Origin: Candidatus Poribacteria bacterium
Lineage (GTDB): Bacteria; Poribacteria; WGA-4E; JAJDTR01
Assembly: GCA_965222225.1 (NCBI GenBank)
Contig: CBDCTK010000002.1
Location: forward strand, 4,800,001-4,864,000
Direction of reading: 5' to 3'
Length of the DNA stretch: 64,000 bases
Shown here: piece by piece, positions 1-64,000 of the stretch
How positions within the stretch are numbered: the first letter of the stretch is position 1
How the letters are laid out: every line of letters starts with the position of its first letter
Program-made: the position numbers and the translations under genes
The notes under the pieces: model-generated
Database searches by the model: none
What the model saw: only the letters and a program-made list of their open reading frames with translations
What the model was told of the DNA's origin: nothing

Positions 1-2
1 AT

Positions 3-509
3 GATGCCACAATTTCCATTGATGGAGGAGATACCGCGCTGTTTTCCTTAATGGCATTCAACCACTATCACCCCGCGCACTTCCTATCTACAGGTCCCAT
101 CGGCGGGATTGGTCAAGGGGTGCCGTTTGCGCTTGCCGGTAAGTTGGCAAGACCGGATAAACCGAGTATCTTGATAACCGGCGACGGCGCCTTCGGTTAT
201 GGGATCATCGAATACGATGCCGCCCTCAAACACGATTTGCCTATCATCACAATCGTCTCCAGCGATCAGGCGTGGGGTATCGTTCGTCACCCGCAAATTA
301 AACGGTACGGTTTGGAGCGTGCCGTTGCTACAGACCTTCGGTCCGTAAGCTACGAGCGTGTTGCAGGAGCACTTGGCTGCCATGGTGAACTCGTCACTAC
401 ACCGGCCGAGATTCGCCCCGCATTGCAACGAGCCGCAGACGCAGGTGTCCCGGCTGTGGTTAACGTCCCTACGATGTTCACCAGCGCAGAAGCTTTCTAC
501 CCACAATAA
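3..509 (+). CDS. Thiamine pyrophosphate-binding enzyme (acetolactate synthase/oxalyl-CoA decarboxylase-like), C-terminal part, 5' truncated by window edge
   Basis: TPP motif GDGAFG...SSDQAWG and GxIGxGVPFALA; frame is open back to base 3. Confidence 0.85.
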   Translation, partial: DATISIDGGDTALFSLMAFNHYHPAHFLSTGPIGGIGQGVPFALAGKLARPDKPSILITGDGAFGYGIIEYDAALKHDLPIITIVSSDQAWGIVRHPQIKRYGLERAVATDLRSVSYERVAGALGCHGELVTTPAEIRPALQRAADAGVPAVVNVPTMFTSAEAFYPQ

Positions 510-707
510 ACGGAAAGTAGCAGGTCTTGATTGCATTTCGACCACATCGTCTAACCAGAGCACTACCCGATGCAACCATACTTCATTGCACGGCTTGCGA
601 AATCTGCAGAATCCTAATAAACTCTGGTAAACAAGGGGGATTTTCCCCTATAGTCATTGCAACTAAGAATTACACATGTGTTTATAACATACCCAATTTC
701 CCACCCA

Positions 708-754
708 TTCCCATTGAGCGGGTCGGGCTTCTAGCCCGACCCGCTCAATGGGAA
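708..754. repeat. Perfect 22-bp inverted repeat (REP-like hairpin)
   Basis: ttcccattgagcgggtcgggct-tct-agcccgacccgctcaatgggaa. Confidence 0.85.
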
Positions 755-858
755 ACGTTGCAAACCAGGAGATTGTGAGCTACGTTGAGCCAATTAACGC
801 TCATATGTGTAAATATAAATGCAAATGACTATAATGGTGCCAGTGTCCGCCTTCTCTC

Positions 859-1998
859 ATGCCGATTGCCCGTTTTTTTGCCACGTCCGCTAAAGGGATT
901 GAATCCATCCTTGCCAAGGAACTCAAGGAATTAGGGGTTGAAAACCTTAAGACAGCCAGCGGTGGAGTGCACTTTGAGGGTTCGATGGAGGCCCTGTATC
1001 GAGCCAATCTTTGGCTCCGCACAGCGAACCGGGTGCTCATGCAGCTTGCCGTCTTTCCATGCCCTACGCCGCAGGTCCTGTACCAAAATGCGCGTCAGAT
1101 TCGTTGGAGCGAGTGGATTTCTGCACAACAAACACTGACTGTCGATTGCAACTGTCGGGATTCGGCAATCACTCACTCCCACTTCGCTGCACAGAAGATC
1201 AAGGATGCAGTTGTCGATCAAATCCGAGACAATACCGGAAGCCGCCCGAATGTAGACACGCGGAATCCGGATGTCCGAGTCAATGCCCACATTGCAAACG
1301 ATTCCTGTGTCCTAAGCCTTGACGCTTCCGGGGATGGCTTGCACATGCGAGGATACCGCCGTCAAGCAACGGAGGCCCCGATTCGGGAGACATTGGCGGC
1401 GGCTATCGTCGAGTTGGCTGACTGGAACTCCGAAGGGTTCTTTATTGATCCGATGTGCGGGTCGGGCACCATCCTGATTGAAGCCGCTCTGAAAGCGCTG
1501 AATTATGCTCCCGGGCTTCTGCGCGTAGGCAATCGATGTTTTGGCTTTCAACGGTGGCGGGACTTCAACGGCGAATGCTGGGAGCAGATAGTCAGCGAAG
1601 CGAGGAATCGGATTCATGACAAGATTCTCGGTCGCCTGCTAGGGTACGACCTTTCACGTACAGCGGTCAACATCGCCAAAATGAATGTAAGCGCAGCCGG
1701 TTTGACAAATCAGATTCGTCTCTCGAGAGGAAATGTTTTAAACCTGAATCCTTCTGGACATACTGGTGTTATCGCCTGCAATCTGCCGTTCGGCGAGCGA
1801 TCTGGCGACGTGGAAGCACTTGCTCCTCTCTATAAAGGAATCGGTGACATTCTCAAGCAAAGATGCACCGGCTATAAGGCGTACCTTTTTACCGGCAACC
1901 TGAAGTTGGTGAAATCCATCGGTCTGCGTCCATCTCGTCGTTTTGCTCTGCACAATGGCCCAATTGAGTGCCGTCTTCTGGAATACGAGTTGTATTAG
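859..1998 (+). CDS. rlmL: THUMP-domain RNA methyltransferase (RlmL-like, 23S rRNA m2G)
   Basis: ANLWLRTANRVL, LHMRGYR, APIRETLAAA, DPMCGSGT, NLPFGER motifs. Confidence 0.85.
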   Translation: MPIARFFATSAKGIESILAKELKELGVENLKTASGGVHFEGSMEALYRANLWLRTANRVLMQLAVFPCPTPQVLYQNARQIRWSEWISAQQTLTVDCNCRDSAITHSHFAAQKIKDAVVDQIRDNTGSRPNVDTRNPDVRVNAHIANDSCVLSLDASGDGLHMRGYRRQATEAPIRETLAAAIVELADWNSEGFFIDPMCGSGTILIEAALKALNYAPGLLRVGNRCFGFQRWRDFNGECWEQIVSEARNRIHDKILGRLLGYDLSRTAVNIAKMNVSAAGLTNQIRLSRGNVLNLNPSGHTGVIACNLPFGERSGDVEALAPLYKGIGDILKQRCTGYKAYLFTGNLKLVKSIGLRPSRRFALHNGPIECRLLEYELY

Positions 1999-2240
1999 TA
2001 AATAATCGGACAAAAGTTAGTCATTGTGCTAGTCAAGGGGAGGGTTTAAAGTAGTTAAGGCGTGATGCGTAAGAAGACAAAAAAGAGGAGACGCCAATCA
2101 ACACGCGTACAGAAATTGTGACGAGGTGCGAGTATCTGCTATCTATCGGGACATCACAACAGAGGCTAGTGACCAAACGTTTCCTAGGTAACTTGTGTGT
2201 TTCACGACGAAGTTCGATCTGAATTTAGAGTTAGCAAAGC

Positions 2241-3437
2241 ATGAGAAATGTCAAGTCGATGGTGTCGCAAAAATCGATGCTCTTCACAGAGTCTGTCATC
2301 AGGGGTATGACACAACTCTGCATTCGTCACGGCGCTATCAACCTATCGCAAGGCACGCCCGGTTTTGAGCCGCCCGACGAGGTCAAGCAAGCGGTGGCGG
2401 CCGCCGTGCGCAACGGCTATAACCAATATAGCGTCACATGGGGAGCGCCGAGCCTTCGACGGGCCATTGCTGCGAAGATGACGACCTTCAACGGCATCCC
2501 GACCGATCCGGAATTAAATGTGACAATCACTTGTGGCGCCACCGAAGGGATGATGTCGACGATGTTGGCAATCATCAATCCCGGCGATGAGGTGATTGTT
2601 TTTGAGCCGTTTTATGAGAATTACGGTCCCGATGTCATCATCTCCGGCGCAAAGCCGGTCTATGTTCCGTTGCGCGATTCTCCAAGAGCGGATGGCTCTG
2701 TTGGATTGGCGTATGACGTGGACGAACTTCGTCGTGCTTTCAGCGGTAACACGAAAGCCATAATCTTAAACACTCCGAATAATCCTCTCGGTAAGGTCTT
2801 CGGGCATGATGAACTTAAGGAAATTGCGGCGCTCTGCTGCGAATTTGACTGCTTGGCTGTCACGGACGAGATTTACGAACATCTTATCTATGACAATCAG
2901 ACGCATATTAGCATCGGCTCTTTCCCGGAAATGCGCGAACGGACAATAACTGTGTCGGGTTTGAGCAAGACCTACTCAATGACAGGGTGGCGACTGGGAT
3001 ATGTTATCGCCCCACAGTATTTGACAGATTCCATTCGCAAATTTCATGACTTTTTGACGGTTGGGGCACCACACCCCTTGCAAGAAGCGGCTACAGTCGC
3101 TCTAGGGTTGGGCGCTGAATACTATCGCACCCTAGTCGAGGAATATGATGCTAGACGGAAAACCTTCTTGCGGTTGCTGATCGATGCAGGCTTCCACTGC
3201 TATCCCCCGGAAGGCGCGTACTACATCATGACGGAAATTGGTGATTTCGGTTTTGAAGACGACACGCGGTTTGCGCATTGGCTTGTCAAAGAGATTGGAG
3301 TTGGAGGGGTGCCCGGATCGAGTTTCTATAGCCGTCCGGAACTTGGTCGAACAAAACTGAGGTTCATGTACAGTAAACCCGAATCGGTTTTGATTGAAGT
3401 TGGAGAAAAGTTGATGAAAATCCGTGAGAAGATTTGA
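2241..3437 (+). CDS. PLP-dependent aminotransferase class I/II
   Basis: INLSQGxP, NTPNNPLG, DEIYE, SKTYSMTGWRLG. Confidence 0.92.
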   Translation: MRNVKSMVSQKSMLFTESVIRGMTQLCIRHGAINLSQGTPGFEPPDEVKQAVAAAVRNGYNQYSVTWGAPSLRRAIAAKMTTFNGIPTDPELNVTITCGATEGMMSTMLAIINPGDEVIVFEPFYENYGPDVIISGAKPVYVPLRDSPRADGSVGLAYDVDELRRAFSGNTKAIILNTPNNPLGKVFGHDELKEIAALCCEFDCLAVTDEIYEHLIYDNQTHISIGSFPEMRERTITVSGLSKTYSMTGWRLGYVIAPQYLTDSIRKFHDFLTVGAPHPLQEAATVALGLGAEYYRTLVEEYDARRKTFLRLLIDAGFHCYPPEGAYYIMTEIGDFGFEDDTRFAHWLVKEIGVGGVPGSSFYSRPELGRTKLRFMYSKPESVLIEVGEKLMKIREKI

Positions 3438-3580
3438 TTTGTGTAAACAATTTCAAGGGAAATCCTGTCTGAAGCATGGCTACGTTGTTGTTATTGTGTC
3501 AGTGTTTTCACTTGAACGTGCGTAAGACATTGTATCAGTTCTAGTCTCAAACTTTACACTGCTAAACCAAAAGGAGATTA

Positions 3581-4204
3581 ATGAGACACCTCAACGTTTG
3601 TTCGCTAACACTCTTTTCACTCCTCTTGCTATTGAGATGGGCTCCCGACTCCAATGCACGGGCTTTTAGGATAGCGAAACTTCCGGGCGCGGGACCTAAT
3701 TTTGGCTGTGCCGCTTGTCATGTCAATCCCGGCGGCGGTGGGGAGCGAAACGCTTTCGGCCTAGATTATGAAGCGATAGCACTCGCTGCCGGCGATGTTT
3801 ACACTGACGAGCTCGGTCAAAAGGATTCAGACGGCGACGGTTTTTCTAACGATGAAGAGTTCAAAGCTAATCCGCCAACTGAGCCGTGGAATCGCGATTC
3901 CCACCCACCGAACGTGGCTGTGGAGCCATTTGGTAAAATGTTTGCAATCTGGGCACGGCTCAAGCTAGAACCAATTGGATCTGGTCGGAATTTTCGCCAC
4001 ACGTCTGCGAACACTGTGCTGGAGTCGCCTACGGTGTTAAAACGGCCGCCTCGCCTAGTGCACCAAGCAGATTCCGTGGTAGTTGAGGACAACCCTTTCG
4101 CAGCCAAGAATGAGCCGCAATCGGATGCCAAGCCCTCTGTAACAAAAAACAAGAAGAATCTCAAAGTTAGACAAAATCTCACGGGCGGGGTACGTAAGGA
4201 ATAG
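3581..4204 (+). CDS. Secreted temptin-like protein with CxxCH, DSDGDG Ca-binding loop and Poribacteria-type C-terminal motif
   Basis: Signal peptide; CAACHVNPGGGGERNAFGLDY; DSDGDGFSNDEE; AVEPFGKMFAIWARLK; RBS aaggag. Confidence 0.7.
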   Translation: MRHLNVCSLTLFSLLLLLRWAPDSNARAFRIAKLPGAGPNFGCAACHVNPGGGGERNAFGLDYEAIALAAGDVYTDELGQKDSDGDGFSNDEEFKANPPTEPWNRDSHPPNVAVEPFGKMFAIWARLKLEPIGSGRNFRHTSANTVLESPTVLKRPPRLVHQADSVVVEDNPFAAKNEPQSDAKPSVTKNKKNLKVRQNLTGGVRKE

Positions 4205-4500
4205 GTTTCGATTGAACATACGCAACTCAATCTTTGAAGTCCTGTAGTTCTCCAACTTATCTCCGAATAACACAATGCGCCATATCCGTTGTCTGGACGA
4301 CTGAACACCGTTCGCAGTTTTCAAGTAAGGCCGCAGGTCAGAAATTTGATTGGCAATCTAAGCGTCACACGGCTAGATGAAACCTAGGTTGGAGCTTGTT
4401 TCTATTGAATCCAAATCCGAGACTAGCCGAATTTTCGCGCCGAACGCGTCGCCGTTCATTGTTACATCTCGAATCCGGGAATCGTAGAATTATTATAGAA

Positions 4501-5925
4501 ATGGAAAAGAATACAAACGTGAAACTTCTCTATCCACGGATAGCACTACTCGCTTGGCTACTCGTAATCATCGCCTCATCTATCCAATCAGAAACCGTCG
4601 ACAATACTCACCATCAGCAAACATTAAACCTGACGCTTGAAGAGAGCATCACACGGGCACACGAAAGCAATTTGAATATTCTCTCACTCAAAGAGAAAGT
4701 AAACGCCTCTGAAGCTCAAGTCCGAGTCACACGGGCGCGTCTTCTACCCAATGTGTCTGTTACCAGCAACTACACGTATTTTAAAGACTTATCCCGGTCT
4801 GTTCTTGAATTTGGTAATAGCGGGTTTCCGGCGTTTCCTAGGGTAGATGGAATAGAGCAGAACGGAGGGAATGGCTCGGAGCAATCAGTCATTGAGATAG
4901 AATTCGGCGCGCATCACAACCTCCAAGCAACGCTCGGTCTACGCCAACCTGTCTTTGCGTGGGGGCGTTATTTCAATGCCTATAAAGGGGCGCAACTAGA
5001 CCTGGAAGCCGCAAAAAAAGAGTTGCAGTCGGGCATAAATCAACTCTCTTTGGACGTGTCGGAAGCGTTTCACGGGATACTCCTCGCACAAGAATTCGCG
5101 AACGTAGCGCAGCAAACGCTCGATCTCGTGCAGGAGCAACTTAATATGGCGCAGAAGAAGTTTAGCGCGGGTGCCGTCACAAACTTTGATGTGTTGCGTG
5201 CCGAGGTACAGTTGGCTAATACCAAAACTCAACTGATACAGTCGCGGAATCGCGTAGTCGTTGCCCAGAATGCCTTCAAAAACCTGCTCAACATCAATCT
5301 TGCCGACAAGATTCACCTGACCGGGAGTTTCGATATTCCAGAGGTATCCAATCTCAAACTTGACGCTCTTATACTATTAGGCAAGAAGAACCGTCCGGAG
5401 ATCCAGCAACTTGAACTCAGCGAGGCTGCCGGTCGGAAACGCCTAGATGTCGCGAAAACCGGCAATCGCCCCGATGTTTCCCTATTTTCAAACTATCAAG
5501 TTGATGACAACGAAAAACTCACGAAGATGAACCGAATCTGGAACGTTGGTGTACAGATTAACATTCCAATATTCGATGGCATGGCGACTCGAGCAACCGT
5601 GCAGCAGACGAAGTCCGGATTGGAGCAGGTGCAACTTGCCAAACATCAAAGAATCAATATTGTAGAATTCGAGGTACGGACGGCTTATCTCAACCTCATA
5701 CAAGCGAAGTCATCAATTGATGTTCAGAAAGAGACAGTAGCCCAAGCCGAGGAAAGTATGCGGATCGCAAATCTACGTTACGACAACGGAATGCTAACCA
5801 GCGTCGAGTTGACTGACGCACAACTCGCCCTTGCCCAAGCGGAAGTCAATCATCTTCAAGCGAGTCACGATTATGTAGTCGAATTTGCGCGGTTGGAAAG
5901 GGCGGTAGGACAGCCGTTGAGGTGA
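4501..5925 (+). CDS. TolC-family outer membrane efflux protein
   Basis: Two OEP repeats (LTLEESI, RARLLPNVS, NRPEI, IPIFDG, RYDNG, LERAVG); start placed at ATG 4501. Confidence 0.9.
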   Translation: MEKNTNVKLLYPRIALLAWLLVIIASSIQSETVDNTHHQQTLNLTLEESITRAHESNLNILSLKEKVNASEAQVRVTRARLLPNVSVTSNYTYFKDLSRSVLEFGNSGFPAFPRVDGIEQNGGNGSEQSVIEIEFGAHHNLQATLGLRQPVFAWGRYFNAYKGAQLDLEAAKKELQSGINQLSLDVSEAFHGILLAQEFANVAQQTLDLVQEQLNMAQKKFSAGAVTNFDVLRAEVQLANTKTQLIQSRNRVVVAQNAFKNLLNINLADKIHLTGSFDIPEVSNLKLDALILLGKKNRPEIQQLELSEAAGRKRLDVAKTGNRPDVSLFSNYQVDDNEKLTKMNRIWNVGVQINIPIFDGMATRATVQQTKSGLEQVQLAKHQRINIVEFEVRTAYLNLIQAKSSIDVQKETVAQAEESMRIANLRYDNGMLTSVELTDAQLALAQAEVNHLQASHDYVVEFARLERAVGQPLR

Positions 5926-6184
5926 ACACTGTCGGCATAACTACGGTTGGAACACGCAAAACGTCCAGATTTGAAAGAAATGAGATAATTCGCAAGTGCT
6001 CAGCTATGGCAGGTAGCGGTTGGGTTTCACTGGGATCTCTATCGATCAACCGACCAAATAGATCCGATTTGCGTAAATCTTAACCCGTTGGGAAATGCCC
6101 TTCACAACTGCCAAAAAGCCGATCGGTGATGATTGACAACAATGGTTCGGGACATAGCGTAGCGCATTATCCACACTACCTGCG

Positions 6185-6568
6185 CTAAGATTCTCGCCGT
6201 TCGCCAATACAGTAACACAAACCGTCGGGCGCGATGATGAAAAATAGAACGTACGGTTCATCAACTTGGTAGTCTGCCTCTTCTCTGTCTAAGCCGTTAG
6301 CTTTCAATTCGCTAAAGGCAAGTTCTACGTCATCGACTTCAAAGAAACAACCCTCATTCGAGGGATCGCCGCCATTCTCCGCTAAACCAATCTGAACCTC
6401 GTCTCTTGATAACACTGCGGACTTGTGAGGGATGTCTTGCCTCGCTTCCAGCTTAAATCCCATGACGGTTTCGTAAAAAGGTATCGCCTGATCCAAATCT
6501 TCAACAGGAAGGTTCATGGCATCGTCCAGATATGGGCTTGCCTTTTTGAAGCTAGCCTTGGTACTCAT
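6185..6568 (-). CDS. VOC/glyoxalase family protein
   Basis: LPVEDLDQAIPFYETVMGF, FEVDDVE, APDG. Confidence 0.85.
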   Translation of the reverse strand: MSTKASFKKASPYLDDAMNLPVEDLDQAIPFYETVMGFKLEARQDIPHKSAVLSRDEVQIGLAENGGDPSNEGCFFEVDDVELAFSELKANGLDREEADYQVDEPYVLFFIIAPDGLCYCIGERRES

Positions 6569-6741
6569 GTGACATTCCTTTCACCCCCGATAGTACAATA
6601 AATAGGTTCTCGGACTTGTACAGTTGCATGTTATCTATGCAACGTAACGATCGTGTTTCCTGAGGCGTTACATAACCTAGGTTGCTACCCTTCTCGGCAG
6701 GCGGAGTTTTTCGACAACTGAAGAATAACAAAACATCAAAT

Positions 6742-7812
6742 TTAGTCCAAACAAATCTCCCGCGCTACAGCATTAGCCCCCGCCACCGGCAGCACTTTGC
6801 CTATCCCATTGCGTACAACATCGAACAGATCCGTGTTATCCATCAAGCCGCCGATTCGTTGCGCATTGGGTCCCCAACCGTAGACGGGAACGTTCGTAAT
6901 TGTGTGCCCGTCGGTGGACCACGAAACAGTTGGAAAATTACCCACCCCATTGCTCTCCAGAACCTGCAATCCCCCGGTTTCGTGATCGGCAGTGACAATG
7001 ACAAGCGTATCGTTGCGTCCCTCGCTCCAGTCCATAACAACTCTCAAAGTTTTGGAAAACTCAATTGTCTCGCAGACATTGCGCTCAATATCGTTGGAAT
7101 GTCCCGCGTGATCTATCCTGCCGCCTTCAATCATCAGAAAAAGCCCTGCCGGATTTCGAGCCAATATGTCCAAAGCGGTTGCCGTCATTTCCGATAGGTG
7201 AGGGAGATTGCCTAACCCATCATACTCGTAAGGGAGATTTGTGTCGCCAAACTGACCGGAAACCCACGAAAGCTTTTCCGTATCTAGTGTTAACAATCCC
7301 TGTCGATCGCTTACAACGGTGTAGTTTGCAGCTTCTGCTGCATCGGCAGAAACGCCGTTGCCACCACCGCCAAACAACACGTTCGGTCGGGTGTGGTTCA
7401 GGTAGTCGTCCGCAATCTCCGCCAGATTGCTACGTTCAGGGTTATGGGCGCCAAAGGCTGCCGGCGTCGCGTGGGTAATAAACGTCGTGGAAACCAATCC
7501 CGTACTCTTGCCTTGATCTCTGAAATACTCTAGGAGAGTGTACAATGCACGCCCGTCTCCAGGTAACGCGGTGCTAAGAACGCCATTGTTGACCTTGAAT
7601 CCGGTAGCCAAAGCGGTTGCGGCTGCGGCTGAGTCGGTCATGGACGAATCCGCCGAGTGCGTCGTCACTTCACCTTGGTAAGGAAATGCTTCAAATGACA
7701 GGGTGCCTGCCTCGCCATGCGCATACAGTCCGGCGGCTTTCACTTTCTCAAATCCCATCCCGTCGCCGATGCAAAAGATAACATTTTTAGGCAATTTCGG
7801 CTCACCCCTCAT
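6742..7812 (-). CDS. Alkaline phosphatase
   Basis: NVIFCIGDGMG, TDSAAAATALATG, THATPA, EGGRIDHAGH, TADHETG. Confidence 0.92.
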   Translation of the reverse strand: MRGEPKLPKNVIFCIGDGMGFEKVKAAGLYAHGEAGTLSFEAFPYQGEVTTHSADSSMTDSAAAATALATGFKVNNGVLSTALPGDGRALYTLLEYFRDQGKSTGLVSTTFITHATPAAFGAHNPERSNLAEIADDYLNHTRPNVLFGGGGNGVSADAAEAANYTVVSDRQGLLTLDTEKLSWVSGQFGDTNLPYEYDGLGNLPHLSEMTATALDILARNPAGLFLMIEGGRIDHAGHSNDIERNVCETIEFSKTLRVVMDWSEGRNDTLVIVTADHETGGLQVLESNGVGNFPTVSWSTDGHTITNVPVYGWGPNAQRIGGLMDNTDLFDVVRNGIGKVLPVAGANAVAREICLD

Positions 7813-7893
7813 ACGTCTTCCTCTCTAGTCTATAGGTCTCTCTTAGTAATAGTTTAACAGTTGGTAGCACTCTCACTCTTCTCGGCAGGGAAT

Positions 7894-8772
7894 CTAACCG
7901 GACGCATACGGTTCTAATCGGATAAGCCGCGAGGCGCCATCAAAGCCCGCATTGGTAACATATTGAAATCGTCCAGCCCGATAGGCGTCCGCGTGCGAGA
8001 AATGAACGTGCCCGCAAAATATCGCGGCTATGTTATCAGACGCTCCCTCTGTTAAGAACCTGTGGAACTCCAATGTCGTTTCATTTGGGAGTAATTCCGG
8101 TTTGGCTGCCCTCGTTTCTTCCGTCCAACCCTCCGTAGCCGCCATCATGAGCGGTGTTTTCCATCGCTCAAGAACGGGGAACATGAGCGTATGAATAAAG
8201 ATGGGAATGTGAATAAACAACAAGCAGGGAGTCCCGGTTGCCAACTGGTCTTTGAAGAAACGCATTTGCGCGATTGAAATATGGTAGTTGCTGTTATCAA
8301 GGGCAATTAGTTTGACACCACCAATCTCTTTCACCTGGCATTGTGGCTCTCCATCAATTAACCCCGCAAAGCGAGGACAGTATTCGTCTCGGGTCGCATC
8401 GTTCCACTGCAGAAATGGAAAATGCCAGTCATGATTTCCTAACGTATAGAGATATGGCGAGGAAAGCGTCGTTACGCCGTCTGCAATCACATCAATCGCC
8501 GCCCAAGAAGGAAAATTGGTAATGTCGCCGGTCAAGATTGTCGCGTCAACTCCCGATTCATTGCTTCGGGCAAGTGCTTCAACGAAGTGCTTGTGCGCTG
8601 TCGGACGCTTCGACTCCCCCAATTGTATCAATTTTAACGCTTCAGGATCACGTTCATCAGCGAGGTTCAAGTGCGAGTCGGTAACGTGCATTAGCGTTAC
8701 TGACTGACGCAATCCCTCAATCTGAATCACTGTTTCAGTCGGGTGTTCCGGGTGAAGATGAGATATTTTCAT
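7894..8772 (-). CDS. Calcineurin-like metallophosphoesterase
   Basis: DSH, GD, GNHD, HIP, GHVH motifs. Confidence 0.9.
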   Translation of the reverse strand: MKISHLHPEHPTETVIQIEGLRQSVTLMHVTDSHLNLADERDPEALKLIQLGESKRPTAHKHFVEALARSNESGVDATILTGDITNFPSWAAIDVIADGVTTLSSPYLYTLGNHDWHFPFLQWNDATRDEYCPRFAGLIDGEPQCQVKEIGGVKLIALDNSNYHISIAQMRFFKDQLATGTPCLLFIHIPIFIHTLMFPVLERWKTPLMMAATEGWTEETRAAKPELLPNETTLEFHRFLTEGASDNIAAIFCGHVHFSHADAYRAGRFQYVTNAGFDGASRLIRLEPYASG

Positions 8773-8962
8773 GGGCGGCGTACTCCTTAAAATGAACGAT
8801 TGCCTCGCTAATTAGCACTGCTTTGATTCGGTATTAGTTCTCCCGCTAACGATAATTAGAGTAAATGTGTTACAGGACAATGGCATTCTCATATCTTTTT
8901 TGTGTCGGAAGGCTTTGATTTAAGAGCTCATTTCACTTCACATCATCGCCGAGAAATTCGCG

Positions 8963-8991
8963 TTGACTGGACAACGAATGCGGGCTAAAAT
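8963..8991 (+). promoter_or_regulatory. Putative sigma70 promoter for the MFS gene
   Basis: TTGACT-17 nt-TAAAAT. Confidence 0.5.
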
Positions 8992-9124
8992 ACGCTATAT
9001 CACGCCCGGTAACCAAAGCCGTTTATCCAGCGCCGCGCCCGATTGATGTTTACATGATGTTGAAGATGTCATAACAAAACGCATAATATAAAAAGAATAT
9101 TCCTCGGAACGGACCCACCCCAAT

Positions 9125-10375
9125 TTGACGACAAACATGCACAGCGCCACATCCTACCTACACCTACTGAGGAATTCCAGCCGCAACGTGCGTCTTTACT
9201 TTATCACCGCTAGTTTAATCGGTTTTACACTTGAAGGAGGGCATGCCCTCTTATTCAATCTGTATCTACTACGATTAGGTTACGGACCAGAATTCATTGG
9301 TCTAATCAACGGCATTGGCATGTGTGCATTCGCCAGCTGTAGCTTGCCTGCTGGCAGGTTAACCCAGCGCTGGGGATGCCGCCGGATGATGCTCACGGGA
9401 TTAATCTTGATTATTGTAGGGTATGGACTACTGCTTTTGGTCGAATTGGAACCCGGTATGTGGCGGAACAGTTGGTTGATAGCCACCCATGTAGTCATTG
9501 CTGTTGGTGCCGCGGTATATTTTGTCAATACCGCCCCGTTCTTGATGAATGCCACCAGTGAGAAGGAACGCAATCATGTCTTTTCGGTCTATGCCGCAAT
9601 CGGATCGCTAGCTGGTTTTACAGGTAACTTGGCGGGCGGCATACTTCCAACTTTTCTCAGCCTGATTCTAGAGGTCCCGCTATCACATCCCGCGCCCTAC
9701 CGTTGGGCATTGTTGATTGCCACGCTACTGCTGCTACCAGCTATCTTGATTGTGCGCGCCACTACGTCCGACTCTCCCCCGAAACGGTCAGCCGGAAAAC
9801 ATTGCGAGGGTGGTTCATCTCGCTTTTCTCTGATTCTGCTGCTGAGCTTCATACGGATGCTGACAATCACCAGTTTGGCGGTGGTGCACTTTTTCTTCAA
9901 CGTTTATTTGGACGCAGAATTGAATGTTTCAATCGCGCACATAGGCCTAATACTGGCAATTGGTAGACTCCTAGCTGTCCCCGCGGCATTGGTTATACCC
10001 ATACTCACGTCGCGCTGGGGAAATGGAGGAGCTTCGCTATGGTCGTCGTTGGGATCAGCGATTAGCTTAATCCCCTTGGCGCTTATTCCTCAATGGAGCG
10101 CTGCGAGTCTTGGATTTGTGGCGGTTATGGTGTTGGCGTCAATTCGGTATCCGACGTTCATGATTTACACGATGGAAGTGGTTTCACCGGAACAACGCGG
10201 CATTGCGTCCGGAGCCGGGGAGATGGCAGCAGGGGTTAGCTTCGCATTTATGGCGCTGAGTGGCGGCTATCTCATTACGGCGTTGGGCTACCACAGTCTT
10301 TTCCTGACGGGAGCAATTTTCACAGGCATTGGAACATTCATATTCTGGCTCAATTTCAGAAATCGGGGGAAATAA
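9125..10375 (+). CDS. MFS transporter
   Basis: About 12 hydrophobic helices, GRLTQRWGCRR motif-A-like. Confidence 0.9.
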   Translation: MTTNMHSATSYLHLLRNSSRNVRLYFITASLIGFTLEGGHALLFNLYLLRLGYGPEFIGLINGIGMCAFASCSLPAGRLTQRWGCRRMMLTGLILIIVGYGLLLLVELEPGMWRNSWLIATHVVIAVGAAVYFVNTAPFLMNATSEKERNHVFSVYAAIGSLAGFTGNLAGGILPTFLSLILEVPLSHPAPYRWALLIATLLLLPAILIVRATTSDSPPKRSAGKHCEGGSSRFSLILLLSFIRMLTITSLAVVHFFFNVYLDAELNVSIAHIGLILAIGRLLAVPAALVIPILTSRWGNGGASLWSSLGSAISLIPLALIPQWSAASLGFVAVMVLASIRYPTFMIYTMEVVSPEQRGIASGAGEMAAGVSFAFMALSGGYLITALGYHSLFLTGAIFTGIGTFIFWLNFRNRGK

Positions 10376-10446
10376 ACTAGGCGCGATAAATTGTCTAAAA
10401 CCCACCACATAGCCGGTATTCCTTCCAGCAGATTCTACTCTTTTAG

Positions 10447-10803
10447 CTAGCTGAGGTGTAGGACGATTTCGCCGTCTTCAACCGTAACAGGGTAAGTCTT
10501 GGCTTGAAGACGCGAATCATAAAGCGCTTTACCCGTTCTCAGGTCAAACTCCCACTGGTGCCATGGACACTTGAGAACTTCGCCGATTCCTTCATGCTTA
10601 AGTTGATACACGTCGGGCGAAGTTACATGGGGTCGAATCCGCCCTTGGCAAAGGGGACCACCTTTGTGCGGACAGAGGTTCTTAAGCGCGTAAAAACAGC
10701 CTTTGACGTTAAACACGCCAATCCCGCTGTCACTGCCGACTGGTACCAGTTTTCTCTCGCCGGGAGGCAGCTCCTTCACTTTTCCAACCACATGACGCTG
10801 CAT
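10447..10803 (-). CDS. Rieske [2Fe-2S] ferredoxin
   Basis: CPHKGGPL ... CPWHQWEFDLRTG. Confidence 0.93.
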   Translation of the reverse strand: MQRHVVGKVKELPPGERKLVPVGSDSGIGVFNVKGCFYALKNLCPHKGGPLCQGRIRPHVTSPDVYQLKHEGIGEVLKCPWHQWEFDLRTGKALYDSRLQAKTYPVTVEDGEIVLHLS

Positions 10804-10818
10804 CGTAAATCTGCTCCC

Positions 10819-12477
10819 TCAATCTATCAGATCAGATAGTTGCTTCAACTCAAACAGCGGTCCGCGTCGCAAGATATTTGACAATCGTATTGAGGTATCA
10901 CCTCTTTTAGGCTCCATAGTAGTTCCAGTTTCTCTAAAAACAATATACCCTTTTTGAAAATCTAGAGTCTTAATCCGTAACTTAAATCTTTCTGACGAGA
11001 ACTGACTCAGATCTAACATATATACTTCATATTTGCGTCCTTGCTCCCGTATGTCAGACAGGCTTGCACGAACCAAATGAATAAGCCTCCCATCCATTAG
11101 TTCCCTGATTATACGATATTCATCAGGCTGATCATCTCTGTCCCGAAAGTCGATACGGAAAAAAGTGCAACTATTTTCCTTACAAAATGTCCGAATGTAA
11201 TCGAGGCCTTTGATTCTATTTGACATGCCTTCATTTGAAGCACCGTCCTCCTCTAGTTCCGTGATCTTAATCTCTGCTATCTCACCAGCAGACCTTCCGA
11301 CATCTTGGACACCAACAATCCGAGACTTTTCTCTTGTTCGTGCTTGATTTATTGCGTTGGCACTTAAAGTGAGATAGTCGCGTGGCACTGCTCCAGACGC
11401 GAGAACGAGTCGATCAAGTGCTGTAGAGGAAAAAATATTTGACAGAGTTGAAATTCCAACGCGCTTTGCGTAGCTCAAAAAGACTTGCTCAAGGAAAGCT
11501 TTCGCTCGTGAAGGGGTTTCCAATGTTACACCTAAATCAATGTGATCAGCATCATGCCCGGTTTGTAGTCCAAGGGGTGGCTTTGATTGAAACCAGCGTG
11601 TGAGGTGTCTAATTCCTGCAACTTTAAGCCACGCATCAGAATCACGTACCGCACTGTGGACTAAATCCAAGAGCATAGGCTGTTCTGCACTTGGTAAATA
11701 GTGAAGGTCATCAAGGAAGATATAAAATTGGGTCCCATTTGTATCAGCGAATCGACGAATGACTTTTTGCATGTAGGGTATGAGCTTATTTACTTCATTA
11801 GCGGAGATGTTTTGTTTTGCGTGCAGATTCTCGGTATCGTCTCGTAATTTCGAGATTAAGTTTAGGCTTAGAGGTATGTTCTCTCTTTGTGAATAAAAAA
11901 CTTGCATTTGTTCGCACACATTTAGACAAATCCACACAAAAATTCTCTCCACGGATTCCCTACTATGTGTGTGAATGTTAACCCAAGATGTCAGACAGCC
12001 TTCCCGCTCCACACGTTGTTTTGCCTCGACCATGAGTGCTGTTTTCCCCGTACCTCGCCTGCCAAAAATCAGATGATGCCGAGGTGTGATAGCTGTCAAT
12101 ATGTTCTGGGCTGTATCAGGAACATAAGCTAAACTCGGCTGTGCTTCCGATGTTCGCGCTCTAGCAATTAGAAGGCCGGCAAGTTTTGTGGCTTTAAGAT
12201 TCTGCACTCCATCTTTGAGACGAGTCACTACGTTTTTTGCTTCTCGTTCCAACTTACGCACTACTACAAAACCGTTGAATCCTTTTTGGGAAAGTTCAGG
12301 ATCAAGCGAATTGCCAACCATTGCAGCTTTGTCGAAATCATCTTCAGTGACATACACAACGAAGATACTTTCCTCCGGGTAGTCTTTCCTTTCGATTGAC
12401 TGTATTTCAATTCCGGCTTCAGAAAATTGGTTTTGAATAATAGTCTCTGTGTCCATCGGGAGTTGAAATTGTGTCAT
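10819..12477 (-). CDS. P-loop ATPase, ORC/CDC6-like (STAND-related), with small N-terminal alpha/beta domain
   Basis: Walker A GRRGTGKT, Walker B FYIFLDD, GLQTGHDADHIDL, LVLASGAVPRDYL; ATG at 12477 overlaps the HEPN stop (ATGA). Confidence 0.8.
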   Translation of the reverse strand: MTQFQLPMDTETIIQNQFSEAGIEIQSIERKDYPEESIFVVYVTEDDFDKAAMVGNSLDPELSQKGFNGFVVVRKLEREAKNVVTRLKDGVQNLKATKLAGLLIARARTSEAQPSLAYVPDTAQNILTAITPRHHLIFGRRGTGKTALMVEAKQRVEREGCLTSWVNIHTHSRESVERIFVWICLNVCEQMQVFYSQRENIPLSLNLISKLRDDTENLHAKQNISANEVNKLIPYMQKVIRRFADTNGTQFYIFLDDLHYLPSAEQPMLLDLVHSAVRDSDAWLKVAGIRHLTRWFQSKPPLGLQTGHDADHIDLGVTLETPSRAKAFLEQVFLSYAKRVGISTLSNIFSSTALDRLVLASGAVPRDYLTLSANAINQARTREKSRIVGVQDVGRSAGEIAEIKITELEEDGASNEGMSNRIKGLDYIRTFCKENSCTFFRIDFRDRDDQPDEYRIIRELMDGRLIHLVRASLSDIREQGRKYEVYMLDLSQFSSERFKLRIKTLDFQKGYIVFRETGTTMEPKRGDTSIRLSNILRRGPLFELKQLSDLID

Positions 12478-12998
12478 AATATGCACCCATTGCTTCGTAG
12501 GTTAGTACGAGTTGTGAATAGGAATAGGTCTGCATCCTTTTTGAGCTGAAGGGCATCGGGCTTCCACGCCGTGTTCGATTTTGGATATGGTTCATAATCC
12601 GCACGATTCCTAAGATCGCGGGCGTCTTTTAACATATTCTGCCAGTTGTGACCAGAGGGAAAGCCATCTGGTATATACTGTGGAAGCTGGCTGTGCTGTT
12701 CATGATTGTCACCCTGATGATTTACGAACACACACGCTCGCATTGCGTGATACATGGAGTAATAGTATCGACTTATGGCACTTCGATAAAGGGGAGGTTT
12801 AGATTTTAGCAGTTTATTTGCGCTGTGTCGATGTTCATAGGCAAAGTGCCATCGATCTGCAGCAGCCCTGCTTACCAAGTCGGGTATCGCTCGTCCAGAA
12901 TCATTCTGGATGGATACACCTTCTTTCCAACAATTTATCTGTGCATTAGTGGCTCTCGCCAAGCGATTCAGCCGATCATTAGGGAGAACATTTGGCAT
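12474..12998 (-). CDS. HEPN domain protein (UPF0332-like)
   Basis: SRYYYSMYHAMRA, H in EQHSQL, LRNRADY (Rx4Y) motif. Confidence 0.8.
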   Translation of the reverse strand: MPNVLPNDRLNRLARATNAQINCWKEGVSIQNDSGRAIPDLVSRAAADRWHFAYEHRHSANKLLKSKPPLYRSAISRYYYSMYHAMRACVFVNHQGDNHEQHSQLPQYIPDGFPSGHNWQNMLKDARDLRNRADYEPYPKSNTAWKPDALQLKKDADLFLFTTRTNLRSNGCIL

Positions 12999-13138
12999 AG
13001 ATTTACTCCGTCAGTTAAAATCCGCTTCATGCCATTTTCAGAAAGTTTTTTGCCTACAAGCACTGGCATAAGCCGCTAACGATTCAAAATATTTATATCG
13101 CAAATCTCGACATACACGAAATCTTCGCCTATCATAAT

Positions 13139-14260
13139 TTATGTCACACGCTCCACAACTGCATCCGTGATTTGCAATCGATGTGCATAGAGATCTCGTG
13201 CATTTTCAGCAAAAACTCGTTGCTTGAGTTCTGCGGAGATGCCGGGCAAGAGGGTTGCGGGATTGTCCCAATCCCAATGGGGATAATCGCTCGCATAGAC
13301 CAGCACTTCGTCAGCATGCAGCCATTCGAGGAATTTCTTCAGGTCGGCGCGAGTTGGCGGCTGCTCCATCGGTTGAGTGCCGAAACGGATGTGTCCTCGG
13401 ATGTATTCGCTCGGTAGCCTTTTGACCCAAGGCGTGTAATCTCGCACCGACTTCCAATCCGCATCCATATGCCACATCAGCCCCGGCACCCAGAATGTGT
13501 CGTGCTCAACAAAAAGGAATTTCAAGCGCGGGAACTTCTCAAATACTCCCTCACAGATTAAACTGACGACGTGAGCCATCGCAATCTGCGGCCGTGACAT
13601 ACGCATCTCAAGATAATAGGAAGGGTAACCGGCAGCGGTAGGCGCGTTGGACACTCCCGATCCTTCGGCTCCGAAGTGCACGCACACGGGGAGTCCGTGT
13701 TCTTCAGCCGCTTCGTAAATCGGGTGGTAAAACCGGTTGCCGAAAGGCATTCGAGCGCCTGCCGGCATGATTACCTCAAACACGCTGGGATTGTCGCCTA
13801 ACCTATGAATCTCCTCTGCCGCCTGGCGCGGGTCTGTCGGCGCAATCGCAATCGACGCCCTGAACCGTGAGTCCGCCTCAATCCACGTGTTCAATGTCCA
13901 GTCGTTAAACGCACGGCACATTGCAGTCGCATAATCCGAATCGGGATGAACCGCGGCACCATAAACTGTGGCTCCCGTCAACACGGCGATATCGATTCCG
14001 TACGCGTCGAGATGCACCTGTCGAGTTTGTTCGATATTCGCCTGCGGATCTTTACCCTCGGCTTCCCACAACTCCGCACGCCTGCCCTTTTGCGGCAAGT
14101 TAGTATAACCGACCCCGGGCATCATAATGCCAAAGTCTTCGATATACTCCACATAATGCGTTGGAAGGTACGGATATAGGTCTTTGACGCTTGAGACCTC
14201 ATGGTGAACATCACAATCAATAATGTTGATAGCAGTACCGAGGCGTTGCGGGGTTGTCAT
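13139..14260 (-). CDS. Amidohydrolase_2 family protein
   Basis: IIDCDVH, CRAFNDW, EGVFEKFPRLK, ASDYPHWD. Confidence 0.92.
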   Translation of the reverse strand: MTTPQRLGTAINIIDCDVHHEVSSVKDLYPYLPTHYVEYIEDFGIMMPGVGYTNLPQKGRRAELWEAEGKDPQANIEQTRQVHLDAYGIDIAVLTGATVYGAAVHPDSDYATAMCRAFNDWTLNTWIEADSRFRASIAIAPTDPRQAAEEIHRLGDNPSVFEVIMPAGARMPFGNRFYHPIYEAAEEHGLPVCVHFGAEGSGVSNAPTAAGYPSYYLEMRMSRPQIAMAHVVSLICEGVFEKFPRLKFLFVEHDTFWVPGLMWHMDADWKSVRDYTPWVKRLPSEYIRGHIRFGTQPMEQPPTRADLKKFLEWLHADEVLVYASDYPHWDWDNPATLLPGISAELKQRVFAENARDLYAHRLQITDAVVERVT

Positions 14261-14599
14261 CCTAATCTCCTTCCACGTCTGTCGACGTGATTGAAATCCG
14301 GGCTGGGTATGCTATTGTACCATTATGGAAAGTCTTTGATCAAACCAATTCCTTGAAGTCAAGCCACAAGCATGCCCTGTTGAAATGGCAACCGCGAAAG
14401 CAGATACAAGACAGCACCGGATGTTATTCTGTAACTGAGATTTTTGTTGCGACTCCCACTTGCCTGTGTTAGAATGAAAATTTGAAAGACCGAATCCCTC
14501 ACTCTTTCCCGTGTTGAACCAGCGTGTAATGACGATGGATTAACCTTTAGCGTGGTGTGGATGATAGTCTCGAATGTTGAATGCGGCGATGCACTCGTT

Positions 14600-15149
14600 C
14601 GATCGTCGAATCGCTTGCGTATGACATCATGCTATCGAGAGGGGGAAACGGGACGATTTGTTATCCACTGTTCTATTACTCGTACGGAAATATGGACCCG
14701 GTGCTCGAAATGCTTGAGCATCCGAGAACGGTGCTTGGCTTGAGCGATGGTGGCGCCCACTGCGGGGTGATAAGCGATGTTTCGATGCCAACGTACATGT
14801 TATAACTCACTGGATAAGAGACCGTAAGCGCGGTCGGCGTATTTCCCTTGAGCAGGCTGTGAAATGTCAGACTAGCGAGACGACGCAAACTTATGGATTA
14901 CTTGACCGCGGCATCCTGAAGCCGGGTTATAAGGCTGACGTTAACGTTATCGACTTCGACAACTTGAAAATCCACGCGCCTCGAATTGTCTATGACCTAC
15001 CGGCGAACGGACGGCGTTTAGTTCAGAATGCCTCCGGATATTCGGCGACAATCTGCAATGGCGAGGTGATTTTTGAAGATGGCGAAGCCACCGGGGCGAT
15101 GCCCGGCCGTGTGTTACGCGGAACTCAAGCAGCACCTAGCCAGAGCTAA
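14600..15149 (+). pseudogene. C-terminal fragment of N-acyl-D-amino-acid deacylase family gene, frameshifted
   Basis: LGLSDGGAHC, then a frameshift near 14805, then DRGILKPGYKADVNVID...PGRVLRG; N-terminal two thirds absent. Confidence 0.8.
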
Positions 15150-15354
15150 ATTCCGACATCTTCTTTCTGATCCGGCTGTCTAGACGACTTCCAAAGCCGG
15201 TCTAGTATGTTGCCAAATCCCTCCTCTGCTTGCTATAGGCTCAAGGTTCAGAGCGACGGTTAGCGGGGAAATAATCTTCAGCGCAAGCAGTAGTCAAAAT
15301 CAATCTTGAAACGAGAAGCTTGAAATACCAACTCTATTCGGAGAAAAGAATCGT

Positions 15355-17298
15355 ATGAGCACACTAATTATCGCGGTGCTGAGTTTTGTGGGATTTATTG
15401 CCGCATACCACACCTACGGTAAATGGTTAGCTAGAAAAATCTTTGGCTTAAACCCGGACCGGACGGTGCCAAGTCAAGAATTACGCGACGATGTCGACTA
15501 CGTACCTACAAAGAAAGAAGTCATCTTCGGACACCATTTTACGAGCATTGCGGGGACAGGGCCCATCGTTGGACCAGCAATTGCGGTCTTCTGGGGATGG
15601 TTACCGGCTTTGCTCTGGGTAGTCCTCGGATCAATCTTCATTGGAGCCGTGCACGACTTTGGTGCACTGGTGGTGTCCCTACGCAATCGCGGGCAAACCG
15701 TGGGCGACATTGCCGGACGGATGATTACACCGCGCGCCAAACTCCTGTTCCTAATCGTCCTATTCATGGCATTGTCCGTGGTCTTAGCCATTTTCGGTCT
15801 AGTCATCGCCATCATCTTCGCCCTTTACCCGGAATCAGTATTGTCAGTGTGGATAGAAATTCCGCTTGCGGTAGGCATCGGTGTCTGGATTTACCGGCGG
15901 AGTGGAAATATCTTGGTGCCATCCATCATTGCACTCGGAATCATGTATCTCGGCATGGGCGTGGGAGCTTATCTTCTTCCGATAGATCTCTCGGCATGGC
16001 TCGGTATCCCACTATTCGGTCAAATCGGTCAAACATTTGTGAATGTGGTGGTCGTTTGGACACTGATTCTGTTTGTCTACTGTTTTATTGCGTCCGTCCT
16101 TCCTGTCTGGACGTTGCTCCAACCTCGTGACTTCATCAACAGTCATGAATTAATTTTGGCACTCGTGCTGCTAGTCTTGGGCATTGTTGTCGCCGGTTTT
16201 ACGGGTGGTGCAGATCTGTTCGCGTCCGCGCCCGCTGTCGCGCCCGACATCCCGCCCGACGCACCTCCGATCTGGCCCTTTCTTTTCATCACAATCGCCT
16301 GTGGCGCGATAAGCGGTTTTCACTGCATGGTAAGTTCCGGCACTTCTAGCAAGCAGGTTGCATCGGAGAAGGACGCCCAATACGTCGGCTACGGCGCAAT
16401 GTTGCTTGAAGGCGGACTCGCCGTAATCGTGATTATCGCCTGCTGCGCGGGAATCGGAATGGGGTTGTTCCAGAGAAGCGGCACAGGAGCAAATTATAGC
16501 TTTCAACCCGTTCTAAACTCCGAAACCGGTCAACAGTTGAGGCATCGAGAAGCCTGGAGGACGCGCTACGCCACAACGCGGACAGTTATCAACGCGAATG
16601 GTGAGACAACAACTGAAGGCACTTGGAAAAGCCATAAACTTGGACAGAAGGTGGGCGCTTTTATCGACGGATCCGCCAATTTCCTTGCCAGTCTCGGAAT
16701 TCCGCTGAAGATGAGTGTGGCAATCATGGCGGTGCTTGTGGCGAGTTTTGCCGCAACAACTCTGGATACGGCGACTCGGCTGCAACGCTATGTGATTCAG
16801 GAGCTCGCACAAACTGCCAAGATTAAACCGTTGACCAATCGTTACCTCGCAACTGCCCTTGCGCTATTCGTTGGCGGCGTTATCGCACTCATGCCAGGAC
16901 CAAGTGGCCCCGGGAGCGGCGGGCTTATCCTCTGGCCCCTGTTCGGCGCAATTAATCAACTGCTCGCTGGATTGGCTTTCATGGTAATCGTCTTCTATCT
17001 GCTACGGCGAAATAAACCAATCTGGTTTGCCGTGCTCCCGATGATAGCCATGCTGGTTATGCCGGCATGGGCAATACTCTGGCAGATGTTTAACCCGAAT
17101 GGCTGGTGGGCACAGAAGAATTACCTGCTGTTTGGGTTTGGCTTGACAGTTGAAGCGCTGCAAGTGTGGATGATTACGGAAGGACTGCTTATCTGGAAAA
17201 AGGCGCGTGGCAATTACCCGGAACTTCCGCCCCTGGAAGCCGTAAGCGCTGCGGGAGGCAGCCCCGCATACGCCCATCCAGCGCAGGAAGGAGATTAG
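15355..17298 (+). CDS. cstA: Carbon starvation protein A (peptide/pyruvate transporter)
   Basis: GHHFTSIAGTGPIVGP, LLQPRD, IACGAISGFH, TTLDTATRL, LWPLFG. Confidence 0.95.
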   Translation: MSTLIIAVLSFVGFIAAYHTYGKWLARKIFGLNPDRTVPSQELRDDVDYVPTKKEVIFGHHFTSIAGTGPIVGPAIAVFWGWLPALLWVVLGSIFIGAVHDFGALVVSLRNRGQTVGDIAGRMITPRAKLLFLIVLFMALSVVLAIFGLVIAIIFALYPESVLSVWIEIPLAVGIGVWIYRRSGNILVPSIIALGIMYLGMGVGAYLLPIDLSAWLGIPLFGQIGQTFVNVVVVWTLILFVYCFIASVLPVWTLLQPRDFINSHELILALVLLVLGIVVAGFTGGADLFASAPAVAPDIPPDAPPIWPFLFITIACGAISGFHCMVSSGTSSKQVASEKDAQYVGYGAMLLEGGLAVIVIIACCAGIGMGLFQRSGTGANYSFQPVLNSETGQQLRHREAWRTRYATTRTVINANGETTTEGTWKSHKLGQKVGAFIDGSANFLASLGIPLKMSVAIMAVLVASFAATTLDTATRLQRYVIQELAQTAKIKPLTNRYLATALALFVGGVIALMPGPSGPGSGGLILWPLFGAINQLLAGLAFMVIVFYLLRRNKPIWFAVLPMIAMLVMPAWAILWQMFNPNGWWAQKNYLLFGFGLTVEALQVWMITEGLLIWKKARGNYPELPPLEAVSAAGGSPAYAHPAQEGD

Positions 17299-17394
17299 GT
17301 AAGACTTCACATTCTTCGAGCCGTGCCAACTCCAGCCAAAGAAATATACCCGGGTACGAAAGATTTTAATTCGTCTCTCGTACCCGCGTAAAAC

Positions 17395-18390
17395 TTATTG
17401 TCGTTTGACCGAAAACACGCCTGCCGGGCAGCAACGCATCACGAGAATTGTCAAGGCGCCGAAAACCAGGTAACGCAGGCTACTGAATTGGATTGGCAAT
17501 AACAGCCGCAAAACCTCGCTCACAAGCCCAATAACTCCCGCCCCGATAATCGCGCCCCTAATGTTGCCCCTCCCGCCAAGCACTACCATGCACAGCACCA
17601 GGATGGATTCCCAAGGGGCAAATGCGTCGGGGTTAATGTTGGCACGAAACTGGGCGAAAAACGCACCGCCAATAGCGCCAATCGCCGCACTGATTGCAAA
17701 TCCAACGAAACAGTAAGACTGTCGCAGTCGTGGTTCTGCATTTTCCGCTACATCCGTACGCTCACCTGAGTCTGTCAAAACAATCCGCGAATTGGACAGA
17801 CGATAAGCAACGAACACCGTGAGAGCTAGAAGGCAAAGAATGTGATAGTAGTGTTGCCAGTTATAGTAAAGTTCATGTCCGAAGATAATTGGTGCAGGAA
17901 TACCGTACACGGTCCCGTCCGCCGCTCCAATGGACTCACCGCCATGTTTCACGAAAACGTAAAGCACTCCGGCAATCGCGAAGGTCGCAACGGCAAAATA
18001 AACCCCTCGAAGCCACAAAGTGAGCGCCGCGCGTAACAGCCCCCACACCGCGCCGTGAATCGCCGCTAGAACCAAGACAATCCAATAATTCCATCCCAAT
18101 TTCGTCATCAATAAACCCGCCGTATATCCGCCAACGAGATAGAACGCGGCAAAGCCAACGTCCGGGCGCCGCAAATTCCCCACCACGAGATTTAGTCCGA
18201 CAGCTAGCAACATATAGAGATACAGTTCTGTCAGCACTCGTAGCACACTGCTGCTGCCAAATGGCAGCGGCAAGTAAATCCCGCGCGTCGATAGCCATTG
18301 CAGAACGAGATCCATGCCGTAGGTCAACAATGGGATAAGAAACACAATTGCCACAAACGTGGCTGTCTTAGGTGATAGTTTGTCGCGCAT
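17395..18390 (-). CDS. Branched-chain amino acid ABC permease (LivM-like), orphan and divergent
   Basis: GLNLVVG, LRGVYFAVAT, MVVLGGRGNIRGAIIGA. Confidence 0.8.
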   Translation of the reverse strand: MRDKLSPKTATFVAIVFLIPLLTYGMDLVLQWLSTRGIYLPLPFGSSSVLRVLTELYLYMLLAVGLNLVVGNLRRPDVGFAAFYLVGGYTAGLLMTKLGWNYWIVLVLAAIHGAVWGLLRAALTLWLRGVYFAVATFAIAGVLYVFVKHGGESIGAADGTVYGIPAPIIFGHELYYNWQHYYHILCLLALTVFVAYRLSNSRIVLTDSGERTDVAENAEPRLRQSYCFVGFAISAAIGAIGGAFFAQFRANINPDAFAPWESILVLCMVVLGGRGNIRGAIIGAGVIGLVSEVLRLLLPIQFSSLRYLVFGALTILVMRCCPAGVFSVKRQ

Positions 18391-18455
18391 AATGATTTTG
18401 GATGGTGCACATCTCGTTCACTGCCAAGAGATGCGTGATGAAATAAGCGGAGGGA

Positions 18456-18494
18456 TTAAGAAACCGAGTCGTCGGAAAAAACTCGGTTTCTTAA
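18456..18494. repeat. 14-bp inverted repeat of the AGAAACCGAGT family; possible terminator
   Basis: ttaagaaaccgagt ... actcggtttcttaa; related copies near 40761 and 47229-47323. Confidence 0.7.
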
Positions 18495-18522
18495 GAGTGT
18501 GAAAAATTTCTGACTTGCCGTT

Positions 18523-20148
18523 CTATTGGACCTGCTTCATTTCCCCGGAGGTGTAGCGGCTCCAATAATCTCTGAGTTTTTCCAGTACCTTGGGCGCAAG
18601 AATGATACTTCCCACGATGTTTGGGAAAGCCATGCTGAGAATCAGCAAGTCTGAAAAAGCGAGCACATCCGATAGTTTATTGACGGCGCCGACGAGAATA
18701 AAGGCAACGAAAACAATCCTGAAGACAATGACAGTCTTCAAACCTGATCCCCCAAAGTGATCCAAGATATAAACCCAACCCCTTTCACCGTAGTAGCACC
18801 AAGAAATCATTGTGGAATAGGCGAAAAGTCCTATACTGATCGTGAGAATATAAGGGAACCAGCCAATAACACTCCCAAACGCTACTGTCGTTAGGGCAAC
18901 ACCAACGTTTTCCTGACCTGCTTGGACAATGCTAGGGTCATTCCAAGCCCCCGTGATGATCACCACTATAGCGGTCATGGAGCATACAATGATGGTATCA
19001 ATGAAGGGGCCAATCATCCCGATGATACCTTCCCGGACGGGTTCATCTGTCTTCGCCGCCGCATGAGCGATAGCCGCGCTGCCGAGCCCTGCCTCGTTGG
19101 AGAAGGAGGCGCGCCTTATTCCCCAAACAAAGACACCCACAATACCACCATAGAAAGCATTATCGGTGAACGCCATACTTAAAATCAGGCCGATAGTTGC
19201 AGGCACCTTCGTTATGTTTGTGAGAATTATAAAGAGTGATGCGATTACGTAGATGCCACACATCGCGGGGACAATTTTTGATGTTGCGGCACCAATGCGT
19301 TTAATTCCACCAATAATCACAACTCCGACCAACACAGCCATCATGACTCCAATAAGCCAGTTATAACTTTCAGGAATTCCGAACGTGCTCCTGAAGGCTT
19401 CGGCAGTCTGGTTAACTTGGAACATGTTACCGCCGCCGATTGCGCCGCCCATAATCATCACCGCATACATCACGGCAAGAACTTTTCCAGTAGGTTTCCA
19501 AAAACCGCCCATCTGTTTCAAACCGAGATCCACATAGTACATCGCGCCGCCGGAAATCGAGCCGTCACTGTTAACTTTGCGGTACATCTGAGACAGAACA
19601 CAGGTACAGAATTTTTCACCCGCCCCGAACACTGCCGCGAAGATCATCCAGAACACCGCGCCTGGACCGCCCAGCTGAATCGCGATAGCGACTCCCGCGA
19701 TATTTCCCAGCCCTACAGTTGCTGATAGCGCACTCGTGAGTGCACGGAAGTGCGAGATTTCTCCAGTGTCCTCGGGTCTATCGAATTTTCCGCGAATCAC
19801 GTCAATTGAATGTTTTAATCCTCGCACCGTAATCCACCGATACCAGAACGTGAAAAAGATACCTCCTAATATAAGCAGCATCACGAGAAATGGAACAGCG
19901 ACAACTCTTTTCTTAGGATTGCCGTCTTCATCGTAAACCGGCGCTCCATCTCGATTGACTTCATCTATCTGAACGGAGCCGAACGCTAAGTCGAAGAACA
20001 GGACGGCGTCAACCTTTTCATTCACCCATGCGAGGAGTGTGGGGTCTTCGTCTCCCTGTGCCCATACGGGCGTAAAACTTGAAATTGTCGACAACACAAG
20101 AATTACAACCATTGTCTTGACGCAAAACAATGAACTATTGCTTTCCAT
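18523..20148 (-). CDS. Alanine/glycine:cation symporter (AGCS)
   Basis: ALSATVGLGNIAGVA, GGPGAVFWM, FSNEAGLGSA, GPFIDTIIVC. Confidence 0.95.
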   Translation of the reverse strand: MESNSSLFCVKTMVVILVLSTISSFTPVWAQGDEDPTLLAWVNEKVDAVLFFDLAFGSVQIDEVNRDGAPVYDEDGNPKKRVVAVPFLVMLLILGGIFFTFWYRWITVRGLKHSIDVIRGKFDRPEDTGEISHFRALTSALSATVGLGNIAGVAIAIQLGGPGAVFWMIFAAVFGAGEKFCTCVLSQMYRKVNSDGSISGGAMYYVDLGLKQMGGFWKPTGKVLAVMYAVMIMGGAIGGGNMFQVNQTAEAFRSTFGIPESYNWLIGVMMAVLVGVVIIGGIKRIGAATSKIVPAMCGIYVIASLFIILTNITKVPATIGLILSMAFTDNAFYGGIVGVFVWGIRRASFSNEAGLGSAAIAHAAAKTDEPVREGIIGMIGPFIDTIIVCSMTAIVVIITGAWNDPSIVQAGQENVGVALTTVAFGSVIGWFPYILTISIGLFAYSTMISWCYYGERGWVYILDHFGGSGLKTVIVFRIVFVAFILVGAVNKLSDVLAFSDLLILSMAFPNIVGSIILAPKVLEKLRDYWSRYTSGEMKQVQ

Positions 20149-20418
20149 ATTTCTCCTCCTGCAATGTAAAATCTTCGCGATTCAACAAAATGGCCAGCAA
20201 AAACGATTGAGGTGATTGTTCATGCTGACAATGAAAAAGAGGGACCAACGATGTTTGAAAAATGTGGAAACTCCGGCTAACATAAGCCATATTGCCTCAC
20301 GGACAAGAATCCGTAAACGCACTCATTTTACACTTCATTATATGCGATGTTAATGTAAGCCACACAACGCTTGGAAAGGCAATTCGAAGATTCAATCAGG
20401 ACAATGACTATGGTCAAG

Positions 20419-21240
20419 TCATCTCTCTTCTACAGCAACAACCTGCCGAAAATCAAACTCAAAATCGACTTTGTGCCGATTTCCTCTGTTATCCGTGATG
20501 CGTACCTCGGGAATGACAACTTTCATATCCGTTGTGTCGATATTGAGTCGATTAAATACCAATAGCCCCATGCGCTTCGCGCCAGGAAAGAGTTTACTTC
20601 CGTCAAATAGGCTGGCACGCGTAAACATGCGGGTGTTATTCAACACACGCGAATCCGGCTGAACATGATACATCTGATACGGTGAGACATAGAAAGGATG
20701 GTAGCGCCGGTGATAAAACGGACGCCGGAAATAGTAGCGATACCGACTGCGGTAGTAAGAGCGCGGATAGGGGTAGTCATGCCAGTAGTCGATGTCGTGA
20801 TAACCGACGGTCTGCGGTGGTTCGTCTCGGTACAGATCTTTGAAGAAATCGTAGGGTAGGGATCCGTACTGTTCACCATGCTCATCGATTAGAATCGCAG
20901 TTTCACCCACTTCCACACGCTTATTGTCCGAGTTTTGCACAGTAATCTCAAAGACGGTATATAGCGGCTCAACGTTTCCCCAACGACTTACACCGATATA
21001 AGGGTTAATCTCCGGACGCTTTGTCAACTCAAACAGTTCAACTTCGTCCAAAGGCTCCACCGTAATCTCCACGCCATGTTGCTCAGTCGTTAATGCTCCG
21101 GTACGCTTATCAACCAGTGTTCCCTCTCTTCCGACTACAGGTTCTATATAGATGTCAACACGCGGCCTCGCAGCGCACGCCGCCAGAAAACTTATTAGCA
21201 GGAAAAGGGGAATGGATTTCCAAGATTCTCGATACATCAT
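20419..21240 (-). CDS. Putative lipoprotein with Tyr/Arg/His-rich insert
   Basis: Lipobox FLAAC; DUF4352-like YTVFEITVQN...AILIDEHGEQY. Confidence 0.7.
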   Translation of the reverse strand: MMYRESWKSIPLFLLISFLAACAARPRVDIYIEPVVGREGTLVDKRTGALTTEQHGVEITVEPLDEVELFELTKRPEINPYIGVSRWGNVEPLYTVFEITVQNSDNKRVEVGETAILIDEHGEQYGSLPYDFFKDLYRDEPPQTVGYHDIDYWHDYPYPRSYYRSRYRYYFRRPFYHRRYHPFYVSPYQMYHVQPDSRVLNNTRMFTRASLFDGSKLFPGAKRMGLLVFNRLNIDTTDMKVVIPEVRITDNRGNRHKVDFEFDFRQVVAVEER

Positions 21241-21301
21241 CGTTTCACTCCTTTTTTATTGAATTGAAAAGCGATGGTATCTGCTTTCGGTAGTGGCACG
21301 G

Positions 21302-21317
21302 AGCAAATAAAATGCCA
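21302..21317 (-). promoter_or_regulatory. Putative sigma54 (-24/-12) promoter for the lipoprotein gene
   Basis: Minus strand TGGCATTTTATTTGCT, GG and GC 12 nt apart, about 60 nt upstream of the start. Confidence 0.5.
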
Positions 21318-21601
21318 CAATCGCTCTTCTCACCGTCTGGCGGAACGGTGGGAAGGTAGGACAATGAAATAATGTAGTTAGAAATCACGCAATTTCGATT
21401 GTAGACAACGTAGATCTGCGTTCCTTGCTTGCTAATTCATAGAAACACACAGGTGTAAAGATGAATACGTACATAAGGAATAAGGAGGGAACTCGATCGC
21501 GTGATTGTATTAACGGTGCGACAATCCTGTGTCAAATATGTTTCAACGCAACTCCAGGATCCGTTGGGACGTTGAACTTCAAAACCGATTCGTGGCAAAG
21601 G

Positions 21602-22003
21602 CTACAGTGTGATTACTTGGTCAGGTGGATTTCCAGCTAGGGCACCATACAGATCCGGAAAACAGCCCACTTGCACACCTTCAACGGTGTTTACAGTGCG
21701 AATTTCACCCGGTTCCGTCCGACCCGTTCCTTCTGCGTCACACCATCTTGGTACGCCTTCAGCCAAGTTGCGCTCCAAAGCGCACATATCACACATCATC
21801 AGAAGCATTCCACTCTCTTTGGCGACTTTCGCGAGCCGTTCTCCTATAGGATCCCCTTTACGCAAGACAAAGTTGTTGTCGTCGAAAAAGAACATCCCGA
21901 CAACTTCAACACCGTGCGTACCAGCCTCAAGTTGAGGCAAAATCATCCGAGCTAATTTGTAACTTGCGGTCCTCGGTAATGCAAATACATATGCTACCTT
22001 CAT
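21602..22003 (-). CDS. DsrE-related sulfur-relay protein (SaoD-like)
   Basis: MILPQLEAGTHGVEVVGMFFFDDN, CDMCALER, GCFPDLY. Confidence 0.8.
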   Translation of the reverse strand: MKVAYVFALPRTASYKLARMILPQLEAGTHGVEVVGMFFFDDNNFVLRKGDPIGERLAKVAKESGMLLMMCDMCALERNLAEGVPRWCDAEGTGRTEPGEIRTVNTVEGVQVGCFPDLYGALAGNPPDQVITL

Positions 22004-22350
22004 CGTTTACAGTTTTTCCCTTCATTTGATTTGGTCAGAATTGAACTTTCCAAACGTGAGCCATCAATTGTACTCTCGCCCATATTGAGTGCATTCTAAA
22101 CGATGCTGCGTAGAGTGTCAAGCGCTTTTAGATGTCGCATCGTGCCTTGCTAACACTCCTTGCCCCTGAAATCAATTTTAACGCTACAAAAATGTTGTAT
22201 CCTCCAACAGGAAGGACAAGTCAGCCCGAAGATTAGCATGATGAAATGGTATGTAGGGCACGTCTCAATGCGCACAAATTCTGCCGAGTGGTACGCCAGA
22301 ATGAGGCATCTCGCAATACTACGCCATGCCCAACATAGTAAATCGGCGGA

Positions 22351-23331
22351 CTAGAATGTGAAGAGCGATTCAAGTGCTATGATGGTTTCTTCGGCATCAA
22401 GTCGTTGCTTAAATTCCGCGAGAAGTAACCAGTTGTCCGTTGCTGAATAAGATGGACTGAGGGTAAACTCTGTCGAACTGTCTTCATCATCCAGACTGAT
22501 ACCACTAAAGCGAAGGGTCACAGCAACTGGAGCTGATATCATATCCGCTAATGAAACATTCGCCATGCCGAGAAAGTGCATTCCGTTTTTGCCGTCAGCA
22601 CCCCAGTCCGTCAACATGTCAATTTCCCCGGCGAGCGTCAACGGTCCCTGCGCGAATTGCACCCATGCGTTGAGTTCGCTTTGTGAATAGTCCTCCATTT
22701 TGTCTATGGCGTAGCCGACCTTGGCGGTGAGTTGCTCCATTGGTGTCAATGCAACTTGCGCTTCGATACCCGGATTCTTCACGTCGGTATCATTCACATT
22801 CCAAACACCGGACAGGAGTGCGACATAGATTCCGACCTGTTTAGCGGGTTTCACATCAACTCCGATACCGTTATGGTAACCGGGATATGGAATTCCCTCA
22901 GAAAAGGAGTATTGAAACAGACCTGTCGGCTCTGCGGCTTCAAAACCCATAGCGCTGAGGAATCGCCCAGCTTTGATGCTTACTCCGGACACGGTCGATT
23001 CGGGTAACGTGTAAGTCACATACCCCTGTTCCAGTTGGACCACTTTTCCGCCAATTGTCCTTGCAGTACTATCAATGTCAACACGGGCGGCGACGGAACC
23101 CTGGTTTAGGTGAAAATCTAGCTCGAACTGATCAAAAGACAAACCTATATCTGTCTCATCACCACCACTAGTCGTAGTGCTTGACATGTCTAGGAAACCC
23201 GAGACCGATAAATCATCGGTCAACTTAATCTCCGCGGACGCGGAGCCGAGGGAAAATGTGAACACAAGAGCAATTACAGCGATTATACTTCTGTAACAGG
23301 CTTCAGATTTTGGATTTGACGAAATAATCAT
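22351..23331 (-). CDS. Outer membrane beta-barrel porin (BBP2-like)
   Basis: Signal peptide, SVSGFLD, DQFELDF, LEQGYVTY, GRFLSAMGFEA, terminal Phe; RBS ggagg before ATG 23331. Confidence 0.8.
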   Translation of the reverse strand: MIISSNPKSEACYRSIIAVIALVFTFSLGSASAEIKLTDDLSVSGFLDMSSTTTSGGDETDIGLSFDQFELDFHLNQGSVAARVDIDSTARTIGGKVVQLEQGYVTYTLPESTVSGVSIKAGRFLSAMGFEAAEPTGLFQYSFSEGIPYPGYHNGIGVDVKPAKQVGIYVALLSGVWNVNDTDVKNPGIEAQVALTPMEQLTAKVGYAIDKMEDYSQSELNAWVQFAQGPLTLAGEIDMLTDWGADGKNGMHFLGMANVSLADMISAPVAVTLRFSGISLDDEDSSTEFTLSPSYSATDNWLLLAEFKQRLDAEETIIALESLFTF

Positions 23332-23734
23332 CAGTTTCCTCCGTTTTTGCTTCAAGAACAGTGAAGTGAAAGGTATGCCACGCCAAACCCGATGAAAAGC
23401 GGTCTACTGCGTGCGTATTCAGTCCTATATGGACAAGCTCTCCGCCCCGGGTAAAACGCCAAGGTTAAGTGGGCGTTGCTATACCACAGTCAACTCACGA
23501 TTTTGACGACTGGAATTCGGGCGTTTTGCCGGAACCCAATGTTTATTATAACCCAAGTTGCTACCTAGTTGAATTGAAAAATCGAGGGGTTTCGTTAGGA
23601 GTGAGGAGTTCACTATTACCTCAACACCTTCTTGAACAACTCCTTATTGAGGAAAATGCCTTGAAAATCCGATGACCTTGTCACTCATATGACCAAACAA
23701 TAGCTGTACCACCTACTCTCCGACCAGGCTCTAA

Positions 23735-24262
23735 ACTCGACTTTGTACATTAGACAGCATAATAGACGATGTCAATCAAGTGTTCAAGAATAGAGAGAGT
23801 GATTTTAATTATCTAGTCTTCTTGGTAGACCATTGAAAAAGTCGTTAATGCTTTCTGATACGGTGTAATACCGTTTCGCTTGAATAATAGTGCATATGAT
23901 GTCATAACTAGATTGTCACATACTCCGTAGGCGGGGATCAAATGAGCGAATAGCGAATGCGATAGAGATCCCCTTGCCCCGCCGAATTTGCGCGGAGACG
24001 CGGAGATAAGACTTATTGTTCAGCTTCACGCAAGTTTCTTCACCTGATTCACGCTATCAATGCACAAGCATTCTAGAGAAATGGTATAACCTGTCGCCCC
24101 GCCGGGGCTTAGGTGCACCGGCGCTCGGCGTTTCTATAAACCTTCCGCCCCTCTGGGGCTTGCAAAAACTTAGCGGAATCCCTATTGCAATCGCTATTTG
24201 TTCTTTTGGTCCCTATAAGAAATGGTGGGCAGTGCCCACCCTACAAATGTACAAAGTCGAGC
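23735..24262. mobile_element. MITE with TIR rCTCGACTTTGTACA and TAA target duplication
   Basis: taa-actcgactttgtaca ... tgtacaaagtcgagc-taa; no transposase inside. Confidence 0.75.
23869..24086. mobile_element. Nested MITE with TIR TACCrTTTCkCTwGAAT and TAA duplication
   Basis: taa-taccgtttcgcttgaat ... attctagagaaatggta-taa. Confidence 0.6.
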
Positions 24263-24734
24263 TAAATTCTTGAGGTCGCTTCGTCTCTGATTCAATCGAG
24301 CTATTAAGTCAAGGGATGGTTCAGGAATTTCATCTTCGATTTGACGGTTGAAAATTGTATAAAACCATGCTAAATGGAGAAATCGCTTAAATTCCGTGTA
24401 ATCTGTGTAATCCGTTTAATCAGTGATTCAGACCGTTCTTATCGCATTCTCGCAACAATCGAAATCTCCCTGACAATTGTCTGAATCGCGGATTAAGAGA
24501 TCCCTATCGATCCCCTACCACCCCAATACGGTTTACCGCACTTGTAATCATTAACAACCTGATCTCGCCCAAAGAAACAGAATACACAGAACACCTAGGC
24601 TGTCACTATAGCCGCGCAAATGCCTGTCAACTTCAGAAACGTACCGAGCAACCGGTATTTGTGCAACAGAGTAAGTCCAATCAGGAACAGGAAGATTCCC
24701 AGAAATATCGTCATCGGTCAATCGCCTTGCCTAG

Positions 24735-25070
24735 TCAGTAGTTTCTGGAGATATACAGTGCTTTAAGCCGGTCGAACAATTCGCGGTCTTCGTCAATTCG
24801 CTTTTCTACACAACCCCCCCAAACCCCATAGAAATCGCCAATCTGGTCAAAAGTCTGCCCGTCAACCTCTTTCCTGACAATTTCAATCAATCGCCTATCG
24901 GGGAAAGACTCGTGCCACTCCGAACACGCTTTTCTTTCTTGCCACCACGACGAGGACTGGATGCCATCCTTGATAGCGGTAACAATCCAAATGACAATGA
25001 TGAGGATGATGACACCGATACAGCCGTCTCTATCTGACTCCGCCTTTGATAATTCCTCATTCTCACTCAT
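24735..25070 (-). CDS. Hypothetical single-pass membrane protein
   Basis: One TM segment (GCIGVIILIIVIWIV); RBS ggggg. Confidence 0.6.
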   Translation of the reverse strand: MSENEELSKAESDRDGCIGVIILIIVIWIVTAIKDGIQSSSWWQERKACSEWHESFPDRRLIEIVRKEVDGQTFDQIGDFYGVWGGCVEKRIDEDRELFDRLKALYISRNY

Positions 25071-25083
25071 AGTCGATCCCCCT

Positions 25084-25533
25084 TCACTTCAGTGTTGCCA
25101 AGCGATCGCCGTTCTTGTCCCATGTGCTTACCGTGCCGTTGCTGTGCTCGTTCACGCTCAGGGCGGCGCGCGATTTATTGCTTCCTTTTCCGTTGACCTA
25201 GACCCGCCCGCCATATTCATCGGTGTTTAGCCCTGCAGCCCATCTTCTCGCTTCGACGAAGACAGCCCCGCCGTCTTCATTGGCGCGCAGTTCTACTGCA
25301 CTCCCCCCTTTGCCCCACACCCAGATCCTTCCGTCTTCACCTTCATAGGCGCGCAGCCATATTCGAACGTTCTCTTTGGCATCCACCACCTTCAGCCCTG
25401 TGCAGATTATCTCCCCGAAAGTTGCGTCCCCGTTCTGCGCCCCGATTGGCATGACGGAACACACCGCCAGTGTTAGTACCGCACCGACACAACCACCAAT
25501 AACCGCATACAAACTGCCTTTTCGATTCATCAT
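25084..25533 (-). pseudogene. Secreted beta-rich protein, paralog of 29040-29423, with internal TAG
   Basis: MMNRKGSLYAVIGG...GGRV*VNGKGSNKSRAALSVNEHSNGTVSTWDKNGDRLATLK; in-frame TAG at 25198-25200. Confidence 0.8.
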
Positions 25534-25541
25534 AAGATTTT

Positions 25542-26060
25542 CTATCGCCCTCGCTTTTTGCTTTGTTCCCTTGAGTATTGCCACAGTGCGCGGTCCAACT
25601 CCCGCATAGTGATCTCGTTTTCTTTCGCGGTACGCCGACAAAACGAGACATAACGTATCCATTCATCAAACGGTGGGGTGTTGGTCTCCTTCTTTACCCC
25701 GACGGTCTCTAAAGCCCGCCAATCGTAAATCGGATAACAGTCGTCATGAAACCAATGCAGGATGGCGGACGCGACGGGCAATCTTACGCCATGCAAACAG
25801 TACAAAACGTCGATTCTCGCCTTCTCGGTTTTCGCCTTGAGCGCAAATCCGGTCAATTCTTCGACAACCCTATCCTCATTTTTTTTGATATTGTGAGAGT
25901 TCCGTTTCGTCGCCTTCCACCTCGAGAGTGTCAACAAATCTGCCTTTCCCAGATAGCACTTACCTTTCACGTCATCCACCAGGCGCTCTACGGGCTTATC
26001 ATTGTCATCGTATTTAGACGCATAGTAGCAAATCTCGGATCTATCCATAAGTAATTCCAA
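25542..26060 (-). CDS. HhH-GPD DNA glycosylase-like protein
   Basis: LHGVRLPVASAILH...YPIYDWRA, RELDRALWQYS. Confidence 0.65.
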   Translation of the reverse strand: MELLMDRSEICYYASKYDDNDKPVERLVDDVKGKCYLGKADLLTLSRWKATKRNSHNIKKNEDRVVEELTGFALKAKTEKARIDVLYCLHGVRLPVASAILHWFHDDCYPIYDWRALETVGVKKETNTPPFDEWIRYVSFCRRTAKENEITMRELDRALWQYSREQSKKRGR

Positions 26061-26072
26061 GTCTAATCCTCC

Positions 26073-26591
26073 TCACTTTTTTTGAACATACACCTCGAAA
26101 TCGGTGACGTGATCTCGTGAGTCTGTTTTAATCGTGTTTTGAACAACGCTGATAGCGTTGGTGCGTCTGTTGATGTCAATCCGGGTTTGGGCGTCAACTT
26201 CGGATTTCAATTTCCGCACTATCCTCCAAGTCTCGCCTTCCCACACATAGATATCAATGTTCTTAATCGGGTCAACAGTATCCATTCGGATGTACCGCAC
26301 AAATCGGGGCGAATCCATGCAGTAATAATAAACCATGCCTCGTCCGCGAGTATGCTCATATTTCGCCTGGCTTCTAAAAAAGACGTTATCTGCCATGCCT
26401 TTCATTATCTGCGTTGGGGACTTCCTCTTGAAGTGATGCTTGGATGCGGATTCTCTATAATACTTTAGTTCCACATAGTATTTGCCTTCTACCTGTTCTA
26501 TCCCGCCGCCGCCAAGGGATTGCCCAAGATCTTTCATCGGCGCACAACCGGACACGCCTATCAGAACGACAACACACATGATAGCTTTCAT
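26073..26591 (-). CDS. Putative lipoprotein, possible discoidin/jelly-roll domain
   Basis: Lipobox VSGC; IKNIDIYVWEGETWRIV...VTDFEVY. Confidence 0.6.
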   Translation of the reverse strand: MKAIMCVVVLIGVSGCAPMKDLGQSLGGGGIEQVEGKYYVELKYYRESASKHHFKRKSPTQIMKGMADNVFFRSQAKYEHTRGRGMVYYYCMDSPRFVRYIRMDTVDPIKNIDIYVWEGETWRIVRKLKSEVDAQTRIDINRRTNAISVVQNTIKTDSRDHVTDFEVYVQKK

Positions 26592-26708
26592 CTCAAACCT
26601 CCTTGAAATTGTGAAAAATACAAAATTTTGGATTTTTGCGATTTGGGAATCCGCACTATGACTGCGTTTGTGGCATTGCCCCGGTTCTTACGCACAGAAA
26701 CAAGCACT

Positions 26709-27108
26709 TTACTGGAGCAACAGGTTCGCCTTATTTAACTCGGAGGCAAGTTTCTCAAGGAATAAGTTCGGGACTACTTCCTTTTCTAGTTTAGCCTGAC
26801 AAACGGGGAACGATTCATCTATCCCCTGACACTTCACCCGGACTTGCCACGGGTATGGATTCGTTCCAAACGCAATCCCCGGTGCGTCCAAGTGCTTTTC
26901 TGCCAATTCGACAAGCCTTCGCGTTCCGTCGGAACACTGAACAAACAATCCCGTCAAATCTCCACACTCGCAAATTACGAATCCTTCGTGCAAGAGCGCA
27001 TATTTCAGCGTCGTCCGGACTTGCCAATTTCTGTTTGTTAGGTCTCCATACTGCTCAACATTATCGGCAAGCACTAAATCACCTTCTTGCGTCTTCGCAT
27101 ATCTCATA
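26709..27108 (-). CDS. Hypothetical protein, weak resemblance to CoiA-type N-terminus
   Basis: MRYAKTQEGDLVLA...ICECG; RBS ggag before the Met near 27108. Confidence 0.5.
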
Positions 27109-27268
27109 CGCAACTTGATTTCATCTCCTTGTGGTTTATTTGCCACACCTGAACTGAGCAACCGCACCCCGTTTTACCAGTCAGCCCGTGGACTGCTTTT
27201 CAGCCATTTGATAAAATCGATAAAACCCTTGGTACTCGCATCTTGTTGGCGCTGTCCTTCGTAACGTG

Positions 27269-28111
27269 CTAGGTGGTTGTCGCAATCCTGCTCCTTGCTA
27301 CAGCCTTGGAGATTGTCTTGATATACCGACGAAAATGCAGCAAAAGAATCTCCTGATCCTTGTTTAGCCAGTCTTGCTCAACTGTTTTTGGGTGTCCAAC
27401 TTCGTTTCGGTTCTCACGATATAAATTTGCAAGCCCTTCCAAGCGCTTCCGGAACTTTTGTTCAAAATGTTTATCGTCATTAAAGGCATTCGGAACAACA
27501 GTATCAGAAAGATATTGAATCAACCCCGCCATAGAGCCACTCTTTTGTTTCCGTTGTATTCCTGTCTGATACTCTGGGACATTCTCGCCTAGGGCGTCAG
27601 CCAGCCAGTGTATGGCTCGCTCTGAAGCAGCACCAAGGCAGATCACAGACGAAATGTACAACTCCTCTTGATAAGCTCGCAGACTTTCGAGGTAGTATTG
27701 TCGGACGACATCATCAAGTCCGCTGATTTGTTGTTCTAATGCAGACACGATTTCCTCGGGTTTGTCCACCAGAAGCAGAACATCGTTGTCAACGTGTGAC
27801 TTTATACCAATAGAGCTAAGACAAATGCGACATGCCCTCCCCGCATCATCGTACACTTTCACCACCAATCCCTTTCTCTCAAGATTAGCGATTGCTTCTG
27901 CGATTTTAACACGATCTTCTTCAGCGATGTCACCTCCTGAAACAGGAAATAAGTATCGTCCTATACCCTTGAAAGAATACGAATTCCAAGTATCCCAAGT
28001 GTTCAGATTTGCCTTGAACCAACGGAATAACACAATCGTGAACGAGTCGATGTCCATGGAACGCATTCGTTCACGTTCTTCGTCACTAAGATTTTGCGTT
28101 TGTCCAAACAT
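27269..28111 (-). CDS. wHTH + HEPN (DUF4145/Abi-like) protein
   Basis: IAEAIANLERKGLV (wHTH-like); ESLRAYQEELYISSVICLGAASE; RNEVGH (Rx4H). Confidence 0.7.
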   Translation of the reverse strand: MFGQTQNLSDEERERMRSMDIDSFTIVLFRWFKANLNTWDTWNSYSFKGIGRYLFPVSGGDIAEEDRVKIAEAIANLERKGLVVKVYDDAGRACRICLSSIGIKSHVDNDVLLLVDKPEEIVSALEQQISGLDDVVRQYYLESLRAYQEELYISSVICLGAASERAIHWLADALGENVPEYQTGIQRKQKSGSMAGLIQYLSDTVVPNAFNDDKHFEQKFRKRLEGLANLYRENRNEVGHPKTVEQDWLNKDQEILLLHFRRYIKTISKAVARSRIATTT

Positions 28112-28127
28112 CGCTTTGAATCTCCTC

Positions 28128-29029
28128 TTAATTGTTCAAAGCGGAAAGAAGCATCCAATTATAATAAACGCTCTCCGCCAAGCCGTCAATCCCGCTTCTG
28201 CCAATTCGCTCAGCCCGTGCATAATGTGCTGGCATCTTCGGACGTTTGCATATCCACGACCGACGCTCCAGCCTGCGCCAGCGACACCGCCGAACCCACT
28301 CGAAGTGAGTGCCCACTGATAAAGCCTTTAATGCCTATTTCGGTCGTCCAGCGCTTGATTGCATTCCTCGCTCCGCGGACGGTGAGCCTGCCATCGGTGA
28401 TATGCCCGCCACGGCGAATTCTCCGAAACAACGCACCCGATTCAATCCCCACCCGCCTGCAGTAACGCCGAATCACGCGGCGTGTGGGTTCGCCGATTTA
28501 GAGCGTGGTGCCTTCGCCTTCCTGATCCGTCTTGCTGGTGTGGAGCTTTAGAACTGACCCGACATCCTCAACATTGACCGCTACCGCCTCCGAGATACGC
28601 AATAGGCAATCACTCATGAGCCTTATCATCGCCGAATCTCTCAGCCCCGCCAGTGTCTTTCTCCCTTCGGCATAACCGCCGACCCGCTCCATATCCGACC
28701 AGGTGATGCCGTCTACTTGACCGCCGCCACTGCCTGTGAAATCGTAGCCGGCGATTTGCCGGCATCGTGGAGTTGCGTGAGGTATGTCGCCAACACGCTA
28801 TCGTTTAATCCGTGTCCGCCAGGATCTCAATCGCCCTCTCTGTCAGGTCGGTTCATCGGTTGTAGTCAATCCGGAATCCGTTCTCGCCGTCATGCATCCA
28901 CGCTTCGAGGTCTTTCAACGCCCGCGATCCGCTTTGGAGGTGTTATCCGAGACGCCGCACCCAATCAAATCCTTCGTGCGTTACGTATCGGCGAGCTCGG
29001 CGTTTCGCCGTGTTCGCTAGTTGATTCAT
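28128..29029 (-). pseudogene. Cre-like tyrosine recombinase/integrase, multiply frameshifted and deleted
   Basis: DSVLATYLTQLHDAGKSPATISQAVAAV, LRDSAMI..LLRISEA, SKTDQEG, SGHSLRVGSA and MPAHY spread over several frames. Confidence 0.85.
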
Positions 29030-29039
29030 ATTCCCTACA

Positions 29040-29423
29040 TCACTTCAACGTCGCCAAGCGATAGCCGTTCTTGTCCCACGTGCTTACCGCACCGTTGCCG
29101 TATTCATTCACGCCCATACCGGCGCGTGTTTTGTCGATTCCTTTACCGAGGACTTCGACCTGCCCGCCGTGGTCATCGACGTATAGCGTTACACCGCCAC
29201 CCGCCCTGCCGAAGACCCAGACCATCCCGTCATCTGCAAAGGTCATTAGCGATACTTTAGTTTTCCCTTCGGCACTCACCACGTTCAGCCCCGTACAGGT
29301 TATCTCTCCGAACGTTGTGTCCCCGTTCTGCGCTCTGATTGGCATGACGGAACTCACCACCATCGTTAGAACCGCCCCCACAACACCGCCGATTACCGCG
29401 TACAAACTCTCTTTTCTTCGCAT
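29040..29423 (-). CDS. Secreted beta-rich hypothetical protein (intact paralog of 25084-25533)
   Basis: N-terminal signal/TM, FGEITCTGLNVV, STWDKNGYRLATLK. Confidence 0.75.
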   Translation of the reverse strand: MRRKESLYAVIGGVVGAVLTMVVSSVMPIRAQNGDTTFGEITCTGLNVVSAEGKTKVSLMTFADDGMVWVFGRAGGGVTLYVDDHGGQVEVLGKGIDKTRAGMGVNEYGNGAVSTWDKNGYRLATLK

Positions 29424-29564
29424 AATCTTTTCCTTCCCTTGATAGATTGTGAAATCCGTGAAAACTATTTAACTGCCGATACCTATTATTATACGCTTTA
29501 GCGTAAGGTCCGCAAAGACACAAAACACCGGTCTCTGCTTCCACACGTCCAAGTTCCCAACCTT

Positions 29565-30548
29565 TCACTCTGTCTCGACCGCGCCATTGTTTGTTTCTGC
29601 AGGCAGTGCTTTCGCCCCATTTCCGATTACCTCCTGCTCAGGGAATTTCAGCGCACGCGTTAGCCGCTCCAGATTCGCAACAAGTTCCTCCGCTCCCCCG
29701 CCAAGAATCTGCTGTCCGGGCGTCTTCAGTGCAAGCGTCAATCTCTCCAAGACCCCGACAATCTGTGCGCCAGACATATTCACCGGCACCGGCTGTTCAG
29801 TCGCCGATAGTCGCCGCAGACTCTCCATCGTCTTGGTCAGCGAATTCGTCAACAACTGCAAATTCTTCGCGGAATGCGTTTTTATCTCCAACTCACGGTT
29901 AATTCGCTCGGCATGTCTGGCTAAGAGTGCAATTTGCTCCACCGGAGATGTGAATGGAATATCACTCACCGCCTGCCTATGCTGTTCCCGTGTTTCACGC
30001 CACAATGCACCGTACTTCGCTTCCGGCCATCGGGCTGACCCGGGCTTCAGGTACGCAAGCCGATGAATCAGGATTTCTCTAAGGCCTTTCCAGCCCATTG
30101 CGTCGTCTTGTGCCAACCGATTTATTGTATTATCTCCCAAGATTAATTCCTGAACCGCATCAGATGTGGATAGTCCGCACGCATGACAGCGAACAACAAA
30201 CTCACGATGTGAATCCGAGATAAAGCCCGTTACACACAGAAGTAGCTCCCTACGGACTGTATCTTCAATCTCGACCGCTTCGGCCTCGATCTCTTGCACT
30301 TCATCCGCATCCAAATCTCCAAGATCGCGGTTTACGGAAATTCCAACCGTTTCCACGGCATAACGTTGCACTCGCTCAATAATCGCCGTAACTCGTTCAT
30401 AGCCGCTCAACCTCTCATACAACGCTTTTACATCCGAACGTAATTCCGACTGCCCCTTTTGCGGAAAATCCCCTTGCAGCGCGTCCTGAAGTGAAGTCTT
30501 CGTTCTCTTTGCAGCCATCGTTTCCTCCATATCAACCAATAAGTACAT
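29565..30548 (-). CDS. DUF2280-like protein (phage small-terminase-like) with extensions
   Basis: REFVVRCHACGLSTSDAVQEL...KYGALWRETREQHRQAVSDIPFTSPVEQIALL resembles the DUF2280 consensus as I recall it. Confidence 0.55.
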   Translation of the reverse strand: MYLLVDMEETMAAKRTKTSLQDALQGDFPQKGQSELRSDVKALYERLSGYERVTAIIERVQRYAVETVGISVNRDLGDLDADEVQEIEAEAVEIEDTVRRELLLCVTGFISDSHREFVVRCHACGLSTSDAVQELILGDNTINRLAQDDAMGWKGLREILIHRLAYLKPGSARWPEAKYGALWRETREQHRQAVSDIPFTSPVEQIALLARHAERINRELEIKTHSAKNLQLLTNSLTKTMESLRRLSATEQPVPVNMSGAQIVGVLERLTLALKTPGQQILGGGAEELVANLERLTRALKFPEQEVIGNGAKALPAETNNGAVETE

Positions 30549-31052
30549 ATATTGTATACATACATAAATAACATACTATATATTGAGTTAGATGCAGTTA
30601 GCAACAGTGGCGTCTGTGTGGCGCGCGTATGGTCCAGATATAGTATGTCATTGAATATTATATACCAAATAACTAGGCCCTCAAGGATATTAAGCTAAAG
30701 TAAGGATTGATACTTGCTATTTCTGTTTCTGAGTATTATTCAGAGTGCCAATCCGATGTAACCCCGCAGAAATCACGCCCGGTGCGGGTTTTGCCCCTTT
30801 TTTGTATCGATGACAGTGCCGCTTTTACTCTGAAAACTCTGAAATTTCCAATAATCTTTTACTTTTAATAGAGATTATCATCTCCGTCCGAGCTTTGCAA
30901 CCTTTTATGCGGGGAATCCCGGCAAAGGTGATTATCACCCTTAGTGCCGCCCACTTTCTCAATATTGCCGCATTACAAAAAACCGTGTGACAACCCTCGG
31001 CATATCTGATATACTTGAAAATCCGGTTAGGACACGCTTCGCTGGAAAGAAA

Positions 31053-31832
31053 ATGAGCCACATACATAATAAGGTACAAACACAATTCGGCAAGAATCCG
31101 GAATATTACGCCGTGAGTCCGGTTCACGCTCAAGGCTATACGCTGGCGGTGATTGTCGAATTCGCTCAGCCCACAGGAACCGAACGAGTGTTGGATATCG
31201 CGACCGGAACAGGGTTTGCCGCCTTTGCGGTCGCTCCGAAGGTCGCTCACGTCACAGCCACTGATCTCACCTATGAGATGCTGACCAAGGCAAGAGAACT
31301 TGCGCTCGGGCGCGGTTTGTCCAATGTCGAGTTTCAGGTAGCCGCTGCGGAATCACTGCCGTTTACCACAGAATCGTTCGACATCGTGACCTGCCGAATC
31401 GCGCCACACCACTTCCAAAATGTGTCGGCTTTTCTATCGGAGAGCTATCGCGTGCTCCGACCTTCTGGCTTGCTCTGTATGATAGACACCGTGTGTCCAG
31501 AGTCGCAACGATTGATTCGGTGGCAAAATCGGGTGGAAAAACTACGGGATAATTCTCACGTTTGGGCGTACCCGCCTTCGCAGTGGCGGAAGATGATCCA
31601 AGAAGCGGGATTCAAAATTGAAAAGGAAACCGAATCCAAGAATGCCGAGATTCAATTTTCGTGGTGGACGCAGCGGGAAACCAAGTCGCGAGAATTGGTG
31701 ACACAAATTCGGTCAGCTTTTGAGGGACTGTCGGTGCAAGAAAGCGCGATTTATGACATTCGCCGCGACGGCGATGAGCTTTATTTCGCTTGGCCCATGT
31801 ACAGCGTTCAGGCTAGAAAGGCTGTTGGGTAA
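31053..31832 (+). CDS. Class I SAM-dependent methyltransferase (YafE/UbiE-like)
   Basis: VLDIATGTG, AESLPF..ESFDIVTCRIAPHHF. Confidence 0.9.
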   Translation: MSHIHNKVQTQFGKNPEYYAVSPVHAQGYTLAVIVEFAQPTGTERVLDIATGTGFAAFAVAPKVAHVTATDLTYEMLTKARELALGRGLSNVEFQVAAAESLPFTTESFDIVTCRIAPHHFQNVSAFLSESYRVLRPSGLLCMIDTVCPESQRLIRWQNRVEKLRDNSHVWAYPPSQWRKMIQEAGFKIEKETESKNAEIQFSWWTQRETKSRELVTQIRSAFEGLSVQESAIYDIRRDGDELYFAWPMYSVQARKAVG

Positions 31833-31883
31833 TCCGTAAAGGAGACGCCACTTCAATAGAATCATTTCCAGGAGGTACGATTC

Positions 31884-32984
31884 GTGAGCAAACGGAAAAG
31901 CGAAGAAATCCGCGTATATATAGGCACCTATACACACGGGGAGAGCGAAGGAATTTACGTCTATCGGTTGGATTTATCATCTGGTACACTGGAATTTGAG
32001 AGCAAAGCAACGGGTGTAGACAGCCCCACCTTCTTGGCGCTCCATCCGGAACACCGCTACCTCTATGCAGTCAACGCCGTGCGGGAAGTTGACGGTAAAC
32101 CGAATGGGCGGGTGAGCGCTTTCCGCATCAATCCGGATACAGGGGAGTTGACGTTCTTAAATCACCAACTTTCAGGAGGCCCCGGTCCATGCCATCTGAG
32201 TGTTGATTCTGCAGGGCGATATGTTCTCGTTGCAAATTACGCGGGCGGCAGCGTGGCTATGCTCCCCATTCAGGCAGATGGAAGTCTTGGCGAGGCGTCC
32301 GATTTTGTTCAACACGCCGGATCGAGTATCAATCCGGACAGCCAAGAGGGGCCCCATGCACATTCCATCAACATCGATCCCGGCAACCGGTACGCATTCG
32401 CACCGGATCTTGGAATCGATAAAATCATGATTTACGAATTGGATCTGATTCACGGGAAGCTCAAGCCGAACAGTCAGCCATGGGTTCCCGTGCACGCTGG
32501 CGCTGGTCCACGCCACTTCGATTTTCACCCCAACGGCCGATGGGCGTATGCAATCAATGAGCTAGATTCCACGATGACCGCCTTTCGTTATGATAGTTCT
32601 AGAGGTGTCCTGACAGAGATTGAATCGGTTGCCACACTGCCAGACGATTTTGATGGCACAAGCCATTGTGCAGACGTACACGTTTCCTCGTCGGGCAAGT
32701 TTGTATACGGCTCCAATCGCGGTCATGACAGCATTGTGATTTTCGCGATTGACCAGCACACGGGGCAACTCACACTTGTCGGGCATGAGTCAACACAGGG
32801 CGAGATTCCGCGTAACTTTGCCATTGACTCTACGGGAACGCTCTTATTGGCAGCGAATCAGATGAGTAATACTGTCATAACATTTTGGATCGATTCGGAA
32901 ACAGGCGAGCTTAACCCAACGGGGCAAGTCGCAGAAGTACCTACGCCGGTATGTTTGAAGCCGATTGTTATTCCTAGCAATTAG
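31884..32984 (+). CDS. pgl: 6-phosphogluconolactonase (7-bladed lactonase family)
   Basis: YIGTYT, PCHLSVD, ANYAGG, PHAH, GPRH, SNRGHDS, PRNF. Confidence 0.9.
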   Translation: MSKRKSEEIRVYIGTYTHGESEGIYVYRLDLSSGTLEFESKATGVDSPTFLALHPEHRYLYAVNAVREVDGKPNGRVSAFRINPDTGELTFLNHQLSGGPGPCHLSVDSAGRYVLVANYAGGSVAMLPIQADGSLGEASDFVQHAGSSINPDSQEGPHAHSINIDPGNRYAFAPDLGIDKIMIYELDLIHGKLKPNSQPWVPVHAGAGPRHFDFHPNGRWAYAINELDSTMTAFRYDSSRGVLTEIESVATLPDDFDGTSHCADVHVSSSGKFVYGSNRGHDSIVIFAIDQHTGQLTLVGHESTQGEIPRNFAIDSTGTLLLAANQMSNTVITFWIDSETGELNPTGQVAEVPTPVCLKPIVIPSN

Positions 32985-33343
32985 GATTTCCGCCCTTAAG
33001 TTCGTCGTAGCGCAATTTATTGTGCGTTCAAACGATGTGTCGCGCGGCTATGAATCGTAAAACTATGAGATTTTCTTGAAGATTTGTTCTGCAATACTTA
33101 GGTTCCGGTGACATCTCATCGTAGTACGGAAGGGGATAACTAACTGGATAAGGAGGGCGGTAAAGATCTCCTCGCAGCCCCTACAGAAACAGATTCCTGC
33201 CATTGGGGACGCATTGCAAATCGTAGGGGTTGGGTTTCCCAACTCGTTGGGCGCGGTATTCGCATTGGTAGGTGTTTCACATACATGTCAACACACCCTA
33301 GATTTTTTCAATCCAAGTAAATTTGCCTTTGGAGGGCTAGATT

Positions 33344-34684
33344 ATGTCCGAAGCAGGCTTAAATGTTACGCGTTCCTTGGAAACCTATAAACGAGCTGGC
33401 GAACTAATTCCCGGATGGACGCAACTTATCAGTCGCCGTGCCAGTCAATACGCCTACGGCGTTAGTCCAATCTATGCCAGAAGCGCCAAAGGATCTCGAT
33501 TCATCGATCTGGATGGGGCTGAATATATCGATTGGGTCAACGCTGTCGGCGCAATCGTACTAGGACACGCCGATGATATCGTGGACTCTGCCGTCAAATC
33601 GCAGATTGATCGGGGAAGTATCTACACCCTGTCAAATCCGCTAGAGATTACCTTGGCGGAGGAGTTGATTGATACCATTCCCTCAGCCGAGATGGTTCGA
33701 TATACCAAAGGCGGCGGCGAAGCGTGCGCCGTTGCGGTACGCATCGCTCGCGGAACGACCGGGCGCGACAAAATCTTGTTCTGTGGGTATCACGGTTGGC
33801 ACGATTGGTATCAAGCCGCAAACTACCTCGTTGACCCCGAGAGCGGTGAATATCCGTTCGCCGGGATTGAACCCATCGGGGTGCCGAAAGCGCTTGCGAG
33901 CACGGTCGCCCCCTTTTCCTACGGCGACCTTGAGGGACTAGAGAAATTATTGCAGGCCTATCATGGGGAAGTGGCGGCGATTATGATGGAACCTCTTCGG
34001 TCAGAACTTCCGCCGCCGGGCTACCTGAACGGCGTCAAAACTTTGGCTCGAAAGCACGATGTAATTCTCATTTTCGACGAGGTCTCCTGTGGTTGGAGAC
34101 TCTCAATTGGAGGCGCACAGAAGTATCTAGGTGTAACTCCGGACATGACCGTTGTTGCCAAAGCCATGTCAAATGGCTATGCAATGGGCGCCGTTGTTGG
34201 TTCGCGCGAAGTGATGGAGCCTGCGGGGCGCATGTTTGTGTCAAGCTCCTATTGGAGTGACAATGTTGGGCTCGTCGCAGCACTAACGACGATCCGAGAA
34301 CTGAAGCGCCGAGATTCGGAAGCCCGAATTCAGGAGATCGGTGAAAGACTCCGTTCCGGACTGACCGATGCCATCGCAGCTTCGGGACTTACCGGCACTT
34401 GTACGGGCTTGCATACCCACCCGGCACTGGCAATTGAGCTTTCTGACGAGACGTTACGCCGCAAGGTAAATACACTGTTTGTCCAAGAAATGGCGAAACG
34501 CCGCATCCACTGCTCTACAAGTTTCATTCTAACGCTGGCGCACACTGACGCGGATATTCAACAGACGACAGAAGCCGCGGTTGAGGCTTTTCGCGTGATC
34601 AAGCGCGGATTGGATGCGGGCAACGTGGATAGTCTTCTGGAATGCGAAATCAAGCAGGACCCGTTCAGGCGGCAAGTGACGTGA
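33344..34684 (+). CDS. Aminotransferase class III (GSA aminomutase-like)
   Basis: LIFDEVSCGWR, PDMTVVAKAMSNG, GYHGWHDW. Confidence 0.9.
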   Translation: MSEAGLNVTRSLETYKRAGELIPGWTQLISRRASQYAYGVSPIYARSAKGSRFIDLDGAEYIDWVNAVGAIVLGHADDIVDSAVKSQIDRGSIYTLSNPLEITLAEELIDTIPSAEMVRYTKGGGEACAVAVRIARGTTGRDKILFCGYHGWHDWYQAANYLVDPESGEYPFAGIEPIGVPKALASTVAPFSYGDLEGLEKLLQAYHGEVAAIMMEPLRSELPPPGYLNGVKTLARKHDVILIFDEVSCGWRLSIGGAQKYLGVTPDMTVVAKAMSNGYAMGAVVGSREVMEPAGRMFVSSSYWSDNVGLVAALTTIRELKRRDSEARIQEIGERLRSGLTDAIAASGLTGTCTGLHTHPALAIELSDETLRRKVNTLFVQEMAKRRIHCSTSFILTLAHTDADIQQTTEAAVEAFRVIKRGLDAGNVDSLLECEIKQDPFRRQVT

Positions 34685-34805
34685 CGTATAATTTAAGGTT
34701 TTTCGTAGGGAACAACGATTTTTATTCCCTGCATTATTACCATTATTTCACGGAAAATTATCACCTTAACATAATACCACTCGCAACTCTCTCAGCTCGT
34801 AACGA

Positions 34806-35621
34806 ATGGAGGCACAGATGAACACCCATGAACGACACCTGATGGATCTGCTCAGTTTGAAAGACAGGGTTGTCATTGTGACAGGGGCATGCGGCTGGCT
34901 CGGATCTGCCATGAGTCGTGGGCTTGCAGAGGCCGGTGCCCGCCTTGTCGTCACGAGCCGGGATGCGGCACATGCGGCAGATTTCGCAGGAACGCTCCCC
35001 GGCGACGGTCACCTTGGGCTTGGATTTAGCCAAGGCGAGACGGATACCATTCCCGACTTTGTTGCCGAAGTGGTCGATCGGATGGGCAAAATTGATGTGC
35101 TGGTGAACAACGCCTATGGTGCCACCGCACCCGAGATTGACACTGCAACTGCCGACGACTTCGATCAAGCCTATCATGTTGGCGTAACCGGGTACTTCCT
35201 ACTTGCCCGCGATGTGATGCTCCACATGCGCCAGCGTCAAGCTCCGGGATCGATAATCAACATCGGCAGCATGTACGGCGTTATAGGTAGCTACCCGTCA
35301 CTATACGAAGGGTTGCCCCTCAACAGCGCTCCCAACTACCATGCCCTCAAAGGTGGTTTGGTGCACTTGACGCGGCATTTGGCGGCTTATTGGGCGAAGT
35401 ACAATATTCGCGTCAATACACTGAGTCCGGGACCGTTCCCTAAGCCGGCTATGAAAGCGAAGGCAGAAGGGTTTGTTGAACGGCTTGAGAAGAAAGTGCC
35501 GCTCGGGCGCATGGGCAGGCCCGATGAACTGAAAGGTATCGTGGTATTGTTGGCAAGCGATGCCGGCAGTTACATCACCGGGCAGAATTACTTGGTGGAT
35601 GGCGGGTGGACGGCATGGTAG
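34806..35621 (+). CDS. SDR family oxidoreductase
   Basis: TGACGWLG, DVLVNNA, YHALK, ITGQNYLVDGGWT. Confidence 0.92.
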   Translation: MEAQMNTHERHLMDLLSLKDRVVIVTGACGWLGSAMSRGLAEAGARLVVTSRDAAHAADFAGTLPGDGHLGLGFSQGETDTIPDFVAEVVDRMGKIDVLVNNAYGATAPEIDTATADDFDQAYHVGVTGYFLLARDVMLHMRQRQAPGSIINIGSMYGVIGSYPSLYEGLPLNSAPNYHALKGGLVHLTRHLAAYWAKYNIRVNTLSPGPFPKPAMKAKAEGFVERLEKKVPLGRMGRPDELKGIVVLLASDAGSYITGQNYLVDGGWTAW

Positions 35622-35725
35622 ACGCCACCTGGATCTACACGTATGCGGTGGTTGCCGCGAATTAGCGGAACATTACACTCTGTACAATTGTCAGGGGCTG
35701 ACCACATCGTCCAAGGAGCATCCTC

Positions 35726-37207
35726 ATGGCGGAAGCACAATCGTTCATGGCATTTGATCTGGGCGCCGAAAGTGGACGCGGCGTGCTAGGACGTTTCGAT
35801 GGCGAGAGAATCGAGCTTGAGGAGTTGCATCGGTTTCCCAATGGCGGTGTGCGTGTATTGGATAGTCTTCACTGGGATGTGCTGCGCTTGTGGAGTGAGA
35901 TGAAAAATGCCCTCTCGGTTTGCGCACGACGGAGGGAGGACCTCAAGGGAATCGGCATTGACACGTGGGGAGTTGATTTCGCGCTCATCGGCAAAGACAA
36001 GTCGCTCCTTGGCTTTCCGTACCACTACCGCGATTCGCGGACAGATGGAATGCTGAACAAAGCCTTCGCTCGCCTCTCGCGCGAAGAGATTTTCAGACGG
36101 AGCGGAGGTCAGTTCATTCAGATAAATACGCTCTATCAGTTGCTCTCAATGGTGATTCACGAATCGCCGCTGCTGAAAGTCGCCGAGACGTTCTTGATGA
36201 TACCGGACCTGTTCAACTTTTGGTTGACGGGACATAAAGTTTGTGAATTTACGAATGCTACCACAACGCAGTTCTACGACCCGCGCCAAAAAAGTTGGTC
36301 GGGCGAGATTTGTAATGCCCTTGATTTGCCGTATCATCTACTGCCGGAAATCGTTCAACCCGGCACACAAATCGGGACACTTCTCCCCACCGTGTGTGAT
36401 GAAACGGGGTTAGGAGAGACTCCAGTGATCGCCCCCGGGTGTCATGACACCGCATCTGCCGTCGCGGCGGTACCTGCACAAACCGAGAATTGGGCTTATA
36501 TCAGTTCCGGCACGTGGTCGTTGATGGGAATTGAAGTATCCGATCCGATAATCTCGAATCAGGTGCTTAGTCTGAATTTTACCAATGAAGGAGGCGTAGC
36601 CAATACATTCCGCTTTCTGAAGAATATCATGGGGTTGTGGCTGCTCCAAGAATGCCGGCGGACATGGTCACGGAGAGGTCGCGACATTTCCTACGACCAA
36701 CTCATGCAGCTTGCCTCAGATGCTCAACCGTTCAAGTATTTGATTGAGCCGGATAATGAAACTTTCTTGGGCGCCGGTGACATGCCGTCGCGTATCATCT
36801 ACTATTGTAAACACACCGAACAGATACCTCCAAGAGATGAAGGAGAATTCGTCAGATGCATACTGGATAGCCTTGCGCTAAAGTACCGGTGGGTCTCGGA
36901 AAAACTTGAGTTGGTCGGTGGGAAGCCGATAGAGGTTATCCACATCGTCGGTGGTGGCGCCCGGAACAGGCTGCTGTGTCAATTTACCGCCAATGCGGCG
37001 GCTGTGCCGGTCGTAGCCGGTCCAACGGAAGCGACTGCAGTTGGCAACATCATGGTGCAGGCGATTGCAACGGGTTTAATCGACTCGATTTCCGAGGCTC
37101 GCGAAATCATCAGTCGATCGTTTGAATTGGAGACTTATGAACCGCGAGATTTAGGGCAGTGGGACGGCGCTTACGAGCGATTTCTTGTTACAACAGGATT
37201 GAGTTGA
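35726..37207 (+). CDS. rhaB: Rhamnulokinase-family FGGY carbohydrate kinase
   Basis: AFDLGAESGR, IDTWGVDF, HDTASAV, SSGTWSLMG, TNEGG, KNIMGLW. Confidence 0.85.
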   Translation: MAEAQSFMAFDLGAESGRGVLGRFDGERIELEELHRFPNGGVRVLDSLHWDVLRLWSEMKNALSVCARRREDLKGIGIDTWGVDFALIGKDKSLLGFPYHYRDSRTDGMLNKAFARLSREEIFRRSGGQFIQINTLYQLLSMVIHESPLLKVAETFLMIPDLFNFWLTGHKVCEFTNATTTQFYDPRQKSWSGEICNALDLPYHLLPEIVQPGTQIGTLLPTVCDETGLGETPVIAPGCHDTASAVAAVPAQTENWAYISSGTWSLMGIEVSDPIISNQVLSLNFTNEGGVANTFRFLKNIMGLWLLQECRRTWSRRGRDISYDQLMQLASDAQPFKYLIEPDNETFLGAGDMPSRIIYYCKHTEQIPPRDEGEFVRCILDSLALKYRWVSEKLELVGGKPIEVIHIVGGGARNRLLCQFTANAAAVPVVAGPTEATAVGNIMVQAIATGLIDSISEAREIISRSFELETYEPRDLGQWDGAYERFLVTTGLS

Positions 37208-37288
37208 TTGAGCATATAAGGTATCAGGTTCAGACGAAATTCCTGATGCATTTAAATCTAAATAGCACAACTCGATATTGAAACGAGG

Positions 37289-38545
37289 ATGCTTCGTCAG
37301 AATAATATGGATAAAATCAAGCTTGCCATAGTGGGTTGCGGCGGCATGGGTACTCGACACCTCCACGGATTGCGGGAGCTATCGCAAACCCCATTCTGTA
37401 ATGTTGAGTTGGTCGCACTCTGTGATATTCGGAGCGAAAACGCCGAACTCGCCGCCTCGGAAGCCGAGAGACTTTTGGGCGTTCGACCGCAAATTTTCAC
37501 GGATTTAGAGGAGATGGCCCATCAGATTCCTGATCTGGCAGCAGTTGATATTGTGACCGATCCCTCGGTGCATCACAATGTTGCGTGCGAAGCAATGGAG
37601 CTCGGTCTGCATGTCATGGTCGAGAAACCGATGGCAATCACCGTAAAAGCCTGCCAAAAGATGATTAAAGCCTCTGAACGGAATAATCGTTTGCTGTCAA
37701 TCGCCGAAAACTATCGACGTGATGTTTCCGCACGATTGGTTCGGCACCTCTTGGAGACGAACGCAATAGGTGAGCCTTACATGGGGTTGTTTCATTCGTT
37801 GAGTCCGGGGAACGACATCTTCATTACGCCGTGGCGACATCTCAAGCTACGAGGAGGCCCCATTATTGACCTAGGCGTTCACTTTACCGACATGATTCGC
37901 TATCAGTTGGGGGACATTGCCGAGGTCTACGGGAATGTAAGATTGGTCGAACCGACTAGACGGAAGCCGGGGAGTATACACGACACCTACACCTTCTACC
38001 GTAACCGGTTCAAAGCGATGGAACCTGAAGTTCCGGCGACTGCGGAGGATACGTCGGTCGCTTTGTTCCGAATGGAGAGCGGGGCAACCGTCAGCTGGAT
38101 AGTTGGTCTAAGTGGACATGGGAGTTGCGGCGGCGAGCGAATCTTGGGAACGGAGGGCAGCATCCAAAGCTTTGGGACTCGAGGCGGCAGAATCAGCCTG
38201 AAACGGAGATCGGAGGAGGAAATAAGCTTTGAAGAGATTCTGGAAACGACTGACGGTTTTACGTTAGAACCGTTGGCGGAGCATTTCTTCCCCTCCCGGA
38301 TGGCTGCCGGCGATAACGCGGTTGATTGGAAGCTGATTGCGCTGGAGTATTACGAACTGGCAGAGGCAATCCTTCATGGACGGCGCATAGAGGTGGATGC
38401 TATATCTGGAATGAAGGATGTAGCCGCTATCTACGCCATTTTTGAGTCTTCCAAGTCGGGTCGTGCCGTGAAGATGAGCGAAGTAGAATCCTGTCAGGTC
38501 TACGACTATCAGTCGGAAATAGACGAAGCCCTTGGAATTGAATAG
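37289..38545 (+). CDS. Gfo/Idh/MocA oxidoreductase
   Basis: IVGCGGMG, VEKPMA, DLGVHFTD. Confidence 0.9.
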   Translation: MLRQNNMDKIKLAIVGCGGMGTRHLHGLRELSQTPFCNVELVALCDIRSENAELAASEAERLLGVRPQIFTDLEEMAHQIPDLAAVDIVTDPSVHHNVACEAMELGLHVMVEKPMAITVKACQKMIKASERNNRLLSIAENYRRDVSARLVRHLLETNAIGEPYMGLFHSLSPGNDIFITPWRHLKLRGGPIIDLGVHFTDMIRYQLGDIAEVYGNVRLVEPTRRKPGSIHDTYTFYRNRFKAMEPEVPATAEDTSVALFRMESGATVSWIVGLSGHGSCGGERILGTEGSIQSFGTRGGRISLKRRSEEEISFEEILETTDGFTLEPLAEHFFPSRMAAGDNAVDWKLIALEYYELAEAILHGRRIEVDAISGMKDVAAIYAIFESSKSGRAVKMSEVESCQVYDYQSEIDEALGIE

Positions 38546-38686
38546 TGTACATCGGAATTGGGTCTGCTCCCGATGGTCAAAGATTGGCAATCACGGAGAT
38601 TATCGATTATCTTCGATTGGCGAAACCCTTCTCTATCAAATGGTGCGTCCGCCAATGATTTACGAATTTGACGAAAGGAGGACTTC

Positions 38687-39543
38687 ATGGAATATCGAAG
38701 AGTCGGACAAACGGACATGAAACTGAGCGCTATCGCGTTGGGCGGATTGCTGGCGCACTACGAGGGTGTGCGTGGTCACCCGTCGCCCGACGAGAAGCGG
38801 CGCATATACCTTCGAGCGTTCGAATTGGGAATAAATCTCTTTGACATGGGTTACGGCGATGAAGTGCATATTCCGAAGGAACTGAAGGGGCCTAGTGAAG
38901 ATCGCCACTTTTCCCTGAAGGTGGGTGCTCCACGAGCCGAGGACTTGGAAGGGCTGATCGACGTACAGTTAAAAAACCTGCAGCGTGAGGCAATCGACAT
39001 CCTCCGCGTTCATCACTCTGCCTTCGTCAAGGACAAGCGGCTAGCCAAGCGCATAGAGGAGCTGAAATGCGCGGGCAAGGTAAGATCTCTCTGCCTGATT
39101 CGCCATCTACGCGCCGACCAAGAAGCCTACGCCGAACGAGGTCCGGAACCGGAGGCGGATGCCGATTTGGTCATCTACAACTATGTTTGCCGCTGGCAGA
39201 CGCCGGGAATCGAACTCTCGGCTAAGGCAGGGAAAGGGGTGCTCATTATGAAGGCGCTCGGGAGCCAGTGGTTGAGCTGGAAGGACAAGACGCGCACCGA
39301 CTGGACAAAAGCCCCAAAAGAGACCATCATTAAGCTTTCTGTACGGGGCGAGGCGATGCGCAACGATTTGGAGCTTGCCTATCCCATCATTGCCGGCCCT
39401 GGCATGAACTAGCCGTTCCCGGAGAGGTGATTCCACGTACAGAACGGGCGGTGCAATGGGTGTTGAAGAATAGGGGCGTTAGCAGCGTTTTGGTGGCTTT
39501 CGCGAGTGTCGCGGAGGTCGAGGAAGCTCTGGGTGTAGGGTAG
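38687..39543 (+). pseudogene. Aldo/keto reductase with frameshift near the 3' end
   Basis: YRRVGQTDMKLSAIALG, GINLFD; after about 39398 the shifted frame reads WHELAVPGEV..AVQWVLKNRGVSSVLVAFASVAEVEEAL*. Confidence 0.75.
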
Positions 39544-39682
39544 TTGGTTTTGAATCGTCCTCAGTGATTGGGTATCTGTAATCGGATACCGTTCACACGG
39601 GTTGGCGTGGAAACAGGGCTAGGTACCAAGAAAAACCCTAGTTCTGCCCATTACGGGCACTTACGAAAGAGAGGTTGAAATC

Positions 39683-40738
39683 GTGGAAAAAACGTACAGA
39701 GTAGGGGTTGTCGGGTGTGGCGGTATGGGACGCTCCCATACGGGTGCTTGGACAGAGCATCCAGCGGCAGAGGTCGTTGCCGTTGCAGATATCAACGAAA
39801 CACAAGCACAGATTCTTGCGGAACAGTTCTCGATTCCTGCGGTATTTACCGACTATAACGAGATGTTCGCGAAAATGGATCTTGATATTGTAAGCATCCC
39901 GACATGGCAGGGTGTTCGTGCTGAAATCACGGTTGCTGCAGCTAACGCCGGAATCAAGGGCATCATCGGAGAAAAACCGATGGCTGCGTCTATGGGCGGC
40001 GCCAACGACATGATTGAAGCGTGTGAAAGGAATGGTGCTAAACTCGTCATCGGGCATCAGGGCAGATTCAGCCCTACAAATACGGAAATCCGGAGATTGG
40101 TCGCTGATGGCGCAATTGGTGAGCCGACGATGGTCTACACTAGCGCCAAACCCATGGCGGGGTTACTCAACACCGGCACGCATGCCATTGACGGTTGGCG
40201 GTATATTCTATCCGACCCGGAACCCCTATGGGTAATTGGACAAACAGCGCGCGAGAGCGATAGGTGGGAACGCCGCAGTCGCTGCGAAGATCTGTGCATG
40301 GGGTTGGTTTGCTTTGAAGGGGGCGCCCGTGGCATATATGAGGGGGACCTGCCGGAGCCAATAGTCCAAATGCCGCGCATCTACGGCACTGAGGGCCAGA
40401 TTACTACCGGCGAAAACGGTGTCATCCTACTTCAAAATCCCAAGTCGAGCGGCTGGCAGGAAATTCAGCCGAAGCCGGCGGAGACAACTCAGTACCAAGA
40501 AATGCTGGATTGGATGGAAGGTCGGATTCCCGAACACCGCAGTACCGGGCGGCAAGCCCGATATACCGTGGAAATCATGATGGCGATATACGAGTCACTC
40601 CGCATCAAGAACGTCGTCACCATGCCGCTTGAAACCAGAGAATCGCCTCTTGAGTTGATGGTGGCGGATGGTACACTTCCCGTACTTGAGGAGGGACGCT
40701 ACGATATCCGCAAGCCGTTCCCCGAACAGAAAAAATAG
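39683..40738 (+). CDS. Gfo/Idh/MocA oxidoreductase
   Basis: VGCGGMG, GEKPMA, NTGTHAID. Confidence 0.9.
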   Translation: MEKTYRVGVVGCGGMGRSHTGAWTEHPAAEVVAVADINETQAQILAEQFSIPAVFTDYNEMFAKMDLDIVSIPTWQGVRAEITVAAANAGIKGIIGEKPMAASMGGANDMIEACERNGAKLVIGHQGRFSPTNTEIRRLVADGAIGEPTMVYTSAKPMAGLLNTGTHAIDGWRYILSDPEPLWVIGQTARESDRWERRSRCEDLCMGLVCFEGGARGIYEGDLPEPIVQMPRIYGTEGQITTGENGVILLQNPKSSGWQEIQPKPAETTQYQEMLDWMEGRIPEHRSTGRQARYTVEIMMAIYESLRIKNVVTMPLETRESPLELMVADGTLPVLEEGRYDIRKPFPEQKK

Positions 40739-40827
40739 ACGCCGTTGGCTCTTCGGTTTGGAGAAACCGAGTTTTCTCCAAACCTCAGTTTATTTCAACG
40801 TAGAGGTTGTTTAGAAAGGAAATCTCT

Positions 40828-41200
40828 ATGAAGATGGAAAGTTGCGCGTTTTTACAGTTCAGTGAATTGGGTGTATTTTCAGTTGGCGCAAGCATGGAAT
40901 GGGCAATCATTTATCAGGAGGGTGTTGAATTACGTTACGCCGGCAAGCATGAACAAACTGTGACTATTATGTATGAGGGGCTTAACGTGGTTGGACAAAA
41001 TCTTGGTGCCATTCACCCTGAGGTACCGACCACCCTCAACGCGCTATCTTTGTTGCATATTGCTGTATGATGAGCGTGGATATTGCGCCAAGCGTAGCCC
41101 TTACGCAAGCGGGCAATGGAAAACATCGATAAAACGCTTGTGGACTCGACAATCCGCGTGTAGCGAACTTCCTCATCGACCTGGAAAGGCCTTATTGAGT
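40828..41200 (+). pseudogene. Degenerate TPR gene, decayed paralog of the downstream TPR gene
   Basis: MEWAIIYQEGVELRYAGK...HPEVPTTLNALSLL parallels LEWKILNQQVNDLYDAG...HPDIAISLGNLA. Confidence 0.6.
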
Positions 41201-41371
41201 AATGATGCATGTGGGAAAAGCGACGGATCTAAAAGTTCGCGACGCCAAGATAGAGGAGATAGCGCGGTATACACTATCGGACAGGGGTTGTGGGTTAGGT
41301 TTGTTGCCAACCCGTGAGTATCAATTGCATAGCAAATAAACGGCATAGAAGTTGCTTAGAGAGGAATCACT

Positions 41372-42322
41372 ATGAAAATGGCAAAGTCAGTTTTGGTAAT
41401 CTTCGGATTTCTGCACCTCTGTGTATCGAGTGCAATTGCAGATGGCGCAGGCTTAGAATGGAAGATTCTAAATCAGCAGGTAAATGACCTCTATGACGCC
41501 GGTATGTATGGACGCGCCGTTGTTGTTGCGCGGGAAGCGCTTGAGCTTGCCGAGAAAAACGCCAGCGAAGACCATCCCGACATCGCAATCAGTCTGGGCA
41601 ATCTAGCGTCGATGTATAGAGCTCAAGGACACCACGACAAAGCCGAACCACTGTATATACGAGCACTAGATATATTTGAGAAGGTGCTTGGGCCTGACCA
41701 TGAATCTGTCGCGGCCAACCTGAACAATCTGGCAGGACTGTATTACGACCAAGCCCGCTACGACAAAGCCGAACCATTGTACAAGCGCGCGCTAGATATA
41801 AGGGAAAAGGTGCTCGGTCCTTGGCACCAGTCTGTGGCAGTCGTCCTAGACAATTTGGCCCTGCTGTATCAAGACCAAGGACATTACGACAAAGCCGAAC
41901 CACTGTTTATACGAGCACTAGATATATTTGAGAAGGTGCTTGGGCCTGACCACCCGCACATAGCAACTAACCTGAACAATTTGGGCTTGCTGTATATCAA
42001 GCAAGGACATTACGACAAAGCCGAACCACTATTCAAGCGTGCTTTGGCTATAAATGAAAAGGCGCTTGGTCCAGAGCACCCGACTGTAGCAAGTAACTTG
42101 AACAATTTGAGCTTTCTGTATATCAAGCAAGGACATTACGACAAAGCGGAAACTTTATACAAGCGTGCGTTGTCCATAAGGGAACAAGCGCTTGGATGCC
42201 ACCACCGGTCTGTAGCGACTAGCCTCACCAATCTAGCGGAGCTTTATAGAGCAATGAAGCGCGAAAGGGAAGCGAGGGAACTAGAAATCCGAGCCACCAA
42301 GAAAGAGAAAATGTCTCGGTAG
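41372..42322 (+). CDS. Secreted TPR protein (42-aa kinesin light chain-type repeats)
   Basis: Signal peptide; repeats of LNNLAxLYxxQGHYDKAEPLYxRALxIxEKxLGPDH; 126-bp near-identical DNA repeats. Confidence 0.92.
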   Translation: MKMAKSVLVIFGFLHLCVSSAIADGAGLEWKILNQQVNDLYDAGMYGRAVVVAREALELAEKNASEDHPDIAISLGNLASMYRAQGHHDKAEPLYIRALDIFEKVLGPDHESVAANLNNLAGLYYDQARYDKAEPLYKRALDIREKVLGPWHQSVAVVLDNLALLYQDQGHYDKAEPLFIRALDIFEKVLGPDHPHIATNLNNLGLLYIKQGHYDKAEPLFKRALAINEKALGPEHPTVASNLNNLSFLYIKQGHYDKAETLYKRALSIREQALGCHHRSVATSLTNLAELYRAMKREREARELEIRATKKEKMSR

Positions 42323-42345
42323 ACTCAATCAGACAGGAGAACGAA

Positions 42346-43134
42346 ATGTCAGCAAAAGAAAAACCTGAGATAACAGACGCCTTGGACTACAGTCGTTCCT
42401 TTATGATGTGGGATGCGCCGTACAATCCCAACGATCGCCGAAAACCGGGACACATGCCTTGGGGCAACAGCGCCCGCATCCAGTTTGACGCGCGGTGCGA
42501 GTTGACCAACAACGGAACGGGCGAAACAGAGGAGGAGTACTTCCTTATCACGCCGTGTCGAACCGAGTGGATGTATCGTTCCGACACTCTATTCCAGACC
42601 CCCAACTACGAGTATTGCGGTGTCTGGTCCCGAAGCGAGTTCATCGGACTTGGCGGAGCTCAGCATCGCAAGCAAGGAAGCGGTGTACCCCAATACATCA
42701 AGGACAACTTCACCGACTTTCGACTGACCACAAAACCCTTTCCGTCCGTCCAAGTTCTCGAGAACGACGAAGAAATCATTGACGCCACGCTGAAAGATCT
42801 ACTACTCATAGGGCGAACCGAGATTCGGGACGATGCTCAGGGAATAAGCGCTGTGGTGGAATATCCCATCAAGACGATGAACATCCACCCCGAGCGGAAG
42901 CGGTTTCAAGTGGATACCGGTCCGCTACTTTTCCCGGATTTCTCGCGTACAGTGGAACGGCAGATCGAATACTTTTCAGTCGCCTTCGTCTGCTACAATA
43001 CCTTCGATCTAGCAGAGTTTGTTTTGCGTGTTCCGATTTCGGTAAACGATGCAAATACCGAAATTACTTCAGTGCTCGAATACTCAGACATTCTGCGTCT
43101 GCCAGCGAAAAACACAATCCTTGCAGTAGAGTAA
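42346..43134 (+). CDS. Hypothetical protein
   Basis: 262-aa ORF with RBS aggag and typical codon use; no family recognised. Confidence 0.7.
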   Translation: MSAKEKPEITDALDYSRSFMMWDAPYNPNDRRKPGHMPWGNSARIQFDARCELTNNGTGETEEEYFLITPCRTEWMYRSDTLFQTPNYEYCGVWSRSEFIGLGGAQHRKQGSGVPQYIKDNFTDFRLTTKPFPSVQVLENDEEIIDATLKDLLLIGRTEIRDDAQGISAVVEYPIKTMNIHPERKRFQVDTGPLLFPDFSRTVERQIEYFSVAFVCYNTFDLAEFVLRVPISVNDANTEITSVLEYSDILRLPAKNTILAVE

Positions 43135-43240
43135 TGCGTGGGGAAACGCAATGACTAGAGAATTCGCCATAAACGTCAGTTTCAAGTGCCAGATGCTTTC
43201 CACCTATTCGCATCCTCCAGACTTTGGAGGAACTTGATAA

Positions 43241-44065
43241 ATGATTATTGATACGCATCTACATGTGTGGAGCGACGACATCTCCCGCTATCCGTTTGCC
43301 GACGGTAGAACCAGTATTGAAGCTGGCTCAGTCGAACTGCTGAATAAAACCGTGGCTGAAGCGGGAGTGGACAAGGCGGTCATTGTTCAACCGATAAACT
43401 ACCTTTACGACAACCGATACGCGGCGGACTGTCTGCGCCGTTTTCCGGGTAAATTCGAGGCTATCGGATTGGTTGATCGGAATGCATACGATGCGCCGGA
43501 TCAGCTTGAACGATTAGTCGTGGAGGACGGGTTCAGCGGACTGCGGATACATCTGGCAAGACCGGATGACCCTTCAGAGTGGGCGGCACCTAAACAGAAC
43601 GCCACTTGGCAGCGGGCTGAAGAGTTAGGCTCCCTCTTCATTGTGTTTGGCTCCGCCTCCCATTTGCCCGCGGTCGAACCGATAATTCGCAGGTTTCCAA
43701 GCGTACCGGTGATTCTTGACCATATCGGAGGAGCGCCGATTGACGAAGATGAGCCGTATCCGCTCCTGAGTAACGTACTTCGAATGGCAGAATATTCCAA
43801 CGTTTATGTGAAGTTTACGCCGCAAGCGGATCAGTCGAGCCTGCCGTACCCGCATGAGGATTCGTTTCAGACGTATCGCCGGATATATGACGTTTTCGGT
43901 CCCGAACGTTTGATGTGGGGCACGAACTTTCCCTTGGTTTTTCAGAAAATCGGGTACCTCCCCTCGCTAGAACTTTTTCGGACGCATCTCGATTTCCTGA
44001 CTGACGAAGACAGAGAATGGCTATTCAGCAAAACAGCGTTGAAGTTGTGGAAATTTGACGATTGA
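43241..44065 (+). CDS. Amidohydrolase_2 family protein (lactonase-like)
   Basis: IIDTHLHVW, ILDHIG, FGPERLMWGTNFP. Confidence 0.9.
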   Translation: MIIDTHLHVWSDDISRYPFADGRTSIEAGSVELLNKTVAEAGVDKAVIVQPINYLYDNRYAADCLRRFPGKFEAIGLVDRNAYDAPDQLERLVVEDGFSGLRIHLARPDDPSEWAAPKQNATWQRAEELGSLFIVFGSASHLPAVEPIIRRFPSVPVILDHIGGAPIDEDEPYPLLSNVLRMAEYSNVYVKFTPQADQSSLPYPHEDSFQTYRRIYDVFGPERLMWGTNFPLVFQKIGYLPSLELFRTHLDFLTDEDREWLFSKTALKLWKFDD

Positions 44066-44326
44066 AAATCGCAGAATGCTCCCTTTACAACTCGCGGAGT
44101 GACGGGATAGACAGCGAATTTTAAACCTCAATGCTGGCTTACCATGACATCGTGCTTTGTCGATGTTCCCGTGTACTTTGAGGAGTAGCATTCAATGAAT
44201 CAAGTCGGTCAGTCAAGAGCGCCTGCATATAATCGTGGTGAAGTGGAACCTCGCTGTTTTTCGGGACACCATCTGGTATCCTTTTCCTATTCTATAGATG
44301 AGGCGATAAGCAAACAACAGTAGGCT

Positions 44327-45088
44327 ATGGAACTTTTAAACATCCTCACGGTAGGAGTTGTCATCGGTTTTGCCGCGTTGATACAGAGCGCCGTGGGGTT
44401 TGGGTTCCTGCTGTTCGCCACTCCCCTTATTCTGTGGATTGGTTTCCCGCTGCCTGCCGTCGTCACACTGGTATCAACGTGCTCTACCGTACAAGCGGCG
44501 TTCGGCGCCCGGCATCTCCGTGCCTCAGTGCCTTGGCGTTTGACCTTGACGGCGACTATGGTTCGCTTAATCGCCGTGGTCATCGGTTTGTTCTTGCTGA
44601 AGAAGATCGTTGACCTAGATGTGAACTATATCAAGTTAGTGGTAGGCAGCATCGTTGGTCTAATCGTCATCGTCAAGCTCGCTTGCCGGCCACGACCTGT
44701 TGAAAAGGCGCATTGGGGGTGGGCAGGGCTTGCATTCGTTGTAAGTGGATTGCTCTCCGGTATTTGCGGCATCGGTGGTCCTCCGTTGGTGATATGGTCT
44801 ACGGTGCAAAACTGGCCCACAAACAAAATACGAGCTTTCCTTTTTGCAGTCCTTGCTATATCAACCCCGGTACAGATTGTTCTTTTGGGTATGACGTTTG
44901 GCGTTGAACTCTTCAAGTATGTTGCCATCGGCATCGCGTTTTTCCCAGTCGCTTATTTGGGATACAGCGTAGGCCTCCCCATCGGGAATCGCATGCGTAA
45001 AAAGCGCCATCGTCTGATAGCGGACCTCATACTGTTGCTCGTCGCCGTCAGCACGGTGCTGGGAGCGGTGCTCGCAAAATTAGGTTAG
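44327..45088 (+). CDS. TauE/SafE sulfite exporter family protein
   Basis: QSAVGFGF, SGLLSGICGIGGPPLV. Confidence 0.88.
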   Translation: MELLNILTVGVVIGFAALIQSAVGFGFLLFATPLILWIGFPLPAVVTLVSTCSTVQAAFGARHLRASVPWRLTLTATMVRLIAVVIGLFLLKKIVDLDVNYIKLVVGSIVGLIVIVKLACRPRPVEKAHWGWAGLAFVVSGLLSGICGIGGPPLVIWSTVQNWPTNKIRAFLFAVLAISTPVQIVLLGMTFGVELFKYVAIGIAFFPVAYLGYSVGLPIGNRMRKKRHRLIADLILLLVAVSTVLGAVLAKLG

Positions 45089-45177
45089 CACCGTGTAAAC
45101 TTAACGCAAGAGTACTGTAGATATGGCGCTATTACACACTGACCCCATGTTCTATTGAGGCAGCACCTCAGACGTGA

Positions 45178-46064
45178 GAGCCTGTTTGAAAAGTCATTTG
45201 ATTCGATTTCGCATCAAGTAAATGGAAGCGATGTAAACCATAGTTTCAGCGGTCTTAGGATAGCGTTCATAGTCCAAAGTCAATCGACGAAACCAACCAA
45301 ACCAAGAAAATGTGCGCTCAACAATCCATCGTAACGGAACAACCTCAAACCCCTGTTGCCCTAGCGTAGGTGCAATCTCCAGTTGACACTGATGAGCCAG
45401 ATATAACCAGTCTTCTAATTCGCCACGATAGGCAGCATCGGCACACACCAACTGAATCGTTATGTACCAACTAAAGACTTCTGTTAGTAGTTCAATAGCT
45501 ATCTGATTATCACTCACATTGGCGTCAGTGACCTTGGCCATCAATGGAATACCCGTCGTATCCGTGACTAGATGTCGTTTGCGTCCTTTGACCTTCTTGT
45601 GACCATCAAACCCTCTAGTCGTTGCCAGTTCAGTCGTCTTAACTGATTGACTGTCAATGATAGCTACTGTCGGTGATGGTTCTTTGCCACCATCACGACG
45701 TGTTTGTTCATGAAGTCACTGATGAATCAAGAGCCATGTATCGTCGGCTTTCCACTTTCTTAAATGGTAATAGACAGTTTGCCACGGTGGCATATCATGG
45801 GGTAGCATTCGCCACTGGCACCCTGACTTGACGACATAAAAGATGGCGTTGATGATTAAGCACATCTCCCACTTGAGAGGTCTGCCTAAGGGTTGAGGTG
45901 TTGGCAAAAATGATGACAGTTTCTTGCACTGTGCATCGGTCAAATCGCTGGGATAACTCTTGCGGTTTATGTTTACTCCTTTCATTGGTTCAGAATTAAC
46001 TGCTCCAATGAGTAAACGTAAACATCAACCGTTCGGACAACTTTTTTCTTTTTCAAACAGGCTC
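45178..46064 (-). mobile_element. IS5-family insertion sequence (IS1031-like), 887 bp
   Basis: TIRs gagcctgtttgaaaa / ttttcaaacaggctc; 3-bp TGA duplication on both sides. Confidence 0.9.
45194..45985 (-). pseudogene. IS5-family DDE transposase with one in-frame TGA
   Basis: YPSDLTD, GCQWRMLP, stop at 45716-45718, then IIDSQSVK, KVKGRKRH, ADAAY, RWIVERTFSW in the same frame. Confidence 0.88.
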
Positions 46065-46110
46065 TGAGATTATTCCTCACTAATCAATCAAAAGCAGGTA
46101 ACTCGAGAAA

Positions 46111-47103
46111 ATGGAAAAGAATCTCAGTCCAAATCGCCCTATGCGTTGGGCGCTAATCGGTTGCGGGGGTGCCGGCAAGTCGCACGCTCAGTGGGCGTCG
46201 TCTACACCAGGCGTCGTGATACGCGGTTTTTCCGACGCTCGAGCCGACGCCGCGCGACGTTTTCACGGAGAATACGGGGGCGAGTACCACACCACAGACC
46301 CTGTGCGTATCTTTGCCGATCCCGCAGTAGATATCGTATCAATTGCAACCTCCCATAGCTCCCACGCCGATCTGGCGGTTGCCGCCCTACATGCGAAGAA
46401 ACACGTCTTTTTGGAGAAGCCTATGGCAATGACCACAGTCGATTGTCTCCGTATTAACGAGGCAATGAAGGTCGCCGGTACGAAACTCATGATTGACTTC
46501 TCGATTCGTTTCAGCGGCGCGACACAAGCGATTAAACGCCGCCTTAAAGCCTCGAAGGTGAGCCATGGTCAATGTATGGTGGCAAGAGCGGACCTGAGCC
46601 GATGGCAATGGGATTCAAAAGAAGGGGGAGGACCTCTTTTTGATGTTGGTGTTCATGCCTTAGATCTCCTCTGTTGGATGCACGACTCAAATCCGATCGA
46701 AGTCCATGCCACGGGAGGAAGGGTAACCCATCCCGACGAATTGCAAGGCACGGAGGTGGTGGACACAGCCGCTGCAGCCCTGCGATTTGCGAACGGTTCA
46801 GTAGCGACCTTCCTGATGAGTGATGCCGGCAGGAACACAATGGTTTCCAAATGGTTCTTCGAGTTCTTTGACGGAGAACAGTCGGCAGTGCTCTATGAGC
46901 ATTTCAAGAAGGTCACTTTCGGCGATGGTGAAACTCTTTCGCCGCCCCCGCTCGAACGTTTGCCACGGCTCGTGGAAGCCATTCGTAACGATACCGAACC
47001 GTACGTGCCGGCTCGCGCCGGCATACTATCCACCTTATTGGTCGAGAAAATTACCGCGTCAATTCAAACTGGACTGCCTCAGAGAATTGAAATTCCATTC
47101 TGA
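46111..47103 (+). CDS. Gfo/Idh/MocA oxidoreductase
   Basis: IGCGGAG, LEKPMA, DVGVHALD. Confidence 0.9.
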   Translation: MEKNLSPNRPMRWALIGCGGAGKSHAQWASSTPGVVIRGFSDARADAARRFHGEYGGEYHTTDPVRIFADPAVDIVSIATSHSSHADLAVAALHAKKHVFLEKPMAMTTVDCLRINEAMKVAGTKLMIDFSIRFSGATQAIKRRLKASKVSHGQCMVARADLSRWQWDSKEGGGPLFDVGVHALDLLCWMHDSNPIEVHATGGRVTHPDELQGTEVVDTAAAALRFANGSVATFLMSDAGRNTMVSKWFFEFFDGEQSAVLYEHFKKVTFGDGETLSPPPLERLPRLVEAIRNDTEPYVPARAGILSTLLVEKITASIQTGLPQRIEIPF

Positions 47104-47195
47104 TGTGCTCGGCGTCAGAGAAAGAGTGCATGACAGAACTTCGCCCAAACATGAAATATGACTTTTTCGGCACAAGAAGATATGATGTTCCAACA

Positions 47196-47365
47196 TGTTA
47201 GCTAACGCAAGTCGCTACCTATGACAGAGAAACCGAGTTTTTGGTTCAAGTTCACTAAATTATAGGTAAATTGGTCTGATTTTCGTCAATCTCGTGGTTC
47301 CACATCGGAAAAACTCGGTTTCTGTGCTCCTGTCGGACAAAGGTGGCAACTTGGTTTAGCTAACA
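47196..47365. repeat. MITE/REP-like element with nested inverted repeats
   Basis: tgttagctaacgcaagtcgctacc ... ggtggcaacttggtttagctaaca enclosing agaaaccgagttttt / aaaaactcggtttct. Confidence 0.6.
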
Positions 47366-47420
47366 AATCTATTTCCATACCCCCGTAGCCGCACACCTTC
47401 CACCTTGTAAGAAAGGCTAA

Positions 47421-48263
47421 TTGATGAAAATCGGTTATTCGACTTGGGGAATGCCTACCCTACCCATTGATACTGTCCTAGAGCATCTCGCCGCTCTCGG
47501 GTTCAACGGGGTCGAGCTCACCGTCATTCCGGGTTTTAGTACGGAACTCGATACGTTGGATTCTGCGGAGCGTAAGCGTATCCGTCAGCTATTAGATCGA
47601 CACGGCTTAGATTTGCCCGCCGTTGCCGCGCATCAACCCATGCTTTCTACGGAGGATGACGTACATGCCGAGAATTGGAGGCGTCTGACCGCGAGTGCGG
47701 GCCTCTGCGTTGACCTTGCTGGCACAGATGGTGTACCGGTGTTGAATACCACATTGGGGAGCAATCCGAATGAGTGGAACTCCCAGCAAAATTTGATTCT
47801 TGAGCGGGTTGGTGCGTTAGTGGATTACTGCACTTCCCGTGAGGTGGTTCTTGCCATTGAGCCGCATGTCGGCGATGGATTAAATTCCCCGGAAAGGTCC
47901 TTGTGGTTGCTTGAAGAAATCAATTCAGCCTATCTAAAACTCAACTTCGACATAAGCCACTTCGAGGTTCAAGGTATGTCCACCGCCCAGGTTGTGCAGC
48001 TTTTGGCTCCGCACTCCGCCCACACCCATGTGAAAGACCAGCGTGGACTGGTACCGGATTATGAATTTCTCATACCGGGCGAAGGTCCTTTTGATTTCGT
48101 GGAATATCTCAAATTGATGCAGAAGGCTGGATACGACGATTACATCACCGCTGAAGTCAGTATGCAGGTGCAAGGACGGCCGGATTACGACCCGTTAGAG
48201 GCGGCAGAGTTGACGTATCGCACGTTGAACAGTGTCTTCCGGGAAACGGGAATCAGCCGGTAA
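47421..48263 (+). CDS. Sugar phosphate isomerase/epimerase (xylose isomerase-like TIM barrel)
   Basis: GFNGVEL, LAIEPH, NFDISHF, HTHVKD, PGEG, ITAE. Confidence 0.88.
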   Translation: MMKIGYSTWGMPTLPIDTVLEHLAALGFNGVELTVIPGFSTELDTLDSAERKRIRQLLDRHGLDLPAVAAHQPMLSTEDDVHAENWRRLTASAGLCVDLAGTDGVPVLNTTLGSNPNEWNSQQNLILERVGALVDYCTSREVVLAIEPHVGDGLNSPERSLWLLEEINSAYLKLNFDISHFEVQGMSTAQVVQLLAPHSAHTHVKDQRGLVPDYEFLIPGEGPFDFVEYLKLMQKAGYDDYITAEVSMQVQGRPDYDPLEAAELTYRTLNSVFRETGISR

Positions 48264-48751
48264 GTATTTTAACGAACGAAAAAGCGGTACCATGGGTGAA
48301 CTGAAGATGTCGTTGACATCATTGATACTAGCAGAGAAACTCAAGTGGATATTCGTGAAGTGCTAATCAGCACTTGACATTTTGTAAGTACACTGTCAAT
48401 GAGAATGAACTGGTCGAAATAATGTAGGAGTTACACTCTTCAGTTTGCAGTAGTGAATTCGTTGTGCGTGAAGGCGGATTATGAATTGCTTCGCTACAAG
48501 CCCAAGAATTAATTGTAGTTGCCCAATCCATCGGAGGTTAGAAATTAAGTTCCGCAGTAGGAAATCGCCACACACAGAGCTATGAGCGTTCAACTGCTTA
48601 AGTTTTATAGTGATGGCTCACATACGTTTTGATTCCTCATTGAACAATATTGTCTTGCCCAGAAATGGATACTGGTTTGGGCTCTCTGCCAAAATTTGAT
48701 TTCACTCAACGTCGCTTAAATCAACTTACGCAAATGGAAGGATATAAAAAT

Positions 48752-49366
48752 ATGTCGGATGAAGAACGCGTTATTGTGGATGATGAATATGTCATTAATG
48801 AGTTGGAAAGTTTATCGTCACTATTTGTTGAGTGGGACGAATCCTGGGTTGACGACTATTTTGGACTTTCTATTAGCACTATTATTGACCCTCTTTCTGA
48901 CCAATTTATAGTCTCGTCATCTCTTCTTGGGTTAAAGGCGGAAGATAAGACAGAGGCACATGCTATGTTGACTTGTTTGTGTGTCAAGTATTTGGTGTGT
49001 CGTCAACGCTTGAGTTTTGCGCGCTCCCGTCTTGGACTACGTGATAATCCTCTGGATGCCGAATTATGTGAGGTGTATGAAGAAAAGCTACGTGAGATGT
49101 ATGAAGTGATTGATCGTAAAATGTATGATGTAATTAAGCGTGGAATACGAGATTTCCCCCCAGGCAAACGATGTCGTCCACAATGGGCGTCTAAGTATCC
49201 AAGATGGGTGGTAAACATGAGTTACAAGGTTTGGCGTTATTGGGCATTTCGTTTTGGCTGGCCGGGATTGATGTCTAAGGTTCGAAACGTAATCTGGCGA
49301 TATAAAATTCGATATGCACGTCCAGGGAGTATTAGTTCGGACTATAGGACGTGGCGGGAAATATGA
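48752..49366 (+). CDS. Hypothetical protein, low GC
   Basis: RBS ggaagg before ATG 48752; acidic N-terminus, basic aromatic C-terminus. Confidence 0.5.
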   Translation: MSDEERVIVDDEYVINELESLSSLFVEWDESWVDDYFGLSISTIIDPLSDQFIVSSSLLGLKAEDKTEAHAMLTCLCVKYLVCRQRLSFARSRLGLRDNPLDAELCEVYEEKLREMYEVIDRKMYDVIKRGIRDFPPGKRCRPQWASKYPRWVVNMSYKVWRYWAFRFGWPGLMSKVRNVIWRYKIRYARPGSISSDYRTWREI

Positions 49367-49486
49367 TTTCGTCTGACTCACTTTGGAGGTTTATAGTATT
49401 ATAACCCAGCGTTCTCTCCTACAACATTGTTCAAGTTCTCCAAAATGGATTGTCCTTAAATCTGTCACACATCACGGTGAAAATCT

Positions 49487-50530
49487 ATGAAACCACAATT
49501 TCGTGCTTGCATTGTTGGATGCGGACGCATGGGCGGCACCATTGACGAGGAGGTAAGCCGCGGACCGAATGCGATTCTTCTACCTTACTCTCATGCAGCG
49601 GGTTATACGGCATGCGAGCGGACGACAATCGTTGCCGCTGCGGATGTTGTTGAGGAGAAACTGGAGCGCGTCTGCTCAAAATGGAATATCCCCACGAGGT
49701 ACACGGACTATCGTGAGATGATTGAGAAAGAGGCGCCGGATATCGTCAGCATCGCAACCCGTCCGGGAAATCACGCCGAAATCACTGCCTTTGCCGCAGA
49801 ACACGGCGTGAAAGGAATCTACTGCGACAAACCCCTCTGCGCGTCAATGGAGGAAGCCGATGCAATGGTCGAAGTCTGCGAGAAGAATCGGGTGAAATTC
49901 AATCTGGGTACGCAACGACGATACACGCCGGGATATATGAAAATGCGTGAAATTGTTGAAAGCGGCGAGATTGGAGAGCGACGGTCGGTAATCGCCCGCG
50001 CATCCGGCGGCGCCCTTTGGGGATACACGCACGCGGCGGATATGCTGCTCTTCTTTTCCGGTGATTCCGAGGTGGAATATGTTCAGGGAAATGTGGAAGT
50101 GGAGGATTCCGACTTCGACGATAATCGTACCGAGGTCGATCCGGGTATTGTCATGGGTTACGTGAAATTCAAGAACGGTACGCACGGTGTCAGTATCCCC
50201 GGCAGCGCCTACGAATTTGAAGTCGACTGCGCTGATGGAGTGGTGCGGTCATTGAATAACGGCAACCAATTTCAGTTGCGAAAACGGACGGGAGAATTCA
50301 ATGAAATAGGGCAGGCTGATTTTCCAAGTTATGAGCGGAAGAGCGGAACGGTCGGGTGTATCGAAGATATCGTCGATGCCATTGACTCGGGCAGAGAAAC
50401 TCAAGGCAACATCCATCTGGCGCGAATCAGTACCGAAATTACCTTCGGAATCGTGGATTCACAGCGACAGAAGGGAAAGCGGGTGGCAATGCCAATGCAA
50501 AACCGAGGTTTGTATTTGGGGAGGTGGTAG
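49487..50530 (+). CDS. Gfo/Idh/MocA oxidoreductase
   Basis: IVGCGRMG, YCDKPL, THAADML. Confidence 0.9.
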   Translation: MKPQFRACIVGCGRMGGTIDEEVSRGPNAILLPYSHAAGYTACERTTIVAAADVVEEKLERVCSKWNIPTRYTDYREMIEKEAPDIVSIATRPGNHAEITAFAAEHGVKGIYCDKPLCASMEEADAMVEVCEKNRVKFNLGTQRRYTPGYMKMREIVESGEIGERRSVIARASGGALWGYTHAADMLLFFSGDSEVEYVQGNVEVEDSDFDDNRTEVDPGIVMGYVKFKNGTHGVSIPGSAYEFEVDCADGVVRSLNNGNQFQLRKRTGEFNEIGQADFPSYERKSGTVGCIEDIVDAIDSGRETQGNIHLARISTEITFGIVDSQRQKGKRVAMPMQNRGLYLGRW

Positions 50531-50744
50531 CACGCGGTTCAGGAAGCGCAATTAGTCTTCCGACTACCACTCTCTTTAACGTAATTGGGTGTAGAATGAA
50601 AAGACATGCCTGCCATTTTCAGTAACTCACTCTTGCAAAGAAGAGGCGTTTAAGACGCAATCGATTTGTCCCATCGCGCCGTGTCCTAACCGCCCTCCTA
50701 ATGTTGTGAAGTCCACCCCGAGTCAACGCTTATCTTGGAAGTCC

Positions 50745-52217
50745 CTATATGTCATGCAGTGGATACAGCTTGCGGCTCTGTTTACGGAACTGTATGTAGC
50801 CTCCGGCGGGGTCATGTGCGCTTGGTTCAGACACCACGTAAATCGCGCCCGCCCATGATTCAAAACCTTGCCGAAAATGGGCGGTAGATTTAATCCCAAG
50901 GTAGCGCATTTGTCGAGGATCTAAACCGAGCGTTCGTGGAAACGCGGTATCAAATGGCTGTTCTCGTTCGGTTACCAACAACACATGAATTCCGTCTTGT
51001 CTGATGTACGCTGACGGTCCCATGTCACCTTCCAATCCCGCCTTAATGGGCCCATCATAATAGAAACGACCGTCAGAGAGGGCGACCACTTCAACTGTCA
51101 TGGTTACGGGTTTCCCCTGAAGCGGAGACGCCTTTCCACCGACATCAAGAGTCACTTTTGCCCCAACGCCAGCCTGTTTACACACCTCCACCGCTTCAGG
51201 ATCGACAATGTAAAGGATGCAGGCATCCCCCAATCCGGCATCAATAAATGTCTGTAACATACCTGTGCTGTCACCGGGCGTACCACCGCCGGTATTGTCG
51301 TTTCTATCGGCAAACATCACCGGGTATTTCCCTTGGGATTCGGCTTCGACTAGCACCTCGCGAGTTGAAGGCATCGGGATGTGCCAATCTGCCCGACGTT
51401 CCCAAATCCATGCTCCCAATTCATCGGCGTACCGCTGCGCCAAATCTTGATTGTTATCAGTAACAATGTAAACCGACGCTCCCAAATCCGGAATGTCAGC
51501 CAATGGATAGCAGGTTGCTATTGAACCGCAAATCACTTCCGGCTGCGCCTCGATTCTGTGTAATTCGGCGATGGCTTCGCGCATTGGAGAATGGGCTGTG
51601 ACTTGATTCACTCCCCAAACAAGCGGAATCTGGTGCAGAGCCATCGTAGGACTTATGCCATCGCGCAGAATGCGCACCAAGACATCCGCACATTCTCGGC
51701 TCCTTGCCGCCTGATCGATTTCCGGGTAAGTTTCCCGTCCAATTAACACATCAGCCATTTCAATCATGCGATGTGAAACGTTGCTATGAATATCCAACTG
51801 AGCGAGAATGGGCACTTCCGAACCAACCAACTCCCGCACCGCGCCGAGGATATGCCCTTCGCCATCATCAATTCCTTCCTCCACCATCGCACCATGTAGC
51901 TCTAGGAGTACCCCGTCAATCTTGCCCGCCACAGCAATACCGCCTAGCAGATCGCCGAGAATAGTGTCGAAAATATGCCGTGGCGTTGGACCGCTGGGGT
52001 GGGCATTCGCATAGACTGTGGGAATGAGTTCGAAACCATGCTTTTCTGCTCCGTCAAGGAACCCGCCAATCGGGGTGTTGGTGCCGCGAAACTTTTCGAG
52101 AATTTCCTCGCCGCGCAAGTAGCCGAAATGTTCATCACGATAGCTTTCCCAAGTTGTGGCAACCGGGGTGAATGTGCTGGTTTCGTGACAGATTGTGCCC
52201 GTAACAACTCTCATCAA
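50745..52217 (-). CDS. M81 family metallopeptidase (MlrC-like)
   Basis: HETSTF, LHGAMV, LDIHSNVS, DNTGGG, IKSTAHFR. Confidence 0.9.
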   Translation of the reverse strand: MMRVVTGTICHETSTFTPVATTWESYRDEHFGYLRGEEILEKFRGTNTPIGGFLDGAEKHGFELIPTVYANAHPSGPTPRHIFDTILGDLLGGIAVAGKIDGVLLELHGAMVEEGIDDGEGHILGAVRELVGSEVPILAQLDIHSNVSHRMIEMADVLIGRETYPEIDQAARSRECADVLVRILRDGISPTMALHQIPLVWGVNQVTAHSPMREAIAELHRIEAQPEVICGSIATCYPLADIPDLGASVYIVTDNNQDLAQRYADELGAWIWERRADWHIPMPSTREVLVEAESQGKYPVMFADRNDNTGGGTPGDSTGMLQTFIDAGLGDACILYIVDPEAVEVCKQAGVGAKVTLDVGGKASPLQGKPVTMTVEVVALSDGRFYYDGPIKAGLEGDMGPSAYIRQDGIHVLLVTEREQPFDTAFPRTLGLDPRQMRYLGIKSTAHFRQGFESWAGAIYVVSEPSAHDPAGGYIQFRKQSRKLYPLHDI

Positions 52218-52604
52218 AAGAGCCCCTCCGTGTTTTCGGTGTAGCCCGCGACATCGCGGTTAGCGCCATTATATGTCAATTTAACAGGTAGATTCAAGGA
52301 TGAATTTGGGTTGACGCCCCACGAAAAAAATTGATAAGATAGTCTCAAACAGGAATTTGGAAACGCAAGATGATGTAATTGGCAAAGCGGTACTGTTGAA
52401 CGATTGAGAAGAGAGACGAATGCTAGACCGGAACGTATTTTTCGGAGGACTCACACGAAAGATTATTTGACTTGATTGTTACGCGCAGACGCCAAAATAT
52501 GTTCCCGGCACGAGATGAAGTATGTCTGTATCAGCATTTGATTCCGCCATCTGCCTGCGCCAGTGGGAAACCTATATGAGGAACACTGTTAGGAACAACC
52601 TCAA

Positions 52605-53920
52605 TTTTTGAGGAGAAGTATCGCGCGGCAAGCCCGCGGTCCAAAGCGTATTTTGAACGCGCCCAGTCGGTTATGCCGGGCGGAGTTAAAGGAGCATATT
52701 ATTACTGTCCGTACCCGCTGTCAATGGAGCGAGGTGACGGATGTTATCTGTATGATGTTGATGGCAGGCGGTATATTGACTTCACCAACCATCACACCGC
52801 GCAGATTTTGGGGCACAATCACACGGTGGTGAACAGTGCGATCAAAGCACAGGTGAGTCGGGGCATCGCTCTCGGAGCTCCAACAGGAATTGAGGTTGAG
52901 TTGGCGGAAGAAATGTGTAGGCGTGTGCCATCGTTAGATTGCATCCGCTTCTGCAACTCTGGCACGGAAGCAACACTGCACGCCATCCGCTTGGCGCGCG
53001 CATTCACCGGACGCCCCAAAATAGCAAAGTTCGAGGGGGCATATCACGGCAGCCACGATGCGGTCGAAATCAGTAAATCAGTGTTTCACCGCCGTTGGAG
53101 AAGGCAGGCCCCAAGTCTGCACCTACAGCAGTCGCCTCCGCTGCCGGTATCACCCCTCATGCGGTTGACGAAATCGTTATCCTTCCGTACAACGATGAAG
53201 CCGCTGTTGAACGCCTCATCACTGACCATCGAAATGAGTTGGCTTGTGTCCTTTTTGACCCAAAACCTCATGCTATTCCTCAGCGAGCAGGATTCGTTCA
53301 ATTCCTTGAGGAGATTTTGCGAAAGAACAATATTATCTTCATACTTTGAGATTGTGAGTTTTCGACTCGCACCGGGCGGTTTCCAAGAACTTTGTGGAAT
53401 TACTCCCGATTTGACAACGTACGGCAAGATTATCGGTGGTGGATTCCCGGTTGGCGGTTTGGGCGGTCGAGCGGAGGTTATGGAGTTGTTAGATAGTACC
53501 GGTCGAGGACGGGGCGGCTTGTTTCAGAGCGGTACTTTCAGCGCCCATCCTGTCGTAATGGCTGCCGGTTTAGCTACACTGCAACAATTAACAGCGGATG
53601 CCTATGCACACCTCGACTGCTTGGGCGAACGATTACGTGATGAATTCGAAAATCTTTTCGCGCGCAAGCAGATTTCTGCGCAAGTGGTGGGGATGGGTTC
53701 ACTATTTAGCATCCATTTTCTTGACGGAGAGATTCGGAACTATCGAGATTTGGCTCGAAAGAATTCCGCTATGGCGTACAATATCTTCCTTTCATTATTG
53801 GACAAGGAGTTTTTCTTGAATTCTAGCTTGGACTTTAACGCGCTTTCGTTACCGATGCAGGAGCGCCAGGTGGACGAATTGGTCGGTGCCGTTGAATGTG
53901 CCGTGGAGCAATTCGCATAG
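52605..53920 (+). pseudogene. GSA-aminomutase-like class III aminotransferase with internal compensating frameshifts
   Basis: RFCNSGTEA, KFEGAYHG; 8-bp duplication aaatcagt near 53067-53082; correct segment continues in the 53095-53349 frame; frame regained near 53346; YGKIIGGG. Confidence 0.8.
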
Positions 53921-53988
53921 GTTTTGTATGGAATCTCTCTAGATATGGAGTAAAAAGGCAACCTAAAAGTAAGAAGGATTCGTATAGT

Positions 53989-54765
53989 TTGGATGGATTG
54001 AACTTCGCGCCCAAAGTTCCAGTGTTTGACGCTAACGTCGGGGTCGGCCACCAATTTAATCAACCCGCACCGTTTGATGATGCCGCCGGTCTCCTTCATG
54101 AGATGCAGCGTCATGGCGTTGACCGTGCTTTAATCTATCATGTTCAAGGCGAATCCATCAGCGGTTTGGATGGAAACGAGGCACTTGCCGCTTGGGCTGA
54201 GGGGAACTCACAGTTCAATCTACAGTGGACGGTTGGTCCTAGGTAGGATTCGTTAAGGCAGTTGCAGGATTTCCATGTGGATGGGTTAGTCAACAGTGCC
54301 CGTATAAATAGTACGCGATCCGGGAGTTCGGCTGTAGAACTTCCCTTTGTGGAGTGGCTCTATGGCGATCTGCTCGAATGGCTGCAAGCAGAGGGGGCGC
54401 CGTTATGGATTTCACTTGCGGACACACCGGCTACCGAGATAATGTCAACGCTAAAGCGCTTTCCAGATCTCGTGACCGTGCTGCTTGGGGCACATTATAC
54501 CCACGCCCTACTTGTACACCCCCTTCTCAAGCATCTGCCGAACGCTCATTTGGAGTTAAGCCGCTACGAAGTTCAGGGAGGTGTTGAAGCGTTGAAGGGT
54601 GAGTTTGGCGTGGAACGGCTAATTTACGGGTCGTTCTACCCGCGCTATGCCATGGGACCGATGCTCTACGCATTGCACCACATGGACCTGACCGAGACGG
54701 AGTTGTCAGCCATCTGCGAGGGCAATCTCAAGCGAGTGTTAGGAGAGGAGACGGTCAATGATTGA
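53989..54765 (+). pseudogene. Amidohydrolase family protein interrupted by in-frame TAG
   Basis: VFDANVGVG, EMQRHGVDRAL; TAG at 54244-54246; same frame continues to ERLIYGSFYP. Confidence 0.8.
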
Positions 54766-55513
54766 TGGCGCAACAGTAATAGACTTCCACGGGCATGTAG
54801 GACGCTGGGAGTATTTGGGAATGTTGGACAACCCAAGTCCAATGCTGCGGGCAATGAATGCGGTAGGAATCGATCGAGCCCGTGTATTCAATGTCTTCCA
54901 CCCCGACGGAACGCGCGCCAATGATTGCACAGCCGCCTTTGTGGCGAAACATCCGGACCGATTTATCGGTTTCGCCTACGTTTCCCCCTTGATTTCGGAA
55001 CGGATGGTTCCCGAACTAGATCGCGCGATAGACACGTTGGGGTTTTCCGCCATAAAGATCTATCCAATCTACACCCCCTACCGCCTTAACCATCCGGCGT
55101 GGCACCCGGTTTATCAGTTCGCCCATGAACGCGAACTGACCATCATTTCCCATACGAGTAGTCAGCCAGATACCACCGAGCCCAAATATTTGGGTGACGC
55201 CGCAGCATTGTTCCCTAATGCGAAATTCGTCGCTGCACACGCGGGAAATACCGAGCCGGGGCGTCGTCAGGCGATACAGGCGTGCCGAAATCATCCGAAT
55301 TTTTTCGTGGAGACTTGTTCAACATTTCGTACGCCTGGTGTAATTGAAGAACTGGTTGCAGAGGCTGGCGCTGATCGGATACTCTATGGGTCGGATATGC
55401 TGCTGATAGATTGCCGGTCTCAAATCGGCAAGATCATTGCCGCCGATATTGGTGATGACGCCAAGCACATGATATTAGGAGAGAATACCAAGCGTTTGTT
55501 AAGATTAAACTAG
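54758..55513 (+). CDS. Amidohydrolase_2 family protein
   Basis: IDFHGH, ISHT, AAHAG, RILYGSD. Confidence 0.9.
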   Translation: MIDGATVIDFHGHVGRWEYLGMLDNPSPMLRAMNAVGIDRARVFNVFHPDGTRANDCTAAFVAKHPDRFIGFAYVSPLISERMVPELDRAIDTLGFSAIKIYPIYTPYRLNHPAWHPVYQFAHERELTIISHTSSQPDTTEPKYLGDAAALFPNAKFVAAHAGNTEPGRRQAIQACRNHPNFFVETCSTFRTPGVIEELVAEAGADRILYGSDMLLIDCRSQIGKIIAADIGDDAKHMILGENTKRLLRLN

Positions 55514-55604
55514 ATGGACTCCGCTTATTGATTGTGGACGCGGAAAATCAGAAACTGTTCTTGCCACCGAGATTTGGCTTACTTTAGGCTTTTCGGTTGA
55601 TAAA

Positions 55605-55835
55605 ATGAAGATTTTGCTTATTCGTTGGACGCTTTATTTAGCACTTATTGTTCTATATTTGCTTCATAAAGATTTTTGGTTTTGGCGTAACCCTATGCTA
55701 ATACTGGGATTACCCGTCGGATTGGTCTACCATATTGCATTCTGTGTCGTGGTCACTGTTTTGATGGCACTATTAGCTAAGTACGCTTGGCCCTCCCATC
55801 TAGAGATTGAGGAGGAGGACACAGTAGACAAATGA
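55605..55835 (+). CDS. Small membrane subunit of solute:sodium symporter (DUF3311-like)
   Basis: LHKDFWFW..PMLILGLPVGLVYHI; ATGA overlap with the SSS gene. Confidence 0.8.
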   Translation: MKILLIRWTLYLALIVLYLLHKDFWFWRNPMLILGLPVGLVYHIAFCVVVTVLMALLAKYAWPSHLEIEEEDTVDK

Positions 55836-57316
55836 CAATTTTTGTAATCTTCACATATCTCGCCTTAGTGTTAATCGTCGGCACCGCAGGCCACAGGTTT
55901 TTTCGCGGTACCGGAGAAGACTATTTCGTTGCCAGTCGCAGTATTGGACCATTTGTCCTACTGATGTCTCTCTTCGGGACAAACATGACAGCATTTTCCA
56001 TCCTTGGTGCCTCCGGCGAAGCTTATCACAAAGGGATAGGGGTGTTCGCTTTAATGGGATCATCTTCGGCACTCATCATTCCGACCATCTTTTTCTTTGT
56101 GGGCACCAGATTGTGGGCGATTGGCAAAAGGCACGGTTATCTCACGCAAGTTCAATACATCCGAGAACGGTGGAACTCGGATGCTCTAGGACTGCTGCTT
56201 TTTGCCGTTTTGGTTGCGCTCGTCGTCCCGTATCTGCTGATTGGCGTAATGGGAGGCGGGGATACCCTTGCAATTATCACTGACGGTCAAATTCCCAAAT
56301 GGGTTGGCGGGTTGCTTGTTTGCGGCGTGGTTGTTATCTACGTCTGCTTTGGCGGGATGCGCGGGACCGTTTGGGTGAACACGCTTCAAACACTCGTATT
56401 CATGACCTTGGGCGCCGTGACCTTTTTTACAATTGTGGGCAAGATGGGTGGTCTGTCGAGTGCCATTGCCAGAGTGGACAGAGATTTGTTGATGCAAGCC
56501 AACCGTATAAGACCTCTAGAGTTGATAACATATATCTTCATTCCAATCTCGGTGGGGATGTTCCCGCACATATTCATGCATTGGCTCACAGCGAAGAGTG
56601 CGCGAACATTTCGCTATCCAATCATATTCTATCCCGTGTGCGTCGCGGTTGTGTGGATTCCGAGCGTGTTGCTTGGCGTTTTAGGAAGTGGCGATATTAC
56701 TGGACTCAAGGGACCACAAGCCAATTCAATCCTGGTTCAGCTAATCTCGCGGTACGCCCCTGGGATACTGGCGGGATTCTTGGCTGCCGGCGTTTTCGCG
56801 GCTATCATGTCGTCTCTGGACTCACAGACACTTGCAATCGGGAGTATGTTTACTCACGACATCGTGCGGCACTACGGCTTCCATAACCAGATGAGCGAGA
56901 AACACCAAGTCTTGGTCGGACGACTCTTTGTAGTGGGGTTGCTTGCCATTACCTACGTTTTATCCTTGGGATCCAATCGCAGCATCTTCAAACTTGCAGT
57001 GTGGTCATTTACCGGATTCGCGTCGCTTTTTCCTGTTTTGCTGGCGGCTCTTTTTTGGAAGCGCAGTACCAAACACGGTGCGTTCGCTTCGATTGTGAGT
57101 GTTGTGGTTCTCTGGACGTTCTTTTTTCTTCGAGGTTGGCAAAGACCCGGTTACAGGATAGGTGACTCCGGAATCATGCCGGTAACGGTTGTGTTCGCGG
57201 TTTCCGCCCTTGCGATGATTATCGTGTCACTTATGACGAAGCCGCCGGATGTCAACATCCTCCGCAAGTTCTTCCCCATGTCTTCCCAGATGGAGTCAAG
57301 TGATATTAATACTTAG
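55832..57316 (+). CDS. Sodium:solute symporter family protein
   Basis: DYFVASRSIG, GGMRGTVWVNTLQ, AAIMSSLDSQ. Confidence 0.93.
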   Translation: MTIFVIFTYLALVLIVGTAGHRFFRGTGEDYFVASRSIGPFVLLMSLFGTNMTAFSILGASGEAYHKGIGVFALMGSSSALIIPTIFFFVGTRLWAIGKRHGYLTQVQYIRERWNSDALGLLLFAVLVALVVPYLLIGVMGGGDTLAIITDGQIPKWVGGLLVCGVVVIYVCFGGMRGTVWVNTLQTLVFMTLGAVTFFTIVGKMGGLSSAIARVDRDLLMQANRIRPLELITYIFIPISVGMFPHIFMHWLTAKSARTFRYPIIFYPVCVAVVWIPSVLLGVLGSGDITGLKGPQANSILVQLISRYAPGILAGFLAAGVFAAIMSSLDSQTLAIGSMFTHDIVRHYGFHNQMSEKHQVLVGRLFVVGLLAITYVLSLGSNRSIFKLAVWSFTGFASLFPVLLAALFWKRSTKHGAFASIVSVVVLWTFFFLRGWQRPGYRIGDSGIMPVTVVFAVSALAMIIVSLMTKPPDVNILRKFFPMSSQMESSDINT

Positions 57317-58100
57317 CCGATTTGAGCCTAGTCCATGCAGTCGTCGTCTGGATTGACCGCTTGAAATCCCAGCAACTTTTCCAGTCCTTGGTGCATGAGG
57401 TTGTTGACCACCTTTTCTGTTAGACCCCGGTTGAAGATTACGACTTCATCGACAACTCCTTCCATGCCGTGACTTGCACCACCCGGGCCCATGGCTCCGA
57501 TGTGTAATCGCTCGGTGGGGTGAAAAGCCGGAGCTTGTCCTCCGAATGGCGCCTTGCCGTAGGCTACCCCGTCCACATACTGTATAAGGTCTCTCCCGTC
57601 ATTAGTGCCTAAAGTGCGATGCCATTTGCCATCCGTTATCTGTATACCGCGAACTTGAACATCATTGAACGGGTTGGTTGTCGTAAATCCAACGGTCACC
57701 TGATCGCGCATCCACATCGGATAGTTTCGGGTTCTATTCGCGAACCAGTTTTCTTTGCTGACTATCATATTACAACAGTCTCCGATGAGATTTTCGGTCT
57801 TTACCCATGCGCCAATAGCAAACTCTTGAAGATCTATATCGTCTGAATGTGGAATCGTGACAGCATGTTAGCTTCCCCCTGCCTTCCCTACCTGAAGCCC
57901 GCTCCCCAAACTCCTTCCGCCCATTTCGGCCCCTGCCAGAGCTAACGATCATTCCGATTTCCATAGACGTCTTTTAAGATTCCATTTGCCACTTGGCCGA
58001 TTTTACTAACTTCCTGCGCAAACGTAAACGCCATAAGGACATCATCCTGCTTAATGGCGCCTTGGGCGAATGGCGAGGTTGTGATAAAAACATGAAGCTC
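57313..58100 (-). pseudogene. LamG/concanavalin-like secreted protein, disrupted
   Basis: IPHSDDIDLQEFAIGAWVK, DGKWH, QYVDG, GVVDEVVIFNRGLT; stops and frameshifts in the 5' half; C-terminal AVNP..TTAWTRLK split by a frameshift. Confidence 0.75.
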
Positions 58101-58600
58101 CACAGCATTAAAATTATTGTATATTTCGGCATTACAATGCCCCCCTTCCGTAGGCTTCAATTAGATTGAGGCTTACGCAAACACCTAGACACGAACGATG
58201 AAAAGGTGTAAAATACGCCAAACGGAGGCGATTGTGGCTAAACCCGATCCGACTCGAATTGACTTCCGGTCAATACCATCTCAACAGCACAATTTATTTT
58301 ATCTTAACCTCGAATGGCAACCACGTCGGATTTCTCAGTCATGATATGGTAACTGTTAATCGGCACAGGGTTGAAATGTGTTAGAAATCATCAAATCACC
58401 GAGTTCTCCTCTGTTCAATTAAGGTAGACACATAAAAATCAAAGGGTTCCCCAGAGATCACACGATAAAGTAATTTCGGTTGGCGTCTTCTACCGAACAC
58501 GCAGATTATATCGCAATTAACGGTTTAACTCAAAACAACTCTTCTACAGTGACTCCGTGACAGGCAGTAAAAGAGCAAATCGCCGAATTGCCAACATTTA

Positions 58601-58812
58601 GAGCCTGTTTGAAAAGTACAGTTTGTAGGGTGCGCACTGCGCACCAGCCTCTAAAATCCCCCCACAGGGGCGGAAGGTGTGTAGAAACACCGAATCCCTG
58701 CGTACCTAAGCCCCAGCGGGGCGACAGGTATATAGCGGGCAAATACACAAACATGAAAAACTGTCTTCAAATGACTAAAAATAGCTTTGCTGCCGACTAT
58801 TCAAACAGGTTC
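58601..58812. mobile_element. Non-autonomous MITE with the TIRs of the IS5 element
   Basis: tta-gagcctgtttgaaaag ... tattcaaacaggttc-tta. Confidence 0.8.
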
Positions 58813-58815
58813 TTA

Positions 58816-59106
58816 GCTCGACTTTGTACAAAATACAACGGTTGGGTTGTACGGAAAGCCGTACAACACCAAACCCGTAGGCGGGGATCAACCGAGCGGA
58901 TAGCGAGGGCGATAGAGATCCCCTTGCCCCGCCAAGCAACACCGAAATTCGAGTGACACCCAACACGTTATCTGCATGATACTGGAAACCGCTGCCGACT
59001 TTTTCAATGGTCTGCCAAAAAGCCGAGAGAATCAAAATCTCCTTCGCGTTTCGACAACACTTGATTATCGCTGCTTGCTATGTCTCTAAAATGTACAAAG
59101 TCGAGC
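58816..59106. mobile_element. MITE with TIR GCTCGACTTTGTACA (same family as 23735-24262)
   Basis: tta-gctcgactttgtaca ... tgtacaaagtcgagc-tta. Confidence 0.8.
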
Positions 59107-59153
59107 TTAGGTATTCAATGACGTAAGTTCAAAATATTTCAATAGACCGTACA

Positions 59154-60891
59154 ATGTGCTCATTTCACTACGCGCAAATCAGAACACAGATTTTCGGTTG
59201 GCCCTCAAGACTGATTCTAATCGGTCTCTTGGCATTATCCTGCTCAGGAGTCGCCCAAGGGCAACTCGAGATCGACCTCATTGAGACAGTAACACAAGCC
59301 AAGCAAGCTGTTGATGAGAATCCGACATCAACAGCCGCGCACCTGAATCTCGGTTTTGCCTATTTGGAACTTGGTTCTATGCAGCAGGCTAAGACTGAAT
59401 TTGAGAGTGTCGTACGCCTCGATCCGCATGCCCCTGGCGGATAATACTTGGTTGGGAGGTGTGTATTTCCTGCAAGCAAGATATGAAGAAGCCATTGATG
59501 TCTTCCAGCGAGCGCTTGAAAAGTTGCCGGACTGGAACGTGGCGTACCACGCTTTGGGGATGTCACATTTCGAACGGCACAATCATGATGCGGCGGAGAT
59601 TGCCTTCAACAAAGCGCTGGGACTTATGCATAAGTCCGAATTACCCAAATATGAGGTGCCATTATCATCATTCGGTACAGGGGGCTACGGATGGAGTATC
59701 AAGCCCTCTCCAGCCAATGCCTTCTACTTTCTCGGTCTTATCGCATCACATCGCGGTAGTATCAATGAAGCCAAGGCATATTGGCAACAAGCTATTGAAA
59801 TGGGCACTCCACTAGCTGAGGTATATTTCGAACTAGGGGTCGCATACAATAAAGATGGACAATGGGAGAACTCGGTACGCGCCCTGCGCGAGGCAATTCG
59901 GCTACGGCCCGAAATGCCCGCGGCGCACTATCAGATGGCACGAGCGTATCTTAAGTTAGGTAAAATGACCGATGGAAAGAGAGAATTAGAGGAATTTCGA
60001 CGTCTTAAAGCTGCTTATGCCGAGTTGAATGCGCAACATACTATGATTAGACAGGCTCCGGACACAGCTATAACCCTCTTTAGACTGGCTAGAAGATATA
60101 TGCAGAAGGAAAAGTATGCCGAAGCTAGTCGGGAATTCCAGAAAGCGCTCTGGCATAATCCGTGCCTCGCGGAGGCGTACATTGGATTAGGTCATGCTTA
60201 TACTGGGCTGGGACGCCTTGACGACGCCCTTGAAGCACAACAGAAGGCAATTCAGCTAGAACCGAACATGGCAGAGGCTCACATCATCAAAGGGATAATC
60301 TTGCTTAAACGAGCTGAAAAATCCCAGACCAAATCTGACTATGAGCGTGCTCTTTCAGCCTGCCGCAAAGGAATCGAACTAAACCCTAAGCTACAAGTTC
60401 CAATCCTTATCCGCGTTGCGCTCGGAAAAGCCTACCTCCAAGAAGGCAAACTCACCCAAGCGAGTCGTCAATTTGAAGAGATACTCAAAACCGATTCGAA
60501 CTTCGGTGACGCATACTTCTACTTGGGGGCTATCCACCTCGGGCAGCATGAATATGAGAAGGCAGAGAGCGCCTACCATCACGCCATTAAGCTAGACCCA
60601 TCTTCAGCTAAAGCGTACGAGCGACTCGCACATCTGTATGGAATCCGTGGAATCCATCTTGATAAAGCAATACAACTGGCAGAAAAAGCGGTCGACCTCA
60701 AGCCCGACTCCGCAGCGTGTTACAATACGCTCTCGTGGCTCCATTTCCTCAACAAAGACTATGAGGAAGCGGAAACATCCGTTAAAAAAGCGTTGGTGCT
60801 GCAACCTGACAATTATCTCTATAGCGAAGGCCTGAAAGCCATCCAGCAAGCTAGACAAGCCGAGAACGAGGAAAAAAAGGACGGAAAGTGA
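59154..60891 (+). pseudogene. Secreted multi-TPR protein split by a stop and frameshift near 59442-59450
   Basis: Signal peptide and first TPR in 59154-59444; many TPRs in the 59356-60891 frame from WLGGVYF onward. Confidence 0.75.
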
Positions 60892-62609
60892 GCGGTCGAA
60901 CTCAAGTGCATGTATTTATCGGGCATCACACGGTACACTTGATGTTCCGTTCTTCATGTCTCAGAAAGTGCGTAACCTGCTTGGTAGTTCTCTGTTTTTC
61001 GAGTGTTTTCGTAGACGCACAATTGAGATTCACAGATGTCACTGCGAGAACAGGCATCCGTTTTCGTCATGAAGATGGTCGAAGTGGCGCGCGCTATTTT
61101 CTCGAAACTCTCGGAGCGGGCGCCGCATGGTTTGATTACGATCAAGACGGAGATATTGACATCTATTTTGTCAATGGAGCAGACCTTCCCGGTAGGGAGT
61201 CGGATGTTACTCCAACAAATGAACTCTATCGCAATGATGGCGGGGGCATTTTTACTGATGTGACCGATAAAGCGGGTGTGGGAGACATGGGATACGGTTT
61301 CAGTTGTGCCGTGGGAGATTACGATAACGACGGATTTCCCGATCTTTACATCACAAATTTTGGGCGGAACGCCCTATATCGAAACAATGGCGATGGTACT
61401 TTTACTGATGTGACGATGCCATCGGGAGTCGGAGATTCATCGTGGGGTGCCTCAGCCGCTTTTGCCGATTATGACAACGACGGACACCTCGACTTATTTG
61501 TCGCCAATTACGTGCAATTCGATATCGAGAACAATCCGAAGTGTGGTACGATAGGTATACGAACGCACTGTGGCCCCGGTGCTTTTCAAGGAACGGCAAG
61601 TGTACTGTATCGAAATAATGGAGATGGTACCTTTTCTGATGTTACCGAGGATGCTGGCGTGTGGAACCCCAACGGAAAAGGGATGGGCGTCAATTGGTGT
61701 GACTACGATAACGATGCCGATCTCGACCTCTTTGTCGCCAATGATAAGGTCGAAGACTGGTTATATCGCAACGACGGGGATGGTACATTCAAAGATGTCG
61801 GACTCACTAGCGGAGTTGCACTCAACGAGATGGGAGCGCCCTACTCCAGCATGGCGCCTGTCTTTGGCGACATTGATAACAACGGCTGGTTCGATCTGGC
61901 GATCACGAACTTCCAAGACGAACCCAATAGCGTCTACTATAATGATGGAGACGGTTTTTTCTCCGATATCACCTATCGCTCGGGCATCGGTGCGCCAAGC
62001 CTGACACGTCTCACTTGGGGCGCAGACTTCGCGGACCTAGACAACGACGGTTGGCTAGACCTCTTCGTGGTAACGGGACACTTAGAAGAGAATGTACATC
62101 TCCTCAATCCAACGACCACATACCCGCAACAAAATCAGCTTTTTTCGAACCGGGGAGATCGCACATTCGACGACGTTTCCGATTCATCGGGCGGCGGATT
62201 GTTGCTGAAAAAAGTGAGCCGTGGTGTAGCTTTTGGAGATTACGACAATGACGGAGACGTTGATATTCTTGTCACCAACTCTTACCAGACCCCAGATCTT
62301 CTACGGAATGACACTGCCAACCAGAATCACTGGCTGGTTTTCGCTACGGTTGGCACGCGGAGCAACCGTAGCGGAATTGGGGCCCGCGTTAAGGTAACGG
62401 CAAGCGGAACCGTACAGATGCGCGAGGTCAAGAGCGGCGGGAGCTATCCGTCTCACAGCGACATGCGGTTGCATTTTGGGCTAGGTGAATCCGGCGTGGC
62501 TGCGCACGTTGAAATCCGCTGGCCAAGCGGTTTGATTGAACACTATGAGGGTGTTGAGACTGACCAATTCCTGATAGCAACGGAAGGCGAAGGCTTGAGA
62601 AAGCCCTGA
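60888..62609 (+). CDS. CRTAC1-family FG-GAP repeat / ASPIC-UnbV protein
   Basis: Repeated DYDNDGxxDL, LYRNxGDGTFxDVT; C-terminal GIGARV...LHFGLG...EIRWPSG. Confidence 0.92.
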   Translation: MSGRTQVHVFIGHHTVHLMFRSSCLRKCVTCLVVLCFSSVFVDAQLRFTDVTARTGIRFRHEDGRSGARYFLETLGAGAAWFDYDQDGDIDIYFVNGADLPGRESDVTPTNELYRNDGGGIFTDVTDKAGVGDMGYGFSCAVGDYDNDGFPDLYITNFGRNALYRNNGDGTFTDVTMPSGVGDSSWGASAAFADYDNDGHLDLFVANYVQFDIENNPKCGTIGIRTHCGPGAFQGTASVLYRNNGDGTFSDVTEDAGVWNPNGKGMGVNWCDYDNDADLDLFVANDKVEDWLYRNDGDGTFKDVGLTSGVALNEMGAPYSSMAPVFGDIDNNGWFDLAITNFQDEPNSVYYNDGDGFFSDITYRSGIGAPSLTRLTWGADFADLDNDGWLDLFVVTGHLEENVHLLNPTTTYPQQNQLFSNRGDRTFDDVSDSSGGGLLLKKVSRGVAFGDYDNDGDVDILVTNSYQTPDLLRNDTANQNHWLVFATVGTRSNRSGIGARVKVTASGTVQMREVKSGGSYPSHSDMRLHFGLGESGVAAHVEIRWPSGLIEHYEGVETDQFLIATEGEGLRKP

Positions 62610-64000
62610 TGGGGAACGTGACGATGGATATCGAGCGTAGATGGAAGATTTTGAACCTACTCTTTTTCCTAGGGATTGTGGCGTTCATGACGTTGACCTC
62701 CAGTGCGATTGACTTGCAATCTGCCTCTCTACAGAGCAAGCAAAGAGCTAACACTCAAGCTAAGGCGTCGGCTATGTCAGCCGGGCATCAGAAGATGTTG
62801 GCGCTGCTTGATCGGATTGCCGATAGAACTCCTGATGAAAACCCCTATCTTGGTGATAAAATTGCTCGTACGCTACGCAAGCAGATCGCTTCTTTGCCCG
62901 CAACTACATCAAATCCAATCAAATGGAGGCTTAATATGCAGGCGGGCGAGAAAGAGCTTCGTCTCGGCAATGAAGCCGATGCCATCAACCACTACATAGA
63001 AGCTCTGGAGTTTACCCGGTCAGCCCGCGATGGAGTCCCGCCACACGCCGTGCTCGAGTCTCATTTCTATCTTGGCCTTGCCTACATGAGGATGGCGGAG
63101 ACACAGAATTGTTGTCTCCGCCACACCCCTGAAAGTTGCATACTTCCTATTCAAGGTAATGGGATTCACACACAGCAAGACCCTTCGCGGCAGGCGATTT
63201 CGCATTTTACTGAAGTCCTTAAACGCACAACCGAGAAGTCTCCGCTTGTCTTTTCTCTCGGTGCGAGATGGTTGCTCAATATTTCTTACATGACTATTGG
63301 AACTTACCCCCACAAAGTGCCGCGGGAATACCTTATCCCGCCCCAAGCCTTCGAATCTGAGGAGGATATTTCACGTTTCAAGAACATCGCTCCAAATTTG
63401 GGGCTTGACGTTTTTGATTTGTCAGGAGGAGCAATCGCTGACGATTTTGACAATGATGGATACCTAGACATTGTTGTCTCGACTTGGGACGTGAAAGGAC
63501 AGATCCGGTTTTTCCGCAACAATCGCGACGGGACATTTTCTAATCGGACGAGACAAGCGGGGCTGTTGGGGTTATATGGTGGACTAAACCTAGTGCAGGC
63601 GGACTACGACAACGATGGGAATGTTGATATCTTGGTGCTACGGGGCGCTTGGCTGGGGAAGAATGGACGACACCCAAATTCTCTATTGCGTAACAATGGA
63701 GATGGATCCTTTACGGATTGCACCTTTGAAACCGGTTTGGGCGATGCGCATTACCCAACCCAGACCGCATCATGGGGCGATTACGATAATGATGGCGACC
63801 TAGATCTGTATATTGGCAATGAATCTTCGCAAGCATTCAGTGCCCCGTGTCAACTCTTCGAAAACAACGGTGATGGATCCTTTACTGATGTTGCAGGCAG
63901 GGCGCGAGTACAGAACCACCGTCTCGCCAAGTCAGTTATTTGGGGGGATTACAACAATGATCGGTTGCCTGACCTATACGTGTCAAATCTTAAGAAAGGC
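62609..64000 (+). CDS. CRTAC1-family FG-GAP protein with N-terminal TPR-like region, 3' truncated by window edge
   Basis: Open frame from ATG 62609 (absent from the ORF track because no stop is in the window): ETQNCCLRHTPESCILPI, DFDNDGYLDIV, DYDNDGNVDIL, DYDNDGDLDLY. Confidence 0.88.
   Translation, partial: MGNVTMDIERRWKILNLLFFLGIVAFMTLTSSAIDLQSASLQSKQRANTQAKASAMSAGHQKMLALLDRIADRTPDENPYLGDKIARTLRKQIASLPATTSNPIKWRLNMQAGEKELRLGNEADAINHYIEALEFTRSARDGVPPHAVLESHFYLGLAYMRMAETQNCCLRHTPESCILPIQGNGIHTQQDPSRQAISHFTEVLKRTTEKSPLVFSLGARWLLNISYMTIGTYPHKVPREYLIPPQAFESEEDISRFKNIAPNLGLDVFDLSGGAIADDFDNDGYLDIVVSTWDVKGQIRFFRNNRDGTFSNRTRQAGLLGLYGGLNLVQADYDNDGNVDILVLRGAWLGKNGRHPNSLLRNNGDGSFTDCTFETGLGDAHYPTQTASWGDYDNDGDLDLYIGNESSQAFSAPCQLFENNGDGSFTDVAGRARVQNHRLAKSVIWGDYNNDRLPDLYVSNLKKG

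Follow-up and report, generated by a model that had tools for sequence, protein, structure and literature searches.

A HEPN and ORC/Cdc6-like ATPase gene pair inserted between amidohydrolase and Rieske genes in Poribacteria: a candidate mobile conflict module

The window analysed here, a 64,000-nucleotide stretch of a Candidatus Poribacteria contig, carries four genes in a row on the minus strand. The two inner ones encode a HEPN protein and an ATPase. The HEPN gene (12474-12998, identified from the ORF list and Pfam) starts with ATG and encodes 174 residues. The ORF of the ATPase as listed spans 10819-12486; placing the start at the ATG at 12477 (gene 10819-12477) gives a protein of 552 residues, matching the length of its relatives. 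This ATG (12477-12475) overlaps the TGA of the HEPN gene (12476-12474) to form ATGA, and in 11 of 13 related loci the HEPN and ATPase matches share one base, the last of the former and the first of the latter. The upstream host flank is an amidohydrolase gene (13139..14260; Amidohydro_2, PF04909, E = 3.8e-33) with orthologues of 78-92% identity in 19 related genomes, and the downstream flank is a gene for a Rieske [2Fe-2S] ferredoxin (10447..10803; PF00355, E = 3.8e-14). The ATPase stop codon (10819-10821) immediately adjoins a GGGAG (10814-10818), with the Rieske ATG (10803-10801) 10 nt further; the whole 15-nt spacer (10804..10818, minus strand) corresponds by homology to the Rieske leader at sites without the pair, here called empty sites. 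The base composition of the two inner genes is foreign. Their GC content is 0.427 (ATPase) and 0.461 (HEPN), compared with 0.524 for the Rieske gene, 0.537 for the amidohydrolase gene and 0.497 for the window, and the corresponding GC3 values are 0.367, 0.417, 0.538 and 0.583 for the four genes. A preliminary description of this DNA had drawn the same picture: two co-oriented genes joined by an ATGA overlap, more AT-rich than their neighbours, set between an amidohydrolase and a Rieske gene, with the ATPase stop abutting the Rieske ribosome-binding site. The ORF list, the Pfam matches and the composition bear it out.

The HEPN protein scores 30.1 bits against PF05168 (cut-off 22) over residues 53-145, and the PADLOC model HEPN_IX matches all 25 of its relatives (best E = 2.7e-8). 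Its predicted structure (pLDDT 94) is an all-alpha HEPN bundle. The top Foldseek ranks are taken by 2hsb, 1ufb, the sacsin HEPN and HepT toxins, and the best match, AF_0298 (2hsb), has a target-normalised TM-score of 0.74 and an E-value of 1.7e-3, just outside the 1e-3 line of the tool. The N-terminal extension noticed earlier is supported by the Pfam match beginning only at residue 53 and by two extra helices in the model (7-15 and 18-34); relatives at 45-57% identity align over 97-100% of the length, extension included. The SRxYYxMYH and RNxADY motifs, previously read off the single sequence, turned out to consist of residues invariant across the 25 relatives (R72, S76, R77, Y78-Y80, M82, Y83, H84, R130, N131, D134 and Y135), in which R87, D97, H102 and R127 are invariant as well. 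The histidine of the canonical Rx4-6H motif is absent, the segment reading R130-N-R-A-D134-Y135, and H84 and H102 are the histidines conserved elsewhere. We take the protein to be a putative RNase-type effector or toxin; the lack of the motif histidine counts against this, as does the fact that no PF05168-type HEPN is known to have been shown to act as an RNase. A D-for-H variant of the motif combined with a conserved histidine elsewhere is listed for the HEPN-T family in Table 1 of PMC3710099.

The ATPase matches the Pfam family ORC-CDC6-like (PF24389) at 50.4 bits (cut-off 27) and AAA_16 as well. Its ORC/Cdc6-like AAA+ core, delimited by Pfam and Foldseek (residues ~131-390; 11308..12087, minus strand), contains the Walker A motif GRRGTGKT (12040-12063, with lysine K145) and the Walker B DD (11707-11712). 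Across 38 ATPase sequences GRRGxGKT and DD show little or no variation, and an invariant VPRD (residues 364-367) is probably sensor 2. According to the predicted secondary structure, the C-terminal region (residues ~391-552; 10819..11307 including the stop, minus strand) is helical and winged-helix-like, and it bears the conserved motifs DxRLIHL and EVYMLDLSQ. The top 20 Foldseek matches are all ORC, Cdc6 or Orc1 chains, with E-values from 9e-8 to 6e-6 and alignments of 429-529 columns; 7jgr_A (9.4e-8), 1fnn_A and 2qby lead. The modelled fold is thus of the Orc1/Cdc6 type with a winged-helix-like C-terminus. With Orc1/Cdc6 initiators (1fnn, 2qby, 2v1u, 7jgr) the protein shares the AAA+ base, the lid and the winged-helix tail over 430-460 aligned columns. 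However, sequence identity is 12-16%, the score on the Orc1/Cdc6 model TIGR02928 is 15 bits against a cut-off of 181.3, and there is an extra N-terminal domain. Moreover, unlike these initiators, the ATPase is bacterial, patchily distributed and paired with a HEPN (77 of 80 loci).

The extra domain is small and alpha/beta (residues 10-75; 12253..12450, minus strand), with a predicted element order helix-strand-strand-helix-strand, 66 structured residues, and invariant P34 and E36. The preliminary description had noted that the minimal nucleotidyltransferase (MNT) partner is missing and had suggested that a degenerate MNT-like or a HEPN-binding domain might reside at the N-terminus of the ATPase. 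The first point stands, as no nucleotidyltransferase family occurs among the 262 neighbouring ORFs of 71 loci. An MNT-like N-terminus gained no support: a profile of 25 ATPase N-termini retrieved no MNT and nothing else credible from PDB sequences (best E = 0.3), and in Pfam a nucleotidyltransferase was matched by 0/25 N-termini and ACT by 1/25 (E = 0.0016). A protein atlas search with residues 1-105 gave no usable match, and neither secondary structure nor profile searches gave a ParA signal for the domain.

The association of the two genes is strict. The HEPN gene is upstream and co-oriented in 13/13 related loci. In a wider set of 80 loci from at least eight phyla, 77 have a HEPN of the same clade upstream of the ATPase, and the other three retain the ATPase and lack the HEPN; the two genes are adjacent in 76. 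Homologues of the two genes therefore do co-occur and, on these counts, make up one conserved module. No fused HEPN-ATPase form was scored among proteins of 967-2760 residues, an observation of little weight. A sister ATPase family (~520 residues) is without the N-terminal domain. Since it has an adjacent HEPN in 0/80 loci and no neighbour family common to more than two of the 80, we take it to be a solo gene and not an instance of HINPO, a three-gene kind considered below; one weak HEPN match lies 1.6 kb away in a single locus (L136). This phyletic correlation makes the N-terminal domain a candidate HEPN-docking adaptor, and the correlation may itself be the result of a single evolutionary event.

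Comparison with related genomes indicates how the pair came to lie where it does. In 12 of 19 related Poribacteria genomes the amidohydrolase and Rieske genes are present without the pair, and wherever the pair is absent the two adjoin each other; they are adjacent in 10/10 paralogous or distant amidohydrolase-Rieske pairs too. The module is therefore an insertion between amidohydrolase and Rieske genes that were ancestrally paired, in agreement with what had been proposed. Alignment of filled and empty sites delimits an insert of ~2.2 kb with a short direct repeat, built around a AACTTTCTG core, at both ends; the junction alignment puts the repeat at 8-14 nt. The left copy (13038..13047; plus strand TCAGAAAGTT, gene strand AACTTTCTGA) marks the point where homology to empty sites stops, and the right copy (10832..10841; plus strand TCAGATAGTT, gene strand AACTATCTGA) falls within the final ATPase codons (QLSD). 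By the same alignment, the amidohydrolase-HEPN spacer (12999..13138, minus strand) is composite: the part up to 13038 is intergenic DNA of host type, like that of another Poribacteria genus (g9), and the final ~40 nt ahead of the HEPN ATG, including a GGAG ribosome-binding site, are part of the insert. In the ATPase tree two cassettes from genus g9 fall among the cassettes of the genus of the present genome, g1 (support 100/99), in conflict with the flank tree, which separates g1 from g9 at 100/100. In one Poribacteria genome the pair occupies a different site.

On one hand, such features might be expected of a minimal cassette that mobilises itself, with the ATPase aiding insertion of the 2.2-kb unit at the short core and the HEPN acting as a maintenance toxin. 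ORC/Cdc6-clade ATPases are related to TnsC, MuB and IstB, which are transposition ATPases (PMC10853773), a direct repeat with its right copy inside the 3' end of the ATPase gene would fit, and the pair has both changed site within Poribacteria and been exchanged between genera. On the other hand, the insert contains no transposase or recombinase gene, no terminal inverted repeats stood out at its ends, and the structural neighbours of the ATPase are Orc1/Cdc6 proteins, not transposition ATPases. Homologous replacement via the conserved flanks is a simpler way to account for both the conflict between the trees and the presence of a g9-type spacer in a g1 genome. We thus consider self-mobilisation highly improbable.

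The strict linkage and the gains and losses at the site also bear on the possibility of a pure toxin-antitoxin (addiction) pair, in which the HEPN toxin would be sequestered or remodelled by the ATPase antitoxin and the cost of losing the pair would maintain it, without any part in phage defence. An effector gene placed first and followed by an ATGA-coupled partner, the near-constant HEPN-ATPase linkage and the long retention of the pair at one Poribacteria site all speak for this explanation. In addition, the NetFlax network has AAA ATPases as a hub class of antitoxins, and a HEPN node pairs with them as well (PMC10440598). Nevertheless, clean losses are common: 12 of the 19 sites are empty and one further copy is a pseudogene, which disfavours strong addiction. 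An ATPase of 552 residues with a DNA-binding-type tail also exceeds what neutralisation of a toxin needs. Addiction as the sole function therefore seems unlikely, although a pair can be a toxin-antitoxin and act in defence at the same time.

The family is widespread and, within Poribacteria, patchy. One-genome-per-species contigs yielded at least 262 relatives, and the pair occurs in Poribacteria, Verrucomicrobiota, Planctomycetota, Actinomycetota, Acidobacteriota, Pseudomonadota, Thermotogae, Myxococcota and other phyla; cultured carriers include a Streptomyces, Pseudarthrobacter scleromae and Noviherbaspirillum malthae. Within Poribacteria the family is present in 14 of 176 genomes, with a relative at 29% as a fifteenth match, and in 3/10 genomes of the genus to which the host belongs. 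The pair is pseudogenised in one genome (G030), and at least 5 of the 80 loci are disrupted by IS elements or frameshifts. Where Poribacteria do have the pair, the four-gene order is kept in 9 of 11 loci, and divergence is similarly slow in cassette and flank (identity 75-92% for the ATPase, 79-91% for the amidohydrolase). So slow a pace is uncommon in a defence gene and counts against a defence role.

Two studies provide RNA libraries with contigs that cross each of the three junctions (amidohydrolase-HEPN, HEPN-ATPase and ATPase-Rieske), although such contigs may include DNA and so cannot by themselves demonstrate a single transcript. Gaps in the RNA-contig cover of the stretch (runs X17 and X19) are no evidence of silence. 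A scan of the minus strand of the amidohydrolase-HEPN spacer called no sigma-70-like promoter or terminator, but it is uninformative, because its counts equal those in shuffled sequence and promoter rules for Poribacteria are not established. The overall picture is consistent with the pair using the transcription of the host operon.

Contigs that cross all junctions, a four-gene order kept in most Poribacteria loci and flank-like divergence would also be compatible with a domesticated housekeeping pair, serving, for example, RNA turnover or, with the ATPase as an ORC-like DNA binder, chromosome/replication control, and kept in the operon to be co-regulated with aromatic/amide catabolic genes. 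Yet the pair is missing from 162 of 176 genomes of the phylum and from 7/10 genomes of the same genus, and has once decayed to a pseudogene. Its composition is foreign, its contexts in other phyla are unrelated and often on mobile elements, and the ATPase falls far short of the TIGR02928 cut-off given above. Domestication is accordingly very unlikely.

Outside Poribacteria, 28 of 71 loci have a mobile-element or defence marker among the four or fewer nearest ORFs (integrase, recombinase, transposase, relaxase, Rep protein, restriction, methylase, Cas3, ImmA or OLD-type AAA_15), a raw count at pair loci and not an enrichment over random loci; the other 43 (about 60%) are without a nearby marker. 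One locus sits between a KAP NTPase and an integrase with Gabija-like genes. This majority, the three loci that have the ATPase and no HEPN, and the near-absence of the family from plasmids (one distant match, at 25% identity, in 72,556 records) and phages (one marginal match) count against reading the pair as a mobile conflict module. Weighing all of this, we assign a probability of roughly 0.55 to the reading that the region is a horizontally mobile two-gene conflict module inserted in a host operon. That the pair is a conflict module of one kind or another, for defence or as a toxin-antitoxin, we consider likely.

How such a conflict module might work can be sketched, although the specific mechanism, a HEPN defence gated by the ATPase, is tentative and has somewhat less than an even chance of being right. 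Translational coupling at the ATGA overlap would yield the HEPN and the ATPase in a fixed proportion, from a transcript that probably starts at the amidohydrolase promoter and runs on into the Rieske gene. The ATPase would keep the HEPN inactive, probably through its family-specific N-terminal domain, and, with its intact Walker A and B motifs and winged-helix-like tail, might serve as a sensor or switch. An invader cue (a phage protein, foreign DNA or a replication structure) would make it shift its nucleotide state or oligomerise. The altered ATPase would then free or activate the HEPN to cut host or invader RNA, and growth would stop, resulting in abortive infection or dormancy. A broader version is slightly less probable. 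It supposes an unnamed multi-phylum anti-phage system composed of an ORC/Cdc6-like sensor of invader DNA or replication intermediates, a new kind of N-terminal adaptor and a D-for-H HEPN nuclease, whose Poribacteria cassette is swapped between genera by homologous replacement at an operon hotspot, so that host catabolic transcription powers immunity.

The preliminary description had put the pair forward as a candidate undescribed module, which calls for a qualification: no system model in PADLOC-DB 2.0.0 or NCBIfam 20.0 covers the pair, but a related kind, HINPO, has already been predicted. In PADLOC-DB 2.0.0 the best ATPase matches are mad8 (E = 0.0034) and PDC-M28C (E = 0.03), both confined to the P-loop region and matched by 10/38 and 2/38 ATPase relatives, respectively; in NCBIfam 20.0 the ATPase matches Sll1717 and DS41_1 far under their cut-offs. 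A literature search returned nothing relevant on PF24389, HEPN_IX or HEPN in Poribacteria. HINPO, a computationally predicted three-gene kind, is the closest described one. As predicted in a 2026 preprint, it includes a ParA with an N-terminal inactive nucleotidyltransferase; the ParA gene either separates the HEPN gene from the ORC/CDC6 gene or is fused to the ORC/CDC6 gene. The likeness lies in the proposed roles, the ATPase sensing the DNA of selfish elements and the HEPN acting as a death or dormancy effector, both predictions being computational. In contrast to HINPO, the present pair has neither a ParA nor a Pol-beta-type inactive nucleotidyltransferase, and its HEPN and ATPase genes overlap by 4 nt.

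The small stand-alone PF05168/UPF0332 HEPN and its nearest HEPN/HepT folds recall the HEPN-MNT (type VII) systems. Here, however, the partner is a 552-residue AAA+ ATPase instead of a minimal nucleotidyltransferase, the Rx4HxY context of tyrosine AMPylation is absent, and the two-helix N-terminal extension is specific to this HEPN clade. Regulation of a HEPN nuclease by an NTPase in immunity has precedents in BREX-related systems, where a HEPN is fused to a DUF499/BrxC-like ORC-Cdc6 ATPase (PMC12839542, PMC3710099), and in the ABC-ATPase-HEPN anticodon nucleases PrrC and RloC (PMC3710099); by analogy, it may apply to the pair. Those proteins are single polypeptides, often in multi-gene BREX or R-M loci, whereas the pair consists of two separate genes, its ATPase is of a different family (PF24389), and neither methylase nor restriction genes accompany it.

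If functional, the pair would be a compact two-gene addition to ORC/Cdc6- and STAND-type NTPase immune switches, and it would offer a tractable test of whether PF05168-type HEPNs without the canonical histidine are nucleases. Were it only a toxin-antitoxin, it would be an ordinary entry in a large catalogue. The locus itself provides natural alleles with and without the insert, resolved to the base pair within an operon, which are useful for following the gain, exchange and loss of defence cargo and its use of host transcription in uncultured sponge symbionts; the host of the locus described here is itself a sponge-associated bacterium.

The best reading of the HEPN gene and the gene for an ORC/Cdc6-like AAA+ ATPase is that of a mobile conflict module of two genes, inserted between the members of a catabolic gene pair, in which the ATPase would gate a HEPN effector. 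The ORF listing gives four genes on the minus strand, in the order Amidohydro_2 (13139-14260), HEPN (12474-12998; 174 aa; Pfam PF05168, 30.1 bits against a cut-off of 22), ATPase (552 aa from the ATG at 12477, ending at 10819; PF24389 ORC-CDC6-like, 50.4 against 27, plus AAA_16) and Rieske (10447-10803). The HEPN and ATPase genes share an ATGA overlap at 12477-12474, and the GGGAG preceding the Rieske ATG follows the ATPase stop codon without a gap. Both genes are compositionally foreign relative to their flanks: GC is 0.427 and GC3 0.367 for the ATPase and 0.461 and 0.417 for the HEPN gene, versus 0.524 and 0.538 for Rieske and 0.537 and 0.583 for the amidohydrolase. Thus, the preliminary description of two coupled, AT-rich genes between amidohydrolase and Rieske was right in every detail checked. 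Several short consecutive plus-strand ORFs (14552-14743, 14581-14805 and 14859-15149), located between the amidohydrolase gene and a large membrane-protein gene (15355-17298), could be pieces of one decayed gene.

The proposal that the pair is an insertion also held when related genomes were compared. We searched for the gene order with the amidohydrolase as query and inspected the orthologous loci in 19 related genomes. Seven carry the pair at this site; in the other 12, Rieske adjoins the amidohydrolase directly, with ~50-320 nt between the protein matches. Rieske is likewise adjacent at 10/10 loci whose amidohydrolase is a paralogue or a more distant relative (46-53% identity); the genome studied here contributes one of these loci. 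Together, the empty sites and these adjacent pairs indicate that amidohydrolase-Rieske is the ancestral state and that the pair was inserted. With the ATPase as query, 13 loci were found, and HEPN lay immediately upstream in all of them (13/13). The complete four-gene order is present in 9 of the 11 Poribacteria loci among these, a further one being cut at the contig end; in L009 the pair occupies another site, flanked by a SUMF1-like gene and a TPR gene. We also observed that the second amidohydrolase of this genome (~50-53% identity; contig C2, 4031095-4032177, outside the window) has its own adjacent Rieske gene, and that such paralogous pairs recur in related genomes. One filled locus, L004 (genome G050), has ~1.7 kb of extra DNA (~2750-4480) between amidohydrolase and HEPN, a distance of ~150-190 nt in other filled loci.

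Alignment of empty and filled sites defined the junctions. In empty sites of another Poribacteria genus, g9, GAAAC(C/A)ACTTTCTG runs directly into ATATGATATAATGAAGGAG and on to the Rieske ATG. In filled sites, AACAACTTTCTG is followed by ~41 nt, the HEPN gene and the ATPase gene up to GAGTTGGAACAACTTTCTG, and beyond the second junction by ATATGATATAATGA and the Rieske ATG. This alignment places a direct repeat of 8-14 nt on both sides of the 2.2-kb insert; its copies in the window (13038-13047 and 10832-10841) are identical at 9/10 positions, and no terminal inverted repeats of the insert stood out. The right copy codes for ATPase residues QLS, within a tail common to relatives in other phyla (ELxxLS), and the final ATPase codons and the stop codon derive from the former Rieske leader.

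As an accessory unit, the pair moves horizontally. Members of the ATPase family occur in 14/176 genomes of the phylum (a fifteenth match is a 29% relative), including 3/10 genomes of the own genus, g1, and 8/20 of g9. The cassette has been lost repeatedly in Poribacteria; in G030, two stop codons and a split disrupt the ATPase gene. With concatenated flanks, g1 and g9 form separate groups (100/100 support). The ATPase tree instead places two g9 genomes (G040 and G055) with g1 cassettes (100/99) and the G033 cassette, located at a different site, among g9 cassettes. Moreover, in the g1 genome studied here the spacer upstream of HEPN is of the g9 type, unlike that of g1 empty sites and of two other filled g1 genomes. 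This tree conflict and the g9-type spacer point to exchange of the cassette between genera, most likely by homologous replacement via the flanks, which are conserved.

At least 262 relatives emerged from an alignment-based scan of contigs representing one genome per species, and the best 80 loci were analysed. They come from Poribacteria, Verrucomicrobiota, Planctomycetota, Actinomycetota (Streptomyces, Nocardia, Mycobacterium, Pseudonocardia), Acidobacteriota, Pseudomonadota, Thermotogae, Myxococcota and others. The HEPN-clade profile matches the ORF directly upstream, in the same orientation, at 76 of these 80 loci; at a further one, L108, an IS element parts the two genes. Homologs of both genes thus co-occur at 77/80 loci, whereas a lack of co-occurrence would have counted against the preliminary reading. 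The remaining three (L090, L093 and L094) have the ATPase only. In these Amycolatopsis and Pseudonocardia contigs the ATPase keeps its N-terminal domain, no HEPN is recognisable upstream, and GC3 (0.51-0.56) is low for such high-GC genomes. At least five of the best 80 loci are disrupted: besides L108, these are L058 (Mutator transposase within the HEPN gene), L095 and L096 (frameshifts) and L107 (pseudogenes). HEPN proteins of this clade form a narrow group: of 5.8 billion proteins, 160 reach E <= 1e-3, and almost all of these measure ~174 aa. Cluster representatives matching the ATPase number 649 at E <= 1e-3 and 160 at <= 1e-30.

As for surroundings, we considered 262 called ORFs, the nearest four or fewer at each of 71 loci outside Poribacteria. 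Unambiguous markers of mobile elements or defence occur at 28/71, a count that, given crude gene calling and no control loci, describes context and is not a measured enrichment. These markers include tyrosine or serine recombinases and DDE or rve transposases; TrwC, MobA or Replic_Relax relaxases and pSAM2-type Rep with FtsK; and HsdM and N6_N4 methylases, Mrr, HNH or Vsr-type nucleases, Cas3, ImmA and OLD-type AAA_15. At one Chthoniobacterales locus the order is KAP NTPase, pair, integrase, and then Gabija-like AAA_15 and UvrD genes. On this contig (L013/L054; ~940-4240 and 7000-11600 of L013), the KAP P-loop NTPase is part of a 1099-aa protein that also has BNR/YCF48-like repeats, the integrase is of the tyrosine type, and a GntR regulator accompanies the Gabija-like genes; these surroundings look like a defence island on an integrated element. 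Hardly any sequenced plasmid or phage carries the family.

Modelled with confidence (pLDDT 94), the HEPN protein is predicted to have two extra N-terminal helices (7-15 and 18-34) ahead of the HEPN bundle. The nearest solved structure is the HEPN protein AF_0298 (2hsb; E 1.7e-3, TM 0.74 normalised to target), followed by TT1696, sacsin HEPN and HepT toxins. The motifs reported initially are borne out by 25 relatives, in which R72, S76, R77, Y78-80, M82, Y83, H84, R130, N131, D134 and Y135 are invariant. The motif reads R130-N-R-A-D134-Y135 rather than Rx4-6H, and H84 and H102 are invariant. The same D-for-H variant, with a conserved histidine elsewhere, is given for the PF05168 family in Table 1 of PMC3710099.

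Four parts can be told apart in the ATPase model (pLDDT 85.8). A small N-terminal domain (aa 10-75; helix-strand-strand-helix-strand), in which P34 and E36 never vary, is followed by a linker and by the AAA+ core, which contains GRRGxGKT and DD along with an invariant VPRD; the last part is a helical, winged-helix-like tail. Foldseek ranks Orc1, Cdc6 and ORC chains highest (7jgr_A, 9.4e-8; 1fnn_A; 2qby), with alignments of 430-460 columns. The ATPase is no replication-initiator orthologue, given its TIGR02928 score of 15 bits against a cut-off of 181. The suggestion that the N-terminus is a degenerate minimal nucleotidyltransferase found no support: its order of secondary-structure elements does not resemble that of the Pol-beta nucleotidyltransferase fold, profile searches with 25 N-termini returned nothing credible in PDB sequences or Pfam, and a protein atlas search gave no usable match. 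The nearest (sister) ATPase family, at 28-34% identity and ~520 aa, lacks these ~85 N-terminal residues, its Walker A lying at residue 53 versus 139. An adjacent HEPN is lacking at all 80 of its loci, and at most 2 of the 80 have any neighbour family in common; across many phyla it appears as a solo gene in ever-changing neighbourhoods. Since the family without the domain has no adjacent HEPN, this one indirect argument makes the domain a candidate for HEPN docking, and its association with HEPN may reflect a single evolutionary event.

PADLOC-DB 2.0.0 contains no model for the ATPase, the best being the P-loop-only matches mad8 (E 0.0034; 10/38 relatives) and PDC-M28C (E 0.03; 2/38); the HEPN protein matches only the generic HEPN_IX (25/25 relatives, best E 2.7e-8). 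NCBIfam 20.0 yielded only sub-threshold P-loop matches. The pair had been put forward as a candidate undescribed module, which stands insofar as full-text literature searches found no paper on it, but not as a new category, because NTPase-coupled HEPN systems have already been predicted in print. As outlined in a 2026 preprint, the closest, HINPO, is a predicted system that combines HEPN with an inactive-nucleotidyltransferase-ParA protein and with an ORC-CDC6/STAND ATPase; the ATPase is proposed to be a DNA sensor and HEPN a backup suicide effector. On that outline, its two outer genes are of the same kind as ours, whereas the pair lacks both the ParA and the nucleotidyltransferase component. 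HEPN fused to DUF499/BrxC-like ATPases (PMC12839542), PrrC and RloC (PMC3710099) and the AAA-ATPase antitoxin hubs in NetFlax (PMC10440598) are relatives in logic. For the pair itself, we infer toxicity, binding, invader sensing and phage protection. Another candidate NTPase-coupled HEPN system will not surprise specialists; the merit lies in the very strict HEPN-ATPase linkage across phyla, in a family-specific candidate adaptor domain without a recognised fold, and in an unusually clean natural allele set (filled, empty, exchanged and decayed).

RNA runs containing the stretch include sponge metagenomes. Each of the three junctions is spanned by contigs assembled from metatranscriptomic libraries, which come from two studies: amidohydrolase-HEPN (12940-14194 in run X15, 12837-13195 in X16 and 12837-13169 in X17), HEPN-ATPase (12386-12568 in X16) and ATPase-Rieske (10512-11078 in X15 and 10661-11078 in X16). 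They are compatible with transcription reading through the four genes but, since RNA libraries can hold DNA, prove neither transcription nor a single transcript. A consensus scan for promoters and terminators yielded as many sites as shuffled sequence did. At 12365-12495, covering the HEPN 3′ end and the ATPase start, summed contig depth reaches 109 and 186 in two RNA runs versus ~10-30 elsewhere. The peak is carried by a short contig with G>A at 12416; it might reflect sequence common to several strains, an abundant RNA of short length or an effect of assembly.
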